Shown: positions 1 through 64,000 of the stretch, one piece after another
Numbering within the stretch: position 1 is the first letter of the stretch
How the letters are laid out: every line of letters begins with the position of its first letter
Assembly (NCBI GenBank): GCA_051294905.1
Contig: CM119374.1
Location: forward strand, 17,360,001 to 17,424,000
Origin: Botryllus schlosseri
Lineage: Eukaryota
DNA length: 64,000 bases
Reading direction: 5' to 3'
The notes under the pieces: model-generated
What the model saw: only the letters and a program-made list of their open reading frames with translations
Database searches by the model: none
Told to the model about the DNA's origin: nothing
Made by a program: the position numbers and the translations under genes

Positions 1-544
1 TTGGGCTTGATGCTCTTTCAGCATTGACGATAGCATGATTTGCGCAGACCCGATATCGATGATACCCTGACGTTAAAGTGGCACGGTCAGATAGACTCTT
101 AACAGATTAGTAAATACTATTGCTAATAACTTCTACCAAGAGAGAGACCCACTTCAAGCAAAGGAATCCACTCGAAATGTAAATAATGGTTTTATGCAGA
201 ATGCAGAGCAGATAGTGCTATCCCTCTTGTGGTAGTGCATCATTATTTCAAGTCTTCTGGAAGGACTACTGCAATCACAAATTCATATCAAAATATTCTA
301 CTCGAAACATTATGAGAATACTTTTATGGCAGCTTCGCAAAATAGCTATTCTTAGATATAACAATTTGTAAGTATGCAACATTGAGTCAATGGGCGTGTT
401 TTACGTGGGATAGGAGGCGTGGTGGGATATGCGTGACTGCATTCATGCTGTGACTTGAAGCTGTTTAGTGAGAACTCGAGAACGCCAAACAACATTTCTT
501 GATTTCTTTCTCATTCACGCAGTAGAGGCCGATAATACGGAAAA

Positions 545-3500
545 ATGGGGAAAAAGCGTGGCAAGAGGTAAGATAATATGTGAATATGTATTAAGAATGA
601 TTTATACGTAAAATTTGTGAACGGATTTTGTGAATTTTATCTGAAATTTCATAATAACATTCTACATTTTAGACCTTCATCAGGAAAAAAAGAACCGGAA
701 GATCAAGACGTTGATGATGTTGACGTTGTATGTTACCCCTTGCTCACTTATATATATATATTGTTGTAGTGTTGAACTTGACCAATCTCTTTTCTAGAAT
801 GATGACAGCTATTTTGATGATGAAATCGACAAATTCCATGCGGAGAAAGAGAAAATATTGCTTGACGTCGACACTGATGATGAGGACAATTACGACAGTG
901 ATGAGGTAGGCAGAATCGTATTGAATTTGTTGGATCATATTGAACTGTCTTTCAAGCCATAGATCATAAAATGTTTTCATACTGGAATGTGGAACCATTG
1001 TCTTCAATGGCCTGAGCGATGTATCTTGTATTGACTGACACTGCCAATATATGTTTATTACAGTTAGCGCAACATCCTTGAAATCCCAGTTAGGGCTTCA
1101 TCTTCATGTAGACTAGATTTGATTTTATGTCATAAGACGTTGTTTTTCTGTCAAACTATATACTTGACTAACCTACGTACGTCGTACAGATATCAAACAA
1201 GTGACTGCAGTCACTGCACAACTGGCAACCATAGAGGGCTCGCAATTGCTTGTAGCTTCGTGAACAAATACCGTAATCTTACAGCCTTCACCGGAACGCT
1301 AAATTTATTGAAGCTGATCTTGAACGAAAGCTACTGTTGCAATACCTAAATTTTCCCCCAATTGTCGAAAATAGGGACTGTTCCGAACGATCCGTAAGAA
1401 TGTTCTATGACTGCGTTTCGAATGTTCGCAACAATGCTGACTTCTATCTTTATCTAAGCCTACCATATGTACTCTTTTAACGATTTCAGAATCTCGTTAT
1501 AATTGATCATTCCTTCCTGGCAAAAGTCGAGGGCGGAATCTATAAAATAGCTGGTTTTGTAGGCCTATCTGTTTTTGTAACTTTTGCCTGCAACTACTAA
1601 GGAAATGTAAAACATCATCAAACTCAAGCCTAACAATTAACTACCTTCGCTTTACTTGTCGGCAAAAAATGTCCTCTTTTCTGGTTTCTGAACATATGGT
1701 AGGCCTAGCTTTATCTGGGTGTCTTTGATTTGTACATGTCGCCAATGTCGCCAATGCCGACGTGTATCTATTTTGTCAATGTCGCCAATGTCGCCAATGT
1801 CACCAATGTCGCCCATGTCACCAATGTCACCAATGTCGACTATGTCACCAATGTCGCCAAAGTCACCAATGTCACCAAAGTCACCAATGTCACCAATGTC
1901 GGCTATGTCACCAATGTCGCCAATGCCGACATTGCCGACAATTCCGACATTGCCGACGATGCCGCTCGGGCGCCGAATCTAGGGTACTGTTTGCGTTTGT
2001 GGCCATGCAATCTTCAAGTCTTCCCGTCATTCGAGTACAGGTCAAGTCAATACCAAGATTGATTTAAGTCGAGTCACCAAAAATCCTGTCATTACAGTAG
2101 CCTACCCTACATTCGGCGCCCGAGCGGCATCGTCGGCAATGTCGGAATTGTCGGCAATGGCGGCATTGTCGGCAATGTCGGCATTGGCGACATTGGTGAC
2201 ATAGCCGACATTGGTGACATTGGTGACATTGGCGACATTGGTGACATAGTCGACATTGGTGACATTGGTGACATTGGCGACATTGGCGACATTGACAAAA
2301 TAGATACACGTCGACATTGGCGACATTGGTGACATTGGTGACATTGGCGACATTGGCGACATGTACAAATCAAAGACACCCGCTTTATCTGGTTCCCCAA
2401 CTGTGCAGTCACGAATTGCGCATCTATATGTAGGTTGGTTATCTGTAGTCCAACATCAGATGCCATTCCTATTTATTGTGTAACATACAGGAAGAAGTGT
2501 TGGCTGTAGCTAGCGACGATGAAGAGGACTCGGATCAATTTGAAAAAGGGGATAAAGAAGGTAAAATCAAATCACCAGATTCATTTATTCACAACTTGTT
2601 TATAATACAATAATATAAGCTTCATGTCAATAGTAGGCCTACACCTCTCATTCAATGTAGGTCTGATTGTTTTCCAGTCATTTATAAGATTTCCAACTTC
2701 AGACACAGAACTTAAACTTTTCCTTTCACAGTTTGTCATCAAGTTAACGGACCCTCACAGGATATTCACTAAAATACCAATATGTGGCGTATGTAATGAT
2801 TGAACTTGGCAATGTCAATGCCATTGTGTCATGGTTGTGATATTTGGTTGAATAAAAATATTGCCGTGCTTTTCAATATGGTCGCATAAATTTTATTGTA
2901 CAAATTGGTATTACTTATGATATCTAAAAATAAGAACGGCAATGCCATTATCTATGTGCTATATCGTGGCAGTGGTATCGAAGTAGCTTAAGTCCATTTT
3001 ACACATTTTGAGAGAATTACCTTTACGTGAAGTATTCATCTTCTTTCAGCCATACATTGGCCCTGATTAACCTAGACACACTGAGACAGACATAACCATA
3101 GCCAAGACAATAAGACCAAAAAAGTTGAAAACTTTTCGAAAAGTTGATTTTTTTCAAATTTTAAAAATGTACCTTCAAAATTTAAAAACTGGACATATGC
3201 TACTTTGATACCACTGCGACAATATGGTGAAAATGTACTTTGTCGGTAATGTGATATCTATCGGCAGCCCCTATTGCACCGTAATAAAAATTTTAAATGG
3301 GGAGTCAGTGTGCGCAGTTTCTGCAATGACACAAATCTGATAATGCTCAATCAAGCTAAGGGCTATTGTGTTAGTCATGCTTATTCCAGCTGACCATTCT
3401 CATACTTGTAAGTCGCAAACGCCATACCGTTACTCGCTCCACCGATCCTTCACAATTTCCATGTCACGCTTATGTATATTTTGTTCATTACAGAAGAGGT

Positions 3501-6500
3501 GATTGCTCAGGCCTGGGGAAGAAAAAAATCTGCATTTTATGGGACCGACGTCGTTGAAAATCTTGAAGGTAAATTGCCTTCAACAAAACTTTACATGGAA
3601 TTGATTTAAAAGTTAACACCGTTACTTCTAGCTCTACGTGAGTAGCAATGCTGTCTACCTTGACCACCTCTCCTTATACTAAATCGATCAATTCTATAAT
3701 TTCTTAACTTGTGTGTTCATCGTGATTTTTGACTTTGGAACCTGTGATTATCTTTGGTAAAAAAATTGTCTGCCAACCATTAATGGGCATTAGGGTTGTC
3801 CAAAATTTGGAAAATCTTAAAAAGTCTCCGTGATTGTGTCTCATTCTATAGATCAGTGGTTCCCAACCTTTTTGACCTCGCGGCACACTTCGAAAATTAA
3901 AAATAGTTCGCGGCACACTAGCACACCGAGCGAGATAGTGTAATGGTTATGCGTCCGGCTTCTCGAGCGGTAGGTCGTGGGTTCGATCCCCGGCCGGGTC
4001 ATACCAAAGACTCGAAAAATGGTATCTGCAGCTATCCTGCTAGGCGCTCAGCAATCACGGATAGCATGGAGGAGAAAAAAAACGGGGGCGCAGACTAGAT
4101 GACCTCATGGGGCCGTATCGCAACTCCGTCGCCAAAGCATCTCGATGGTGCAGGCGAGAAAGAATATCATATCTCTCTCTCTCTCTGTTCCGAACTCTTT
4201 TGGCTTATACGCACAGGCAACCACCAGAATGCGTATAGCAGCAACCATAGTTTTACAGAGGTGGTCACTGACTAAATACTGCTACCTTTTCGGAGCACTC
4301 AAGTTGGCGTTTCTCTGCTTGAGTTTTTCTTTTTATCTCTGCGGACATCTCACAAATACGTCTACGAATGGTATCATTTGACATGGGACTCGTTTTCAAT
4401 TCTTCCCAAACATTTTTTTACAATTTTATTGCTGGCCGTTTCCATGTGAGGTTTTGAATTATCAGCTACTACCTCTGTTACCACATAACTGGCCTGTTGA
4501 GATATCGTTCAAACTTCAGGTTCAGCTTAATTTCATAAGATTGACTTGACAATGAAGTCTGCCCACTACCGCATTGTCGATGTAATTCACCGTCGCATGG
4601 AAGAGTCCATCACGATCGCCACTAACAAATACGGAGGTGTATTATACAATATACATGGATGCCAAACGCATTTCCACGCAGATAGTGTAATAGCACCTGT
4701 GAGGATAGTATACCTCAATATTCTTACTCGCAGCCACCCGCAGTTGAATTGTAGTTCCAACAAATCGGGATAATAAACCTCAGCGGAGGGGAAATTTGTA
4801 ACTGATATAATTTGATCAACTTTACTTCTCAATTCTCGAATTAGTCGCCTGCAACATAACATTGCGCACTGAGCCTTCATTTTAACTGCAGTTCTGGCAC
4901 GCTACCTAACAATCGAGATGTGAATGGCTATGTTGGCAATTCTAATGAGTTCATTTCTCGATGGTGAGAATGCCTTCCTAGGTGTTGGTGGTTTATGTAG
5001 GCTCCTACTCGTCCTACGATCTGCAAAAGCAGTGTCTTGCAAAAAGTGGGCCGTGCTATAAGTTGGCATCTCAGGAATCAAAATATGTAATATCGGCATG
5101 GTGTAAAATGATCATCGATGACGAAGACATGGCAAGAATACGACTACAAATAGAAACATAAAAAAGTCATCAACCTGCGTCACGTCCCTGTTCTGCCTCC
5201 GATTGTGATGGGGGTGACAAGTAAAAGGTGAGCACTTCGTCCACACCTCAATATCACGGTCCAATTACCCGAGTTTAGTTATCACCGTCCTAAATGCTAC
5301 TGATGCTACTATATGTGGGCAAACTAGCATACCACACCCATTGACGGAGGAGGCCCCAGTTTGATTCATGGCAGTGCAGTAGCAAGTAACAAAGCGTTGC
5401 AGATTTATTAGATCATCCGCCCCTATATACGTTGCTGTGCTCAGAGCGTCTTTACAATAAAAAGTCCAGAGAAAGACCTAATGGGGATGCCAGATTGAAA
5501 TACTAGATTGAGATACCGTAACTATGGTCGCCTCGGCATCCTTATATCTGTTCATTGCATCGGATTGTGCATCGCGTGTCTTGATCGGGTAAATTCAATA
5601 CAAAAACCAACAATGACACACTCAAAATTGGGATTTTTGTTACACTTCGACATAGTTTACCACATTTGCTCGCGGCACACCTGAGCAGTCCAATTGGTAC
5701 ACTAGTGTGCCGCGGCACACCGGTTGGGAACCACTGCTATAGATGATTGATAAAAAACAACAATTAGCCTGAAAGAAGCTAACAGAAATGCAGTTAAGAT
5801 TTCGGTCAAAGCGTTTGAAAGTAGCTGCTCAAGAATGGGCGTGCCACCGACCATAGAACGGCGAGAAGACTAGTAATCAAATAACAACGGCTCTTGATTG
5901 GCTAATCGGCTATGCTTCAATGATCACGGCAGCAGCAGCTTGCTGATTAGGTGTTTGAGAAGTCTGCTACCGGCGGGGATTCTGAGTGCGCATTGTTAGT
6001 ATTTTGGCAGGTGATGATTTAAGATTAATTTAGGACATGTTGAGTTACGAAATACATGATGAACAAACAACACCCGCTTCACAAAACCTTTTACAGCATG
6101 ACTGCTTTATTGTGAAGAAAGCGGCTGTAGCCTACATGCCGTGTTTTCATCGAGGAAAAGCAAAGGCGCTTATGCAAGTGTTGAACGAATTCCCCGTTTA
6201 AGAACGGATCCATCATCAGTGAATACAAATATGAAGCTTGACTATGACACTATACTTTGTGTGGTCTTATTGGACCCAAGTTGTAGTATATAGTTGAAGT
6301 TTTGAAGGTTCTAGGGATCGACTGAATCGGCCGGTTGTGCTTGGCAGTTATACTTACAGCAAATTGAATTCACTTATAAGAGTTGTCAAAGTCCTTAATG
6401 ATGCTGCGGAAAAGAGGTGTAAGGTAGGCACAGGCTATGCTTGATATCATATCCAAACTATGCTGGATACTATATGCAGCATAGTCTGTGCTTTTCTTCA

Positions 6501-9500
6501 CACCTCTTTTCGGCGGGATTAATAAGGAATTTGACATACCATATCCAGCATAGCCTGTGCGAGTGTGCGTACATTACCACCTATTTTCTGCGTTATCATT
6601 AATGACTTAAACAACGCCTACAAGTGCATTCAATTTGCTGCATAGGCGTCTGATAAGTGCCAAACATAACCGGCTGATTCCGCCGATCCCTAAAGCATTC
6701 AAAACGTCACCTATATACAACAGCTTCAGCCAAATAAGATCACACAAAGTATAGTGTCATTGTTAAGCATTATATATTTGTATTCACTGATGACGGATCC
6801 GTACTGAAACGGTGAATTCGCTCAACACTTGCATAGGCGCCTTTACTTTATCTCGATGAAAACACGGCATGTAGGCTTCAGCCGTTTCCTTCACAATAAA
6901 GCAGTCATGCTGTAAAAGCTTCTGGTAAGCAGGTGTTGTTTGTTCATCATGTATTTCGTAACTCAACATGTCCTGAATTAATCTTGAATCATCACCTGCC
7001 AAAATACTAACAATGCCCACTCAGAATCCCCGCCGGTAGCAGACTTCTTGAACACCTAATCAGCAAACTGCTGCTGCCGTGACCATTGAAGCATAGCCGA
7101 TTAACCAATCAAGAGCCGTTGTTATTTGATTACTAGTCTTCTCGCCGTTCTATGGTCGGTGGCACGCCCATTCTTGAGCAGCTACTTTCAAACGCTTTGA
7201 CCGAAATCTTAACGGCATTTCTGTTAGCTTCTTTCAGGCTAATTGTTGTTTTTTATCAATAATCTATAGAATGAGACACAATCACGGAGACTTTTTAAGA
7301 TTTTCCAAATTTTGGACAACCCTAATGGGCATACGGTTCTATATCAAATGATATTCCTCTGTTGAGAAGCCCAAAACTGCAACTGGAGATGCTGTAGCCT
7401 GTAGTAGATGAATTTCTTTTCGAAAAGGCTCCGACAGGGAAGAAGCGGAAAGGGAAGAAGAAGAGGAAGTTCTGGCGATTCAACGGAGGCTCGCTTTGCA
7501 AATCGATGAGGATGACTTTGATTTGGATATGTTAAAGGTAGATTTTTAGATACTGTCTAAGTAGTGATCGATGTTGCTTGGGCACAAGAACTTAAGATCT
7601 CATCGGAAGGTTTCATATTATCCGTTGTGTCTCAATTGCTGGATATCTGATACCAGTGTTGGGATTAAGTCACCGCCTTCGAGTCGTGTAAAGTCACTAG
7701 ATTTTTTGAGGTGACTCTTGTCAAGTCACAAGACATGTCGAATTTTGAAGCAGCATTTTGCAAGATGATTGAGTCTCTATTAATTCTGAATCAAGTAACG
7801 AATATCGAGTTAAGTATGCCTTCAACGGGTCATTGTGTGGCTCACATAGACCTAGATCTACTAGGTCACGTCGATAACTGTCCGCCAAATAGATAATAGA
7901 ACATGAAGCTTCAGAATGTTGAAACAAATTGATATGGTGCAGTACACAATCCACCTACACATCCATACGATATAATTTTAGCCTGTACCCTGTGCCAATT
8001 GTTGAGCAGTACAAAGTAATAAAGCAGTCCGATTTTAATTATGCAAGAGGTTCGTTAAGATTAGTACATTCAAAATGGGTCGCGTCATGAGAGTGAAGAA
8101 TTTCAATTTGTTTGAGTGAGGTTTAGGAATTGAACTGGATTTAGACTGTCACTGATTTGACGCTCGTTACTTTAAATGCGTCGTTAGTATGACACTCTAT
8201 ATTCTGAATGGCTAGCTAATATGACATACGAGCTAACGCAAGCTCTGTCACGAGTGCAACTGCTTTAATCAGTGTGGAAGTTAAAGTGAAAACAAATTAA
8301 GGGTTTCATCCGTGGTTGTCTGTGTCTCTCTCTCCTGTAGGCATAGCATTTTCTGTTAGTGATTGGCCTACCCGATCACATCGGTTATTGTGTGCTTTCT
8401 ACTCCCACAGACGACCGAAAAGACAGAAGACGAATCTGCACCGAAAGAGGTCGTGGAAACGGATTTCAGTTCTCTCTCACGAAAGGCTCAATGGAAGCTT
8501 CTGAAGAAACAGTCACCCGAGCTGGACGGGCTGGTCACCGAGTTCAAAGTGCGTTGTATATTTGTTACGGTATTTGTTTCTTCACCTCCTCGCAATTGTG
8601 AACTGCACCAACTGCATGTACATGTTGAAGTAGTGTCTGTGTTCCTCGTACTATCATACAAGGGTGTGCGAGTTTGACTAGCGCACTGTAGAAATGAAGC
8701 AGTAAAAATGTGGGCCGCATAGATAGGCTGCTCGGTAGTTAAAAGGAATCTGGTAACAAATAAAATTCTTTATCGGACTACGTGTAACAATCCAAAATAT
8801 CTGAAGTTTAATCATGAGTAGCGTGAAAAACAATTGGAGGTTGTCGAATGGATTTGGTCGAGATATTCATGCGCAAAGTCAGTGTATGCATATTTCAAGT
8901 GTTTTTCTCCTTTTTCTCAGGCCAACTGGGCTTGGCTTGAACGCACTTGGCTAAGGCAGGAACCAGGCCTCAAACTATTCGAAATTGTCACTTCTTCCCA
9001 GGCCGCACCAATATTCTCTTCTGGCCTCAGTCCGGATTCTAAAAAATCATGAATCCAAACCTAATCTGACTAAATGTTCACGTTTGGTTATTTCATATCC
9101 AAATCCAATGCTTATCACTAGTGTTAATATACTGAATCGATTTTCTCTATATATGTCTCTCTGTTTAGATACAGCGGTCATCCTCTTTCGTTTGTTTCAG
9201 GAGAAAGTTTCGGAAATGGAAACGGAACTGTGCCCGCTCATGCAGATGATAAGGCAAGGTCTTATTCCGCAGGGCTACGGCTCGGATTTTATAAGTCTCA
9301 AGTACAGAGTCTATCTCGCTTACGTCATGAACATATCGTTCTACCTCATGTTGAAGACGAACAGAACGCCGGTTCACAGTCATCCCGTCATATCGAGGCT
9401 GGTGCAGTATAAGACGGTGAGTGACTGAGTCGTCTCGTGTTTGATCGCAAGGTTTTGATCGTCATAGTTGTAACAATAGGTGGACAAAGTAGTCATCGCG

Positions 9501-12500
9501 GGTGCTCGAGTGAGAGTTGACCTAATGCCGTGAATTTCTATGCAATTACATATTCAAGTGGCGTTTTCTAAGACATGTTAAGCCTACTTCGAGTTCAAGT
9601 AAAAAATGGAGATTTGAAAACGGATCAAGTAGTTTCAAAAAGTATGTTTGATTGAGGTTTGCTGGTCGATCGAAGGTGGATACTAAGTAGTGTATTAAGA
9701 AAACTGTTGAAAAGCGGAAGATATGAAAAAAACCAATGATTTGAGCTTGAAACAAGTCCTGCGGAAAAAGTAGTAGAGCTTCGATGAAGTATGTCATTGT
9801 AACCCTGGCTGCATATTCTTCATGGTTGATTACCTTGTTTAGTCAATAGTTACTTCTTTAAAATTTTGTAGGGATGATTCAGTCTCGGGAGGCAAAACTA
9901 GGGTTGTAACAAAGTCACAAGGTCACAAGTCGATTCTACTTTTATAGTTTTGACTCGAGGCAAGTCAAGTCGTTTTCACTTCACCACCGAGTCAAGTCCA
10001 AGTCAGGGTTCAAAGGTCCGACTCCGAGTAACAGTGTTGTGACTCGAGTACGAGTCCATCATAGTGTTCACCGTTCATTTGCGAGTTCAACTTACTTTAT
10101 ACATCTCTGTCTGCCTCGTATTCACAATATATGAGCGTTCCTTACGTTACACGGTCTCTTGCCGTAGTTTACAAACACCTGTGGTCCAGTACTGATAGAC
10201 AAAATACCTATATTATATTATAGTTGTACCAATATTATAGTTGTCGCTCTGTGTATTGTCCGACTTTGATATTTCAAGAATTCTCTCATCAACAGCCGTT
10301 ATCTTCAATGCCGTCAAAATATCCGTTGGGATTGTTAGCATCCTGGTTGCACTTTTTAATACTTTGTGACATCATCATAATGGGGCGCAAAATTGTTCAC
10401 TATCATAAAGGGTGGCCTGCCTAAAAAGTTTGACAACCACTGTTCTAGAGTCTTAATAGAAGAACGTGGATAGGGGTTTAAAGAGAGTTAGTATCATGTT
10501 TAACATTGCTTCGAATCATGACGGTAAAAGATATTTTTTAATTGAAAGTCACTTTCTCATTACCTAATATCAACAAATTCACTGAGCAGCATTTATTAAC
10601 AATGTAATTTAGGAATAAAATTAAAACACCCTGGAAAACATAGCTAAATTTTTTATTCGGCCCGCCAACGTATTTCTTACTTCTCATTTGGCCCGGGGAG
10701 GAAAATAATTGCCCACCCCTGCCATAACAGGACCTATCTCTGCTTCAGATGAAGGTAAATTGGTCAAAATGATCACGACTCAGAGAGAAATAGCTTGCCT
10801 ACTCTTGGAATAGCATTTTCCAATTTGTTTTGATAGTGATGATAATGAAATATATGTCATATTTATTTCAGATCATAAACAGCTTAGCGCCATTAAGTAA
10901 GAAACTGAAACCTGAGATTAAAGAGGTCTTGAGTGAATATTCCGAAAGAATTCAACAAAGTACGAAGAAAAGTAGCGTTTTCGATGAAAACGGTGAAGTG
11001 AATTTAAATTTCATGGAGCAAGGCAAAGCCGCGTCGTTGAACAGAGGAACGAAACGAAAGGCTCGTATGGTAAGTTTGCGGCAGTATAGTTTTGATCAGT
11101 ATTTAACAGTTGACAACAACAGAGGGGGTCAAAGTATTGAGCGTTGCTACTACGTACTAATAGAAGTTATACAGCAAATTCCTACTCAATCACTAGTTTG
11201 TGGTATTCATGGCGTTTGTCGACTACAGCGGTTATTTACAACAGGCCGATATTTATCATTTTTTTGATTCCGTAGCTGCTGTAGCACGGCCCACCACCTG
11301 GCTTTTTAAGACACCGCTTACTCTGATGAGCCTAGATAACCTCCTTCGATTAGGTAGGAATTCTGAAGTCGACCTCGGTCGTACTTGAACCCACACAACC
11401 CGTTGGTGTTGTCTTGTAGCTGTGGATTATACCACTACGCTATCTCGCCAGTCGCCACCTTCTCCCTCAATTACTGGTACTGCTTTCCAAGACCTGTAAA
11501 AGCTATTTCAGGTTGAAGTAGATAATGGAAGGTCTGCAAAGTACTCAAATATGTAGTTTATAATTGTAGATTTGGTACAAGGGTCGCAAACTTTTAGCAT
11601 TCAATCAGAGAAGGATAGTTTCGAAAATGCAGGAAGTATCTCGCGACATCACTAAATAACTTATTATTAGAAATAGGTGCATTCTTTGAATATATCGTCG
11701 CAGGGAATTAAAGTTACTTATGTCCAATTTTCAAATTATGAAGGTCCATTTCTAAAACTTGCTGAAAACATTTCAATTTTTGTCGACCATATCTTGGCCA
11801 TGGTTACGTCTGTTTCAATAATTCGAAGTTAATCAGGGTCAATATATTGCTGAAAGAAGATGAAAACTTCACGTAAAGTCAAATTTCTCAAAATTTGTAA
11901 AATGGACATTAGTCACTTTGATTCCACTGCGACGATATATTTAGTTACCATGATGCAGAGGCTAGTTCAAGCGGTTTTCATGAAAATTTCAGTTATAAAA
12001 GTGTTGCGAACTTGTCCCAAAACTGCATGCTACTTTTCAGAGACAATGTGTAAAAAGTCGTTTCGCCTCGTCTATTAGTAAGTAAGACTGGAAGTAATCT
12101 AAAACGTAAAGCACTTGATTAAGCAGTGCAAGTCAGATAATTCTACCTGAGTATTCTGAAAACGCAGAATTGCTTCGGTTGTAATCACCTCTGGCCTGGT
12201 TTCACAATCAGCAAGCCGTAAATTGAACCTTGTGCTGGGAATTGATCTTAATTGAGGTGGTAACTGATTTGTGGAACAGAATTTTAATGACACTTTCAGA
12301 AATAGTCTACATTCATAGTATCTGATTTTGGCGTAGAACCAACATTAATCCAGCCCTGGACCTCTGGTTTACAAGACTAGAGGTGTAGTTGTAGCTACAA
12401 ATTACTGAAATTTCGGACCCTTCGTCGGTGTACGATACCTCACGATGGCTTTACCGCAGGAATCGGCAAAGGACGGAAATTTGTCGGCCGACTTGACTGT

Positions 12501-15500
12501 AAAAGGCAACGCTGCAAATCCCGAATTCTCGGTCGCAATGAATGAGAAACTGGAGGAAGGCAGTGGTGACGAAGCCAAGTGAGTAAAAGTAGTGTTATCC
12601 ATGCCTTGTATCAAGTATGTGCGACTAAACAAGCCCGGAGTGCTTCAATTCCGACTCGAGCATTCGAGTAGCCCTGATTATGATGTTATCACATTACGGA
12701 TGACATGGAGGGCTCGAATATACCTTTATGCGTATGCAAACAACGTAATGCCAGTTTCGTCACGTCAGAATAAGTTTTTGTCTATATTCGGCAGCACTCC
12801 TTATTTGTCATTTGGCTTTACCTGTGTCGGGATCACTGCAGATTGACGTTCGGCATCATAGTTTGGCATCCTTACCGCCTCCCAGCTATGTTCTCTGGCT
12901 TTAGACTGGTACTGGAATGGATGTTGATTATCGGATTTAGAGCGTCTTAAAGATTGTGATGCCAATGTTCTCTCCACTGAGCTACGACGTAGCATACGAT
13001 AATTCTGTTCTTGACCGCCATTTTCTTGATTTAGATCGGATAGCGAAGATGCGGAGCCCGGAGAGGAACGAAGAGCAATTAATGATAAGGTGATTTCAGT
13101 TTTTTTTTGCGTTTATTGACCGTAATTGAAGGACTGAATTCTGTCGTTGGGCTTTGTCATTGAGATGAAGATCCTGCGATACGCATTACCGCAAGTACAT
13201 TGAAGTGGAGTCATATTTTCGGGTTACCATATTTTGGAAATCTGAAAAGCGGGCACTTTTCAAAATTTTCAAATTTGAGTTGCAAAACCGGAGGAAAATC
13301 CTGTAAAAATGTGGTCAATTTTTCCCACATCGTGGTCGATTGACTAAAAAAAATGTCAACTTTCTTAGTCATCTCCCGAGAAATACACTTTTTCTTTCAC
13401 ATCATCAGGGGGTTGACTCAAAACTAAGGTCAGCTTTCCGAATCAGCTCCCGAAATACCCACCAGAACATTATTTCAATGCTCATTTACGGTATTTCAGT
13501 CGAATTTGACGACAATTCTCAGAAAAGATGGCAAAATCTCAAAAATATGACGTATGGTAACCCTATCGTATTTCTTTCCCTACGCATCACTTGATCCACT
13601 ATCACTAGAGCGATTTTTTTTGACAAATAAAGTGAAAATTTTGTCGAAGTCCAAAGTCAAAAATTTTTTGCAACCTGCATTTCGTTTGTGTCGTAGGTTT
13701 TGCACTGTCGGTGAACTTGTCATTTGACATTTTACAGCTTGTAGCCTACTTTATAGGTTTACCGTTGTAAACATTCAAATGAAACAAATAGGTTGACATG
13801 GTGTTATGCTCAACGTACCGCGATAGCCTAACTGACGCAAGACTGTGTGGGCACTGGGCATTGCATGGTTCTTATATCGAGAAGCGCATGATGAAATATT
13901 GTGATGTAGACACCATTGTCAGAATGAAGCAACACGGTGGTCGGTGTGTCACCTGCAGTGTACGCTATGGTTGTTCAGAATTGACCGACTCAAAAAGTCA
14001 TGGTTTTCAGTCCGATTCCCATGCCTTATCCCTCAAAACCATATTCTAGCTACTTTTTTTCTGTAACTGATCCCTTGCGTCTGCGTGCATGTTGAGCTGG
14101 AAAATCGGCTGGAAATGGGGATTTCCCTAAAATTTGAGTGTCGCGATTTTACCTAGCCTACTAAAATGCCATATATGTGAGGGTTTGAGCGGCTGCTGTG
14201 GTTTGGGGTGATGCAAAACATCACTGTAGGTGTAGATATTTTTCCGAATTCAGCACACCTTTTTCATATTGCGCACTGCCTTGGAAATCCTCAAACTTAC
14301 CTAGTTACCAAGTGAGAGAGAGAGAGAGAGAGAGAGAATTCTTTTATTCGTCAACCATGAAATATAGTGAAGGCAATGTACACAAACAATTCACGTCCAA
14401 TAGTATACATTTTTTCCTACTATATTTTACATGGTATAGACTGGGAGACCCGATATGACCGAAGTCTTCTAGGCCGGAGTCACCCAAGCATATTGACAGT
14501 ATTAATAATATTATGAATCAATTTCTTCTCTCAGTCGAGTAGCACCGGAAAGAGTAACGAAATAAACAAAAGTAAATAAAAGACAGCAACACTAGTGAAG
14601 GACGGTTATCATAGTTAACAGTGTGATCAGACAATTTGACCCATGTACACAGTGGTAATAATATTGTAACATATAAAATGAAACAAAACAACGAACAACA
14701 TCACTGTGGTCATGAGATATGTTCTTCTTAGTACTTGGATAATATAAATATGCAATAGCAAGCTTTAAACGTATTACAGCAAAAAGTTACAGCAAAAAGT
14801 AGAAGCAATATGCTTTTAAAGCGTGGGAAACGGACTGAAAACCATGACTTTTGAAAGTCGGTCAATTCTGAACAACCTTAGTGTACGTACAACTTCAGTG
14901 TTGTCAGCTAAAGACTGCTGCTGTTGAACGTTCGTTCTCCATTCTTGGCAAACTACTTGGTAAGGACAGACACTTTCTGCCCGAGAATGTAGGAAAGTAT
15001 CTTTCGTTGTACTAAAACAAATTTACTAATGGAATTCTTCAGAGGACCAGATTTCATTGAAATGAAGCTTTTTCATGTAAAAATATGTCAGTTTTTGAGT
15101 CAAAAAAGTTTTTTCAGGCCAAACTACTTAATGACAGACAGTTTCAACCAGAAGTTAGAATGGGAAAATACCTAATTTGCATACGTTACGTTTTTTAAGG
15201 TAAAAAAATGTCAAAATATTGATTGTTAGGTAAAAAAATCGCCATACCTATCACATAACACACAAGCACATGCATGGGCGCCAACTTCTATACTTGTACG
15301 AGTTGGCGGAGTCTTGTGACGTCATAATCATTCCATAATCGGTGACGTCACAGTCGCACTAGAATGCACTTTACTACATGCCGCTGAGTGTTAAACCACT
15401 GTTGTGACGTTTCAATACCGGTCCTGCACTCATTATATATAGCCATACAGTCGAGTTATTAAATGGAATCCTAAAACGGTAGCCTACGATCATTCAAAAG

Positions 15501-16990
15501 TGGAACTGCGTTACCAGTCCATGTGACGGCAATGGATTTATTAGAATATAGAAGGTTCACGTCCAAATGCATCCAATAACATTGGAGTTTATGTCACTGA
15601 GAATTTTGTGTTCCATCAATGTAATTGACGCACAATGACGAAATATACTACGCAAGTTCGCAATACGCAACAACTCTGGAATAAGATGTTTCAAGCAGAC
15701 AAGAATGTAGATTACAAACACAGAAGAGTGCAATCAATCAGAGATTGTTTTCCGATTAAAAAAGCAATTTTGGAGGCATTGCTGTACTTTCCGATTTACG
15801 TTCGAAAAGCATTTTTGGAATATGTCAGTGTGTATATGTTTGTATACGAGAAATCGTGCATCTAATCAGTGTCTCGTCTCTTGCGTACAGCACGAACGGG
15901 TTCTGATTGTGGAATCGTATCGAGAAGCTCCGTCTCGCGACAATTGTTTTCTCGTTATATCAATGTTTAAGCTGTTATGCCGTATTGCTACATTTCCCAA
16001 TTAGTGTTGACAAATCCTTGTTGGAGAAACGAATATGCGCAGGAATCAACTCCTATTCACATGCATACACCACAGTGTCCTATATGGCGTGGACACAAGC
16101 AAATCTCACGACTCAGTGAAATTATGTCACACTTTCCATTTCGCTAAAGGCAATTTGACGGTAATTTTTGACCGGCTTGCCGAACGCGAAATTTGTTAAA
16201 ATTGCCTTTAGCCAAATGGAAAGTGTGACTTGGACCAATTCCACTGAGCTGTGAGATTTGCTTGTGTCCACACTGTCCAATTTCGCATTCTGATTAAAAA
16301 GACTGTCATGAAACTTGCTCAAGAATTCTGTTTAACACGCTTATGGATGCAAATCCAATATAATAATACTTTAGTGAACCTAAACGTCTATTTGGTCGCC
16401 AGGACAACTATAAGCTGCAGTCTTACTATGTAGTTCATTTCTTTTTTTTGTTGCTCTGCAATAGCCTAACTTCAAGGACCACGCATTTTCAAAAGTTTGT
16501 CTTGCTAAACATCACATAAATTCAAAACAAAAATGACATATTATTTGGTTCGCGAGCGTTCACGTCCCTTAAAATGACAGGCAAGTATTATACAATTAAA
16601 TTATGTGGGCACCGCATGGGTGTGTGTGGGTACTGCATGTATTTAATGTCAATTGTTTGAAAGAGCATTAAAAACAGTGATGATTCAAACGTATATGGTG
16701 GAGTCGGATTCGAATCATATGTGATTCGATATCTCTTGTCATGCCGTAAAACCCTGGATGCACAGTTATGCACTTCTTGTTTTGCCGTCTAGATTGCCAA
16801 GAACAGGGGACTGAAGCAGAAACGAAGAAAGATCGACCGAAATCCGCGCGTAAAAAATCGAGAGAAGTTCAGGAAAGCCAAAATACGGAGGAAGGGTCAC
16901 GTCCGCGAATACAGACAGGAACTGAAAAAATACTCGGGCGAGGCGTCGGGAATTCGTATCGGCGTCAAAAAGAGCGTTGCGTTACAATGA
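545..16990 (+). CDS. UTP3: Something about silencing protein 10 / U3 snoRNP-associated protein 3 (SSU processome), 12 coding exons, about 454 aa
   Basis: GT-AG exons with consistent phases: 545-567, 673-727, 798-905, 2491-2560, 3494-3568, 7428-7537, 8411-8548, 9201-9416, 10872-11069, 12460-12578, 13035-13089, 16793-16990 (1365 nt in total). Peptides include YFDDEIDKFH, AWGRKKSAFYGTD, KKQSPELDGLVTEFK, YVMNISFYLMLK...HSHPVISRLVQYK (Sas10/Utp3/C1D domain) and C-terminal IAKNRGLKQKRRKIDRNPRVKNREKFRKAKIRRKG...YSGEASGIRIGVKKS (Sas10 C-terminal domain). Confidence 0.93.
1717..2381. mobile_element. Foldback (Mutator-like) non-autonomous element with 9-bp minisatellite arms, in UTP3 intron 3
   Basis: Inverted arms 1717-1978 and 2112-2381 with termini GGGTGTCTTTGATTTGTACATG...CATGTACAAATCAAAGACACCC, built of GTC(A/G)CCAAT units. 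Perfect 9-bp TSD GCTTTATCT at 1708-1716 and 2382-2390. Confidence 0.88.
2961..3225. mobile_element. Small MITE, family copy 1
   Basis: Inverted termini ATATCGTGGCAGTGGTATCGAAGTAGC / GCTACTTTGATACCACTGCGACAATAT; related in sequence to 11691-11940. Confidence 0.6.
3854..5736. mobile_element. hAT (Charlie/Buster-like) non-autonomous element nested in the palindromic element
   Basis: TIR CAGTGGTTCCCAACC...GGTTGGGAACCACTG; perfect TSD CTATAGAT (3846-3853, 5737-5744); GCGGCACAC subterminal motifs at both ends. Confidence 0.9.
3928..4186 (+). mobile_element. tRNA-derived SINE
   Basis: A box TAGTGTAATGG and B box GGTTCGATCCC with no pairing acceptor stem; central segment GGGTCATACCAAAGACTCGAAAAATGGTATCTGCAGC; (CT)n tail at 4172-4186. 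Confidence 0.75.
11691..11940. mobile_element. Small MITE, family copy 2
   Basis: Inverted termini TATATCGTCGCAG...CTGCGACGATATA; internal sequence is inverse-similar to 2961-3225. Confidence 0.6.
13606..15246 (+). mobile_element. hAT-like deletion derivative with transposase C-terminal remnant, carrying a nested insertion
   Basis: TIR TAGAGCGATT / AATCGCCATA; TSD ACTATCAC / CCTATCAC. About 14907-15013 encodes TAAVERSFSILGKLLGKDRHFLPENVGKYLSLY* (ERSFS motif of the hAT C-terminal region). An uninterrupted inverse copy lies at 27217-28084. Confidence 0.75.
13966..14880. mobile_element. hAT-type MITE nested in the previous element, containing a LINE 3' fragment
   Basis: TIR TA(T/A)GGTTGTTCAGAATTGACCGACT; TSD GTGTACGC / GTGTACGT. 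The site is empty in the 27217-28084 copy. The interior has, on the minus strand, AATAAA followed by a (TC)n tail at 14314-14348. Confidence 0.75.
16071..16276. mobile_element. Short, older palindromic member of the CATAGTGTCC family
   Basis: CACAGTGTCCTATATGGCGTGGACACAAGCAAATCTC... folds back on ...GAGATTTGCTTGTGTCCACACTG; homologous to the arms of 50975-51590. Confidence 0.65.
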
Positions 16991-17439
16991 TTCTTGTATG
17001 TAGCAATGTTCATGTGGTTTTTGCATTCGTATAAGTACGATCGCGCGGATTATACTTCATCAAATTTGGCAGCAGTCTACTATTCCAGCGGATAGGTTCA
17101 ATAAGTCGTAAACATCAGTTTCAGTCTTCACTTCGCGATACTGGTGAGGTCTTGTTACGATGGAGTTATGGCACTACGTAAGATGATTAGACTGAAGTAC
17201 GACTTCTGGTGGAAGTCGATCGTGAGGTCAGAAAAAGGCAGCTAGATTTTGATCTATATCTCGGCGATTTAACTGATATGAGCGGTTGCGAGGATTTATC
17301 TACACCCGGGGGATTTCGTCTCGATGAAACTCGCGGGTTATGTATAGTATACTACTTATACGTTCATCAGTAAAGTTTGAGCGACAAACACAAGGAGGCA
17401 TGTGGCGGAAGGTGAGGTTGGATGTATGATAGGGTTACC

Positions 17440-19354
17440 GGTACGTGGACATATTAGCATGCGACACAATAGCAAGCGACACTTGAGCATAGCGACTTTT
17501 GGTCATGGCGACTCGTGGGCATGTAGACATATCAGCACAGGGACATATTAACATGAGGACATATTAGCATGGATACACGTGAGCATAGGGACACATCAAC
17601 ATGGTGACAATTTAATAAGTGCCACTTGAGCATGGTGACACATGAGCATGCGATACATGAGCCTTGACGACACATGCGCATATGGACACATGGGCATGGG
17701 GACATAAAAGCAAATGTGCACATGAGCATGGGGTCATGTACGCATGCGACACTTGAGCATGCGACACGTCTACATGCAGACACTTGAGCATGCGACACGT
17801 GGATATGCAGACACTTGAGCATGCGACACTTGGGCATGCGACATTTGGGCATGCGACACTTGAGCATGCGACACTTGAGCATGTGACACTTGAGCATGCG
17901 ACACTTGAGCATGAGACACTTGAGCATGCGACACTTGAGCATGCGACATTTGAGCATGTGGGCATGCTACACTTGAGCATGCGACACTTGGGCATGCGAC
18001 ACTTGGGCATGCGACACTTGAGCATGCGACACTTGAGCATGCGACACATGCGTGTCTTGAGCGACTTTTGAGCATGCGACACTTGAGCATGTGACCGTAT
18101 AGATTTGTCTGAAAAGCTCCAAATATCACGGTAAAGCGATAAAGGTTGTCATTGCTCCACATATATTGGAATCGTTTACACGTATCAGACGAACTAAAAG
18201 AATATATCCTTTTGTGAGACGAAAGCGATTGCAAATTCGCATTTCGACACGGGACTTGTTATATTATTTTAATTTTACGTGCCGCGGGTGGGTAGGGGGG
18301 ACATTAGGGTTGGAGGTGGGTTAGGGTTATGATTAGGGTTAGGTTAGGGTTAGGATTAGGGTTAGCTTAGGGTTAGGATTAGGGTTAGGTTAAGGTTAGG
18401 TTAGGGTTATGATTAGGGTCCATGTTGGGGTTAAGGTTTCCCAAGATTAGAGTTGGGGGGATGGATATTAGGGTTGGTTAGGGTTAGAGTCAAGGTATCC
18501 CAAGATTAGGGTTGGGGGTGATGAGTATTAGGGTTGGGAGGGGGATATTAGGGTTGGTTAGGGTTAGGGTTAGGGGTAAGGTATCCCAACAGTAGGGTTG
18601 GGGATGATGAGTATTGAGTATTAGGGTTGGGAGGGGGGATATTAGGGTTGGTTAGGGTTAGGGTTAAGGTGTTAAGGTATCCCAAGATTAGGGTTGAGGT
18701 GATGGGTATCAAAGTTGGGAGCGGGGATATTAGGGTTGGAGGAGGAGAGATATATCATTTTCGGACTGGTATAAATCCATGATTTTGACGCTAGTTAACT
18801 ACACACTAAGAAATGACAAATGCACAAGTGTCGCATGCTCAAGTGTCGCATTCTCAAGTGTCGCATTCTCAAGTGTCGCATTCTCAAGTGTCGCATGCTC
18901 AAGTGTCGCATGCTCAAGTGTCGCATGCTCAAGTGTCGCATGCTCAAGTGTCGCATGCTCAAGTGTCGCATGCGCAAGTGTCCCCATGCTCATTTGTCAC
19001 CATGCTAACATGTCACCATGCTCATACATCACCATGCATAAGTGTCAACATGCTGAAGTGTCCCAATGGTTATGTGCCCCCATGCTCACTTGGTACTATG
19101 CCCATGTGTAACCATGTTGATTAGTCCCCATGCTAATGTGTAACCATGCTCAAGTGTCGCATGCTAATATGTTTCCATGCCCATGTGTCCCCTTGCTCAT
19201 GTTTCACCATGCTGATATGTCCCCATGCGCATGTGTCCCCATGCTCATGTGTTCCTATGCTCATGTGTTACCATGCTAATGTGTCCTCATGCTATAGCGT
19301 CGCATGCTAAACTGTCGTTTTTCATTGTGTCGCATGCTCATATGTCGGGCAACC
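17440..19354. mobile_element. Foldback (Mutator-like) element with 15-bp minisatellite arms and a telomere-like core
   Basis: Termini GGTACGTGGACATATTAGCATGCGACACA and reverse-complement GGTTGCCCGACATATGAGCATGCGACACA; perfect 9-bp TSD AGGGTTACC (17431-17439, 19355-19363). The left arm has (CACTTGAGCATGCGA)n and the right arm the inverse (TCGCATGCTCAAGTG)n. Confidence 0.88.
18304..18740 (+). repeat. Interstitial degenerate telomeric-type repeat (TTAGGG/TTAGG) with higher-order units of about 75 bp
   Basis: Many TTAGGG, GTTAGG and ATTAGGG units; recurring block GGATATTAGGGTTGGTTAGGGTTAG...AAGGTATCCCAA; G-rich on the + strand only. Confidence 0.9.
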
Positions 19355-19793
19355 AGGGTTACCATACGTCTTTCTTTTTCATGTTTTTGAAAATGTCCTC
19401 CCTTTTGGGAATTCTTCCTTTACAGCTTTTAGAGCAGAGGTCTCAAACATGCGGCCCGCGACGGCATTTTGGAAATTCAAGTGTTCAATAATATATTCGA
19501 ATGCCCTGTATCTTTTTTAGATATAAGAGCTTAAAGTTCACGCTAAAACTACTATAAAAATCACTGAAATGTCGAAGAAATTCACTATCACATCACTTTT
19601 AAAAGCTACCATGCTGTAAAGATCAGCTATTACGACACATTTCTAGTTCATGATGATATAACTTTACCCGAAGATGTTATTTGGTTTGGTGCGACCTTCT
19701 CGTAAAATTACTCGATTTCGGATGACTGGGTGATTAAATAAAAATGACTCGAGTTGAGTCTGGACAAACGTTAAAATCAGAGATAGACTAGTG

Positions 19794-21068
19794 CAGGGGT
19801 TCTCAACCCGCGGCCCGCGGGCCGCATGCGGCCCGCAGACGCTTTTTCTGTGGCCCGCGAGATCTTTCAATATGATCGCAATTATTACCGGCACAGTTAT
19901 GTTGTATACTGTATCAATTTAGCTACTAAAGCTCTCTTATCGCTCCGTCTCTGTTTCGTTTGATTTACTCTCATTCTTCAATGTTTTCTGGTTTCTTGAT
20001 ATATGGTCGAGTTTAGATTCTCATTGTTCTGAATAGGTCTTCGGACAGTTCCATTTCGAGTTACACATATCACCTGATCTTAGAAAAAAGCGTTGCTAGC
20101 TAGGTCTCAGGCTAAGCAATCCATATTTTGAGGCATTGTTGAGATTGCCGACGACGTTGAAAATGCATGGTTCAAAATTGCTTGGTGTATCGCTAAACCC
20201 ACGGAATCTGTTGGAGAAGGTGTTTCTCCAACAAAACGTTACTATAATGTGCGAATCTCCGCTGTTTCCGGAATTTAGCAGCAAGGGCAACTTCACCTAA
20301 CAAATTTCGAAGATGCCGTTGTCTGATTCAACCGTGACAAGAAGAGTAACAGCAATGTCAGTTAATGTTTCGTCGCATGTTTTGAACGCGTTGCCCCGTA
20401 GACTACTTTAACCTAGCATTGCACAAAATCTACGGACATTGCAACGCTAATTGTATTGAGGTATTCTATCAGAGTGGATATATTTGTAGACGTAATGCTG
20501 GATGGGCAAACGTGGGTAGAGGGGACTAGCAAACAACATCAACTTAATTACAAAGCTGACTTCTGTAACTATTGGTGCAGGGCATCAGCCATGGAAGGAA
20601 AGGAGAATGGTTGATTGGTTTGCTCAGAAATTACCCCGGACATGAGACTTCTTCTCATATCACTGAGAGCCCAAAGTGACAATGGCCTCTGTAAAGAAAA
20701 AGTTACCGTAGTTTTATACTTGCTCGCTCACGCATTGAAACAGAGAGTTCAGTTCTCTTGTGCAAGGGTTTGAAGGTGCACATACCGACTTGGGAACGAA
20801 TGCAATGCGCGCTTCATGAAGGGATTTATTGTTCCTTCGGAAGATGACACAATTTCACTAGAAACAGCAACTGAAAGCTTACGAACGCTGTCCATTATGC
20901 TGTAGAACGCATACAAACTAAATGCCCATACACGACTGGTAAATAGGCTATATTAGCCTAAATATAATAGTATAGTCCACGAATATACAGGTAGTAATGT
21001 TCTGCGGCCCGCAGCGCATTTTGCTGTTAAAATGCGGCCCGTTACGCAAGGAAAGTTGAGAACCCCTG
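19794..21068 (+). mobile_element. Internally deleted hAT Buster/Charlie-type transposon
   Basis: TIR CAGGGGTTCTCAAC...GTTGAGAACCCCTG; perfect TSD GACTAGTG. Degenerate transposase motifs include KMPLSDSTVTRRVTAMS (about 20310-20365) and KLTSVT...AMEGKENG. Confidence 0.85.
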
Positions 21069-22488
21069 GACTAGTGACTCTGAACGGTGACTTGGTAATC
21101 CTACGGACGCAACGATCTATGACACTGTCATAGGGGTAGTATTATATGAAAATGTCGTAGTTTGCGCTGCGCAGGATAGATAGCCTAGCTATCGAATTAG
21201 GCCAATATGGCAACCATTGGTATTCTGTGACCCCCGTGACTTAGAGGTTGGTTACATGCTGGGTGTTGTTTGTTCTCTTTATCCATGTTTTTATCGGTGG
21301 TGAGTAAGGTAATAGTACGCTCTACAGCTGTAAAACCAATGAATTCTTCACCGATTGGACATTTCTATTCCAGGCTATTTTACCCAGGGTCTGTAGACCC
21401 CCATCGGGGTACGAATAAGCACCACATCAGGGTGTACGAGATGCATTGTGGAATCAGGCCTATATGGTGGGGAATATAGTATTCGCGCTACGCGCGATTT
21501 TATGTGAAGAGCTTTCTGATTTTAATGTAAGGTACCATAAGAAACTGTGTTGAAAATGGACAATGCTATTACTATGGCTCAATAATGATTATATTGATAT
21601 GTTCCAATAACAATCGAAGGCAAAACCGAACGTTGATGTAATGTGACTTTGGCAATGATAGTAACAATATAGCCGATACATCACGACTTTATCAAAACCC
21701 GGAGTAGGCTACACCGCTCAAATGCTCTGATATCAGATGAATCTTCAGTAGATTTTAAAATAATCTACATAAAATTGTGGCACGTCAAAGTTCCACTAGC
21801 TGCAATATTATATACCGCCATGCAGTTTGTCAACGTCATGATGCATCTTCTCGCATGATGTCTATAACTCATTATTTTAACAAATTATGCCTGGCACAAA
21901 AACAATTTTATTCAAATATTAGAAATGCGATTTTCTCCCGTATCCAGCGTGAATAGTACAGGGATATCTAGATATCCCTGAAATAGTACAATAGTGCAAT
22001 AGTAAATTACATTTTCACGATGATTCTGGGATGCCTGTCTGCAAGCTCCCGTCAAATAAGGTATAATTGGAAAATTATACATTGCATATCCCTATTATTC
22101 ATGCTTTGGCCCGCGGCGTCATCAAAAACTAGGAGATTAGCCCGCGAGCACATTTGAGTTTGAGACTTCTGTTTTAGAGCGAAAGAATGGGCATAAATGG
22201 TGCTAAATAGGAAATTCGCGAGCCGAACGAAATATGACAACCATTTTTTTTCATGGTCAACCAACCACGAAGTCGGGAAAAATTTACTTTACATTACTTT
22301 ACATTCTGAATTTTAAAATTGTCCCTAATATATGATATATCATATCGTGGTCCGTGATCTCGAGAATTGACTAGTATATATCCAGTAGAGTCCGTTTATT
22401 TTGACGTGCATGCTGTGGACACGCTCGCCAACTGACGGGTTGCCGTCGAAATGCCGTTTCACAGTATTGATTCGGCTATCTGCTAGAA

Positions 22489-23857
22489 CAGTGGTTCCCA
22501 ACCTTTTTCCACCCACGTACCATTTCGAGGTTTTATGCAGTGCTCGCGTACCACCTATACATCCACCATTTATGACGTCATAATCACGTATTTGACCTAT
22601 GCGAGGTGTAATAACAAATTTTATCAAACTAGGCATTATCAGCAAGGTTTGATGATGAGATGCATGGAATTGTTTTTTCACCACCAGTCACCAGAAGAAC
22701 AACAACATAATGAAATAAAAACAAACAACATAAGTTCATTTGTTTAATGCAGGGGTAGCCAACCTTTTTGCTATTAACAGCCGCATTTCGAGTAGTCATG
22801 TAGCCTACGGCCGCATTCCAGGACATAGTTCGTAATGAACAAACTGGATGACAAATACCTATTTTAAACTGTCCATGTCCATTTTCGGTGAGCTCCAGAC
22901 TAACCTGTTTATTCATATCGGCGTACGTACCGAAATTGCGGTGGTCCTGTTATGAATGGATATTTTGGTTTCGTGATGGTCGCGGGAGGCGCGAAAATTT
23001 TTCAGATTCACGAATGAATTTTGTCATTAGTATTCGTAGTTTCACAAATTACTATGAAATATTTATTCTTTCTCAGCCAATGTGATCAGATTCTCCGGTA
23101 AAGTTGATGGACGGTGTGTTTTCGAAAATTTAGGGCATTAGTTATAAATGATTATGTGTCTTCGGGTGGACCAAATGTAATAGTCACTTTGTTGAATACT
23201 GCTATTTCCTGACCTCCCATCAGGATTGGGGATATATTGGAAAGATATTAAAATCGGCCAAACGCACCATAGAAACGAATTTCTTTGAGAAGGACACGAT
23301 TCCAAGTTGGTATTTTTATCTGGGGCGCATCATTTTTAGTTGCTGTTCACATCTGTACTATGGTGCTCAGGATGCAAAGGACGCTACTACATAAATATCG
23401 AAAAAATGAAGTCACGTGGAATCGCGCACAGCGCGAAGAAAATTTCAAAGTTAATCAAAATCTGCTAAAAATTTGGGAGTAAATTCGTAAATTCAATTTT
23501 CATGTCGACGACCGACAACACATACAAATTGAAATACGTGTCCACGGCCGCACAAATTTCCTTCTACTGCCGCAAGTTGGCAACCCCTGGTTTAATGCTA
23601 TGGCTGCATTTGTTTATATGCCACTAGCTGGTCGATGCGTGGCATACGTTTGCTCACATCGCATCGAAAGTCATGCATGAGCGCTACAAGTCGGTTTCGT
23701 TTCTTCGACGTAGGCTACCTTACGACGATGACGGCGGCTTCAGAAAACTCAAAATCCACCCCAACTGAACTAATAACTCCCTTCGATCGAAAAAAAAACA
23801 GAATCGACTCGCGTACCACCTGGAAGACCATCGCGTACCACAGGTTGGGAACCACTG
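22489..23857. mobile_element. hAT MITE with a second hAT MITE nested at 22750-23589
   Basis: Outer TIR CAGTGGTTCCCAACC with TSD TGCTAGAA on both sides; inner TIR CAGGGGT(A/T)GCCAAC with TSD GTTTAATG on both sides. Confidence 0.88.
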
Positions 23858-24072
23858 TGCTAGAAGGATGTGTTTTCATGCTGCGTTGCCGACGAGATGA
23901 TACTTTCAAGTCGCGAAATTAATTTACGTCGAGGTTGGTTTGAAGCAGGACTGTGGAGGAGGATGCTACTGACTCAAACTACTTCACTATGAATTCTATT
24001 GTTTTCAAATATTCACAGTGTAAAAATATCGCTTAGCTTAGTCGATTGACCTATTTCGTAAGCTAATTTGAT

Positions 24073-24108
24073 TATAGATCACTAACCTACGTAGGTTAGT
24101 TATCTATA
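24073..24108. mobile_element. 36-bp palindromic micro-element with 7-bp TSD
   Basis: TATAGATCACTAACCTACGTAGGTTAGTTATCTATA flanked by ATTTGAT at 24066-24072 and 24109-24115. Confidence 0.8.
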
Positions 24109-25142
24109 ATTTGATCTCCCTGCACTGCCCCTAGTGGTAGTGTTGAAAGTTTGTTCCGCCTGAACAGGACTCGTTTCTTGGTTGCGACGATCTGTAGACC
24201 CAGGTCGTAACGTGTAAAACTGCGTTATTAGTGCTAGACGGAGCTGGCATGGAGTGATTGTATAATGTATATTGATGGGTGATATCATAGAGGAGTTGGC
24301 CAATCCACCGCCATCATGTCTAATCCGCAATCGCGATTAGATTTTCGGCGGTACCGCGTTTCGAAGTGCTGGAGGCTGGAGGTTAATCTGAGCTCCCCTC
24401 CGTCGCAATTTTGAAATCCCTTAACAAAAAGACCAGACCGGGGAGTCTTGGTGAAATGCGAATACAAGCAAGCGAATGAAACGAGCGAAGAAAGCGTCAT
24501 CAAGAAATACTAATCAGCGCTTGACATGGCATCGACATGGCCTTCCGCCACATCATAGCAACGTAAATTGCTATGGTCACTGGTCACATGCAACATGCTA
24601 CCTCATTTTTGTCGCGTGTCATTTTATGTTATCATCTATTGTTTTCATTCAGTGCGCATGTTCTATGTACGATTGCGCATGCGCTTCTTCTTTACATCGC
24701 TATAGGCCTAGGTTGGTGTCTGATTTCAAAGTCTACTCCATGTTTGCACCCTTCCTATATCCTATCAGCCTTTTTTTCATCACCTTGGCCAGTCAGGTGT
24801 CTGATTTCGAAGACTACTCCAAGTCGTTTCGACTATCTTTCATTGTTCCGCAGTCTTGTGGTGTGGTGCATTGAAATGAAGAGCTTCTTGGAGGTACAGA
24901 ACTTCAATATAGAACTTCAATATATTGAAATGATGAAATATTTAGTATTGAACTGAAAGATCAAAATCGAACACTCTCTTACATCGGGCATTAGAGCAGT
25001 CTTTTCGACATTGACCCATCTGTTCATTGCATCGTATTTTCATATAAATGTCTACTATTATTTTGGTGTCTTGTTTATCGTATTGTACATCTTGAGCGTA
25101 TGAAACAATAAAAACCACTGACCACGATAACAGCAAAAGGGG

Positions 25143-25213
25143 TGCACTGCCCGGGAATCGAACCCGGGTCGCAAGAATGGGAATCTTGCATGATACCACT
25201 ACACCAGCAGTGC
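25143..25213 (-). tRNA. tRNA-Gly (anticodon CCC), 71 nt, intronless
   Basis: Reverse complement GCACTGCTGGTGTAGTGGTATCATGCAAGATTCCCATTCTTGCGACCCGGGTTCGATTCCCGGGCAGTGCA. The acceptor stem GCACTGC/GCAGTGC pairs, the anticodon arm is CAAGA-TTCCCAT-TCTTG, and the T loop is GTTCGAT. Confidence 0.95.
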
Positions 25214-25499
25214 TCGCGGCGTCTTCGGCATTTCTTTTGCAATATATTCTTACTACTTTCCGCGTTATGGTTGAACAACTTCTCTCTCGAGCAGATGACC
25301 AGCGTTACCATATCGAATATATTGTTCGATCCGTTCGCAGCTGTAACTGAAATAATGACCGTTGTACAGGCTGTGTGTGGAAATATAGGCGCGCTTCGAA
25401 CCAATACACATAATTCGTGTGAGGTTCATCAGTCAACTTGCCGTGCGAGCATCACCGCCACACCGAAAGCGTAGGCGATATGAACAGCGGAACGGCTGC

Positions 25500-25738
25500 T
25501 ACAGCGATATTTATAGCGCCCCTGGATATAGTATCGTAAGACCCGAAACGCCTCGCCCACTTTTTCAAGACGGGATAATAAAAGATACCAATAAATGTAA
25601 CGAGCGCCCGTAGCTATCGCTTCACTCCACAGAATCGCTTCCTCGTTTTCCTTTCTCTCTGTTTCTTGAAGATCGCTTTGCTACGCAGTTTTGGGCGTCT
25701 GACAGCTTCTTCCTTGTAATATCTTACGTTTCGAAGTG
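25500..25738 (+). promoter_or_regulatory. Possible CDC42 promoter and non-coding first exon
   Basis: CpG-richer, repeat-free segment ending in a donor-like GTG|GTATGT at 25739; candidate acceptors upstream of the ATG at 29937-29938 and 29948-29949. No transcript evidence. Confidence 0.3.
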
Positions 25739-27216
25739 GTATGTACGGTGATTCAACAGTGTGATAAATCTTGATGATTGGTCGCGTTGCTGCTTCTTGA
25801 AGTATGTTAAAATCGGGAAGGTGTGGGAAAGGGGTATATTTGAATAATGTTCTTGTGACATATTGATGAAATCACCTGGTATGGTAACTAGACTGTGACA
25901 GGGAGACTTGCTCAAACTTTTCATCGGTGGGTAGCTAGTTGAGTGGATTGGAACTATTGAAGTCACTTCAGAGTTGAGTTTTCGTTTTGAGCCAGGTTAC
26001 GTGCTAGTTAACATCGCTACCACTTTCTCTATTAAAATATTCAGAAATCAGTGAACTCATAGAAAAGTACGTGAGTTTTCCCGATTCCACAGTGTATGTG
26101 TTGGAATATATCTGAATCGTGACATTGTGGGAAGCTCCTGCATAGAGAGATCATGCTGACTCGATGGATTTATGGGATTATCCGTCTCATTGGTAATAAA
26201 GATACAGGTATCATATGTATCTACAGGATATCGAAGCCCCAAATATGTTCTCGATTGAAAGACGCACTTTGATGACCGTTTCTGCTTCATGTTTCCGTAA
26301 TTTAAGAAGGGAGTAGGTTGTGAATTAAGCTGTTGATACACCGCAATGCCCAACATATGTAGAGATACGGGAAGTGTCTGTGGCATGTGTTCATGATGTG
26401 TATATTTTTACAAGCAGTAACTAATAGAATGAAATAATGAAAAAATAAAGGAGTCGCAACGGGTCATTGTTATGGCCATTGTGTTGCGGTTATCCGATTG
26501 TTCTGAACAATGCCGATATTTCAGACTTTGAGGACAGATTCTAGGTGGATCAGTGCCTGATCAATATTTTAATTTATATTTTCGGAATCGGTGCAACAGT
26601 AGCTTTCGATCAATACCAGATTCAGTAATTTTTGCACTCGGGAAGATAGCTTTTGGATTGCCAGAAATCCTACAGTCGCTTACCCAAAACAATTCTCCAC
26701 TCCAGCCTCAGCGAAGCAGAATGAAGCTGCAAAATCGGTCGTTGCCGTTCCATGTTTAATTTCTATAATGCCACGCTTGCTTGCGTTGACTGTGGAGCGC
26801 AAGCGCCTTATTACTGTTCTGGACTCTGTTATCGCTTTGTGACGTTAGCATAATTCATTAATCGGCGTGATCAGATATAAATGCTCGCGTGCCGTTGCCA
26901 CCGATTCCACTCTGGGTTCAAACAAAGTGGCCTGGTAACCACTGCATGAGACTGCTAATGTTGGTGAACTATGACAGTAGCTGAATCTATTAGGCCTCTT
27001 CCATTTAGAAATTTCTAGTAATCCAGTAATTATAGTACGATCATTTTAATAGAGTGTGGTGTCACTGATCGTGACATATTTCAATTATATGCCGCAATTG
27101 TGTGAAGCATAAAAAGTTCAGATCATATATGGTTTATAGCTCAGAATATAATGTCGAGCTGTCATCCTGCTGGCAGGTTGCTTGCCTCCCTACCTAGTCA
27201 CTTGAATAGTGATAAG

Positions 27217-28084
27217 TAGGGCAATTATTTTTTTACCTAAAAAACGGAAGATTTTGACCTAAAAAATCTAAATTTTGACCTTTTTTGACCTAAAAAAACT
27301 GAAATTTGACCAAATTTTGACCTTACGTATGCAAATTAGGTGTTTTCGCATATAATGTTAAAATTGTACTACTTATCTTCATTTGTGGTTGGAACTGTCT
27401 GTCCTTACAAAGTAGATTGGCCTGAAAAAACGTTTTAGGCTCAAAAACTGACAGATTTTTACATGAAAAACTAGTATTTTAACGAAATCTGGCCCTATGA
27501 AGAATTCCAGTAGTTACATTACGTATTCTGGTGGAAATAATTAAAATTTGTTGTAGTACAACGAAAGATCCTTTCCTACATTCTCGGGTAGAAAGTGTCT
27601 GTCCTTACTACGTAGCTTGCCAAGAACGGTCAACAGCAGCATTTGTTGGCTGACAACACTCAAGTTGTGTGCACACTGCTGGTGACAAACCGTGTTGCTT
27701 CATTCTGACAATGTTGTCTACATCACAATTTTTCAGCTTGCGCTTCTTGATATAAGAACCATGCAATGTCCAAGCAGTCTTGCTTCAGCTAGGATATTGC
27801 GGTACGTTGACCATAAAACCATGTCACTATTTGTTTCATTTGACCATTTATGATTCACAATGAGCAGACGATGGTCCGTTTACAACGGTAGGCCTATAAA
27901 GTAGGCTACAAGCTGTAAAATATCAAATGATAAGTTCACCGACAGCGCAAAATCTACGATACAAACGAAATGCAGAGGTCAAAAAATGTTTGACTTTGTA
28001 AACAATTTTGTCAAATTTTGACCTAACGCTACTATTTTGACCTAATTTTGACTTTTTTTGACATGTCAAAAAAAAATTGCCCTA
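27217..28084 (-). mobile_element. hAT-like deletion derivative (uninterrupted copy of the 13606-15246 family)
   Basis: TIR TAGGGCAATT...AATTGCCCTA; reverse-complement similarity to 13606-13965 and 14881-15246. Confidence 0.75.
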
Positions 28085-28749
28085 GTGATTTGTTTCATAG
28101 CCTGACCATTGACCATCTATTCAAGATTCTCAAGGTTCATTAGGTGTTTGATTTTTCACGTATCGGTTGAAGTTTAATTATAATGTCTAGGTTGGTATAC
28201 ATGTAGGCTACTGCCACAAGTATTGAAACAAATCTACCGCACTGGAAAAATATCAATTCACAACCATGCTGTAGAAGAGAATGTCTCATGCTCACGAAAT
28301 GTCCTTTATACTGCTGAACAATCTTGATGATCAACTACAAATCATTGATTTTACTTTGATCCTGACTGATCAATTTCTTATTGATTTTAGCAATTCCGTG
28401 AGCAGTGATAGTTTTTTGCTTCAGTTTCTAGTAACGGTATATATTCTGACCACATTATTTGCCATACTAGGCTACAGTTCGAATGCATATCACCTGGCTG
28501 TACACGTGTCATGATAATTTATATATGTCATGACTTGACAGGCCACTGAATCTTATGATTAACTGCTTTGAAGAAAATTACTAGACCTGCGAGTATGTGG
28601 CAGGATGATGTAATCGTTCACCTGTCCTGCATCACATTTGTCTTCTTGATTGCGTTTTTAATGTAGTCAGTTATAAGTTCAAATTTTGTTATGGTTATGA
28701 AAGGATGTGCTAAATTGAAACACATGCGATTCGAATATGATGCTAATAT

Positions 28750-29880
28750 GCAAGCATGAATCAAAATTTCAACTTCACATATTTTGATAACTTGAATTAA
28801 AAATAGTAGTTTATGAATCTGAAAATAAAACTAATTGTGCAGTGAAAAGCATGCATCATAATTTATGTAAAGAAGACGTAAAATATACAGATGTGCCTTA
28901 TTGGCCCACCCGCAATTGCTCTTCAAAGTCGCACTAAAATAATGTTTAATATGGCCATCATTTACATTTTGGTCTACCATGTCACCTCCACTTAACCGCA
29001 GTACTTCTAGAAAATAGCAGGAGGGCTGAAATATTATGATATTCCTTTGCTGCAAGTTAGAATGTGTTATTATCAGTAATACAAAGTATCAGCAATCTGC
29101 AGTGTGAACATTCCTGTTTATTCGATTGTTATCGAATCACTTGATTCAATATTCGAAAGGCGTGGTCAAGTCAGAAATATTAATCGAAATAGAATGGAAT
29201 TAGCAATCACTTGACTTGATTTCAAATCAGTTTCGAAATTGTGTTCTGTTGAATTGTGGCTCTTCAACTTTGTGGACTTCTTCAACGTTTTCTTAAGCTT
29301 TGACTGTTTTTGGACCATATTAATTATACTATATCTTTACTGTAATTACTGCTGCTACTGTTGATGATATCAGTGTATTCTCTTGTTGTAAAGCTCTTAG
29401 GAATTAGAGGGGAAGTGCACGCTCTGTTACTGTGAAATACGATAGTGCTCCATGTTCTTGCTTGTCAATGCCTGAGGGTGGTCGTAATCTACTTCATTAA
29501 AAAAAACCATTGTAAATCACTCTCCACTACTGGGAGTGTTGGAGATAGGTCTTGAGTTACAGTTGATGAGGCTTTTCGTTTGAGTTGATTTGCCAGTAAC
29601 TATTAGATGGATATTTTAGTTGGTGTTGGGGTTCTAGCAATATTGTACAGACTATGTAACATTGATCTGTGTGGTAATACTCTAGATTTTACACTCTGAT
29701 TGATTTAATCCTTGTAATCTGCTTAGGGCTACATGAGCAGTGTGAGTCTGTGTCATCCTATTCAACATCAATACTCAGAACTTTTAGGTTATCATGTTCC
29801 TTTAGTATGGATAATCTGGTTTGTTGATGGATCACACCTTATCAGCGTCATTGTCTACACTTATGTTGTGCAGAGATCAG
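28750..29880 (-). mobile_element. Degenerate CR1/L2-like LINE ORF2 remnant
   Basis: Minus-strand remnants resembling AP-endonuclease-domain motifs (xYRPP-like near 29475-29495, TRITT-like near 29660-29690); many stops. Confidence 0.35.
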
Positions 29881-29991
29881 TTCATATTTTTGTATCTGAG
29901 GAAAAATGATCACTAAAAAACCTTTTACTTTTTCTCAGTGTCATTCTAGGGATACAGTACATATTTATATTGGTTGTGGTGTATTGTATAA

Positions 29992-34765
<4,774 letters not shown>

Positions 34766-37700
34766 ATTTGGAGCAATGCACTTAATCGACTTTGCGACTA
34801 CCCAATACACTCCCCTCCCTTTGTTAGTTCTAACGCTTGTCGGTGCGCATGAGCAGAATTCTTCTGTCGTCCACAGTTGACTTTGGTGCAGTGTCCTGTT
34901 TTCTTTGCGGGGGACCGTCTCCGCGTCCCACCCGGATGGGTCGTTTTTCATTTATTATATTCTATCGGCGTCTGTATCATCGACGGAAGACCGACGCTAT
35001 TTACACTGAGCCCCTGTTTCGACCTGGTTGTCCCAATAGCAGCCTTCATCATTTTCCCCGTATGTGATTGGCGTCGTCGAACATTTGCTGACTTTTTTTC
35101 GTTTGTAAAAATGGCGTGATACGATAATTTTTGCTTGTTCGCTTCTTTGAGGGCTGGCTGCTCTTGACGATGAATTTTCCGAAGAAAAAAACTGAAGACC
35201 AACTCAGATTCGTTGGTCAATCATTTTACTTTCTCTAATATGCATATATCTATTAGCCTGTTGAATGTCTTGAGCCGGTATCCCTAATTCTGCTTACGAT
35301 AGTGGCGTCCCATTTATGGGATCTCATTCATATTACTAATACAATACAATACAGGCGGAGCATTCACTACTACTTTTGTTTTGAATAAAAGCAGCTTTTA
35401 AATGACGCTATTTAAACAGATTAAAAAGAGCATTCCTGGTTTTGCCAAGAAATTATAGGTTCTCAGTTCTGTAGTTGGGGCTCATGCTGTCGTGCAGCGT
35501 CAGAGTAGATCGTTGATTCCGTTTTTCTATGGTCTTTCACTTGTAATACACGTACCCCACCGAAGTGATATGGGTCATCAAAGTTGTACAGAATCATGAC
35601 GAGATCTGCGAGTAACATGAAGTTATAGGCCACATCTAATTTAGCGGTGAAAACATTGATCTATGTTTTGATTCTGGATGGGTGTATCTGATACAGGGTA
35701 TAGGAGTACTGTTCGGTGCTTGAAATGACTTCGTCGAGGCTGTTGTCACGGGACGCAGTGTCTACAATGGCGAATATAAGTTGCTGGTTTGTGATGTACA
35801 AAAAGAAAACCTTTCGTACGTGGGGTTACCAATACGTCCTCTTTTTGATTGTAAGATTGTAAATGTCCTTCACTAATGAATGGGGTCAACCGGAAATCGA
35901 CATAACTGACACGAAATAGGTAATGCGTTCAAGCGGGCCATTCGGGAGCCGAATATGTATGTTTACTTGGGCAAGTTTTGTGGCAGTTAATCCGTGGAAA
36001 GTTGCATTTATTTTTGACAAAAGTTGCACTAAAATATAGTTTCAGTACTTCGTGTAAACAATTTCAAGAACTCGTTAAAATGATGATTCCTTATTGACAG
36101 GAAACCACAAAATATTCATGGGAATAATCAGAAAACTATGTTTGATTTGTTACTTTTGTCACTTCTATCTAACTATCCAAGGAAATGTAGAACAAGCTCA
36201 AACGCAACAAATAACGATTCGACTTTCCTTTCACTTGTCGGCAAAAATACTCTCTTTTTGGTGCTGAAAATATGGTAGGCCAAGTTAAAGAGCAATACAC
36301 ACTTGATGATAAATAGCCCATAGCTATGCCCACAATAGCCAAGCGAATTCATTAAAATATATACATCGGGATGGAAAATGACCCCCAAATCTTTAGCAGA
36401 TCTTTTGCTGGCTCAACACTTTGATACAAGCTCTGCCTATCGCAAATTATACATGAATATCCGCCTTCTCAAAAATATTTATGAACGTTCATAATCTGTT
36501 GCTCGAACGTATCAGCGGTCCCCACCAGGTGGGTATAGCTCAGTGGTTCAAAAGCACGCGACCCGTGGACCAATGAGACATACGCTAAAATATTCAAGTG
36601 TTCCGACTTTTCTTGCTGTGTAATATAATCTAATGAACGACAGCAAGCTAAATACAAATGTTTGGTCGTAACCGTCAAAATATAGGCTAGAATAAATATA
36701 TTAACTCAATGTTGCCCTAAATCAGTGGTTCTCAACCTTTTTTTGAACACGCCCCCCTTTTTCATAGTAAAAAATTTCGCGCCCCCCTTATCGTCATATC
36801 ACAAAATCCAAATGCTGGGATGCTAGCAACCCCAACAGATTCTTTGGTGGTATGGTCGGTTATGAATGTTGATGAGAGAATAAAAAAATAAGAAAATGGG
36901 TCTATATAGAGCAGGGGTTCTCAACCCGCGGGCCGCATGCGGCCCGCAGACGGTTACTTTGTGGCCCGCGACGTCTTTCATTATGAACGCAATTACTACT
37001 GGCACGGTATTGTTACATATAAATTGTCTTTGTAATTGTAATTGATTACTCATTGTTGTGTTCTAGTTTCTTGATATATGCTTGAGTTGATTGTTAGGCC
37101 TATTGTTTTGAATGGGTATGCGGCCGGACTCTTGTTCAAGAGAATCCCTCTGTGTAGTACACACTTTTAAAAAGTGTTTCCCTCGCCGTGAATGGTTTGA
37201 ACAGAAACAAGAACAAGGAACGGGAAATTAAACAGCGAAAATTGAATTTGTAACTCTGCGTGGAAAAATGAATGTGTTCTCTCAAATATTGATTGAAAAC
37301 CGATGTGTCATATGCAGGCCGTGTTATTTTTATCATATGCCAAAACTAACTTATTTTTGGCATTTTTCGATTTTTATTTTTGGCAGTTTTGGCATCGTCC
37401 TCTAAATAGATAGTTTCAGCCTCGAATTATTCACAAAAACGCTTTATTTGGGCTAGTTTGTCAAAAGACACCACAAAATGTGCAGCATCCACTTATAATC
37501 AGTGCCAACAAACAATAGGATGAAGAAAAAACCTAACGATTTCATAGGTTAATAATATCAAACGAAACCACAAAATGTGCAGTATTCATCGGAATCGGTG
37601 CCAATAAGCAAAAACAGAAAGAAAAGCCTAACAAACACGCTCAGCAGCTGATTGTTACAGCTGTTGAATAGACTTAAATCGTTTGCACTGTAACAGTGCT

Positions 37701-38131
37701 TCCAAACTCAGGTCAGCTAAGTTTCTCCTAAATTCATTTCTCGCCCAGATTCGGGAAATATCGGCTTCAACAGTAGCCGTTGAGGGAAAGAATGTTGCCA
37801 GTCATCCACAAAAGGTTTTCAGAGCTTCAAAATCTTTGGAGGGCCGAAACGGCTTCCATGCATCATGACAAGAGATCACTTCGCCAGTGCCATCGATCTC
37901 GTCGCGGAAAGAATTGTCTTCCCGATCCTTTTCCAGGAGTTTCCTGTGTTGTCTCTCAACACATTCTATTTAGCAGCCCGACTATCATTTCTCCTTCAGT
38001 TTACTGATATATTCACTTCAGGTGGCTTTAATATTACAAACTCGCATGGAAGAGTCCTGGGAAGGTTAGCTTGTTTAAGAACATTGACGCAACAAGACTG
38101 TCTGGCAAAACGAGACTATTCAGCTCAGAAA

Positions 38132-38394
38132 CAGAGATGGGCGTATTCCCAAATTTCGGGATCCGAATCCATCCGGATCCGGCTGGCAATGTGAGATTCG
38201 GAGTCCGGCTGTTGAAGGTCCAGCTTGGAATCCGAAAAAATCCTGCCATAACAATGCTAATTAATCATATTGCAGCAAAAAATCCGGCTAAAATTCGACC
38301 ATCACCGCAAATTCAAAATCCGGATCCAGTCCGGCCAGTTAAAAATTCAATGAAATCCTGCTCCGGCTCCTGAACCGGACTGTGGCCATCTCTG
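38132..38394. mobile_element. hAT MITE with CCGGAT subterminal repeats
   Basis: TIR CAGAGATGG...CCATCTCTG; perfect TSD CTCAGAAA. Confidence 0.85.
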
Positions 38395-38683
38395 CTCAGA
38401 AATAGCCAGACAGTTTGTTGCGTCACAATGTTCAACTCGATCGCAATGCAAAAATCGTGGTTGATTTTGGGGGTTCCAGTTCCATGAGCAGAATATAATT
38501 TATATTTTAATAATCAGTACTGCGGCAGCTTCTCATTGATACCCGTTTTACCAAATTTAGCGCTCGACAAGCCGGTCAAAAATGGTCGTAAAATTGCCTT
38601 TGGACAACTGGAAAGTATGACGTAACCCAAATGCAGTCAGCCGTTCAATCTCGCTGTGCCCACACCATTTATGACACCATTTA

Positions 38684-39650
38684 CTTCGTTTCCATGCTCG
38701 GCCGATGGGCCCATTTTCGAGAGACTCGGCCGACGAACGAGAGAATTTTGTTGCGCATTTACAGTGATGCACACCCACGTCGGCCGACTCGTCGGCCATC
38801 TAGTAAATCCTTCGGCTTAGCCCTTCGGCCATGCTTGCGCTGTGTCTTCGATTAGCTAATTGGTATTCGCTACTTACAATACACTTTTCGTATCAAATTA
38901 ACCATGGCTGCACTCCGGGCGGATCTTGGACGCCTTGAGAAACCAAGAATTATGATCGCAACGGAATTTAGTAGTACCGGTACTGCTACGAATTACTCGT
39001 AGGTTACCGAAATCTTCGCGATCTGATCACATACGCTGCTGCCACAATTCGAAGGTTTGCGTTCTATGGTGCATGGATACAATACAAACTATACCGCTTG
39101 ACCACAAACTAGGTGAACTTATTCACATTCCCCTGGTAAGCAAATCATCGACAGGACACTGGACGTTCATGTCTGAATCATGACGACGAAACAGTAGTAC
39201 CGGTAGACTACTGGAGAAGTTACTATTCTGTGCTCGAAATTATTGGACCACGATATCCCATATATCTATATCCCCCACATACTAAGATATGCCACCAATT
39301 TTCATCTTTTATCCATCTTATTTTATCTTCTGTTAGTTTTAAGCAATTGGTTCATCGTGACCATTTTACATGTTGGATGCATTTCGTGTTCAAGGTCAAA
39401 GCGTGTTATTTGATTGAATGACCGCTACAAGTCTTTTCGGCTCATTCCTACCGAGTCATTTATCGCAATCTTCTGATTATTATGAAATTGTTACTGAGTA
39501 AGTAAGCCAGAAACGTCATCGCGATCGCTTCGCCCACCTAGTTCGGCCAAGTCACGGTTGGGTTACGTCTGCTCATGGAAACACGGTCGACATGTACAAC
39601 GCATGCGTCATGGCCTTTCGGCCGACCGTCGGCCGAGCATGGAAACGAAG
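38684..39650. mobile_element. Non-autonomous element with 3-bp TTA TSD (PIF/Harbinger-like)
   Basis: TIR CTTCGTTTCCATGCTCGGCCGA; TTA on both sides. Confidence 0.6.
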
Positions 39651-41420
39651 TTATAGTGTCCTATTATTATGGTGACGACACAAGCAAATCGCACGGTTCA
39701 ATGAAATTGTATCACGTCACAGTTTCCATTTGGCTACAGGCAATTTGACGGTGATTTTTGACCGGCTTGCCGAGCATTAAATTTGATGAATCGGGTATCA
39801 ATCGAAAGCTGACGCTGTACTGCTTGCGAAAATATAAATTTTATTCCACTGATGGCCCTGGAACCCCCACAATCAGCCCCAAATTATTCATTGTCGAGTA
39901 GATTGGCAGTGTGACGCAACAATGCTGTCTGGCGAAACGAGAGACTAGCTCAAGAGCAAGGATGCGGCCGAGCCGCGAGAGTGGGATCAGCTGACGTCGC
40001 GGCAATAGCAATGTGCAACCGCGCCACAGAGAAACGCTGCGCTGTTGATACTTTTTCTATGCGCTTCGGTACAAGCAAGCACACACCAGCCTTTCCTTGC
40101 CTTGTAAGGGTAGAACTGGGTCCACAGAATGTATTAGGGCCCTGCCAATTTTCGCGCAATATCCTTCAGCTGATAGAGATATGTAGGCTACGTCTAAGTA
40201 GTCTACATTGGATATGTCAGATTATTATGATATCGATTGCCTTAGCCCGCTTGTTGCGTAGGGCTCCGAGATGCGTGGCGCTGTTGGTACTTTATATAGG
40301 CGCTTCGCTAAAAGCGAGCACACACCAGCCTTTCCTTGACTTGTAAGGGTAGAACTGGGTTCACAGAATGTATTTGGTCCCTACCAATTTTCGCGCAATA
40401 TCCTTCAGCTGATAGAGATATTTCTAGTAAGAAAAATATACTTTCAAGTAATAAGATTCACTAAAGACAGCTAATTTAGATAATGTAAATATATCATATT
40501 GTAGTAATACAACTACAGTGTTGAGTTTTCACTCTAGTCCCCATAAGCACCACGTCGGTGACCTTGACACCAAATTCCGAGAAGGCGAAAAAGTGCAAAC
40601 TCTGTTGGGCCGAATGGACAATGGACATTCAGTTACTCACAGATGCGAAAAAAATAATGCAAATCCGTTTTACGTAAGTTACATTAGGAATATAAATACA
40701 GGCTACAGAATGAATATAATTCAAATATCTGTGATACCACTGTATTACTTTTGACGCAAAAGGTCCCCGGCATTCAAAAAAACTGTTTGGTGATTGAAAA
40801 ATGCTAAACCAAATTCCAACGTCAACGTTTATAGTGATATCAGATATATTCCAGTGAAAAACAAAGGTATGAATTTGGTGGTAACATTTTGGAATCATTT
40901 GGCAGGTATGGCCCGCAAGCTTTCTAGTAACGGATTGAATCCGGACAGCGATACCAGTTTAATTCGACACTCCTGCTGTTAAACTTTATTCAACCATCAA
41001 CATTTTACCTGCTGCATTCGCGGACCAAGTCCTACCCATACGGATCAAATAAAAGCTTGTAATGAATGCTCATGCTCAATGCTCCTTGCTCACACTTAAC
41101 CATAAAAGCGACTATAGAAAGTATCGACACCCGCCATCAACAGTGCGACGTGTCTCTGGAGCCCTACGCAACAAGCGGGCTAAGGCAATCGATATCATAA
41201 TAATCTGACATATCCAATGTAGAGTTGTAGACTACTTAGACGTAGCCTACATATCTCTATCAGCTGAAGGATATTGCGCGAAAATTGGCAGGGTCCTAAT
41301 ACATTCTGTGGACCCAGTTCTACCCTTACAAGTCAAGGAAAGGCTGGTGTGTGCTTGCTTGTACCGAAGCGCATAGAAAAAGTATCAACAGCGCAGCGTT
41401 TCTCTGTGGCGCGGTTGCAC

Positions 41421-41466
41421 TATAGATAACTAACCTACGTAGGTTACCGTAGGTCAGTTATCTATA
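41421..41466. mobile_element. 46-bp micro-element with 7-bp TSD (relative of 24073-24108)
   Basis: TATAGATAACTAACCTACGTAGGTTACCGTAGGTCAGTTATCTATA flanked by GTTGCAC (41414-41420, 41467-41473). The mirror position in the host's other arm (about 40012-40020) has the 7-mer once and no insert. Confidence 0.85.
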
Positions 41467-42360
41467 GTTGCACATTGCTATTGCCGCGACGTCAGCTGAT
41501 CCCACTCTCGCCGCTCGGCCGCATCCTTGCTCTTGAGCTAGTCTCTCGTTTCGCCAGACAGCATTGTTGCGTCACACTGCCAATCTACTCGACAATGAAT
41601 AATTTGGGGCTGATTGTGGGGGTTCCAGGGCCATGAGTGGAATAAAATTTATATTTTCGCAAGCAGTACAGCGTCAGCTTTCGATTGATACCCAATTCAT
41701 CAAATTTAATGCTCGGCAAGCCGGTCAAAAATCACCGTCAAATTGCCTGTAGCCAAATGAAAACTGTGACGTGATACAATTTCATTGAACCGTGCGATTT
41801 GCTTGTGTCGACACCATATAGGACACTATGATGACACCATGCTTTCACCCCTATTGGGTGGGCTGGACCCAGATTAAGAAACCTGCCTTTCACAAACGCT
41901 CTTCTCGCTTGTAACGCGAACACAGCACCATGAACGAAATACACTATTTGGCAGGCCGTTTTATTTTTGGCATAAGCCAAAAATTGCTTAGTTTTGGCAT
42001 TTTCAAATTTTTATTTTTGGCAGTTTTGGCATCTGGCTCCTGAAATGCCAAAAATAACACGGCCTGGTCATATGTGTCGAAGAACAGTTGTCGTAACGAA
42101 GCGTAGAAGCTTAAAATGATGCCACGACAGTTTCTTCTGTATAGTTATACACATCGTCTGATCTCAGAAAACGTTACCAGCTAGGTGTCAAGCAGGAAAT
42201 CCATATTTAGAGGAGTTGTCATAATTGCCGACGATACGACGGTACAGAAGCATCCTCCAGAATTGCTTGGTATAACGCTAAACCCAAAAACATGCTAGAG
42301 AAGTTGTTATTTTAATAAAACCTCAATAAATCTTTAACATCATGTGCAATAATAGGCGCC

Positions 42361-45300
42361 GTGAATGAGGCAGAAGCCTGGCTGGAATGGAAAAAGAAAT
42401 TCCTGATCTTTATCGATGCAGCAGGTCATGCTGAATCACCTGGGCGCCAGAAAGTTGGATTATTACGGCAATTCATAGGAAAAGAAGGAAAGGAAATATA
42501 CGAGGATTTCGTGTTTGCTGAAGCAGTCGCAGAATCAGACGGTGTGGAAGCAGTTGCAGCAGAAGACAAAACTGACCTTGATACCGTCTTGAAGAAGTTT
42601 GATGAACGTTTCAAGTTTCGGGATGGCAGGTTTGAAGCACACCTTCAATTCTTCCATTTCTTACAACGCAAAGAGGGTGAATCATTTGCATCTTGGGTAC
42701 ATGCAGTCAGAAAGGCTGCACGAAAATGCCAATTTCCTCCAGCAGTGTACGACGCAACCGTTCGGGCTAAACTTATTGTCGGGTGCGTAGATGATTCTGA
42801 GATGTTGTACAAGCTATCGGAAATCGACTTTGACAAGCTAACGTCTCAGAAGATTATCGACGTTGTGACTACACAGGAGACGAGACGGAGCTATGCTGAT
42901 CGGAGATCTGCACCTACAGCAATAGAAGCGGTGGCCAACAAAGCGAGACCTCAAACTTTTAAGAAGCCTGCAGTTGAAAGTGTGCCTGTAATAAACTGCA
43001 CATTTTGCGGTCGACGACACAAAAGAGGCATAGGGTTCTGTCCAGCAGCCTCAGTAAAATGCTACAGATGTGGTAGAACGGGCCATTATAAGGAAAGGTG
43101 CAGAAGTAGAAATGTACGCGTGCTGGATAGCGAAACGATTGAGGAAGAACCAAGCGCTGAGTGTTATGACGAGGAAGAACTTCCAGACGCAATGTGTGGA
43201 AGTGTGGGCGAAACCCAGGAAGCAGAAGCATCGGTAGGTTCAGCACAGGCTACTAAGACTATCCAGTGGACTATCATGTTGAGAGTCGTTAACAACACTC
43301 TGAAATGGATTGTTGACTCTGGAGCAGAAGTGTCTGTCATGCCGCGGCGATTGTACAAGAGACAATATGGGCCTATACAGAAATCTGATAGACGGCTCAT
43401 TGGAGTTAATCGACAACCTCTCAATACTGTTGGTTTTGTACGGATGAAACTCAGCTCCGACTTCAAGGCGTTAACAGAGAAAGTCTACATTGTATCGGAT
43501 GCGGATAAGCTACTCCTTGGCGCTCCTGCTATACTGGAACTTGGACTTCTTCAAGAGTGCCAGGATGTTCAAGTATCCATCAGGGCCGTCAAACTTACCC
43601 CTGAGAGTCGTTTGCGGAGCAAAGATGACGTCAAGAAAGCATACCCAGAGCTATTCAAAGGCATTGGCAAACTGGGAGAGCCGTTTACTATTCACATGAA
43701 AGACGGCGTTGAGCCCTTCTGTTTGAATTTGCCACGTCGTGTGCCAATCCCATTGCGCCAGAAACTCAAAGAGGAGATAGATAAGCTTGAAGAGCTCGGT
43801 ATCATAGAAGAAGTGACGGGACCTACAGATTGGTGTGCTCCAATCGTAGTCGTAGCCAAACCAGACGGAAAGGTGCGACTGTGTGTAGACCTAACCAAGC
43901 TCAATAATGGGGTAAAAAGGGAGCTGTACCCTATGCCTACAGTCGAAAGCACTTTGGGGCAACTGTCAAAGGGGACGGTCTTCACTAAGCTGGACGCAAA
44001 CTCTGGATTTTATCAAATTGAGCTCTCCCCTGAAAGTCGAAAGTTGACAACGTTTATCACACCGTTTGGGAGATATCAATTTCGTCGCTTACCACAGACT
44101 TGGACAACTAGAAAATTTTCAGCTTTTCTGAATTAGATTAGAATTAGAATTAGAGCTCCACAGTTTTATTCAAACTAGATTAGAATTAGAATTAGAGCTA
44201 CACAGTTTTTTCCAAATTAGATTAGAATTAGAATTAGAGCTACACAGCTTTTCTCAAATTAGATTAGAATTAGAATTAGAGCTACTAAGCTTTTTCCAGA
44301 TTAGATTAGAATTAGAATTAGAGCTACTTAGTTCGCAGAAACTTGGAAATTGAATGAAATTGTATATGGGAAATGAATACAGCAAAATGCAGTTCACATC
44401 AAATCACAGTGCGTGGTGCAAAAGGCCGTGAGGCGATAAGCACCACATATTTTTGTTTAATAAACAACAACAACAGTGCATTCCCATAACCATGAGAATG
44501 GTTAACTTCTGTACACCAAGCTTGGCTCGATTTTTACTATACTTTAATGAAATATTACTTCTTTTATGGTAACCGTGGGCATCGCCCATGTTAGTCAGAA
44601 TGGCGATGTACTAACGTAAGGTTTTAGAAACTAGAATGTTGTTCGCAGACTACAAGCTACTCTAGCAGGCTATTGTTCGTCATAATATCTACTATGACTG
44701 CACGGTGTAAGTAAGGAGATGGCGGCTTGGCACTGGATTTCCCTGCGCAAGAGGGATATTCTTTTTAACTCACTGCAATAGTACAATATGCCTCGGACAA
44801 AGAGGAATTTTCAGGAAAACAATAATTAGATTAGAACTAAAATGAGAGAATACGGACATTTCACAAATTAGATTAGAATTAGAATTAGAGCATAAGAACA
44901 TTTCACAAATTAGATTAGAATTAGAATTAGAGCACGGAAGCATTTCACAAATTAGATTAGAATTAGATTACTGGCATTTCGCTCTAATTTAGTGAAATTA
45001 GACAACTAGAATTATCTAGTTGTCCAAGTCTGGCTTACCATTTGGCATCTCGAGCGCACCGGAAGCGTTCCAAAAACGTATCAGTGAAATCCTGCAAGGA
45101 ATCCCAAACGTGATTTGCCATATGGATGACATCCTAGTAGTTGGCACTCAAACTACGCACGATGAGACGCTGAAGGCTGTATTGGACCGTCTAAAATGCT
45201 CTGGCATTACTCTAAATGAGAAGAAATGCATCGTTGCTGCAACTGAACTTGAATATCTCGGTCAGGTCATCGGCCAAGATGGTATCAGCAAAGATCCAAA

Positions 45301-47305
45301 GAAGGTGCAGGCTATTGTGAATTATGCTGCTCCTACTGATAAGACTGAACTTCGCAGGTTCTTGGGAATGGCAAACCAGCTCATGAAGTTTAGCTCCAAC
45401 CTAGCGGAACTGACCAAGCCGTTACGAGAATTGTTGGCGAAGAAGGTTGAGTGGTACTGGGGCCCGTCACAAGAGGAATCGTTTGCAAGAGTGAAACGCG
45501 ATCTGTCTTCCGATGTTACATTAGCTATGTATTGCCCAGACAGGGAAACTGTGCTCTCAGCTGACTCCAGCAGTTACGGCCTTGGTGCCGTTCTGATGCA
45601 AAGACAAGATGACAATAACCTTCGCCCGGTCGCATATGCCAGCAGATCAATGAGCGACAGTGAACAACGGTACGCCCAGATAGAAAAAGAGGCCTTGGCA
45701 ATCACTTGGGCAATGGAGCACTGGAGAGAACTCTTACTGGGTATTGAAGATCTGAAAGTTGAAACTGACCACAAGCCACTAGTGCCTCTGCTCTCAACGA
45801 AATCGCTTGACGAATTACCTGTCAGAATTCAAAGATTCAAAATTAGGCTGATGTCCTATAACTTTGCAATTTTCCACACGCCAGGAAAGTCGATGTACAC
45901 AGCAGACGCGCTATCACGATGCCCTTTGCCGACAACGGATGGCATCGAAGACACCGATCTTCACAAGGAAGCGGAAGCATGTGTGCGTGCTCTGGTCAGC
46001 GGGCTGTCTGCTACTGACCGACGCCTGGAAGAAATAAAGAATGCTCTTAAAGAAGACAAGACACTGTCGACTGTTATGACATATGTTGTTGGAGGATGGC
46101 CAAAGAACAAAGAAACTTTAAATGGACCGGTGCGTATCTTCTGGAATCTCAGAGACGTGTTAACAGTACATGACAATCTCTTGCTAAAAAGCAACAGACT
46201 CGTCATACCACCGCCGTTGCGCGAAGATGTTCTGAAGCACCTTCACCAATCGCACCTTGGAGTAACCAAGACCAGACAACTTGCAGCACAAGCTTGCTGG
46301 TGGCCGGGTTATTCAAAAGACATTGAACATGCAGTACTCAACTGCAACCGCTGTGAAAAGCATCGACGTGATCGAACTGAACCGATGATGGGGACCGAAT
46401 TTCCGACACGCCCATGGGCTAGAATTGCTGCTGATTTTTTCCAACTGGAGGACAAGTACTACCTTTTGATCATGGATTACTACTCCAGAGACATAGAACT
46501 GTTCTCAGTAAAGAAAACGATCTCGTCACGGGACACAATTTCTCACTTCAAGAATGTGTTCTCTCATCATGGCATCTGTGATGTCTTGCTTACGGACAAT
46601 GCTTCGGTCTTCGTTTCCTCTGAATTTTCTCAGTTCTCCAGAGCCTGGAATTTTCAGCACCTCACCTCTTCTCCAAAATATAGCCAGGGCAATGGCTTCA
46701 TCGAGAGAGGAGTACAAACTATAAAGGCCCTGCTCAAGAAAACAGATGATGTCTATCTGACGCTACTGAACTATAGAAACACGCCCTTGCACTCCGGCTT
46801 ATCGCCCGCCCAATTGAGCATGGGACGCAGATTGAAGACAAAGGTGATTTGTCATCCTGACCAGCTACGGCCACAGACTGTTGATGTCGAAGATCTTCGA
46901 AAAAGGGAGACGGAGTATAGACAGAAAATGGCTGCGAGTTACAATAAAAGACATCGTGTGGTTGAGAATGATAGATTCGGAATTGGAGACCATGTATACA
47001 TTCCTGATTGCGAAAGGATGGGTATCATCAAGGAGATGCATGAAAATCCTAGAGCGATCATCGTTGAGACGAACAATGGACTAATGAGGCGTAACCGAAA
47101 ACACTTACGGAAGTACAACCCTCCGGAGGAACCCAAACCATCTGTTCCGCATCAGAATAAACCGGTTGAATATTGTCTTGTAGCGTCGAAGAAACCAGGA
47201 CACCGTCAAGAAGCCAACGGTTCATCTGAACCTACCGGAGAGAATCCCGCGAGACGATCCTCGAGAATTAGAAATCCGCCACAACGATTTATTGAGCAAT
47301 ATTGA
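42361..47305 (+). mobile_element. Ty3/Gypsy LTR retrotransposon gag-pol (single frame, split by a MITE)
   Basis: CCHC knuckle CYRCGRTGHYKERC; protease VDSGAEVS; RT WCAPIVVV / LDANSGFYQI / HMDDILV; RNase H ADSSSYGLGAVL and EKEALAI; integrase HQSH...CNRC with ADFF / TDNA / IERGVQ (DDE). Domain order PR-RT-RH-IN. Confidence 0.96.
44095..45032. mobile_element. 938-bp hAT-type MITE inserted in the Gypsy RT
   Basis: TIR CAGACTTGGACAACTAGA...TCTAGTTGTCCAAGTCTG; perfect TSD GCTTACCA (44087-44094, 45033-45040); TTAGATTAGAATTAGAATTAGAGC subterminal arrays. A partial second copy lies at about 50480-50793. Confidence 0.93.
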
Positions 47306-47527
47306 TCACACACAGGTTTCAAGATCAGGGGCAGAATAATCCCCTAACCTGTTGTACACCTTGGGAGTAGTCTACCTCCCTGGTGACTCTGTCTGTTAAG
47401 TGCAAATGCCCTGCTCTTGCTAACCTTGCAGGGGTAGTGTCACCTTGTATATATTGTTATCGCTGCTGTATTGTGACTTGTATATAATGTAAGTAGTGTT
47501 GATGTCTCTTCCCCTAAAAAAGGGAGA

Positions 47528-47680
47528 TGTGGTGTTATGATATGCTTGATTGATCATGCGATGGGTTTCCGGATTGTTTTGATGACAGACAAGCATGTGG
47601 TCTGGGGGAATACACTTCGAGTGCGACTTGTAAAAGTATCTGTCTAAGTAGACAGCTAGAAGCTTAGTGATAATACTACA
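47528..47680 (+). repeat. 3' LTR of the Gypsy element (about 153 bp)
   Basis: Follows the polypurine tract AAAAAAGGGAGA (47516-47527); begins TGTGG and ends TACA. No matching 5' LTR seen upstream of gag. Confidence 0.65.
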
Positions 47681-48900
47681 ATCATCATCATCATCATCAT
47701 TGGTTTATTAGCAATTTTATCAGTTCAATACACCACAAAAAATGCGATACAATGAATAGACAGGAAGATGTCGAAGCGACTTGGATTTGTCAATGGAATC
47801 GGACACCCACCTTGGCCTAGGCGTAGTAAAGAGGAGGCATGCACACTGAATGGAAGTAAAGAATACAGTATAGAAAAAGAAAGCGACAAGAAATAGGGCG
47901 GCATGTCATGGGAAGCGAGATCGATAGGTCAGTCGTGGTCCGGTAATCTTGAGGATGGACTGTATTTATTTAGTAGTAATTGCTTGTATTTCGACTTGAA
48001 TGTGGACATGCTCGTCGACTGTCGGATGGCCGGCGGGATACTGTTCCACACATCAGGTCCGGCATATTTGATGGAGCGATGATCTTTTCGGTCGATCATA
48101 TGATATTTGGACGACGTGGACGCGCGTGTGTTGTACTTGTGCGCTTTTGATTCAGAGGTAAAGAAGTCATTGAAATATTCGTGGCAACGACCGCAGTGAA
48201 ACTGATACATAAACTTGGCGATTTCTAGTTTCCGCATATCTTCTATGTTTAGGACGCCGAATCTCTTCAGCAGCGACTTATTGGATGGGCAGCCAGGCCC
48301 CTTTGGGGCCCTAGCTATGATTCGGAGCACTTTATGCTGTAGTTTCTGCAGTGGCTTGAGTGCAGTTTTACTGGCAGCCCCCCAACAGAGGATGCCATAA
48401 TGTAACTTCGATTGGATTAAGGATTTAAAGAGTATCAGGAGAACCCAGCATGCTGGCATGAAGCGCCCAAGGCTGTAGAACAGGCCGCACTTCGGTGATA
48501 ATTTAGTTTCTAGGGACTGAATATGACTCTTCCAGGACATGTTCGAGTCCAGTAAAACTCCGAGATATTTGGCATTATCTGTGTTGGAAACGGGCTGACC
48601 AGCGATATTAACGGTTAGGTTATTTTTTGAATTGACTGTCAGCAATTGCGATTTCGAGGCGTTTATGCAAAGGTTGTTCTGGGCCGTCCACTCATGGACT
48701 TTGGGCATTTGGTCACCAGTCAGGGCATCCAGCTCTGCCGTCGAAGATGCGGAAGAGAGGAGGTGAGTATCATCAGCGAACAGTGTGGTGTTCAATGAGG
48801 AGGTTTCAAAAATGTCGTTGACATATAAGGTGAAAAGGACCGGTCCAAGTACTGAGCCCTGGGGCACACCACAGGTCACCGGGTGAGGAGAGGACAAGGT
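47681..48900 (-). mobile_element. 5'-truncated CR1/L2-type LINE with open RT C-terminal frame
   Basis: ORF 48897-47929: GVPQGSVLGPVLF, FADDT, KYLGVLLD, GPDVWNSIP; followed by a 3' UTR, AATAAA and a (TGA)n tail at 47681-47700. Confidence 0.9.
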
Positions 48901-49967
48901 GTCTGAGATCGCAGTCAGTCGATCTTTTATCGCAGGTTTTGAAACATGTTGCCGCGTATAGACTCACTTTAGCCGCCTAGCATTGAACGAATCCACAGAC
49001 ATTGCATAGCTAATTATCTGGGTGCATTTCTTCAGAGTAGACAATCTGGACATATTTGCAGAGTAAATGCTGGCATGGCAAACGTGGAGAGGGGACCAGC
49101 GTATAAATCACCGACTTGACAAAGCTGACTTCTGTAACTATTGGGGCAGGGCTACGCTACAGCCATGGCAGGAAAGAAGGGTTGATTGGTTTGCTCATGA
49201 ATGACCCCGAACGCCTGACTTCTTCTCATATCACTGAGAGCTTAAAGTGATAATGGCATCTGTGACGAAAAAGTTGCCGTAATTTTATACTTGCTCACTC
49301 ACGCAATGAAACATAGTTCGGTTCTCTGTTGGAAGGGTTTGAAGTTGTGATCGGACCAGTTGACCCTAACAAAAGTCATATCGATCACACCCTGTCTACG
49401 CCCTTAATTTACTTGTTATGATTTCATGCGACAATGTTATTTTCTTTACGGTTGGACAAATCAATAACTATTTCTCTCTCTCTCTCATATACCGACTTGG
49501 CAACGAATGCAATGCACGCTCCATGAATGGATTTACTTGCACCGCTGACAGATGCATATTCTCACAAAAAAGCAATTGCAAACTTACGAATGTGTTAAAA
49601 AGCATAAAAATGTACTAAATGCCCGTATACGACTGGCAAATAGGCTACAGAAGACTACATTTAATATCATACCACAAATACATGGTAAAAATTTTCTGCG
49701 GCCCGCGGCGTCTTTTTCTGTTCAAATGCGGCCCGTGATACAAGGAAAGTTGAGAACCCCTGATATAGAGAGAACCACGCGTGCATCGGAGGTAAATCGC
49801 GATTTTTTTTTAGATGACCGTTTCTTCGCGCCCCCTTCAGATGTTTCACGACCCCCCAAGGGGGCGCGCCTCCCAGGTTGAGAACCATTGTCCTAAATCA
49901 TGTTTCAATTTAGGTTTTAACTTACTAATTTGAGGGATATGCATAGGCCTACATAATGTCCGTAAAT

Positions 49968-50091
49968 CAGTGGTTCTCAAACTGGGGGGGAGGGGGTTGC
50001 TAGCATTTTGTGAAATGACGATAAGGGGGGGGAGGGAATTGTTTTCTATCATAAATAGGGGGGCGTATCTATAATAGTTTGAGAACCACTG
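49968..50091. mobile_element. 124-bp hAT MITE
   Basis: TIR CAGTGGTTCTCAAACT; perfect TSD CCGTAAAT. Confidence 0.85.
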
Positions 50092-50971
50092 CCGTAAATC
50101 GACATCGTGACTTCCAAATAGCTCTGTTTCATTTGTTGCATGATTAGTTAGTGCAACTATTTTGCTTGATTTACCAATCAAGGATAATATCCGAGAAATA
50201 TCAACGAAAAACTCCAATAACTCCGCTTCTACTAGTTGGAATTGAGTCAAATTTGTTTTGCATCGTCTCTGAAGACAGCTCAACAATTTCATGGGGTTGA
50301 CAGAAAAATTTGAAATTTTTTTTTTAATTTTTTTGTTTAAATTAAAAATTTTAATTGAATCTGCGGAGCCCTATACCTGTTAGAATTGAACCAAATTTGG
50401 TGTGAAGCGTTTTTTATGGTAACCTGACAATTTGATAAGTGAACGACTGGAATCCAGAAAAATAAGTTATTTTTGAACAGCCCTACTGCACGGTGTAAGT
50501 AAGGTGCAGGTAAGTAATGGCGCCTTGGCACTGGATTTCCCTGCGCGAGAGGGATATTCATGTTAACTCGCTGCAAAATGCCTCGCAAAAAGATGCATTT
50601 TCAGGAAAACAATAAATTAGATTATAACTAAAATTAGGGCATAGGAACATTTCACAAATTAGATTATAATTAGAATTAGAGCATACGAACATTTCTGAAA
50701 TTAGATTAGAATTGGAGTATGGAAACATTTGACAAATTAGATTAGAATTAGATTACGAGCACTTCGATCTAATTTAGTGAAAGTCCAAGTCTGCTCAGAA
50801 AATCGTCGTAGGATTATAGAGACTTAGGATTAATTTATATAGTCCCATCATAGCAATTAATTTACAACGTAGCTGGCATGGAGACTCCGCTTTGAGAACT
50901 AGCGATGTTGTGACCGACAGCACTACTAGCGGATAGGTAACATACTCATTACTCAACTCATTAGTCAGTAC

Positions 50972-52009
50972 CAGCATAGTGTCCTATATGGTGTCGACAC
51001 AAGCAAATCGCACGGTTCAATGAAATTGTATCACGTCACAGTTTCCATTTGGCTACAGGCAATTTGACGGAGATTTTTGACCGACTTGCCGAGCATCACA
51101 TTTGATAAAACGGGTATCAATCGAAAGCTGCCGCCGTACTGATTACGAAAATATAAATTTTATTCCGCTCGCGGCCCTGGAACCCCCACAATCAGCCTCT
51201 AATTTTTCATTGTTATGGAGATTGGCATTGGGACGCAACAATGCTGTCTAGCGAAACGAGACAGGTGCTCGAGAAAAAGGGAGCCAGACAGTATTGTTGC
51301 GTCTGTCGTTTCGCCAGACAGCATTGTTGCGTCTCAATGCCAATCTCCATAACAATGAAAAATTAGAGGCTGATTGTGGGGGTTCCAGGGCCGCGAGCGG
51401 AATAAAATTTATATTTTCGTAATCAGTACGGCGGCAGCTTTCGATTGATACCCGTTTTATCAAATGTGATGCTCGGCAAGTCGGTCAAAAATCACCGTCA
51501 AATTGCCTGTAGCCAAATGGAAACTGTGACGTGATACAACTTCATTGAAACGTGCGATTTGCTTGTGTCGACACCATATAGGACACTATGGTACCAGAGA
51601 TGAGCACGGATTAGGATTAGGTTTTGAAAAAACAGGATTTGTGAAATTTTGTCGGATTTGGATTAGACATTTTTTTCAGAACGGATTAGGATTTGGATTG
51701 GATTGACGTATTTTCTGGGAGATTGAAATGTCGTGTGGCGAATGGCGACAAACTTTATTCAGATCAGTTATTAATGTACTTATGGTTACTAGGTTATCTT
51801 GAATCAAGTGAATCGTTGGTTGTGAAAGAAAATTTTCAAATCATTCCATTGCATAAATTAGTTTTTTTATGAATTTCCAGTTGGAATCGGATTAGGATTG
51901 GACATGGACTTGAATATGAAAAAGTTATGGATATGGTTTTGGATTTGGATTTGAAGCTTCGGATTTGGATTGGATTAGGACATAGAAATTTCAAATCCGC
52001 TCATCTCTG
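50972..52009. mobile_element. hAT MITE with GGATT subterminal repeats, whose left TIR was split by the palindromic element
   Basis: Reconstructed TIR CAG|AGATGAGC...GCTCATCTCTG; TSD GTCAGTAC (50964-50971, 52010-52017). Confidence 0.8.
50975..51590. mobile_element. Near-perfect palindromic element (CATAGTGTCC family) with 7-bp TSD
   Basis: Arms of about 270 bp, almost exact reverse complements; TSD GTACCAG (50968-50974, 51591-51597). Confidence 0.88.
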
Positions 52010-52749
52010 GTCAGTACCAGTGTACCAGTGTTTATATAGCTCAGTGGGGTCAGTACTCAAACTCACTCAGGCAGGCTATCACTAGGTTTTAGCGAATAAA
52101 TTAACAATATGAAGTTATTGTTTCGCATTATTCTGAAGTTACGTTGTAAATTGCTATGGTCCCATAGTCTCTATAGTAGGATTCGGATCTCAATGTTGTC
52201 TCCAGTGGAGACGATTGAAGCGTATCCAATGTTTTTGTTTATATAGCTCAGTGGTCTGTTTGGCTACACTTCTGTGTTTCTTTCTATAACTAGATTATAA
52301 AATAGGGAATAATAAATAGCACAAAACCTTGAAAAGGGGAATAAATAGGCACATTGGACGTCCCATGATCAATGATGTCTGAACCTGGGAAGGTAGGCTG
52401 CGGTCCCTCCAGACCAGGGCAACAATTGGATACACCGAGGTTACCGGTACCTAAAAAGATGATATAAAATCGGGGATTGTATAGGAGTAGAAGAAGGAGT
52501 ATTGTATGCACAGGAGATAAGTCAGGTCTCAGGACAGGAGAGGAGATAGATCTAGACGTAACTAGAAGTAAGATTCACAACTCTCAACACTAATATGACT
52601 GCTCACTAGATCATTCCAATAAGTCAGTCGGTCTGTGGTGTGCAAAACGTTTGATTGTAGTATCGAGTGTCGGAGTGTCGAGTATGTCAGGACTGATAGC
52701 GAGGGCAAGGGTATTGATGATTAGTAAACACAGTTAAAGCAGCAATACT

Positions 52750-53575
52750 CCCCATCGGGCCATCGGAGAGAAGGATATACTTTGTCATCCAACTGTTTGG
52801 TTGCAGTCCGTCAGAAACTCGGTTCAAGACATGACTATTCATACAGTAAACTAAATCTACAGGCTTCATACCAGCAAAGCTCCAAAATGTTTTCCAATTC
52901 GACAAAGGCACGTATGGACATATTGATGAAAAAACTTGAGAAGTTGAGACAGAACTACCGGTTAGCAGCAAAATTGAAGTCTATGGAACAAGTCTTAAAA
53001 CATTGGAGGGGAAAAATATGACTAGTGAGTCGTGTGGAGAGATGTCGGAACAAAGATTTTTTGGTACACTTAATGTTTGAGTTATTGCAGCGTATGAAGC
53101 GAAAGCCTGGCCAAAAAGGATTTATATACACTAAAGACTAAAGAGCACAATTCATGCATCATTTGTTTTGTTTTAAACTAGACTCAGCTGATCAAATAAT
53201 CCAATCAAATTCTTATTATTCTCAAATCTGATATGGATCAAAGCCGACCACTAGCTTTGGTAAGGATCAAGTGAACTGAAGCCAGCAGCTGCAACAATCG
53301 CCGCCTTGTACATTATTATATGTAGGCCTACCTTCAAAATGTTTGGTTTCCATCTCTTTAATTTGGGATTTTATATTATGGTAACAAATATTTGCAAGAA
53401 GGCTAACCACTTTGCCCCTTGGCTGCCAATTTCCCCCTTCTATTACTTTCCTTTGCATCGCCTAGGCCCAAGTGGTGGGTGTCTCCAAGTCGTTTTGACC
53501 CCTTTCTATCTTATCATTGTATATATTGTGGTGTATTAATTAGATGCGATTTTTTAATAATAAACTAAACTGATG
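52750..53575 (+). mobile_element. Degenerate LINE 3' fragment
   Basis: Ends in AATAAACTAAACT; 3' UTR motif CGCCTAGGCCCAAGTGGTGGGTGTC is shared with the LINE at 47681-48900. Confidence 0.45.
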
Positions 53576-53712
53576 TGCGATAATTAACTCGGCTTTCGGA
53601 ACTCAGCACTTTGTATGTTTAATGAACTTGGTGAATGTTTCAGAACTTCCTACATTGAATGTTCGAGTTATGATGACTAAACTGATAATTTTTGTATTAA
53701 TTCTTCTGGTAG

Positions 53713-54368
53713 ATCAAGCTTTGTCCGGACAAAATCTCCTGAATTGACTGCTATAACAAGCTCCACGTTAACCGAGTACAAAAAGACAACTGTTGCACGA
53801 TGTTCCAGTCACGGTGGGAAGCCAGCTTCAAAACTGACATGGATGAATGGCACAACATCAATGACGGGATCAGACACTGTCGTGACGGTTAACGCATTTA
53901 AAACCTATCTGAATGACTCTCATAGAGACCTGGTAATAGAGTCTCTTTCTCGTTATGATCACAACCGAGTATTCTCATGCAAAGTTGAACACCCTTCGTA
54001 TGAGGCACCGAAAATTCTAAATTATTCAATCCTTGTCATGCACCGTCCGTATAACATTCGAATATGGGCCAATGTCACATCGAAGATTATCTATTGCAAA
54101 GCAGAAAGCTACCCTACCCCCACATACTGGCTTTACTGGACCTTCTCACTATATAGCTGGCCTGTTCGATATTCCAGGCAACGACATATTTGAACGTACT
54201 GCTGAAAATGGGCTCGGTCCAGATGTCTCTATTCAAGTGACCGTCGATGACCTGCGTTATCCTGACGGAAAACCAGGATTGACTAAATTTCAGTGGCGGA
54301 TAAGGGCTGTCATGGTGAGTGCAGTATTACTTGGCATTATAATCACCATCACACAGAGAGTGACGTGA
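53713..54368 (+). pseudogene. Immunoglobulin-superfamily (nectin/CADM-like) fragment: two Ig-like domains plus hydrophobic tail, with a frameshift
   Basis: ARCSSHGGKPASKLTW...FSCKVEHPS (C2-type Ig) then YCKAESYPTPTYW; frame change near 54130; FERTAENGLG (Arg where Ig domains have Cys); then IRAVMVSAVLLGIIITIT before the stop. Confidence 0.6.
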
Positions 54369-55515
54369 AGTAGAAATTCAAGGAATTTTGATCAGAGCTG
54401 TGAAGATTACCGTAACATTTTGCTATTTTACAGTGTAGTGCAGTGTACAGGGTAGACTCGTTTGCCATCAGGATGTTTCAAAATTATTGTACTTACCACA
54501 CCTTTGAAGATCTCAATACACTTATTGGATAGAGAAGCGTGGGCAATTCTGTGATGAAATATTTTGTAATCAAAGTTGCCACTTGAGCTTGGTACTTCAG
54601 TGCTATTGTGGATTCACAACACGTTGGTATTCTGCTATACCCTTGAAGAACTCTTCGAATAGATACATTCATGGGTGACTCGAACTTGATGGGCAGTTGA
54701 ACATGATGGCTGCGATTACTAAGGTGCAATTCTCACTACAGTATGTATTCTGCTGATCATACGAATAACTGAATGAATGGGACCTAAATGAATTGTACAA
54801 AAAAGGCTGCATATTATGCAACATGCGACTGAAGAGTGCGAAAGTCATCTGTGATGCGATTTTGTATATTCAAAGTTGGCGCAATACTGCGACTTGTTGC
54901 TTTGTCGGCGCTGTGGTTTCACAATTTACAATTCTTCCGTACACTATAGTTTTTCAGTACCGTAACTTTTTTAACGAAAAAGCCTGCAAAATTCATTTTG
55001 CGAAACGATGTTTCCGTTTATAGTAATGGCTCAAAATGCAACAAGGTTTTCATTGTTCAACTGCCTGCCTGAAATCCAATCTACGGAGTTTGCTGCTGGG
55101 AAACCAAGTGGAGAGTCATTGTTTGTGATTGCGCAAGATATTTCTTACCCTTTATTTGATGAGACTACACAGGTATTTAGGAAATCAGTTTGCAATTTAA
55201 CTGCAGTTCTTTGTTTGTATTTCATGTTTTTGATCATACTATTCGATTTGATTTCTGTTTTACCTGTCTCTTAGCTTGAGCTATATATTGTCCTCGTCTA
55301 TCTCTTCTCATTTTCCGTTGCTTTTAACTAGTAAGAACTATTGCAAACGCGCTTGAAGCATCTTAGTATTCTCAAAGCAAATCATAAGTTCACATTTATT
55401 ATTCAATTTGAGTTGCTTGATTGTCGGCGAATACAAGATCGATACAGGAAGTTTGCGGAGTCCAAAAGCAGATTCAGTTAAGCAGACAGGATTTGACGCC
55501 TGGGAAATCGTCAAG

Positions 55516-55960
55516 TAGGTTACCATACGTCCTCTTTTAAGAGGATTTGTCCTCTTTTTTGACTTTTTTGAAAGTGTCCTCGGAGGACGCCCTTTTGTCC
55601 TCTTTTTTGAGATTTTGTCCTCTTTTTTGAAAATTTAGGTCAGATTTGGAGGAAATTGCGAGTGAAATGCCGCAAATTAGCGCAGAAGTGAAGCTCCGGC
55701 GGGTATTTCGGAGGGAAAAGCGGTGATTTTAGCTCTGAGCGATAAGAAGACCTTTTTTTTTAGTCATCCACCTGGCAATGTGGAGAGAAAAACGATATTT
55801 TGAGCTCTGAGCGGAAGAGATGACCTTTTTTTTTTTTTTAGTCAACCGATCACGAAGTGGGAAAAATTTACCGGTTTTTGAAAATTCTTCTCCAGTTTTG
55901 CATGTCTGAAATTTCTGAAAAAGTGTCCTCTTTTTACATTTCCAAAATATGGTAAGCCTA
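55516..55960. mobile_element. hAT-type MITE with GTCCTC subterminal repeats
   Basis: TIR TAGGTTACCATA / TATGGTAAGCCTA; perfect TSD TCGTCAAG. Relics of this family occur near 1665-1707, 19355-19420, 35822 and 36245. Confidence 0.85.
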
Positions 55961-55980
55961 TCGTCAAGTCAACATATAAC

Positions 55981-56928
55981 CAGTGTTGGGATGACTCGAG
56001 TCATGACTTGACTCGAGTCAGACTCGAGTCACCTTTTTCGTGTGACTTGACTTGACTCGAGTCACTTTGCTAAAATGACTTGACTTGACTTGACTCGGCG
56101 TATCAGAAATGTGGATTGACTCGTGACTCGGAGCAAAATTCACGAGTCAATTTCGAGTCATCAAGCAATCGATGTCGATAAAAATCATTGTGTCTTGCAT
56201 ATGTCCGGATTGTACGCGAAACGCTGTTGTAAACCGTGAGAGCGACCAATCATTCAATGATAGTGCGTTGTACTGAGCCTCCATTGTACTCACACAAATA
56301 AATTGATCGCAAACGAAGTGATCGAAGCTTACAGGTTACGCTGTCGTAAACTTGTACGTCTATTTCTGTTCTCTGTTCTTAACTTAGCCAAACCTTCTGT
56401 TTTATTGAAATTGAATTCCAATATAGTTTATTTATATAGTCCACAACCATTGGCGCAGGCTGGAATTGTATGATATCAATTTGTAACTGGGTAATGTATT
56501 GCATCTTATCAATTCGTTTCTCTATTTTGGCTGGTAACTATAATCCGAGGCTATGCTATTTCTTACATAGTATAGCATTTCCACGTATATGTGAGCAATA
56601 AAGCGCCTTCTGGCGTTTATATTTAACTCTATATTCGTTCAGGAGTCCAGAATCAATGACCACTCAATCTGTGTTTCTGACAGCTAGCAAAATGCAATGA
56701 CGTAACCATACCTCATACTTCGAAAAGGCAACTTGACTCGAATTGTGACTTGACTCGTGACTTGACTTGACTTGACTCGACTTGACTCGAGTCACCTCCA
56801 AAAATCAAGTGACTTGACTTGACTCGAGTCACCTTCGAAAATCGATTGACTTGACTTGACTCGAGTCAAAATGTGCAATGACTCGAAATGACTCGTGACT
56901 CGAAGGTAGTGACTTGATCCCAACACTG
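55981..56928. mobile_element. hAT-type MITE with GACTCGAGTC / GACTT subterminal repeats
   Basis: TIR CAGTGTTGGGAT; perfect TSD CATATAAC. Related fragments lie near 7655, 9900-10050 and 62960-63370. Confidence 0.88.
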
Positions 56929-58750
56929 CATATAACTACTCCGCTATGCCCATAAACATGATTTATTTGATACCATAGCATGAATTGTTTTATTACCATG
57001 GGGAATATTTGGCACAATAACTGATGAAGCAACGGTTTTGCACCGATTTAACAACACTGTTATTATGAAATACGGGTAGTTAAATTCAGGCGGATTCACA
57101 ATTGTGGTGTAAAGTTGTTTTTTCAGTTAGTGTAAATTCAAAGGCCAGCCCTTGGCGTATTTCCAGTCAAAAGTTAGTTAATCGAATATACATAGGTATT
57201 TCTTGAACCTACAATTTATTAAGAGATGTGTAAAAGTGTGAGTCGAGTATTCGAGTACCAATGATTATGATGTCGGACTGGGAAATTTCAAATACCTTGC
57301 ATTCGTGCAACTGCAAATAAAATGATGGACAATTACACCATACATTGATTTAGCACTTGCGACCATATCAATTTGTGGTGATATTATGAAAATGCTGAAT
57401 TGACTTGAATCGTTCTAAAGTTGAGTAGGCCTACTCAAATCATTGTGCCCAGCCTTTCTGGCTGATAACTGAGATTTGAACACTTACGTATTGTTGACTT
57501 GGACCTGGACTCGACCTTTCACAGACTCACACCATTACTCGACTTGACATTGTGTAATTGACCAGAGTCAAAATTTACAGTCGGAGAATGTCTTGTGAGT
57601 TGGAACTTTTTGCAACCTGGTAAATTCAAGTAGGCCTATGATAAATTTAAGCCTGTGAATGACGCCACAAGTCCATGACTAACAGTAAGGATATTGCCTT
57701 TTCGGAGATGGATATTTAGTGGTGAGCGGAAGAAACTTGCAGTGACATGAGAATAATTTCATCGACTCACGGCAGTAGAATATTTTTTTTATGGCTTCAA
57801 TAGGCCACACTGTCATGCACAACACTAGATAATAAGGCTCAACAATGTTGTGTAGTGTGTCACCAATGGTAATTTGTACAAGATATGCAAACAAGTTATG
57901 TCAGCCTGTATGTTATGAACTTACAAAGACCAGAGAGAAAGTTTTTGATTTAGAAGACTAGGGTCTCCCTGATCAGTTAAAATGAATAACTGTTGGGCGT
58001 TAAAGCAAACGGGTAATATGCAGTAAGCACACCTTTGGACAATGTGATGTTATTTGTGCTCACTATGTCTAATAACTCTCAATTTTTATTCTGATTGAGC
58101 CTTTAGTAAAGTATATTTTGACTAGTTACACTTATGCTTTGACAGAATTTAAAGCGAGATAAGCTACTTCATTGATTTTGTAAGATATAAATTATTCTAC
58201 CGACAGGATTGTGTCATTTTTATAAGTAAAATTGTCATGTATACCTCACTACACACCGGCCTCATTCAAATTCTTTATCAATCGGTTCTATCACAAATGT
58301 CATATTTTTCAGTCAGTTTATGCTACAAAAATGTCATTGATACTAACCAGTATTGATAACTGGTTTGCTCATAAACTTTCGTGAGATAGCTCTATAGAAC
58401 TGGCTGCATCTGACCACAGGCTCTATGACGGTATTAGAATACAACTTTGTATTTGACCTATTGTATAGCACCACTATTCATTTTAGGCTGGTTACAAAAG
58501 TGCACGTCACAGTTTTGAAATTAGCCCCTGCAGCACGGTGTTTTCTAGGATTGCGCCTGTGTATATTGTATATATAGTATCATTATTTGTAGCAACTCTA
58601 CTTTTGAAAACTACTCACCTGAATATTTTTGAGACCTCGATTTTCTACTTCCACTGGAAACAGTATAGACATGTCTTAAAATTTACTACTTCTACTTGTA
58701 GTTCAGCGAAAATCCACAGTATTTCTTCTAGTTCTGCTTGAGTACCAACA

Positions 58751-60657
58751 ATGACTACTTCGACCACCTGTGTGGAGTACAGTGCCGAGTGCGTCCTTGT
58801 GGGGGACGAAGCTGTCGGTAAGACATGTCTCGTGCTGTCTTACTGTACCAATAAATTTCCATTGGAACATGTACCAGTGGCACAATCTGTAAGCTCCGCC
58901 AAACTAGTGTTCTTGTTTTTCGCATAAGTCAAGTATGCGATTGCTCATGCAGGTTCTTGGCATGAATTACTGCCCAACGGTGATGTGCGAAGGGGGAAGG
59001 TGTAGAATTCGATTGCTGGATGTGCGGGGTAAGATGCGTTTCAATTTGCTGCGAGTACAATAGGTTGGTAATAACGTGCTTACAATCACAGTCTGTAGTC
59101 AAAGGTGGCCAAAGTAGTTAACATTGCTATTGAAAGCGACACTGAGCTCTAAAAATTATGTGGTCTCAAATTGCAGGGCGAAACGAAAAACTTGGCCGCA
59201 GCCATTTCCTTTAGAACGCCATGGTAATGGAGCCGCGATTTATTGAAATTTTCACAGCACCTTCGCGCTCCAGCTGTTGTGGCTGCACATCATTCCTTAA
59301 CCCGCTACATGGCACGATGTCTTCACCGCCGCACTTGCGCGACGCGATTAGGCAGTCACGCAGGGAACGAACTTTAGATAGTTGTCAGCCGATGTTATGA
59401 AGGAAATATGTCAACAACTATCAAAATTTTGTTCTCTGCATGACTGCCTAATCGCGACGAGAGCAGCCGCGACAGCTGGATGCGGGGGAAGAAGAGCCCA
59501 GATAAACCTCCAACAAAGAATCGAATCCAGGCCGGGTAGAACGCACTTATCGTCATCACTACACTAATTCCCCCCTATTACACTAATTCAAGTAAACTGT
59601 AGAATTTCACTTGATTAGTTTTTGTCAATTAACCACGACTACATTTGACAAACCCAATCAATGTCAATATTAAACACATCCAACACATATGAAACCTCTC
59701 TATTATCTAGCTGAATTTTGTCAATACAGGTACCGACGAGTACGAGAGACTGAGACCGTTATGTTACCCTCGCTCGGATGTGTTTCTGATGTGCTTTTCC
59801 GTTGTCGATCCATCGTCATTTGAAAATATCACAGAGAAGGTGAAAACTATTATACATTCTCATTTTCCTATTGCACTTCCAGATACTGAAAATGTGTTTC
59901 GCGTCCAGTGAATTTTTGATTTTTTTTTTTGCTAGAAAATTTTGTATTCACTTGTAGAGACGGCCAAGTGGGCAGTAGAAATTCAAGTAATGTTCAAAAC
60001 ATCCTTTCCAAGACATGTCAGAATCACTATTAAAATTGCAGGATGGGTTTCCCCAATCAAATCAAAATGACGTTACAAATATACTCATAAATATATAAAT
60101 TTTCAAAAATATATTCAGTTACTGTGACACAGGGACCATTTCACCAGTTTTCATGATAATACAAACTCCAAAGTGTAAAAAGTATGTAAATAATATATCA
60201 CTAAGATATAGTAGTGTCACTTGACCACATAGTGGTAAAGGAAAAAAATCAACTCGAGCTTTTCTTTGGTTGGCCACTTTTAAGGCGTTGCAATCATTTT
60301 TAGTGGATTCCAGAAGTACAAAGTCACTGCCCCAACACTCCATTCATTCTTGTCGGCACAAAAACTGATTTACGGGAAGACAACGCTACAATTGAAAATC
60401 TATTGAAGAATGATAGAACTCCCATTTCTCAAGAAGATGGTGTCAGACTTGCCAAGGACCTGGAAGCTGTGAAATACTTGGAGTGCTCTGCACTAACAAT
60501 GGTACGCATGGATTCTAGGCCAACTGCATTGACTTGAAATACTTCGAGTATGAACCTTGGTGTTGGTTTACAGGTTGGACTGAAGAATGTGGTTGACGAG
60601 GCGACCAGGGTAGCTTTACTACCTCCCAGAACAGTAAAGAGGTGTAATATAATGTGA
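58751..60657 (+). CDS. Divergent CDC42 paralog (atypical Rho GTPase), 5 exons, about 201 aa
   Basis: Exons 58751-58888, 58953-59028, 59730-59839, 60304-60501, 60574-60657 share CDC42's intron phases and its 110- and 198-nt exon sizes, with an open frame. Sequence: [34 protein letters not shown]|[25 protein letters not shown]|[17 protein letters not shown]...GTKTDLRED...ECSALTM|[27 protein letters not shown]. Confidence 0.9.
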
Positions 60658-62218
60658 TATCTCATTCAGTTATCTATTATTTATTGTCTATATCAGGGCC
60701 CATGGGTCGCAACCTTTTGTATGCCAAATATTTTCGTACAAATTTGACAATGAGACCTTATCTGGCCGGCCCAGAACAATGCATGGCTACTTAAATGTGT
60801 TTCAGGAATTTTATCTGCTTACTGCTGCTTATCCATAATTTATTTTGCTAAAGTTAGGACTTATCTCTGCCATAAAAGTAAGCTATTTTTTTCAAGTTCA
60901 ATTAGTCTGCATGCAATATTGTGATCCTTGGAGTACAAATTATGTTCAACTTCTTCATATGTGTGAATACTTTTTAACCAATCTATTGCGCCTTACAGCC
61001 TGTATTTCAATCCCGGAACCTACTGTCAAGAAAACTGATACTATAAAGAACATCAGTCTGTAGCGTTTTGGCATGTCCGTATAATGGCTGGCCATAACAG
61101 TTTTCAAGGGATTTAACATTCCATGATTAATGATCTCGTATGTCACCATTGTCTCCATCCATTTTACCATCTATAGAGTTTTATATATACTGATTACTCC
61201 GAGGTGATACAGTTACTTGCAAAAGTGAAGTGCCACCCACATTCATTCTATGCAGTAAACTTTTATCGTATTGCTTTCCCGCCGGTTTTGGTTTGTTACT
61301 TTTGTATTATGACAATTACACTTCTTTATTATTACAATTATGCTAGGCGAGAAATTGCTGTTTTGAATAAATTCAAATTTTAGACAACGCTGGTCTGGAA
61401 TTCAATCAAGAACAGCGAACATCTTAGTCTGGTTAGTTAGAAAGGGCTTATTTATAATGCCGAAGCCATGACTGGTTTCCACAGAATAAAAACTACGAAC
61501 GTGCTCGACCAGATCGGGGATCGCAAGGTTCCACCACCCAATTTACGATTACCGAAATAATTGTTCAATTGTCAGGTTATTTCAACTTGATAAGGTAATA
61601 ACGGGACCCCGTCCCAATAAGTGTGCGTTCCTTGAAACATTAAAGGTAGATAGACAAAATGAGTCGCTTTCCTACGCCTTTCACCGAAGCTTTTCAATTA
61701 ACACAGGTGTCTAAAAGCTACGGTACTTGATCTCGAGATTGTCAATATTTTGAGATGGAATGCAAATTATGGATCATGATATCATCATTTGCTGGTCATA
61801 TAGTGTCAGGAACAGAAAATATGGTTGGAACTGCACCATTTCGGGGTACCAGTGTCAAGCTCAAGTCATTACCTCGAGTCAAAATTTCAACTCAAGATTT
61901 CAAAGCGAGTGGAATGACGTTATTCCAAATGCCACACTTTTAGACCGAGTGGAGTCGTATGAGTCATAGCTGTTCAGCGTGTTCACGCATTTAATTAAGT
62001 GTCGGTGGTCAGAGTTGTATTGTCGACTCACAATCAGATCGAAATTTTCAAGCATAGCTTGTGTGGTTTTGAATATGAGTCACAATTCCGTTCGTGTTGA
62101 AGGCAAATGCAAGTCGAGTTTATTGCCCCTGGAACGATCTCGATACACCATCTCCAATCTGACAAACTGGAACGCTCCACCGAAATCTACATCATCGAAG
62201 ATTGCACCCGTAAATTTC

Positions 62219-63976
62219 TCATGCACCGCTCAGTCGCTCCGCAATCAGTTGCATATTGAAAATTGTTGAATTCGTTATGGACTTTACTGGAATCAGTTCC
62301 CTCGCTCGAAGACTGCCTCGAAAATCCGCATCGTCAACGGTAACCCACCTAGTGGCGCGTTCGTCTCGGGCGAGGTTCAGTTCCAGCTCGCATTTTTCTG
62401 AGCATCCGATCAAAATCTGTCCAAGGCGAAAGAGATCTCATTTTTCAGTTCGCAATCAACGGCACTACAATGTCACAAGAAGAGGTGGTCAGCAACGACG
62501 GTCTTCTATTTTTGTCAGAGTACTCAAGTAGACATACTGCCGCTTCTACTTTACTTCAGTTTTTTAGGCATTACTTTGGATAAGTGAGCTAAATCTAAAT
62601 TACAAGCCTACGCGGAGCTTCAAATATTTGCTAGTCACAAAAACAAGAATCGAACACCTTGCTAAAAAATACTCGTTGAACTGTGCATCATCAACATCGT
62701 AACCAAATCCCCCTGCGTGCGGCACTACAAATGACGGCATTCGCAATTCTACTACTGGTCTACTACTAATTGCCCGCAACAAATAATGGCATGTTATCAC
62801 AAATCAAATCAGTTTTGCGTGTCTTGATTCCAGCGGAAAACTGCGAAACCCCTGGTGTTCCATGGAACTGCTGCTTTAGATTTTTTTGTAAAGTAGAAAT
62901 TAGTTTTGCGATGCATTGACGTTCATGAGTGAAAGTGTCACGACAAGCTTTGTCACTTTTATAGTTTTGACTCGAGTCAATCCGAGTCATTTTCAATTGA
63001 CCCATGACTCCGAGTCAGTGAGTAGAGGGTCGAGTCCGAGTGAATGTTGAGACTCAAGTCCAAGTCATTGTGTTCACTGAATTTAGTTTTGAGTTCAATC
63101 CAGTTAAACCCACTTTTTTCAACTCTGCTCGAATGGTCCTTTTTCCAAATATCAAGACTGATAGAGGATGTACCAATAATGTGGTGACTTTACTATTCTT
63201 TTAAATTACGATGAAATGTGTATCTTGGCCGTCCTAGTCTCGAGTCATATGACTTGGTTCGAGTCATGCACAATGACTCGAGTACAAGTCAAGTCTATAC
63301 ACAAATTGACTCGAGTCGAGTCATTTTACGCATTTGAAAAAATGACTCGAGTCAAGTCGAGTCATCAAAAAATCGGAATACCTCCTGTACCACAGTAACT
63401 GAATATATTTTCATAAATTGCACCTATAATGTACTTCATGTAGTGTCAGACATCATACAGCGTTAGTTGCAAAGACGAAATTTTTGAGGATACCGCGTCC
63501 AAGTAACTGCTAAAACTATGCAACCTCTATTTACTTGTCTGAACACATTCATAGTAGTTTTGACAAGTCCTGGAAATTGCTCCTTCCAATCGTAACTGAG
63601 AAGTAATTTAAGGATTATGTTATATTTGTACTTGACTCGAATACGAACGTTGACACGTCTGGTCATTGTCGACTTTATCAGCCTGTCTAAATGGATGAGT
63701 ACATACCTCAAAAGTTTTATTCTGTGATGAACATTCGGACGTAAGCACGGAATTACTAAGAATCTTCAGTAGGCAAGACCTTAACGATTGTTCCACCTTC
63801 ACATAGTCTGCTGCTTCTCTTCTGTTAACATAATTTTTTAGTCTTCGAGAACATATAAAAACTATCAATGCATTTGCATACCGATCGTCTTTCTGAACCA
63901 CATTGGTTTCAAAGGTGTACTTCTCCACTGGAACTTCTGCATCGTTTATCAACACACAGACTTGCGATATCTTATC
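62219..63976 (-). CDS. MAD2L2: Mitotic spindle assembly checkpoint protein MAD2B / REV7 (HORMA domain), 3' exons only; gene continues beyond the window
   Basis: Exons 63976-63882, 63842-63707, 62416-62219: DKISQVCVLINDAEVPVEKYTFE...VEQSLRSCLLKI...KTFE|ILIG...RWVTVDDAD...ELIPVKSITNSTIFNMQLIAER. These match recalled REV7 motifs PVEKFVFE, VEQLLRAFILKI and LIPLKTM...MQLYVEE. Confidence 0.8.
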
Positions 63977-64000
63977 CTGAACGCAAAAGTAGCTCATGAG

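What the first reader, a model, noticed from the sequence alone, without database searches (positions are those of the whole stretch)
17440..19354. Mobile telomere-like cassette: foldback element carrying a TTAGGG core, inserted at a telomere-like target
Seen: a G-strand-biased TTAGGG/TTAGG tract of about 440 bp with higher-order units sits between inverted 15-bp minisatellite arms, and the whole 1915-bp unit has a perfect 9-bp TSD. The tract therefore moved as cargo and is not a chromosome-fusion relic. The TSD AGGGTTACC, preceded by T, itself reads TAGGGTTA and is the TIR of another MITE family. Known: TTAGGG is the common metazoan telomere repeat and such tracts form G-quadruplexes. Inference: a transposon family dispersing interstitial telomeric sequence could seed telomere-protein binding, fragile sites or de novo telomere addition.
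Basis: partly seen in the sequence, partly recalled or inferred. Interest (0 to 1): 0.75.

Follow-up and report, generated by a model that had tools for sequence, protein, structure and literature searches.

The report
Foldback transposon carrying telomere-like minisatellite
A 1.9-kb non-coding foldback-type jumping gene in a sea-squirt genome landed in the tip of another small transposon and carries a degenerate telomere-like repeat array in its middle; the build is a known kind, only the cargo is unusual, and no second copy could be fetched to show that the cargo is a family trait.

Summary
Window 17440-19354 is a 1915-bp element flanked by a perfect 9-bp duplication, AGGGTTACC. It has inverted arms built of a 15-bp unit. 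Its loop holds a 468-bp G-rich array with 23 TTAGGG, all on the + strand.

Removing the element and one repeat copy restores an 18-mer that occurs uninterrupted at 13550-13567. That 18-mer is the end of a MITE-like family with four other ends in the window. So this is a true insertion, not a fusion relic.

The core is not a telomeric tract. Only 30% of its bases lie in perfect hexamers and the longest run is 3 units. It is organised in 23-bp and 86-bp higher-order units.

My best reading is a non-autonomous foldback cut-and-paste transposon, either Mutator-like (FB/Rehavkus) or Merlin. Both fit the 9-bp duplication, and both ends begin with GG. The minisatellite sits in the middle domain.

Target preference, family-wide conservation of the core and any telomere-protein binding remain untested.

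Earlier notes of this scan list at least seven other TTAGGG-bearing transposons on other DNA of the same genome. I did not check them.

Interest is modest: a new member of a known kind with unusual cargo.

The parts
17431..17439 (.). Left copy of the 9-bp target site duplication AGGGTTACC
   Evidence: Read directly. It abuts the first base of the left arm.
17440..18095 (+). Left inverted arm. The outer part, 17440-17741, has degenerate 15-16-bp units. The inner part, 17742-18095, has 23.6 crisp copies of GCATGCGACACTTGA.
   Evidence: The terminus reads GGTACGTGGACATATTAGCATGCGACAC.
18096..18282 (.). Non-repetitive left part of the loop (middle domain). It has no coding capacity and no match elsewhere in the window.
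   Evidence: The protein word search on the ORF that spans it was blank.
18283..18750 (+). Telomere-like G-rich minisatellite. It has a 23-bp higher-order stretch at 18319-18419 and three 86-bp units at 18476-18739. It holds 21 YTAGGGTTR sites and the only 3 canonical G4 motifs in the 64 kb.
18751..18815 (.). Short non-repetitive right part of the loop
18816..19354 (-). Right inverted arm. The inner part, 18820-18992, has 11.5 copies of the 15-bp unit at 95% match. The outer part, 18993-19354, has degenerate 16-bp units. The reverse complement of the terminus reads GGTTGCCCGACATATGAGCATGCGACAC.
19355..19363 (.). Right copy of the target site duplication AGGGTTACC
19364..19405 (+). Continuation of the interrupted MITE end. 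Together with 17428-17439 it reads GATAGGGTTACCATACGTC followed by a T-rich stretch.
   Evidence: There is an exact 18-mer at 13550-13567 on the - strand, and similarity of 38 bp at 84%. Further ends are at 13222, 35824 and 55518.

Best explanation
Window 17440-19354 is a non-autonomous foldback-type cut-and-paste DNA transposon. It has no gene of its own, so a transposase encoded elsewhere in the genome must have moved it.

That enzyme would bind the two inverted arms, whose tandem 15-bp units probably act as repeated binding sites. It would excise the element and integrate it through cuts staggered by 9 bp, which produced the AGGGTTACC duplication.

The insertion landed in the last dozen bases of a resident MITE, 450 bp downstream of the stop codon of a UTP3/SAS10 gene.

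The telomere-like array sits in the middle domain of the element, next to the right arm. It is an old, degenerate, higher-order minisatellite that was most likely already there when the element inserted, so it travelled as a passenger.

Steps shown: the anatomy, the duplication, the restored empty site, the strand polarity and the degeneracy of the array.

Steps inferred: trans-mobilisation; the superfamily (Mutator-like FB/Rehavkus or Merlin); the arms as binding sites; presence of the array before insertion.
For: - The perfect 9-bp duplication sits exactly at the arm ends.
- Removing the element plus one repeat copy gives GATAGGGTTACCATACGT, which is identical to an uninterrupted 18-mer at 13550-13567. 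Similarity continues into the right flank, and the same end recurs at 13222, 35824 and 55518.
- The arms are long inverted tandem arrays with very strong foldback potential.
- There is no conserved ORF, no protein relatives and no Rfam or tRNA match.
- Published foldback elements share this build: arms of tandem repeats, a variable non-coding middle domain, and 8-10-bp duplications, as in Tetris (PMC4079207).
- Rehavkus elements have 9-bp duplications, inverted ends of 26-400 bp and a minisatellite just before the 3' end (PMC6446971).
- Merlin elements have 8-9-bp duplications, terminal 5'-GG and sometimes internal tandem repeats (PMC8101967). Both ends here begin with GG.
- No nested inverted ends or duplication bracket the core.
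- The 86-bp units are only 80-89% alike, while the duplication is perfect.
- Unchecked notes of this scan report autonomous Rehavkus/NOF and Merlin elements with repeat-built arms, and at least 7 other TTAGGG-bearing transposons, in the same genome.
Against: - Only one copy was seen. No second copy of the arms, loop or core is in the 64-kb window or in any collection I could scan. Mobility as a family, and conservation of the core, are therefore unproven.
- The outer arms are only about 72% alike, and the first 8 bases of the two termini match only at GGT.
- No transposase was linked to the element, so the superfamily rests on duplication length and terminal GG alone.
- A perfect 18-bp pair of duplications only bounds post-insertion divergence loosely, at about 15% or less. 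The array could in principle have arisen or grown after insertion.
Confidence: 0.7

Rival explanations
1. One-off chimera. The telomere-like array is not native to this arm family. It was acquired by recombination or template switching with another array-bearing element of the same genome, either before or after this insertion. Other copies with these arms would then lack it.
For: - Foldback elements are known for rearranged, modular forms (PMC4079207).
- Unchecked notes describe other elements in this genome whose arms or cargo are TTAGGG-like arrays, one of them with a 23-bp unit. The core here also holds a 23-bp higher-order stretch.
- An 11/12 AT-rich direct repeat at 18202 and 18750 brackets 18214-18749, which includes the whole array.
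Against: - No inverted ends and no convincing duplication surround the core.
- The 12-nt repeat is AT-rich and could be chance.
- The array has a single polarity, unlike a complete nested foldback.
Confidence: 0.2
2. Repair scar. The palindrome broke in its loop, and telomerase or break repair added TTAGGG repeats, as described for vertebrate interstitial telomeric sequences. The tract then degenerated and amplified locally. On this reading it is a product of hairpin fragility, not cargo.
For: - The G-strand polarity is strict, 23 to 0.
- The array lies in the loop of a very stable hairpin.
- Insertion of telomeric repeats at double-strand breaks is documented (PMC8537989, listed).
Against: - The array is long, at 468 bp, and only 30% of it is perfect hexamers.
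- It is organised in 86-bp units that hold non-telomeric spacers. This needs much more time than the intact 9-bp duplication suggests.
- The association of such arrays with transposons is reported repeatedly in this genome (unchecked).
Confidence: 0.08
3. Relic of a chromosome fusion or an ancient chromosome end, or an assembly artefact of a palindrome.
For: None beyond the presence of TTAGGG-like units.
Against: - The array lies inside inverted arms within one target duplication.
- The empty site is restored exactly.
- There is no head-to-head orientation.
- The two arms carry different unit variants, and their lengths differ at 656 and 539 bp. A collapsed or mirrored assembly would not give that.
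Confidence: 0.02

Closest known systems
Foldback transposons (Drosophila FB, Tetris of D. virilis, sea-urchin foldback elements)
   Same: Long inverted arms are built of short tandem repeats that are more regular inward. The middle domain is non-coding and variable. Duplications are 8-10 bp. There is no transposase in most copies (PMC4079207).
   Different: The host is an ascidian. The arm unit is 15 bp. The middle domain holds a telomere-like minisatellite, which the papers I read do not describe.
Rehavkus / NOF branch of Mutator-like elements
   Same: The duplication is 9 bp, the inverted ends are long, and a minisatellite sits just before one end (PMC6446971).
   Different: This copy has no PHD-finger transposase. 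Membership cannot be shown without the autonomous partner.
Merlin superfamily
   Same: Duplications are 8-9 bp, the termini are 5'-GG, and some families have imperfect ends and internal tandem repeats (PMC8101967).
   Different: There is no IS1595-type transposase here. Arms built wholly of minisatellite are not the typical Merlin build.
Telomere-bearing elements of ciliates (Oxytricha TBE)
   Same: They are DNA transposons that carry telomere-type repeats (papers listed).
   Different: In TBEs the repeats are at the very termini and are tied to programmed genome rearrangement. Here the array is internal and degenerate.
Interstitial telomeric sequences inserted at double-strand breaks
   Same: They are unidirectional telomere-like tracts at an internal chromosomal site (PMC8537989).
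   Different: Those are short, near-perfect and not bounded by transposon ends and a target duplication.

Membership tests
Foldback-type transposon | Long terminal inverted arms made of tandem subrepeats | tested here: met
Foldback-type transposon | Target site duplication of 8-10 bp at the arm ends | tested here: met
   A perfect 9 bp. The empty site is validated by a paralogous 18-mer.
Foldback-type transposon | Multiple dispersed copies with independent duplications | not testable with these tools
   There is no second copy in the window.
Mutator-like / Rehavkus | 9-bp duplication and a minisatellite before one inverted end | tested here: met
   The criterion is from PMC6446971.
Mutator-like / Rehavkus | Mutator-type DDE transposase with PHD finger, in the element or in an autonomous partner with the same ends | not testable with these tools
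   There is no coding ORF in the element and no such gene in the window.
Merlin | 8-9-bp duplication and terminal 5'-GG | tested here: met
   The criterion is from PMC8101967.
Merlin | IS1595-type DDE transposase in an autonomous partner | not testable with these tools
   None is in the window.
Canonical interstitial telomeric sequence (fusion or repair type) | Near-perfect hexamer array, head-to-head for fusions, with no transposon boundaries | tested here: not met
   The array has 30% perfect hexamers, a longest run of 3 units and a single polarity. It lies inside arms and a duplication.
Telomere-bearing elements (ciliate TBE type) | Telomere repeats at the element's termini | tested here: not met
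   The termini are GGTACG... and ...GCAACC. The array is more than 530 bp from either end.

The most novel reading that the evidence does not exclude
A set of ascidian DNA transposons uses TAGGGTT arrays as a working module. A telomere-repeat-binding (Myb/TRF-type) host protein, or the transposase itself, binds the array and tethers the element to TAGGGTT-containing DNA. This biases integration to such sites, here TAGGGTTA at a MITE end, and spreads protein-binding interstitial telomere-like sites and G4-prone DNA through gene-rich regions.
Probability: 0.06. Interest if true: 0.8.

Novelty: new member of a known kind. Interest (0 to 1): 0.33.

Why it matters
If the array proves to be conserved across copies, this genome would hold DNA transposons that scatter dense clusters of the telomere-protein recognition motif next to genes. 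This element has 21 YTAGGGTTR sites in 468 bp, and it also holds the only canonical G4 motifs in the 64 kb. That would give a simple transposon route to interstitial telomere-like sites and a handle for testing their effect on replication, chromatin and breakage.

As it stands, this is one well-preserved foldback insertion, useful for repeat annotation of the ascidian genome. It sits just downstream of UTP3/SAS10, possibly in the 3' UTR.

Tried and rejected
Attempts to fetch other copies, all blank:
- A protein word search with the arm-plus-loop ORF.
- Exact protein look-ups for an arm ORF and for the nearest real exon ORF.
- The arm 30-mer in the metagenome, viral and prokaryote genome collections.
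- A 29-mer from the core in metagenomes.
- The findings index searched by sequence.

Tools not used:
Read support, allele state and expression are therefore unknown.
- I did not use the large representative-protein search. The neighbouring protein (UTP3/SAS10) is not open and the claim does not rest on absence of relatives.
CDC42 starts at 30010, which puts the element about 650 bp beyond the 10-kb flank limit.

Readings rejected:
- A nested complete element around the core: no inverted ends and no duplication.
- A fusion relic: single polarity, and the array lies inside a target duplication.
- An alternative boundary that takes GGTTACC as part of the left end. It gives a slightly better end alignment but no duplication, and the uninterrupted paralogous 18-mer contradicts it.

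Rfam and tRNA scans of 13000-21000 were empty.

Full report
**Observation**

- AGGGTTACC stands at 17431-17439 and again at 19355-19363. The repeat cannot be extended by a base on either side.
- Directly inside it lie two inverted arms, 17440-18095 and 18816-19354.
- Both arms are arrays of the 15-bp unit GCATGCGACACTTGA. All 27 matches at up to one mismatch in the 64-kb window lie in the element, 16 on the + strand in the left arm and 11 on the - strand in the right arm. Chance would give 0.01.
- Tandem Repeats Finder gives 23.6 copies in the left arm and 11.5 copies at 95% match in the right arm. The outer parts of both arms are degenerate, with a 15-16-bp period.
- The inner parts are 90-96% complementary and the outer parts 71-77%. 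A global alignment gives 80% identity over 528 columns.
- The two termini share GGT, then differ for a few bases, then share GACATAT.AGCATGCGACACAAT.
- Folded as single-stranded DNA, the 1915 nt reach -456.8 kcal/mol against -256.5 ± 7.5 for dinucleotide shuffles (z = -26.6). In that fold, 407 of 656 left-arm bases pair with the right arm.

**The core**

- The loop runs from 18096 to 18815. Within it, 18283-18750 (468 bp) is 44% G and 5% C.
- The core holds 23 TTAGGG, 28 TTAGG, 22 TAGGGTT and 21 YTAGGGTTR, every one on the + strand and none on the - strand.
- Only four YTAGGGTTR sites occur in the rest of the window, counting both strands.
- It is not a telomeric tract. Only 138 of 468 bases lie in perfect hexamers, and the longest perfect run is three units.
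- It is a higher-order minisatellite. A TTAGGG/TTAGG-rich stretch with a 23-bp period lies at 18319-18419. Three 86-bp units lie at 18476-18739. These carry several ATTAGGGTTGG motifs, a short (TTAGGG)2-3 run and non-telomeric spacers, and they are 80-89% alike.
- The core holds the only three canonical G4 motifs of the whole window.

**It is an insertion**

- Deleting the element and one copy of the repeat rebuilds GATAGGGTTACCATACGT. This exact 18-mer occurs uninterrupted at 13550-13567 on the - strand.
- Similarity continues for about 38 bp into what is now the right flank.
- The same end, (GATA)GGGTTACCATACGTC followed by a T-rich stretch and TGTCCTC, recurs at 13222, 35824 and 55518.
- The ends at 13222 and 13556 face each other about 345 bp apart. 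Those at 55518 and 55962 face each other about 445 bp apart. That is the pattern expected of a MITE.
- So the foldback element landed in the last dozen bases of a resident MITE, and the paralogues confirm both the boundaries and the 9-bp duplication.
- This excludes a fusion relic. The two arms also differ in length and in their unit variants, which a mirrored assembly would not produce.

**What it is**

- There is no coding capacity. The ORFs in the element are translations of the repeats.
- A word search with the ORF that spans the loop and arm found nothing.
- Rfam and tRNA scans were empty.
- No transposase of a DNA transposon lies in the window. The long ORFs at 42361-47305 are a Ty3/gypsy-type pol.

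The build matches published foldback transposons: arms of tandem repeats, a variable non-coding middle domain and a 9-bp duplication. Tetris of Drosophila virilis is an example, with 8-10-bp duplications and assignment to Mutator on that basis (PMC4079207).

Two superfamilies fit, and I cannot decide between them without an autonomous partner.

- Rehavkus elements, a sister group of Mutator-like elements, have 9-bp duplications, inverted ends of 26-400 bp and a minisatellite just before the 3' end (PMC6446971). That is the position of the telomere-like array relative to the right arm.
- Merlin elements have 8- or 9-bp duplications and conserved terminal 5'-GG, and some have imperfect ends and internal tandem repeats (PMC8101967). 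Both termini here start with GG.

Unchecked notes of this scan report both kinds of autonomous element, with repeat-built arms, in this same sea-squirt genome.

**How it most likely works**

A transposase supplied in trans binds the arms. Tandem units as repeated binding sites is the explanation given for Galileo and proposed for Tetris (PMC4079207). The transposase excises the element and integrates it with 9-bp staggered cuts. These steps are inferred.

The array most likely travelled with the element, for three reasons.

- It lies inside the arms.
- No nested ends or duplication surround it.
- Its units have diverged by 11-20%, while the 18 bases of the two duplication copies are intact.

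This last argument is soft. Intact duplications only bound post-insertion divergence at about 15%.

**Rivals**

1. A one-off chimera with another array-bearing element. An 11/12 AT-rich direct repeat at 18202 and 18750 brackets the array. Another element of this genome is said to carry a 23-bp telomere-like unit (unchecked).
2. A repair scar in the hairpin loop made by telomerase, as for vertebrate interstitial telomeric sequences (PMC8537989). The strict polarity fits. The length, the degeneracy and the higher-order structure do not.
3. A fusion relic or an assembly artefact, essentially excluded as above.

**Target claim**

The duplication plus the preceding T reads TAGGGTTA. In this window a random 11-nt site holds an 8-mer of the telomere repeat with frequency 0.0003, and a 7-mer with frequency 0.001. 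The coincidence is therefore notable.

It is still one event, noticed after the fact, and the 8-mer is simply the start of an abundant MITE end. The reverse complement of the element's right terminus, GGTTGCC, also resembles the duplicated GGTTACC at 6 of 7 bases. I could not test whether that means anything. A target preference is neither shown nor excluded.

**Other copies**

None could be reached.

- Blank searches: the window itself, the protein word search, exact protein look-ups, the arm 30-mer in the metagenome, viral and prokaryote collections, a core 29-mer in metagenomes, and the findings index by sequence.

**What the scan found before**

Notes on other DNA of the same genome list at least seven transposons with TTAGGG-like arrays: foldback arms, head-to-head arrays, and a 23-bp array as cargo. 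One follow-up judged such an element a known build with an unusual motif. I did not check these notes. If they are right, the association is recurrent in this genome and spans more than one element type. That raises the value of a genome-wide census.

**Literature**

Five full-text searches found no description of foldback or other inverted-end DNA transposons of animals with an internal telomere-like array. The nearest case is the ciliate telomere-bearing elements, which carry the repeats at their termini.

**Context**

The element lies 450 bp downstream of the stop codon (16988-16990) of a UTP3/SAS10 gene on the + strand. The Sas10_Utp3 domain lies in ORF 8985-9428 and the Sas10 C-terminal domain in 16793-16987. 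No AATAAA or ATTAAA occurs between the stop codon and position 19700, so the element may lie in the 3' UTR. CDC42 starts 10.6 kb further on, at 30010.

**Verdict**

This is a well-preserved non-autonomous foldback transposon, a new member of a known kind, with an unusual telomere-like minisatellite in its middle domain. The functional ideas (telomere-protein binding, fragile sites, telomere seeding, target homing) are untested.

Noticed in passing
window 13221-13567; 55516-55962; solo ends near 17428 and 35823: A MITE-like family whose end reads (GATA)GGGTTACCATACGTC followed by a T-rich stretch and TGTCCTC. There are two inverted pairs, about 345 and 445 bp long, and two solo ends. One solo end is the foldback's target. 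No clear duplication was found for the 13221-13567 copy.
   Followed up: partly
window 8985-9428 and 16793-16990 (+): A UTP3/SAS10 gene. The Sas10_Utp3 domain exon scores 3e-15 and the Sas10 C-terminal exon 8e-22, with the stop codon at 16988-16990. No AATAAA or ATTAAA occurs between the stop and 19700, so the foldback may sit in its 3' UTR.
   Followed up: partly
window 42361-47305 (+) and 47929-48897 (-): A Ty3/gypsy-type retroelement. Gag knuckle and the start of RT lie in one ORF. The rest of RT, RNase H and integrase lie in the next ORF, so pol is split. A separate RT fragment lies on the opposite strand.
   Followed up: no
window 53744-54193 (+): An ORF with an immunoglobulin C2-set domain (1e-10), probably an exon of an Ig-superfamily gene.
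   Followed up: no
window 19789-19894 and 36907-37005: A GC-rich palindromic repeat of the GCGGCCCGCGGGCCGC type, 87% alike between the two places. It is probably the end of yet another MITE family.
   Followed up: no
window 18202-18213 and 18750-18761: An AT-rich 12-nt direct repeat, 11/12 alike, brackets 18214-18749, which includes the whole telomere-like array. It may be chance or a trace of how the array entered the loop.
   Followed up: partly
window 19348-19363: The reverse complement of the foldback's right terminus, GGTTGCC, resembles the duplicated target GGTTACC at 6 of 7 bases. This may be microhomology or chance.
   Followed up: no

Follow-up and report, generated by a model that had tools for sequence, protein, structure and literature searches.

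The two short palindromic inserts found in the window (the whole analysed stretch of 64,000 nucleotides of Botryllus schlosseri DNA) are very probably excision footprints, that is, scars left at the donor sites of a Galileo-like cut-and-paste family of the P superfamily, full copies of which would once have occupied both sites. The formation of such footprints is an already known process, and the genome contains several hundred of these putative scars.

Two Short Inserts between 7-bp Duplications

As stated in a preliminary description of this DNA, each insert lies between perfect 7-bp direct repeats, ATTTGAT at site 1 and GTTGCAC at site 2 (Table 1). The site 1 insert is a near-perfect palindrome, in which only base 8 deviates (A>C). 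The site 2 insert (41421-41466) is a 46-bp relative of this 36-bp palindrome, and its right end (41447..41466) has the 20th end base, which is absent from the 36-bp form. Comparison with full-length ends bears out the proposal that each insert consists of a pair of element tips in head-to-head arrangement. At site 2, the insert is in the right arm of a host inverted repeat, whose left arm contains one GTTGCAC and no insert. Thus, 53 bp (46 + 7) were added in the right arm, and the second insert is a real addition, as first proposed. The other arm is empty at this position rather than occupied by a full element.

Table 1. Features of the two inserts and their surroundings (positions in the window)
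Feature	Position	Strand	Basis
Site 1, left 7-bp target duplication ATTTGAT	24066..24072	.	direct reading
Site 1, putative scar of 36 bp: junction of a pair of tips at a CG microhomology (17+CG+17), substitution at base 8	24073..24108	.	sequence and genome matches
Site 1, right copy of duplication ATTTGAT	24109..24115	.	direct reading
Site 2, left 7-bp target duplication GTTGCAC	41414..41420	.	comparison with empty arm
Site 2, putative scar: left element end, first 19 bases retained	41421..41439	+	comparison with full-length end in L011
Site 2, putative scar: 7-base filler TAGGTTA, templated insertion reproducing the complement of end bases 11-17	41440..41446	.	direct reading
Site 2, putative scar: right element end, first 20 bases, one substitution	41447..41466	-	comparison with full-length end in L011
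Site 2, right copy of duplication GTTGCAC	41467..41473	.	comparison with empty arm
Host inverted repeat of site 2, 2.15 kb, arms 99% alike	39668..41818	.	arm comparison
Empty site: single GTTGCAC in left arm of host inverted repeat	40013..40019	.	arm comparison
Full-size copy with ends of this family, old and diverged, 1.29 kb, duplication GTCAAAC/GTCCAAC	1157..2447	.	

The 19-base end occurs six times in the window, for 0.03 occurrences expected from shuffles, and has approximately 5,356 matches in the genome, against 19 for a reversed control. Further copies of the palindrome are present at 419 places in the genome when up to three mismatches are allowed (none for the reversed control), including 84 sites with an exact match. 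The view that chance or low sequence complexity explains the palindromes and the repeats beside them has nothing in its favour except the small size of the features. It is already refuted by the window shuffles and by the reversed-pattern controls (0 against 419-425 matches), and we consider its probability to be practically nil.

The Parent Family

The family ends begin TATAGATAACTAACCTACGG, and the ends of the short forms correspond to their first 19-20 bases. Full copies are 570-600-bp foldback MITEs, near-perfect palindromes with arms of approximately 270 nt, and a 6,693-bp copy (L047:1001-7693) carries the same ends, with a perfect duplication and inverted ends of 0.6-0.9 kb. The genome has roughly 2,000 full-copy sites, and the end matches counted above come from such MITEs together with 6.7-kb long-TIR elements. 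One of the MITEs, at L011:1501-2098, measures 598 bp. The 570-600-bp parents are typical MITEs, being non-coding, present in high copy number and having only the ends (terminal 35-99 bases) in common with the longer element. The 36-46-bp units, in contrast to MITEs, have no common internal sequence and retain nothing past approximately 20 bases of each tip.

Profile matches reveal decayed pieces of a P transposase in the 6.7-kb copy, all in broken frames. PF12017 (30.2 bits, cut-off 23) and PF21787 (21.4 bits) lie on one strand and in the right order; PF21787 and PF12596 (19.4 bits) are both below cut-off. Judging from these degraded profile matches, of which a single one exceeds its curated cut-off, the parent family most likely is a Galileo-like member of the P superfamily. 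Together with the 7-bp duplications and the GTnnnAC-like target, they agree with the affinity suggested in the preliminary description. Longer elements with these ends exist, namely the 570-600-bp and 6.7-kb copies, but no intact transposase gene bounded by the family ends was found. A search within these ends for a THAP domain and an intact ORF was likewise negative. The two loci with the best P-type ORFs of the weak-HTH class (L059 and L060; transposases with THAP, P-HTH and RNase-H) were considered as the autonomous partner and rejected, as these ends are absent within 10 kb of them and they show only remote likeness to the remnants in the 6.7-kb copy.

Like Galileo of Drosophila, the family has 7-bp duplications, a palindromic target of the GTAnTAC type, long inverted ends and many non-coding foldback derivatives. 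However, its ends have no sequence similarity to those of Galileo, and whereas Galileo has a P-type transposase (PMC4168063), the remnants found here are decayed and only distantly P-like.

Scars and full copies share their target preferences. The flanking 7-bp repeats matched at 6 or more of 7 bases in 18 of the 22 scars checked, and all 11 full copies (11/11) had 7-bp duplications. In both groups, the second base of the target is T and the sixth is A (approximately 90%), with a tendency toward GTnnnAC; the Galileo consensus is GTANTAC (PMC4168063). Two observations count against an origin of the short forms by excision: some complex junctions occur at two loci, and an extra TA adjoins the duplication in three of the 15 exact scars.

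Size Classes and Junctions of the Short Forms

Genome-wide, the short forms fall into a sharp size class, with 425 of 24-54 bp (no match for the reversed pattern), 14 of 55-85 bp and seven of 86-116 bp. Set against full-length ends, among them those in L011, they are made only of terminal bases of both element ends, with or without a short filler. Retention stops sharply at approximately 20 bases per end, with at most 20-21 bases kept in nearly all forms, and end sequence past base 21 is rare (approximately five in 100 forms). The centres vary widely. Besides the CG-microhomology palindrome, there are a form with the 20th base, one of 37 bp, blunt joins (20+20) and fillers copied from a template. 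Among the first 100 listed of the forms that keep 20 or more end bases on one side, the 36-bp form in which G, the true 20th base, is present accounts for 50 (at least 50 sites) and the 37-bp form for 21, the remainder including a blunt 20+20 join and templated fillers. Locus L026 has a 20+TAT+20 junction. Forms with fillers and other variants measure 26-51 bp. Such variation of the junctions between sites is what independent repair events would produce.

The preliminary description had proposed either that the inserts are the collapsed remnants of larger foldback copies, following hairpin-driven deletion, or that they are minimal elements that still transpose. The first proposal is supported as regards the derivation from larger foldback copies, but not as regards the hairpin. 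Under that hypothesis, replication slippage or a hairpin nuclease would have removed the MITE hairpin without any transposase. The structure of the full copies, with their long palindromic arms, is known to be unstable, and the products are symmetrical. However, collapse predicts a range of sizes or precise loss between the duplications, instead of the sharp 24-54-bp class observed, with no size continuum beyond it. In addition, the templated fillers and 1-2-nt microhomologies fit end joining of a double-strand break, and a sister family without short hairpins yields the same kind of product (see below). Collapse without transposase is therefore quite unlikely.

According to the second proposal, the 36-46-bp units are themselves mobile, as minimal substrates that are excised and reinserted with a fresh 7-bp duplication each time. 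The copies do number in the hundreds, are found at unrelated loci and show clean 7-bp duplications together with the target motif of the family, 84 copies are identical and a few complex variants are present at two loci. If units of 36-42 bp did move, they would be the smallest eukaryotic transposons known, and an end of approximately 18-20 bp would be sufficient for P-type transposition. However, no single master can account for the short forms, whose internal sequences differ. At least 137 of them keep 20 or more end bases on one side, including the 20th base that the 36-bp palindrome lacks, and many bear diverse fillers; full-length ends thus gave rise to short forms again and again. Regarding complex variants, the only duplicated form that could be checked, a 58-bp form identical at two loci, was copied together with its host repeat. 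Mechanistic considerations also speak against mobility: a stagger of approximately 20 bases would leave the strands of an excised 36-bp unit without common base pairs, and a unit without subterminal sequence, whose ends are 0 bp apart, could presumably hardly be synapsed. Moreover, the sister family independently yields the same kind of product. We thus regard mobility of the units as very unlikely, though a small part of the 84 identical copies may, with low probability, have originated by transposition of a two-tip unit.

This sister family (family B) has a different end, TATAGATAACTAAGGTAAACC, with 279 matches in the genome. Its short form is 42 bp long (21+21), which may represent a blunt join or a 22+22 join overlapping at CG. 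Among the first 100 matches listed, there are 17 exact 42-bp forms and approximately nine long pairs, and exact 42-bp forms number approximately 36 genome-wide, according to pattern counts from which the ends were also judged. The parent elements measure 3.3-7 kb and are not short hairpins, and one 7-kb copy has a PF12017 match. Each end keeps 20 (or 21) bases in the family of the window (family A) and 21 (or 22) in family B. Since retention differs between the two families, cut depth is not pinned to a single value.

A Proposed Model of Footprint Formation

The sharp limit at 20-21 bases suggests that the transposase may cut approximately 20 bases inside each element end. We infer the repair pathway and the former presence of a full copy at each site, and the sequence of events may have been as follows. 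A full-length copy, be it a foldback MITE of 570-600 bp or one of its longer relatives, would first insert, creating the 7-bp duplication. The transposase would then excise this copy by a long staggered cut, leaving approximately 20 bases of each end as 3' single-stranded tails on the flanks, and the gap would be sealed by end joining. At site 1, the identical tails may have paired via the palindromic CG located one base in from their tips, and trimming of the mismatched last base would give the 36-bp palindrome. At site 2, the partner tail may have served as template for a short stretch before final joining, producing 19 + 7 templated + 20 = 46 bp; the right arm of the host inverted repeat would thus have gained and then lost the element. 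A possible same-site case, in which a 5.8-kb insertion nested in a long copy (C12) was compared with a scar in another copy (C14), was rejected, as the two sites are 9 bp apart and their overlap suggests another transposon type.

Comparison with Known Footprints

The Drosophila P transposase makes a 17-nt staggered cut (PMC7776569). Its excision junctions contain both duplications and 14-17 bases of each end, and joins at a 2-nt palindromic microhomology are dominant, with templated insertions also observed (PMC2895639, Tables 1-3). The scars described here are similar in keeping both duplications, with approximately 14-20 bases per inverted end across both systems, and their commonest product is likewise a small palindrome, joined close to the tips of the tails through a palindromic microhomology of 2 nt, besides blunt joins and templated insertions. 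They differ in being natural, fixed and present by the hundreds in a non-insect genome, in retaining up to 20-21 instead of 17 bases, with a cut deduced from the scars, and in having a duplication of 7 bp instead of 8 bp.

BuT5, a P-type MITE of Drosophila mojavensis, provides a natural 27-bp footprint, with 12 + 15 end bases between duplications (PMC3355041). Here too, natural scars consist of the two ends of a P-type element between target duplications. However, the BuT5 footprint is a single case, located at an inversion breakpoint and with a 9-bp duplication, while the spectrum of junctions becomes readable here because there are hundreds of scars. In the literature examined, we found no report of abundant Galileo scars.

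Implications

If the short forms are excision footprints, a single P/Galileo-like family has left several hundred scars that became fixed naturally in this genome. They would provide indirect evidence for conservation of the long staggered cut, the hallmark of P-type enzymes, beyond the insects, at approximately 20 rather than 17 bases. They would also document, under natural conditions, the ways in which this animal rejoins germline double-strand breaks that have long non-complementary 3' tails: by 2-nt microhomology, by extension or trimming of mismatched tips, and by templated insertions of the polymerase-theta type. In repeat annotation, such palindromes should then count as traces of former excisions instead of being taken for a novel category of ultra-short mobile elements, and scar counts would allow the turnover of cut-and-paste elements to be estimated.

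The two inserts in the window

Both inserts lie where the preliminary description had placed them, each between perfect 7-bp direct repeats (ATTTGAT for site 1, GTTGCAC for site 2; see table). Site 1 is a 36-bp palindrome with a single substitution at its 8th base, and site 2 is a 46-bp relative located in the right arm of a 2.15-kb inverted repeat whose arms are 99% alike. As the left arm carries a single GTTGCAC and no insert, the right arm gained 46 + 7 bp; site 2 was thus rightly read as a true insertion facing an empty site. The insert consists of 19 left-end bases, a 7-base filler (TAGGTTA, complementary to end bases 11-17) and 20 right-end bases. The host repeat itself (arms of ~550 bp, spacer of ~1 kb) has the appearance of a foldback element, as yet unclassified, or of an inverted duplication that arose recently.

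Chance can be ruled out as the origin of the palindromes. Their shared 19-base end matches the window six times, where chance would give 0.03, and the 495-Mb genome ~5,356 times, where the reversed control gives 19. Also in the window is a 1.29-kb member of the family with this end (family A), old and diverged, with ends ~80% like the consensus, a GTCAAAC/GTCCAAC duplication and an extra TA at the start of its left end.

Location of the features discussed (window coordinates; L-numbers are fetched genome loci with their own coordinates; C-numbers are chromosomes of the genome, G000)
Feature	Location	Remark
Site 1 insert	24073-24108	36 bp
Site 1 target duplication, ATTTGAT	24066-24072 and 24109-24115	both copies flank the insert
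Site 2 insert	41421-41466	46 bp, GTTGCAC on each side
Site 2 host inverted repeat	39668-41818
Empty site in left arm, GTTGCAC	40013-40019	single copy
Diverged family A member	1157-2447	1.29 kb
Long family A copy	L047:1001-7693	6,693 bp
Complex 58-bp scar	L064:1701-1758, L065:1701-1758
Shortened relative of 58-bp scar	L066:1693-1740
Extra TA beside scar	L032, L040, L044 (1537-1538 in each)
56-bp scar in long family copy	L062:5258-5313
Scar with tandem half ends	C8:15393628-15393713
Strong P-transposase HTH matches, including	C6:29542296, C4:2654349, C8:17407244, C10:971474	stop-free frames
THAP + P-HTH + RNase-H-N open frame	L059:4250-6097	616 aa
THAP + P-HTH + RNase-H-N split frame	L060:3211-5761	194+382+271 aa

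The parent family

Paired ends in the genome are mostly spaced 570-600 bp apart. Such pairs delimit non-coding foldbacks, in which a small loop separates arms of ~270 nt; several subfamilies can be told apart (67-98% identity), and the ends read TATAGATAACTAACCTACGG followed by ATAGAT. These are also the ends of the inserts, which bears out the earlier suggestion that the latter derive from larger foldback copies. All 11 full copies inspected show 7-bp duplications.

One locus (L047) carries a 6,693-bp element with family A ends, a perfect ATGTAAC duplication and inverted ends of 0.6-0.9 kb; relatives occur on at least four other chromosomes. It contains, in broken pieces on the same strand and in the correct order, matches to the P-transposase HTH domain PF12017 (30.2 bits, cut-off 23) and to the RNase-H N domain PF21787 (21.4 bits, below cut-off). 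The 570-600-bp MITEs have only their terminal 35-99 bases in common with this element, as is typical of a MITE and its partner element. Target sites have T at position 2 and A at position 6 in ~90% of cases and tend towards GTnnnAC, resembling, together with the 7-bp duplication, those of Galileo (GTANTAC, 7 bp; PMC4168063). PF12017 is matched at least 120 times in the genome, and Ciona is known to have P transposons (Kimbacher et al. 2009, as cited in PMC7776569). On these grounds we place family A, in keeping with the preliminary description, in the P superfamily as a Galileo-like group, with the reservation that its transposase is represented by weak, broken domain matches, no intact gene having been found between family A ends.

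Elsewhere, many strong matches to the P-transposase HTH domain fall in stop-free frames 792-813 aa long and may mark intact P-type transposons of other families. Two further loci (L059 and L060) have none of the studied ends within 10 kb of their open frames, which may represent another P family or a domesticated THAP9-like gene.

Short forms across the genome

Allowing up to three mismatches, 419 places hold the 36-bp palindrome, and 84 hold it exactly; the 15 exact copies fetched are all at separate loci, each with its own 7-bp duplication. Counting any sequence between exact 12-base ends genome-wide, we found 425 short forms of 24-54 bp, 14 of 55-85 bp and 7, mostly composites, of 86-116 bp. 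Short forms are thus a sharp size class rather than a continuum. Within the 24-54-bp class outer parts are constant and centres vary; total lengths in a sample of 50 are 26, 27, 33, 34, 36-43, 45, 46, 49 and 51 bp.

Setting these centres against the full-length end, the exact palindrome corresponds to 19 + 19 end bases with a palindromic CG overlap, while in 137 further forms one side retains 20 or more end bases. Of the first 100 such forms, 50 are 36 bp long and match the palindrome except that their centre holds the true 20th base (G), 21 are 37 bp long (20 + 17, or 19 + 18 with a 1-nt overlap), a single form joins 20 + 20 bluntly, and the remainder have fillers copying nearby end sequence; genuine end sequence past base 21 is found in only ~5 of 100. 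One fetched locus (L026) reads 20 + TAT + 20. As the site 2 insert and many others hold an end base absent from the palindrome, they cannot descend from it; each would have been newly made from a full-length end.

A sister family (family B, 279 matches) shares the first 13 end bases and then diverges (…CTAAGGTAAACC). Its full-size members are 3.3-kb and 7-kb elements, one 7-kb copy containing a PF12017 match, and its dominant short form is 42 bp long (21 + 21, ~36 exact copies). Because long members lack a GG continuation after base 21, the join is at or just after that base. That two families with different ends give the same kind of product points to a process that affects element ends in general rather than to the chance success of a single small element.

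It had been suggested that the inserts might be minimal elements that still transpose. Clean duplications and 84 identical copies are compatible with such mobility, but the diverse junctions, the 20th base kept in many forms and the family B product make it most improbable. The one multi-locus complex form that was checked, a 58-bp scar composed of a half end, a copied flank/end junction and a scar, and present on C1 and C2 at 99% and on C4 at 90% with a further 10-bp deletion, argues against it as well: it lies beside a (CT)n tract in a multi-copy repeat, most other copies of which are empty at that point, and was thus duplicated along with its host.

Some scars show additional features. An extra TA separates one element end from the 7-bp duplication in 3 of 15 exact 36-bp scars, against none of 11 full copies. 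A 56-bp scar inside a long family copy has a right flank that departs from the host sequence, with no matching duplication, as if excision had deleted or rearranged the flank on one side. On C8, a small tandem array has been built from a half-scar: the scar is followed by two units in tandem, each made of a 7-base spacer and an 18-base half end.

Short forms as probable excision footprints

The hallmark of P transposase is a 17-nt staggered cut at each end (PMC7776569), which gives the flanking DNA non-complementary 3' tails, each consisting of 17 nt of element sequence (PMC2895639). Sequenced repair junctions keep both 8-bp duplications and 14-17 bases per end, mostly through 2-nt palindromic microhomology joins near the tips (14 + AT + 14 was recovered 14 times), with blunt joins and templated insertions also present (PMC2895639). 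Family A scars show the same pattern, with 20 replacing 17, and both window inserts are very probably excision footprints. We infer a cut depth of 20 or 21 bases for family A and of 21 or 22 for family B.

Two identical 20-base tails could pair via the CG that precedes their last base. If the mismatched terminal G were then trimmed, the exact palindrome (84 sites) would result, and if it were extended, the G form (at least 50 sites). The 37-bp form would arise where the terminal G paired with the partner's C, and the fillers from synthesis, dissociation and re-annealing. After such a stagger an excised 36-bp unit would presumably hold no paired bases, a further difficulty for mobile mini-elements. 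Hairpin-driven collapse of foldback copies, the other origin first put forward, would involve no transposase. The parents are truly long palindromes, as it supposes, but it does not account for the sharp cut-off at 20-21 bases, for parents of 3-7 kb giving the same product or for the templated fillers, and is very unlikely.

Natural excision footprints have a single precedent, a 27-bp scar left by the P-type MITE BuT5 (PMC3355041), whereas the natural scars of family A number in the hundreds. Their value lies in this scale and in their legibility; the present analysis contributes the family A ends and parents, the counts, the 20-base limit, family B, the templated 46-bp insert and a scar copied with its host.

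What the first reader, a model, noticed from the sequence alone, without database searches (positions are those of the whole stretch)
58751..60657. Tandem CDC42 duplicate converted into a predicted GTPase-deficient atypical Rho protein
Seen: intact ORF, same strand and intron pattern as CDC42 24 kb upstream, C-terminus (KRCNIM) closest to the distal exon. Changes fall on the catalytic positions: G12E (GDEAVGKT), DTAGQ to DVRGT (T58V, A59R, Q61T), Y32H, about four extra residues in switch I around T35, and TQxD to TKxD. GKT, CSAL and the CaaX box are retained. Known: substitutions at 12, 59 and 61 abolish hydrolysis in oncogenic mutants and in the natural atypical GTPases Rnd1-3 and RhoH. Inference: an independently evolved, constitutively GTP-bound (or pseudo-GTPase) Cdc42 derivative with altered effector specificity, regulated by expression rather than GEF/GAP cycling. 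Divergent Rac/Cdc42-like genes have been reported in Ciona as I recall, so novelty needs checking.
Basis: partly seen in the sequence, partly recalled or inferred. Interest (0 to 1): 0.8.

Follow-up and report, generated by a model that had tools for sequence, protein, structure and literature searches.

The report
Catalytically disabled tandem copy of CDC42
Next to an ordinary CDC42 gene sits an old, still intact and transcribed copy that keeps the residues needed to hold GTP but has lost those needed to hydrolyse it, so an always-on Rho protein of the Rnd/RhoH type probably arose here independently from Cdc42.

Summary
A five-exon, GT..AG-bounded ORF (58751-60657, +; 606 nt, 201 aa) lies 24 kb downstream of a canonical CDC42 gene. 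It has the same intron positions and phases as CDC42. Its last exon descends from CDC42's distal alternative exon.

Third-codon-position identity shows it came from CDC42, not Rac. It is single-copy in the 495.5-Mb genome.

The nucleotide-binding boxes are kept: GxxxxGKT, DxxG, TKxD, CSAL and F28. G12 is E, Q61 is T and A59 is R. T35 is lost inside a four-residue switch I insertion. The CaaX box changes from CNIL to CNIM, which predicts farnesylation, as in Rnd proteins.

RNA data show three of four splice junctions and the acceptor of the fourth.

Past purifying selection is supported. Synonymous divergence is about 0.9 with no stop or frameshift. Changes avoid Cdc42/Rac-invariant positions (p = 3.5e-8). 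Pairwise omega is 0.26 for exons 3-5.

Several points argue for caution. The N-terminal third evolves near-neutrally. Both coding SNPs seen are nonsynonymous. One sample carries a hAT transposon insertion in exon 1. No ortholog was found in two protein collections. No biochemistry exists.

Verdict: probably a lineage-specific, GTPase-deficient atypical Cdc42 paralog (about 0.55).

The parts
58600..58750 (+). 5' UTR (at least this long), with an in-frame TGA at 58739
   Evidence: An X6 contig runs colinearly from before 58600 to 58806. Upstream stop and Kozak A at -3.
58751..58888 (+). Exon 1 (46 codons). Contains an 8-residue N-terminal extension, the P-loop GDEAVGKT (G12E), F28 kept, Y32H, and three extra residues where T35 should be.
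   Evidence: Pfam Ras, E 5.5e-7. Donor GTAAGC at 58889. The exon 1-2 junction itself was not seen in reads.
58781..58788 (.). Target site (AGTGCCGA) of a polymorphic non-autonomous hAT insertion seen in run X1, at codons 11-13
   Evidence: An X1 contig joins the exact TIR end ...TATATATCCCTG to 58781. The element has 32-nt TIRs and 8-bp target duplications; its 30-nt TIR-end pattern has 336 matches in the genome.
58953..59028 (+). Exon 2 (25 codons + 1 nt). Contains the remodelled end of switch I, the beta2-beta3 hairpin with three new Cys, and DVRG (DxxG kept; T58V, A59R).
   Evidence: X6 contig 10 starts exactly at 58953 after 9 letters that do not lie on the intron. No intron 1 depth in X6 or X22. 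No DNA-level alignment to CDC42 exon 2.
59340..59561 (.). Repeats inside intron 2: a palindromic MITE-like hairpin (about 59350-59448) and a 30-nt piece (59482-59511) shared with an abundant tRNA-like or SINE RNA
   Evidence: k-mer depth of several hundred to several thousand in this interval, and loose ends on both sides. Weak sub-threshold mir-191 hit (27 bits against a gathering score of 54). No tRNA found.
59730..59839 (+). Exon 3 (Q61T, then the well conserved switch II helix and beta4)
   Evidence: Junction 59028/59730 seen in an X6 contig and 2 raw RNA reads of X22. Pfam Ras. 76.9% nt identity to CDC42 exon 3.
60304..60501 (+). Exon 4 (66 codons). Contains the G4 box TKTD, the complete Rho insert, and the G5 box CSAL.
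   Evidence: Junction 59839/60304 seen in X1 and X6 contigs and 2 X22 reads. Best solved-structure matches are Cdc42. Single copy in the genome.
60574..60657 (+). Exon 5 with stop codon. Short basic stretch and CaaX box CNIM.
   Evidence: Junction 60501/60574 seen in X1 and X6 contigs and 2 X22 reads. Derived from the distal CDC42 exon.
60658..60800 (+). 3' UTR (continues beyond 60800; first AATAAA at 61366)
   Evidence: Contigs of X1 and X6 and reads of X22 cover it. Poly(A) signals.
29995..34765 (+). Parent gene: canonical CDC42. Exons 29995-30099, 30165-30237, 30349-30458, 31888-32085, and alternative last exons 32236-32328 and 34676-34765.
   Evidence: It is 88-93% identical to named Cdc42 proteins.

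Best explanation
This is an old, lineage-specific tandem duplicate of CDC42 that still encodes a folded, membrane-targeted Rho-type G domain.

Shown by sequence:
- The boxes that hold the nucleotide are intact: P-loop GxxxxGKT, F28, DxxG, TKxD and CSAL.
- The residues that drive hydrolysis and the GTP-dependent switch are replaced: G12E, Q61T, A59R, T58V, and loss of T35 within a lengthened switch I.
- The CaaX box ends in Met.

Inferred:
- The protein binds guanine nucleotide but cannot hydrolyse GTP intrinsically or with a RhoGAP. It would therefore sit permanently in one state, most likely GTP-bound.
- It would be farnesylated rather than geranylgeranylated, and so poorly handled by RhoGDI.
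- It would have lost canonical CRIB-effector, GEF and GAP contacts through its remodelled switch I and beta2-beta3.
- It would then be controlled by expression, turnover or localisation, as Rnd1-3 and RhoH are.

The gene appears to be non-essential, because a transposon-disrupted allele occurs in the population.
For: Origin:
- Same strand, 24 kb downstream of CDC42, with identical intron positions and phases.
- Inside the Cdc42 clade, 100 SH-aLRT against Rac.
- Exon 4 third-position identity is 51.5% to CDC42 against 21% to Rac.
- Last exon dS is 0.56 to the distal exon and saturated to the proximal exon.

Reality of the gene:
- Splice junctions 2-3, 3-4 and 4-5 appear in contigs of two studies and in raw RNA reads.
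- The exon 2 contig starts exactly at the predicted acceptor.
- There is no intron 1 depth in X6 or X22.
- An in-frame stop lies upstream of the ATG.

Selection:
- dS is 0.91 and only exons still align.
- There is no stop codon, all indels are multiples of three, and all 8 splice sites are kept.
- In a neutral simulation the ORF stays open in 0.56% to 0.065% of runs.
- 36 of 132 Cdc42/Rac-invariant positions are changed against 40 of 56 variable ones, p = 3.5e-8. For residues 63-191 the counts are 16/83 against 30/43, p = 4.6e-8.
- Pairwise omega for exons 3-5 is 0.26 (CI 0.14-0.47), below the 0.5 expected if the copy were neutral.

Motifs and known biochemistry:
- Motif pattern.
- Substitutions at positions 12 and 61 make Rho proteins GTPase-deficient (PMC6321241).
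- Rnd proteins lack GTPase activity and are farnesylated (PMC4319381).
Against: - No nucleotide-binding or hydrolysis data exist.
- Omega for exons 1-2 is 0.54 (CI 0.22-1.13), which is compatible with neutrality.
- 20 of 49 family-invariant positions in residues 1-62 are changed.
- Both coding SNPs seen are nonsynonymous: G61V and T147S.
- Run X1 carries a hAT insertion in exon 1 and retains introns 1 and 2.
- Expression is low in one bulk RNA run and absent from the sampled part of another.
- The exon 1-2 junction was not observed directly.
- No ortholog or fragment above 66% identity was found in two very large protein collections, so conservation across species is unknown.
- E12 and R59 flank the gamma-phosphate site and could lower GTP affinity.
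Confidence: 0.55

Rival explanations
1. It is a transcribed duplicate in decay. The copy was constrained for part of its history but now has no selected function. The loss of catalytic and effector residues is simple erosion, and the ORF is open by luck or because constraint was relaxed only recently.
For: - Near-neutral omega in exons 1-2.
- 41% of invariant positions in residues 1-62 are changed.
- Both coding SNPs seen are nonsynonymous.
- A hAT insertion allele in exon 1 and intron retention in X1.
- Low or absent reads in bulk RNA runs X22 and X24.
- No ortholog in the databases.
- Terminal branch about 20 times the median.
Against: - Open ORF, in-frame indels only and eight intact splice sites despite dS about 0.9.
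- Changes strongly avoid fold-critical invariant positions (p = 3.5e-8).
- Omega for exons 3-5 is 0.26, below the neutral expectation of 0.5 (p about 0.013).
- All nucleotide-binding boxes and the CaaX Cys are kept while the two catalytic residues are hit.
- Correctly spliced transcripts appear in several samples.
Confidence: 0.25
2. It is functional but not GTP-locked. One possibility is a nucleotide-free or GDP-preferring pseudo-GTPase, in which E12 and R59 pair over the gamma-phosphate site and the protein acts as a scaffold or as a trap for Cdc42 regulators. Another is a protein that still hydrolyses GTP by an unconventional route, for example with R59 acting as a built-in arginine.
For: - Acidic E12 and basic R59 are introduced together next to the gamma-phosphate position (their proximity is from general knowledge of Ras and Rho structures).
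- T35, which holds Mg2+ in the GTP state, is missing.
- Switch I is lengthened by four residues.
Against: - K16, T17, F28, D57, G60, K116, D118 and S158-L160 are all kept. That would be unnecessary for a nucleotide-free scaffold.
- Ras and Rho G12 acidic mutants still bind GTP (general knowledge; Cdc42 G12D is listed in PMC6321241).
- Known natural proteins with changes at positions 12 and 61 (Rnd, RhoH) are GTP-bound.
Confidence: 0.15
3. It is a gene-model artefact. The exons would belong to a larger or different transcription unit, or the ORF would be a chance assembly of CDC42-like fragments.
For: - The exon 1-2 junction was not directly observed.
- X1 shows unspliced 5' parts.
Against: - Three junctions and the exon 2 acceptor are seen in RNA.
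- An in-frame stop lies 3 codons upstream of the ATG, and the only upstream ATG opens a 2-codon ORF.
- Exon sizes and phases mirror CDC42.
- Three exons hit Pfam Ras in colinear order.
Confidence: 0.05

Closest known systems
Canonical Cdc42 (the neighbouring gene at 29995-34765; solved structures such as 1an0, 1grn)
   Same: - 59-60% identical over 189 aligned residues.
- Same intron positions.
- Same G1, G3, G4 and G5 boxes, Rho insert and C-terminal CaaX.
- Direct descent shown at synonymous sites.
   Different: - G12E, Y32H, T35 lost, F37 and D38 changed, T58V, A59R, Q61T.
- 8-residue N-terminal extension and a 4-residue switch I insertion.
- Six extra cysteines.
- CaaX X residue is M instead of L.
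- About 20-fold longer branch.
Rnd1-3 (RhoE), the GTPase-deficient and farnesylated atypical Rho proteins
   Same: - Replacement of the residues equivalent to G12 and Q61 with the nucleotide-binding boxes kept.
- CaaX ending in Met, which predicts farnesylation.
- Expected regulation without a GTPase cycle (PMC4319381, PMC6321241).
   Different: - Rnd proteins are a separate subfamily. This gene derives from CDC42 in one lineage.
- It has Glu at position 12 and Arg at 59, which I do not know from Rnd.
- It lacks the long Rnd C-terminal extension.
- Its function is untested.
RhoH
   Same: A natural Rho protein with substitutions at positions 12 and 61, considered permanently GTP-bound and controlled by expression and modification (PMC8072805, PMC2565660, PMC6321241).
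   Different: RhoH is vertebrate-specific and of different ancestry, and its switch I has normal length. No relationship by descent.
Laboratory and oncogenic Cdc42 mutants G12V, G12D, Q61L and Q61R
   Same: Same positions hit. These mutants are GTPase-deficient and constitutively active (PMC6321241).
   Different: Those are single changes on an otherwise intact effector surface. Here switch I and beta2-beta3 are rebuilt as well, so 'constitutively active Cdc42' signalling through CRIB effectors is not expected.
P0137 group: four environmental eukaryotic proteins of 194-196 aa found here
   Same: Another long-branch derivative inside the Cdc42 clade, with an altered P-loop (GNHIGKT) and switch II (WDLGNGGED).
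   Different: Different substitutions, different unknown organism, and a normal-length C-terminus ending CCLL. This is an independent event, not an ortholog.
   Same: Lineage-specific divergent Rac/Cdc42-type paralogs in an invertebrate.
   Different: Not tested. The source paper is not in the library, and no protein over 66% identical to exon 4 exists in the collections searched.

Membership tests
Rho family small GTPase (Ras superfamily, Pfam PF00071) | G1 P-loop GxxxxGK[ST] | tested here: met
   GDEAVGKT in exon 1. Pfam Ras hit, E 5.5e-7.
Rho family small GTPase (Ras superfamily, Pfam PF00071) | G3 DxxG, G4 [NT]KxD, G5 SA[KL] | tested here: met
   DVRG, TKTD and CSAL are all present and aligned. 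Exons 3 and 4 hit Pfam Ras.
Rho family small GTPase (Ras superfamily, Pfam PF00071) | Rho insert helix between beta5 and alpha4 | tested here: met
   Exon 4 aligns without gaps to Cdc42 residues 97-161, including the insert.
Rho family small GTPase (Ras superfamily, Pfam PF00071) | G2 switch I threonine (T35) | tested here: not met
   VPT-VFD-NY is replaced by VPVAQSVLGMNY. There is no Thr; a Ser lies at the exon 1 end.
Cdc42 subfamily (by descent) | Groups with Cdc42 rather than Rac in a tree, and shares gene structure with Cdc42 | tested here: met
   100 SH-aLRT split from Rac. Intron positions and phases identical to the neighbouring CDC42. Third-position identity 51.5% to CDC42 against 21% to Rac. 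No RhoA, TC10 or Rnd rows were in the tree.
Classical cycling Cdc42 (functional class) | Catalytic G12 and Q61 and an effector loop that binds CRIB and GAP partners (Y32, T35, F37, D38) | tested here: not met
   G12E, Q61T, Y32H, T35 lost, and F37 and D38 changed.
GTPase-deficient atypical Rho proteins (Rnd/RhoH type, functional class) | Substitutions at the positions equivalent to 12 and 61 with nucleotide-binding boxes retained | tested here: met
   The class definition comes from PMC6321241 and PMC4319381.
GTPase-deficient atypical Rho proteins (Rnd/RhoH type, functional class) | No intrinsic or GAP-stimulated GTP hydrolysis; predominantly GTP-bound in cells | not testable with these tools
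   Needs recombinant protein assays.
GTPase-deficient atypical Rho proteins (Rnd/RhoH type, functional class) | Farnesylation through CaaX with X = Met (true of Rnd) | tested here: inconclusive
   The sequence ends CNIM, against CNIL and CSLL in the parent. Prenyl-transferase choice is inferred from the general CaaX rule, not measured.
Rnd subfamily (by descent) | Common ancestry with Rnd genes | tested here: not met
   Synonymous-site and gene-structure evidence shows origin from the adjacent CDC42.

The most novel reading that the evidence does not exclude
This would be a third, independent origin of the 'always-on' Rho design, this time from Cdc42. The gene converged on the Rnd recipe (position 12 and 61 replacements plus a switch to a farnesyl CaaM box). 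It also adds features not known from Rnd or RhoH: a Glu12/Arg59 pair at the gamma-phosphate site, a four-residue longer switch I without the Mg-binding Thr, and a Cys-rich beta2-beta3 hairpin. Together these would give a non-cycling protein with a new partner set that may antagonise or bypass canonical Cdc42 signalling.
Probability: 0.3. Interest if true: 0.6.

Novelty: new variant of a known kind. Interest (0 to 1): 0.45.

Why it matters
GTPase-deficient Rho proteins are known from only a few subfamilies, such as Rnd and RhoH. How a molecular switch evolves into a constitutive signal is usually inferred from deep, unresolved branches.

Here the parent and the derivative sit side by side and are still alignable at synonymous sites. 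The order and pattern of changes can therefore be read directly: which residues went, and which were protected.

If the protein is functional, it offers a natural experiment on three questions:
- What is the minimum needed to lock a Cdc42 fold?
- Is the prenyl switch coupled to loss of cycling?
- How is effector specificity rewired?

If it is decaying, it shows how long a disabled G domain can persist.

Tried and rejected
- **Full-length ortholog search.** I used a scaffold profile instead (P0137 plus exons 1, 3 and 4; alignment A4), and exon 4 alone. Nothing exceeded 66% identity. Alignments A1-A3 were discarded because MAFFT misplaced the short exons.
- **Structure prediction and complex prediction.** Not run, for the same reason. 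They were not replaced by anything.
- **Identifying the organism.** A gypsy pol ORF gave a best hit of 57% with no informative name. Scan notes gave nothing. The organism stays coded. The genome is 495.5 Mb in 219 contigs.
- **X22 reads that leave exon 2 at 59024.** These looked like an alternative isoform. They are a chance short match to an unrelated gene on contig C6. Rejected.
- **The 30 loose letters before 58781 in X1.** These could have been an alternative 5' exon, since they are open in frame. They are the exact end of a repeated hAT element. I read this as an insertion allele.
- **Rac origin or Rac gene conversion of exon 4.** Seven residues are Rac-like. Rejected from third-position identity.
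- **Small RNA in intron 2.** Only a sub-threshold mir-191 hit on a palindromic repeat, and no tRNA.
- **Literature.** No paper describing this gene was found. The Boureux 2007 id that I recalled is not held.
Full report
**Observation**

Reading 58500-61000 and splicing in a script gives five exons on the + strand: 58751-58888, 58953-59028, 59730-59839, 60304-60501 and 60574-60657. Each intron is bounded by GT..AG. The CDS is 606 nt and encodes 201 residues ending KRCNIM-stop.

An in-frame TGA lies three codons upstream of the ATG. The ATG has A at -3, and the only upstream ATG opens a two-codon ORF.

A tblastn of this protein against the window found the parent. It is a canonical CDC42 gene at 29995-34765 on the same strand. 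It has exons of 105, 73, 110 and 198 nt and two alternative last exons, 32236-32328 (ending CSLL) and 34676-34765 (ending KCNIL). Intron positions and phases (0, 1, 0, 0) are the same in both genes. The size differences are all multiples of three: +33 nt in exon 1, +3 in exon 2 and -6 in exon 5.

**Origin**

- The copy is 59-60% identical to the local CDC42 over 189 aligned residues.
- It is single-copy in the 495.5-Mb assembly at G000:C4:17418751-17420657. The next best matches are CDC42 itself, a Rac gene on C5 and a four-copy Rac-like cluster on C14.
- In a maximum-likelihood tree it falls inside the Cdc42 clade (100 SH-aLRT against Rac). Its terminal branch is 4.0 against a median of 0.17, and its exact position is unresolved.
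- Exon 4 carries seven Rac-like residues, including K116. DNA settles their origin. Third-position identity is 51.5% to CDC42 exon 4, 21% to the Rac gene, and 27% for CDC42 against Rac. The Rac-like residues are therefore convergent. TKxD is simply the family consensus, not a lesion.
- The last exon has dS 0.56 to the distal CDC42 exon and is saturated against the proximal one. The two CDC42 alternative exons are also saturated against each other. The duplication therefore postdates the alternative-exon architecture and kept only the distal type.
- Only exons 1, 3, 4 and 5 still align at DNA level (71-80% identity). Introns and flanks do not align.
- Overall dS is 0.91, dN is 0.30, and 70 of 114 conserved residues use the same codon. 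This is an old but not ancient duplicate.

**Expression**

One read-laying run was allowed.

- Junctions 59028/59730, 59839/60304 and 60501/60574 are each present in assembled contigs of X6. The last two are also in contigs of X1, which comes from a different study. All three appear in two raw reads each of the bulk RNA-seq run X22, of which only about 6% was read.
- In X22, depth is confined to exons and UTRs.
- The exon 1-2 junction was not listed. However, an X6 contig begins exactly at 58953 after nine letters that do not lie on the intron. The depth in the bin holding intron 1 equals what the first 17 nt of exon 2 alone would give, in both X6 and X22. The acceptor is therefore supported, while the donor at 58889 is inferred.
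- X24 showed no exon reads.
- X1 retains introns 1 and 2.

**A disrupted allele**

In X1 a contig joins 58781 to 30 letters that are the exact end of a repeated element. The 30-nt TIR-end pattern has 336 matches in the genome, mostly in inverted pairs about 3 kb apart. The element has 32-nt perfect terminal inverted repeats beginning CAGGGATATATAG, 8-bp target duplications and no long ORF. This is a non-autonomous hAT-type element.

The reference is the empty site. The X1 animals carry an insertion at codons 11-13, and no X1 contig spans the empty site. The gene is therefore dispensable in at least some individuals.

The two coding SNPs seen are both nonsynonymous: G61V in X1, and T147S in X6 and X22. 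A 9-bp insertion in X6 falls just after the stop codon and leaves the protein unchanged.

**Selection**

- If the copy had drifted neutrally for half of the observed synonymous distance, a CDC42-like ORF would stay open in only 0.56% to 0.065% of simulations. That figure ignores indels and splice sites.
- Changes are strongly non-random. 36 of 132 positions identical between Cdc42 and Rac are changed, against 40 of 56 positions that differ between them (Fisher p = 3.5e-8).
- For residues 63-191 the counts are 16/83 against 30/43 (p = 4.6e-8). In residues 1-62, 20 of 49 invariant positions are changed.
- With an essentially frozen CDC42 partner, a neutral copy should give a pairwise omega near 0.5. 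Exons 3-5 give 0.26 (bootstrap 95% CI 0.14-0.47; 1.3% of replicates reach 0.5). Exons 1-2 give 0.54 (0.22-1.13).

The fold-forming two-thirds has been under purifying selection. The P-loop-to-switch II third evolved at a neutral-like or episodically adaptive rate.

**What the protein looks like**

Kept:
- G10, G15, K16 and T17.
- F28, N39 and Y40.
- D57 and G60.
- T115, K116 and D118.
- S158-A159-L160.
- The whole Rho insert.
- The CaaX cysteine.

Lost or changed:
- G12E, Y32H, T58V, A59R and Q61T.
- T35, together with F37 and D38, inside a switch I that is four residues longer. A Ser sits at the exon 1 end.
- Most of beta2-beta3, which gains three cysteines spaced C-x4-C-x4-C.

Added: an eight-residue N-terminal extension.

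The CaaX box changes from CNIL to CNIM. By the general CaaX rule (established knowledge), a terminal Leu directs geranylgeranylation and a terminal Met directs farnesylation. Rnd proteins are the farnesylated, GTPase-deficient Rho proteins (PMC4319381). Substitutions at positions 12 and 61 give GTPase-deficient Rho proteins (PMC6321241).

The most economical mechanism is a nucleotide-binding but non-hydrolysing, non-cycling, farnesylated Cdc42 derivative with a rewired effector face. This is inference, not measurement. E12 and R59 flank the gamma-phosphate site and could instead disfavour GTP, which is the second rival explanation.

**Comparison and novelty**

Two searches with the gene's exon 4 found nothing above 66% identity: one against 1.84 billion representative proteins and one against the 5.8-billion-cluster collection. 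A scaffold profile carrying exons 1, 3 and 4 returned only the scaffold's own relatives, tandem-fused Rac-like models and canonical Cdc42 or Rac. Because the organism is coded, and its own proteome may be absent from these collections, this shows 'not described there', not 'absent from relatives'.

Published Rho inventories that I could read list single Cdc42 genes for most invertebrates and do not mention such a gene (PMC4669188). The searches did surface another, unrelated long-branch Cdc42 derivative from an environmental eukaryote: the P0137 group, with GNHIGKT and WDLGNGGED. Disabling Cdc42 copies may therefore be recurrent.

I rate this a new variant of a known kind. It is an independently derived GTPase-deficient-type atypical Rho protein, convergent with Rnd and RhoH but descended from Cdc42.

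**Verdict**

Descent, intactness, transcription, past constraint and the catalytic-residue pattern hold.
- GTP-locking, farnesylation and altered effectors are predictions.
- Present-day function is uncertain, given the near-neutral N-terminal third, the nonsynonymous polymorphisms and the transposon-disrupted allele.

Noticed in passing
window 58781-58788; example copy L030:157-3155 (G000:C1:374856-377854): A non-autonomous hAT-type element about 3.0 kb long, with 32-nt perfect TIRs (CAGGGATATATAG...), 8-bp target duplications and no long ORF. Its 30-nt TIR-end pattern has 336 matches in the genome. It is absent from the reference at this site but inserted in exon 1 of the Cdc42-like gene in run X1, so the family has been active recently enough to be polymorphic.
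   Followed up: partly
window 59340-59460: A palindromic, MITE-like hairpin in intron 2 with k-mer depth of several hundred to over a thousand in RNA-run contigs. It gives only a sub-threshold Rfam hit (mir-191, 27 bits against a gathering score of 54). It may relate to the palindromic elements noted elsewhere in this window (s1-278754).
   Followed up: partly
window 59482-59511: A 30-nt piece shared with a very abundant RNA (k-mer depth in the thousands). The flanks of that RNA in the reads look like a tRNA T-arm (..GGGAATCGAACCCGG..), suggesting a tRNA-derived SINE fragment. ARAGORN finds no tRNA here.
   Followed up: partly
window 32236-32328 and 34676-34765: The two alternative last exons of the canonical CDC42 are saturated at synonymous sites relative to each other. 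The dual-exon architecture is therefore much older than the tandem duplication.
   Followed up: yes
P0137, P0151, P0152, P0153; L031:387-971: A separate long-branch clade of Cdc42-derived proteins from environmental assemblies, with a shortened and altered P-loop (GNHIGKT) and switch II (WDLGNGGED). This is an independent case of a disabled Cdc42 in an unknown eukaryote.
   Followed up: partly
G000:C14:19694699-19746976 (L004-L006, L008, L023, L024, L026, L027): A cluster of four Rac-like gene copies within about 52 kb, three on the + strand and one on the -, in addition to a Rac gene on C5 (L003, L022).
   Followed up: no
window 42361-48897: Ty3/gypsy-type retrotransposon ORFs (RT, RNase H, integrase) lie between CDC42 and its duplicate, with a further RT fragment on the opposite strand. 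An Ig C2-set exon lies at 53744-54193 and a Sas10/Utp3 exon at 8985-9428.
   Followed up: partly
window 58751-60657 (protein residues 7, 32, 53, 58, 63, 83): The duplicate has 12 cysteines against 6 in CDC42. Three of the new ones are spaced C-x4-C-x4-C in the beta2-beta3 hairpin. The significance is unknown; it could be redox, metal binding, acylation or chance.
   Followed up: no
window 60653: Run X6 carries a 9-bp insertion (GTGATTAAA) that realigns to just after the stop codon, so the protein end KRCNIM is unchanged in that allele.
   Followed up: yes
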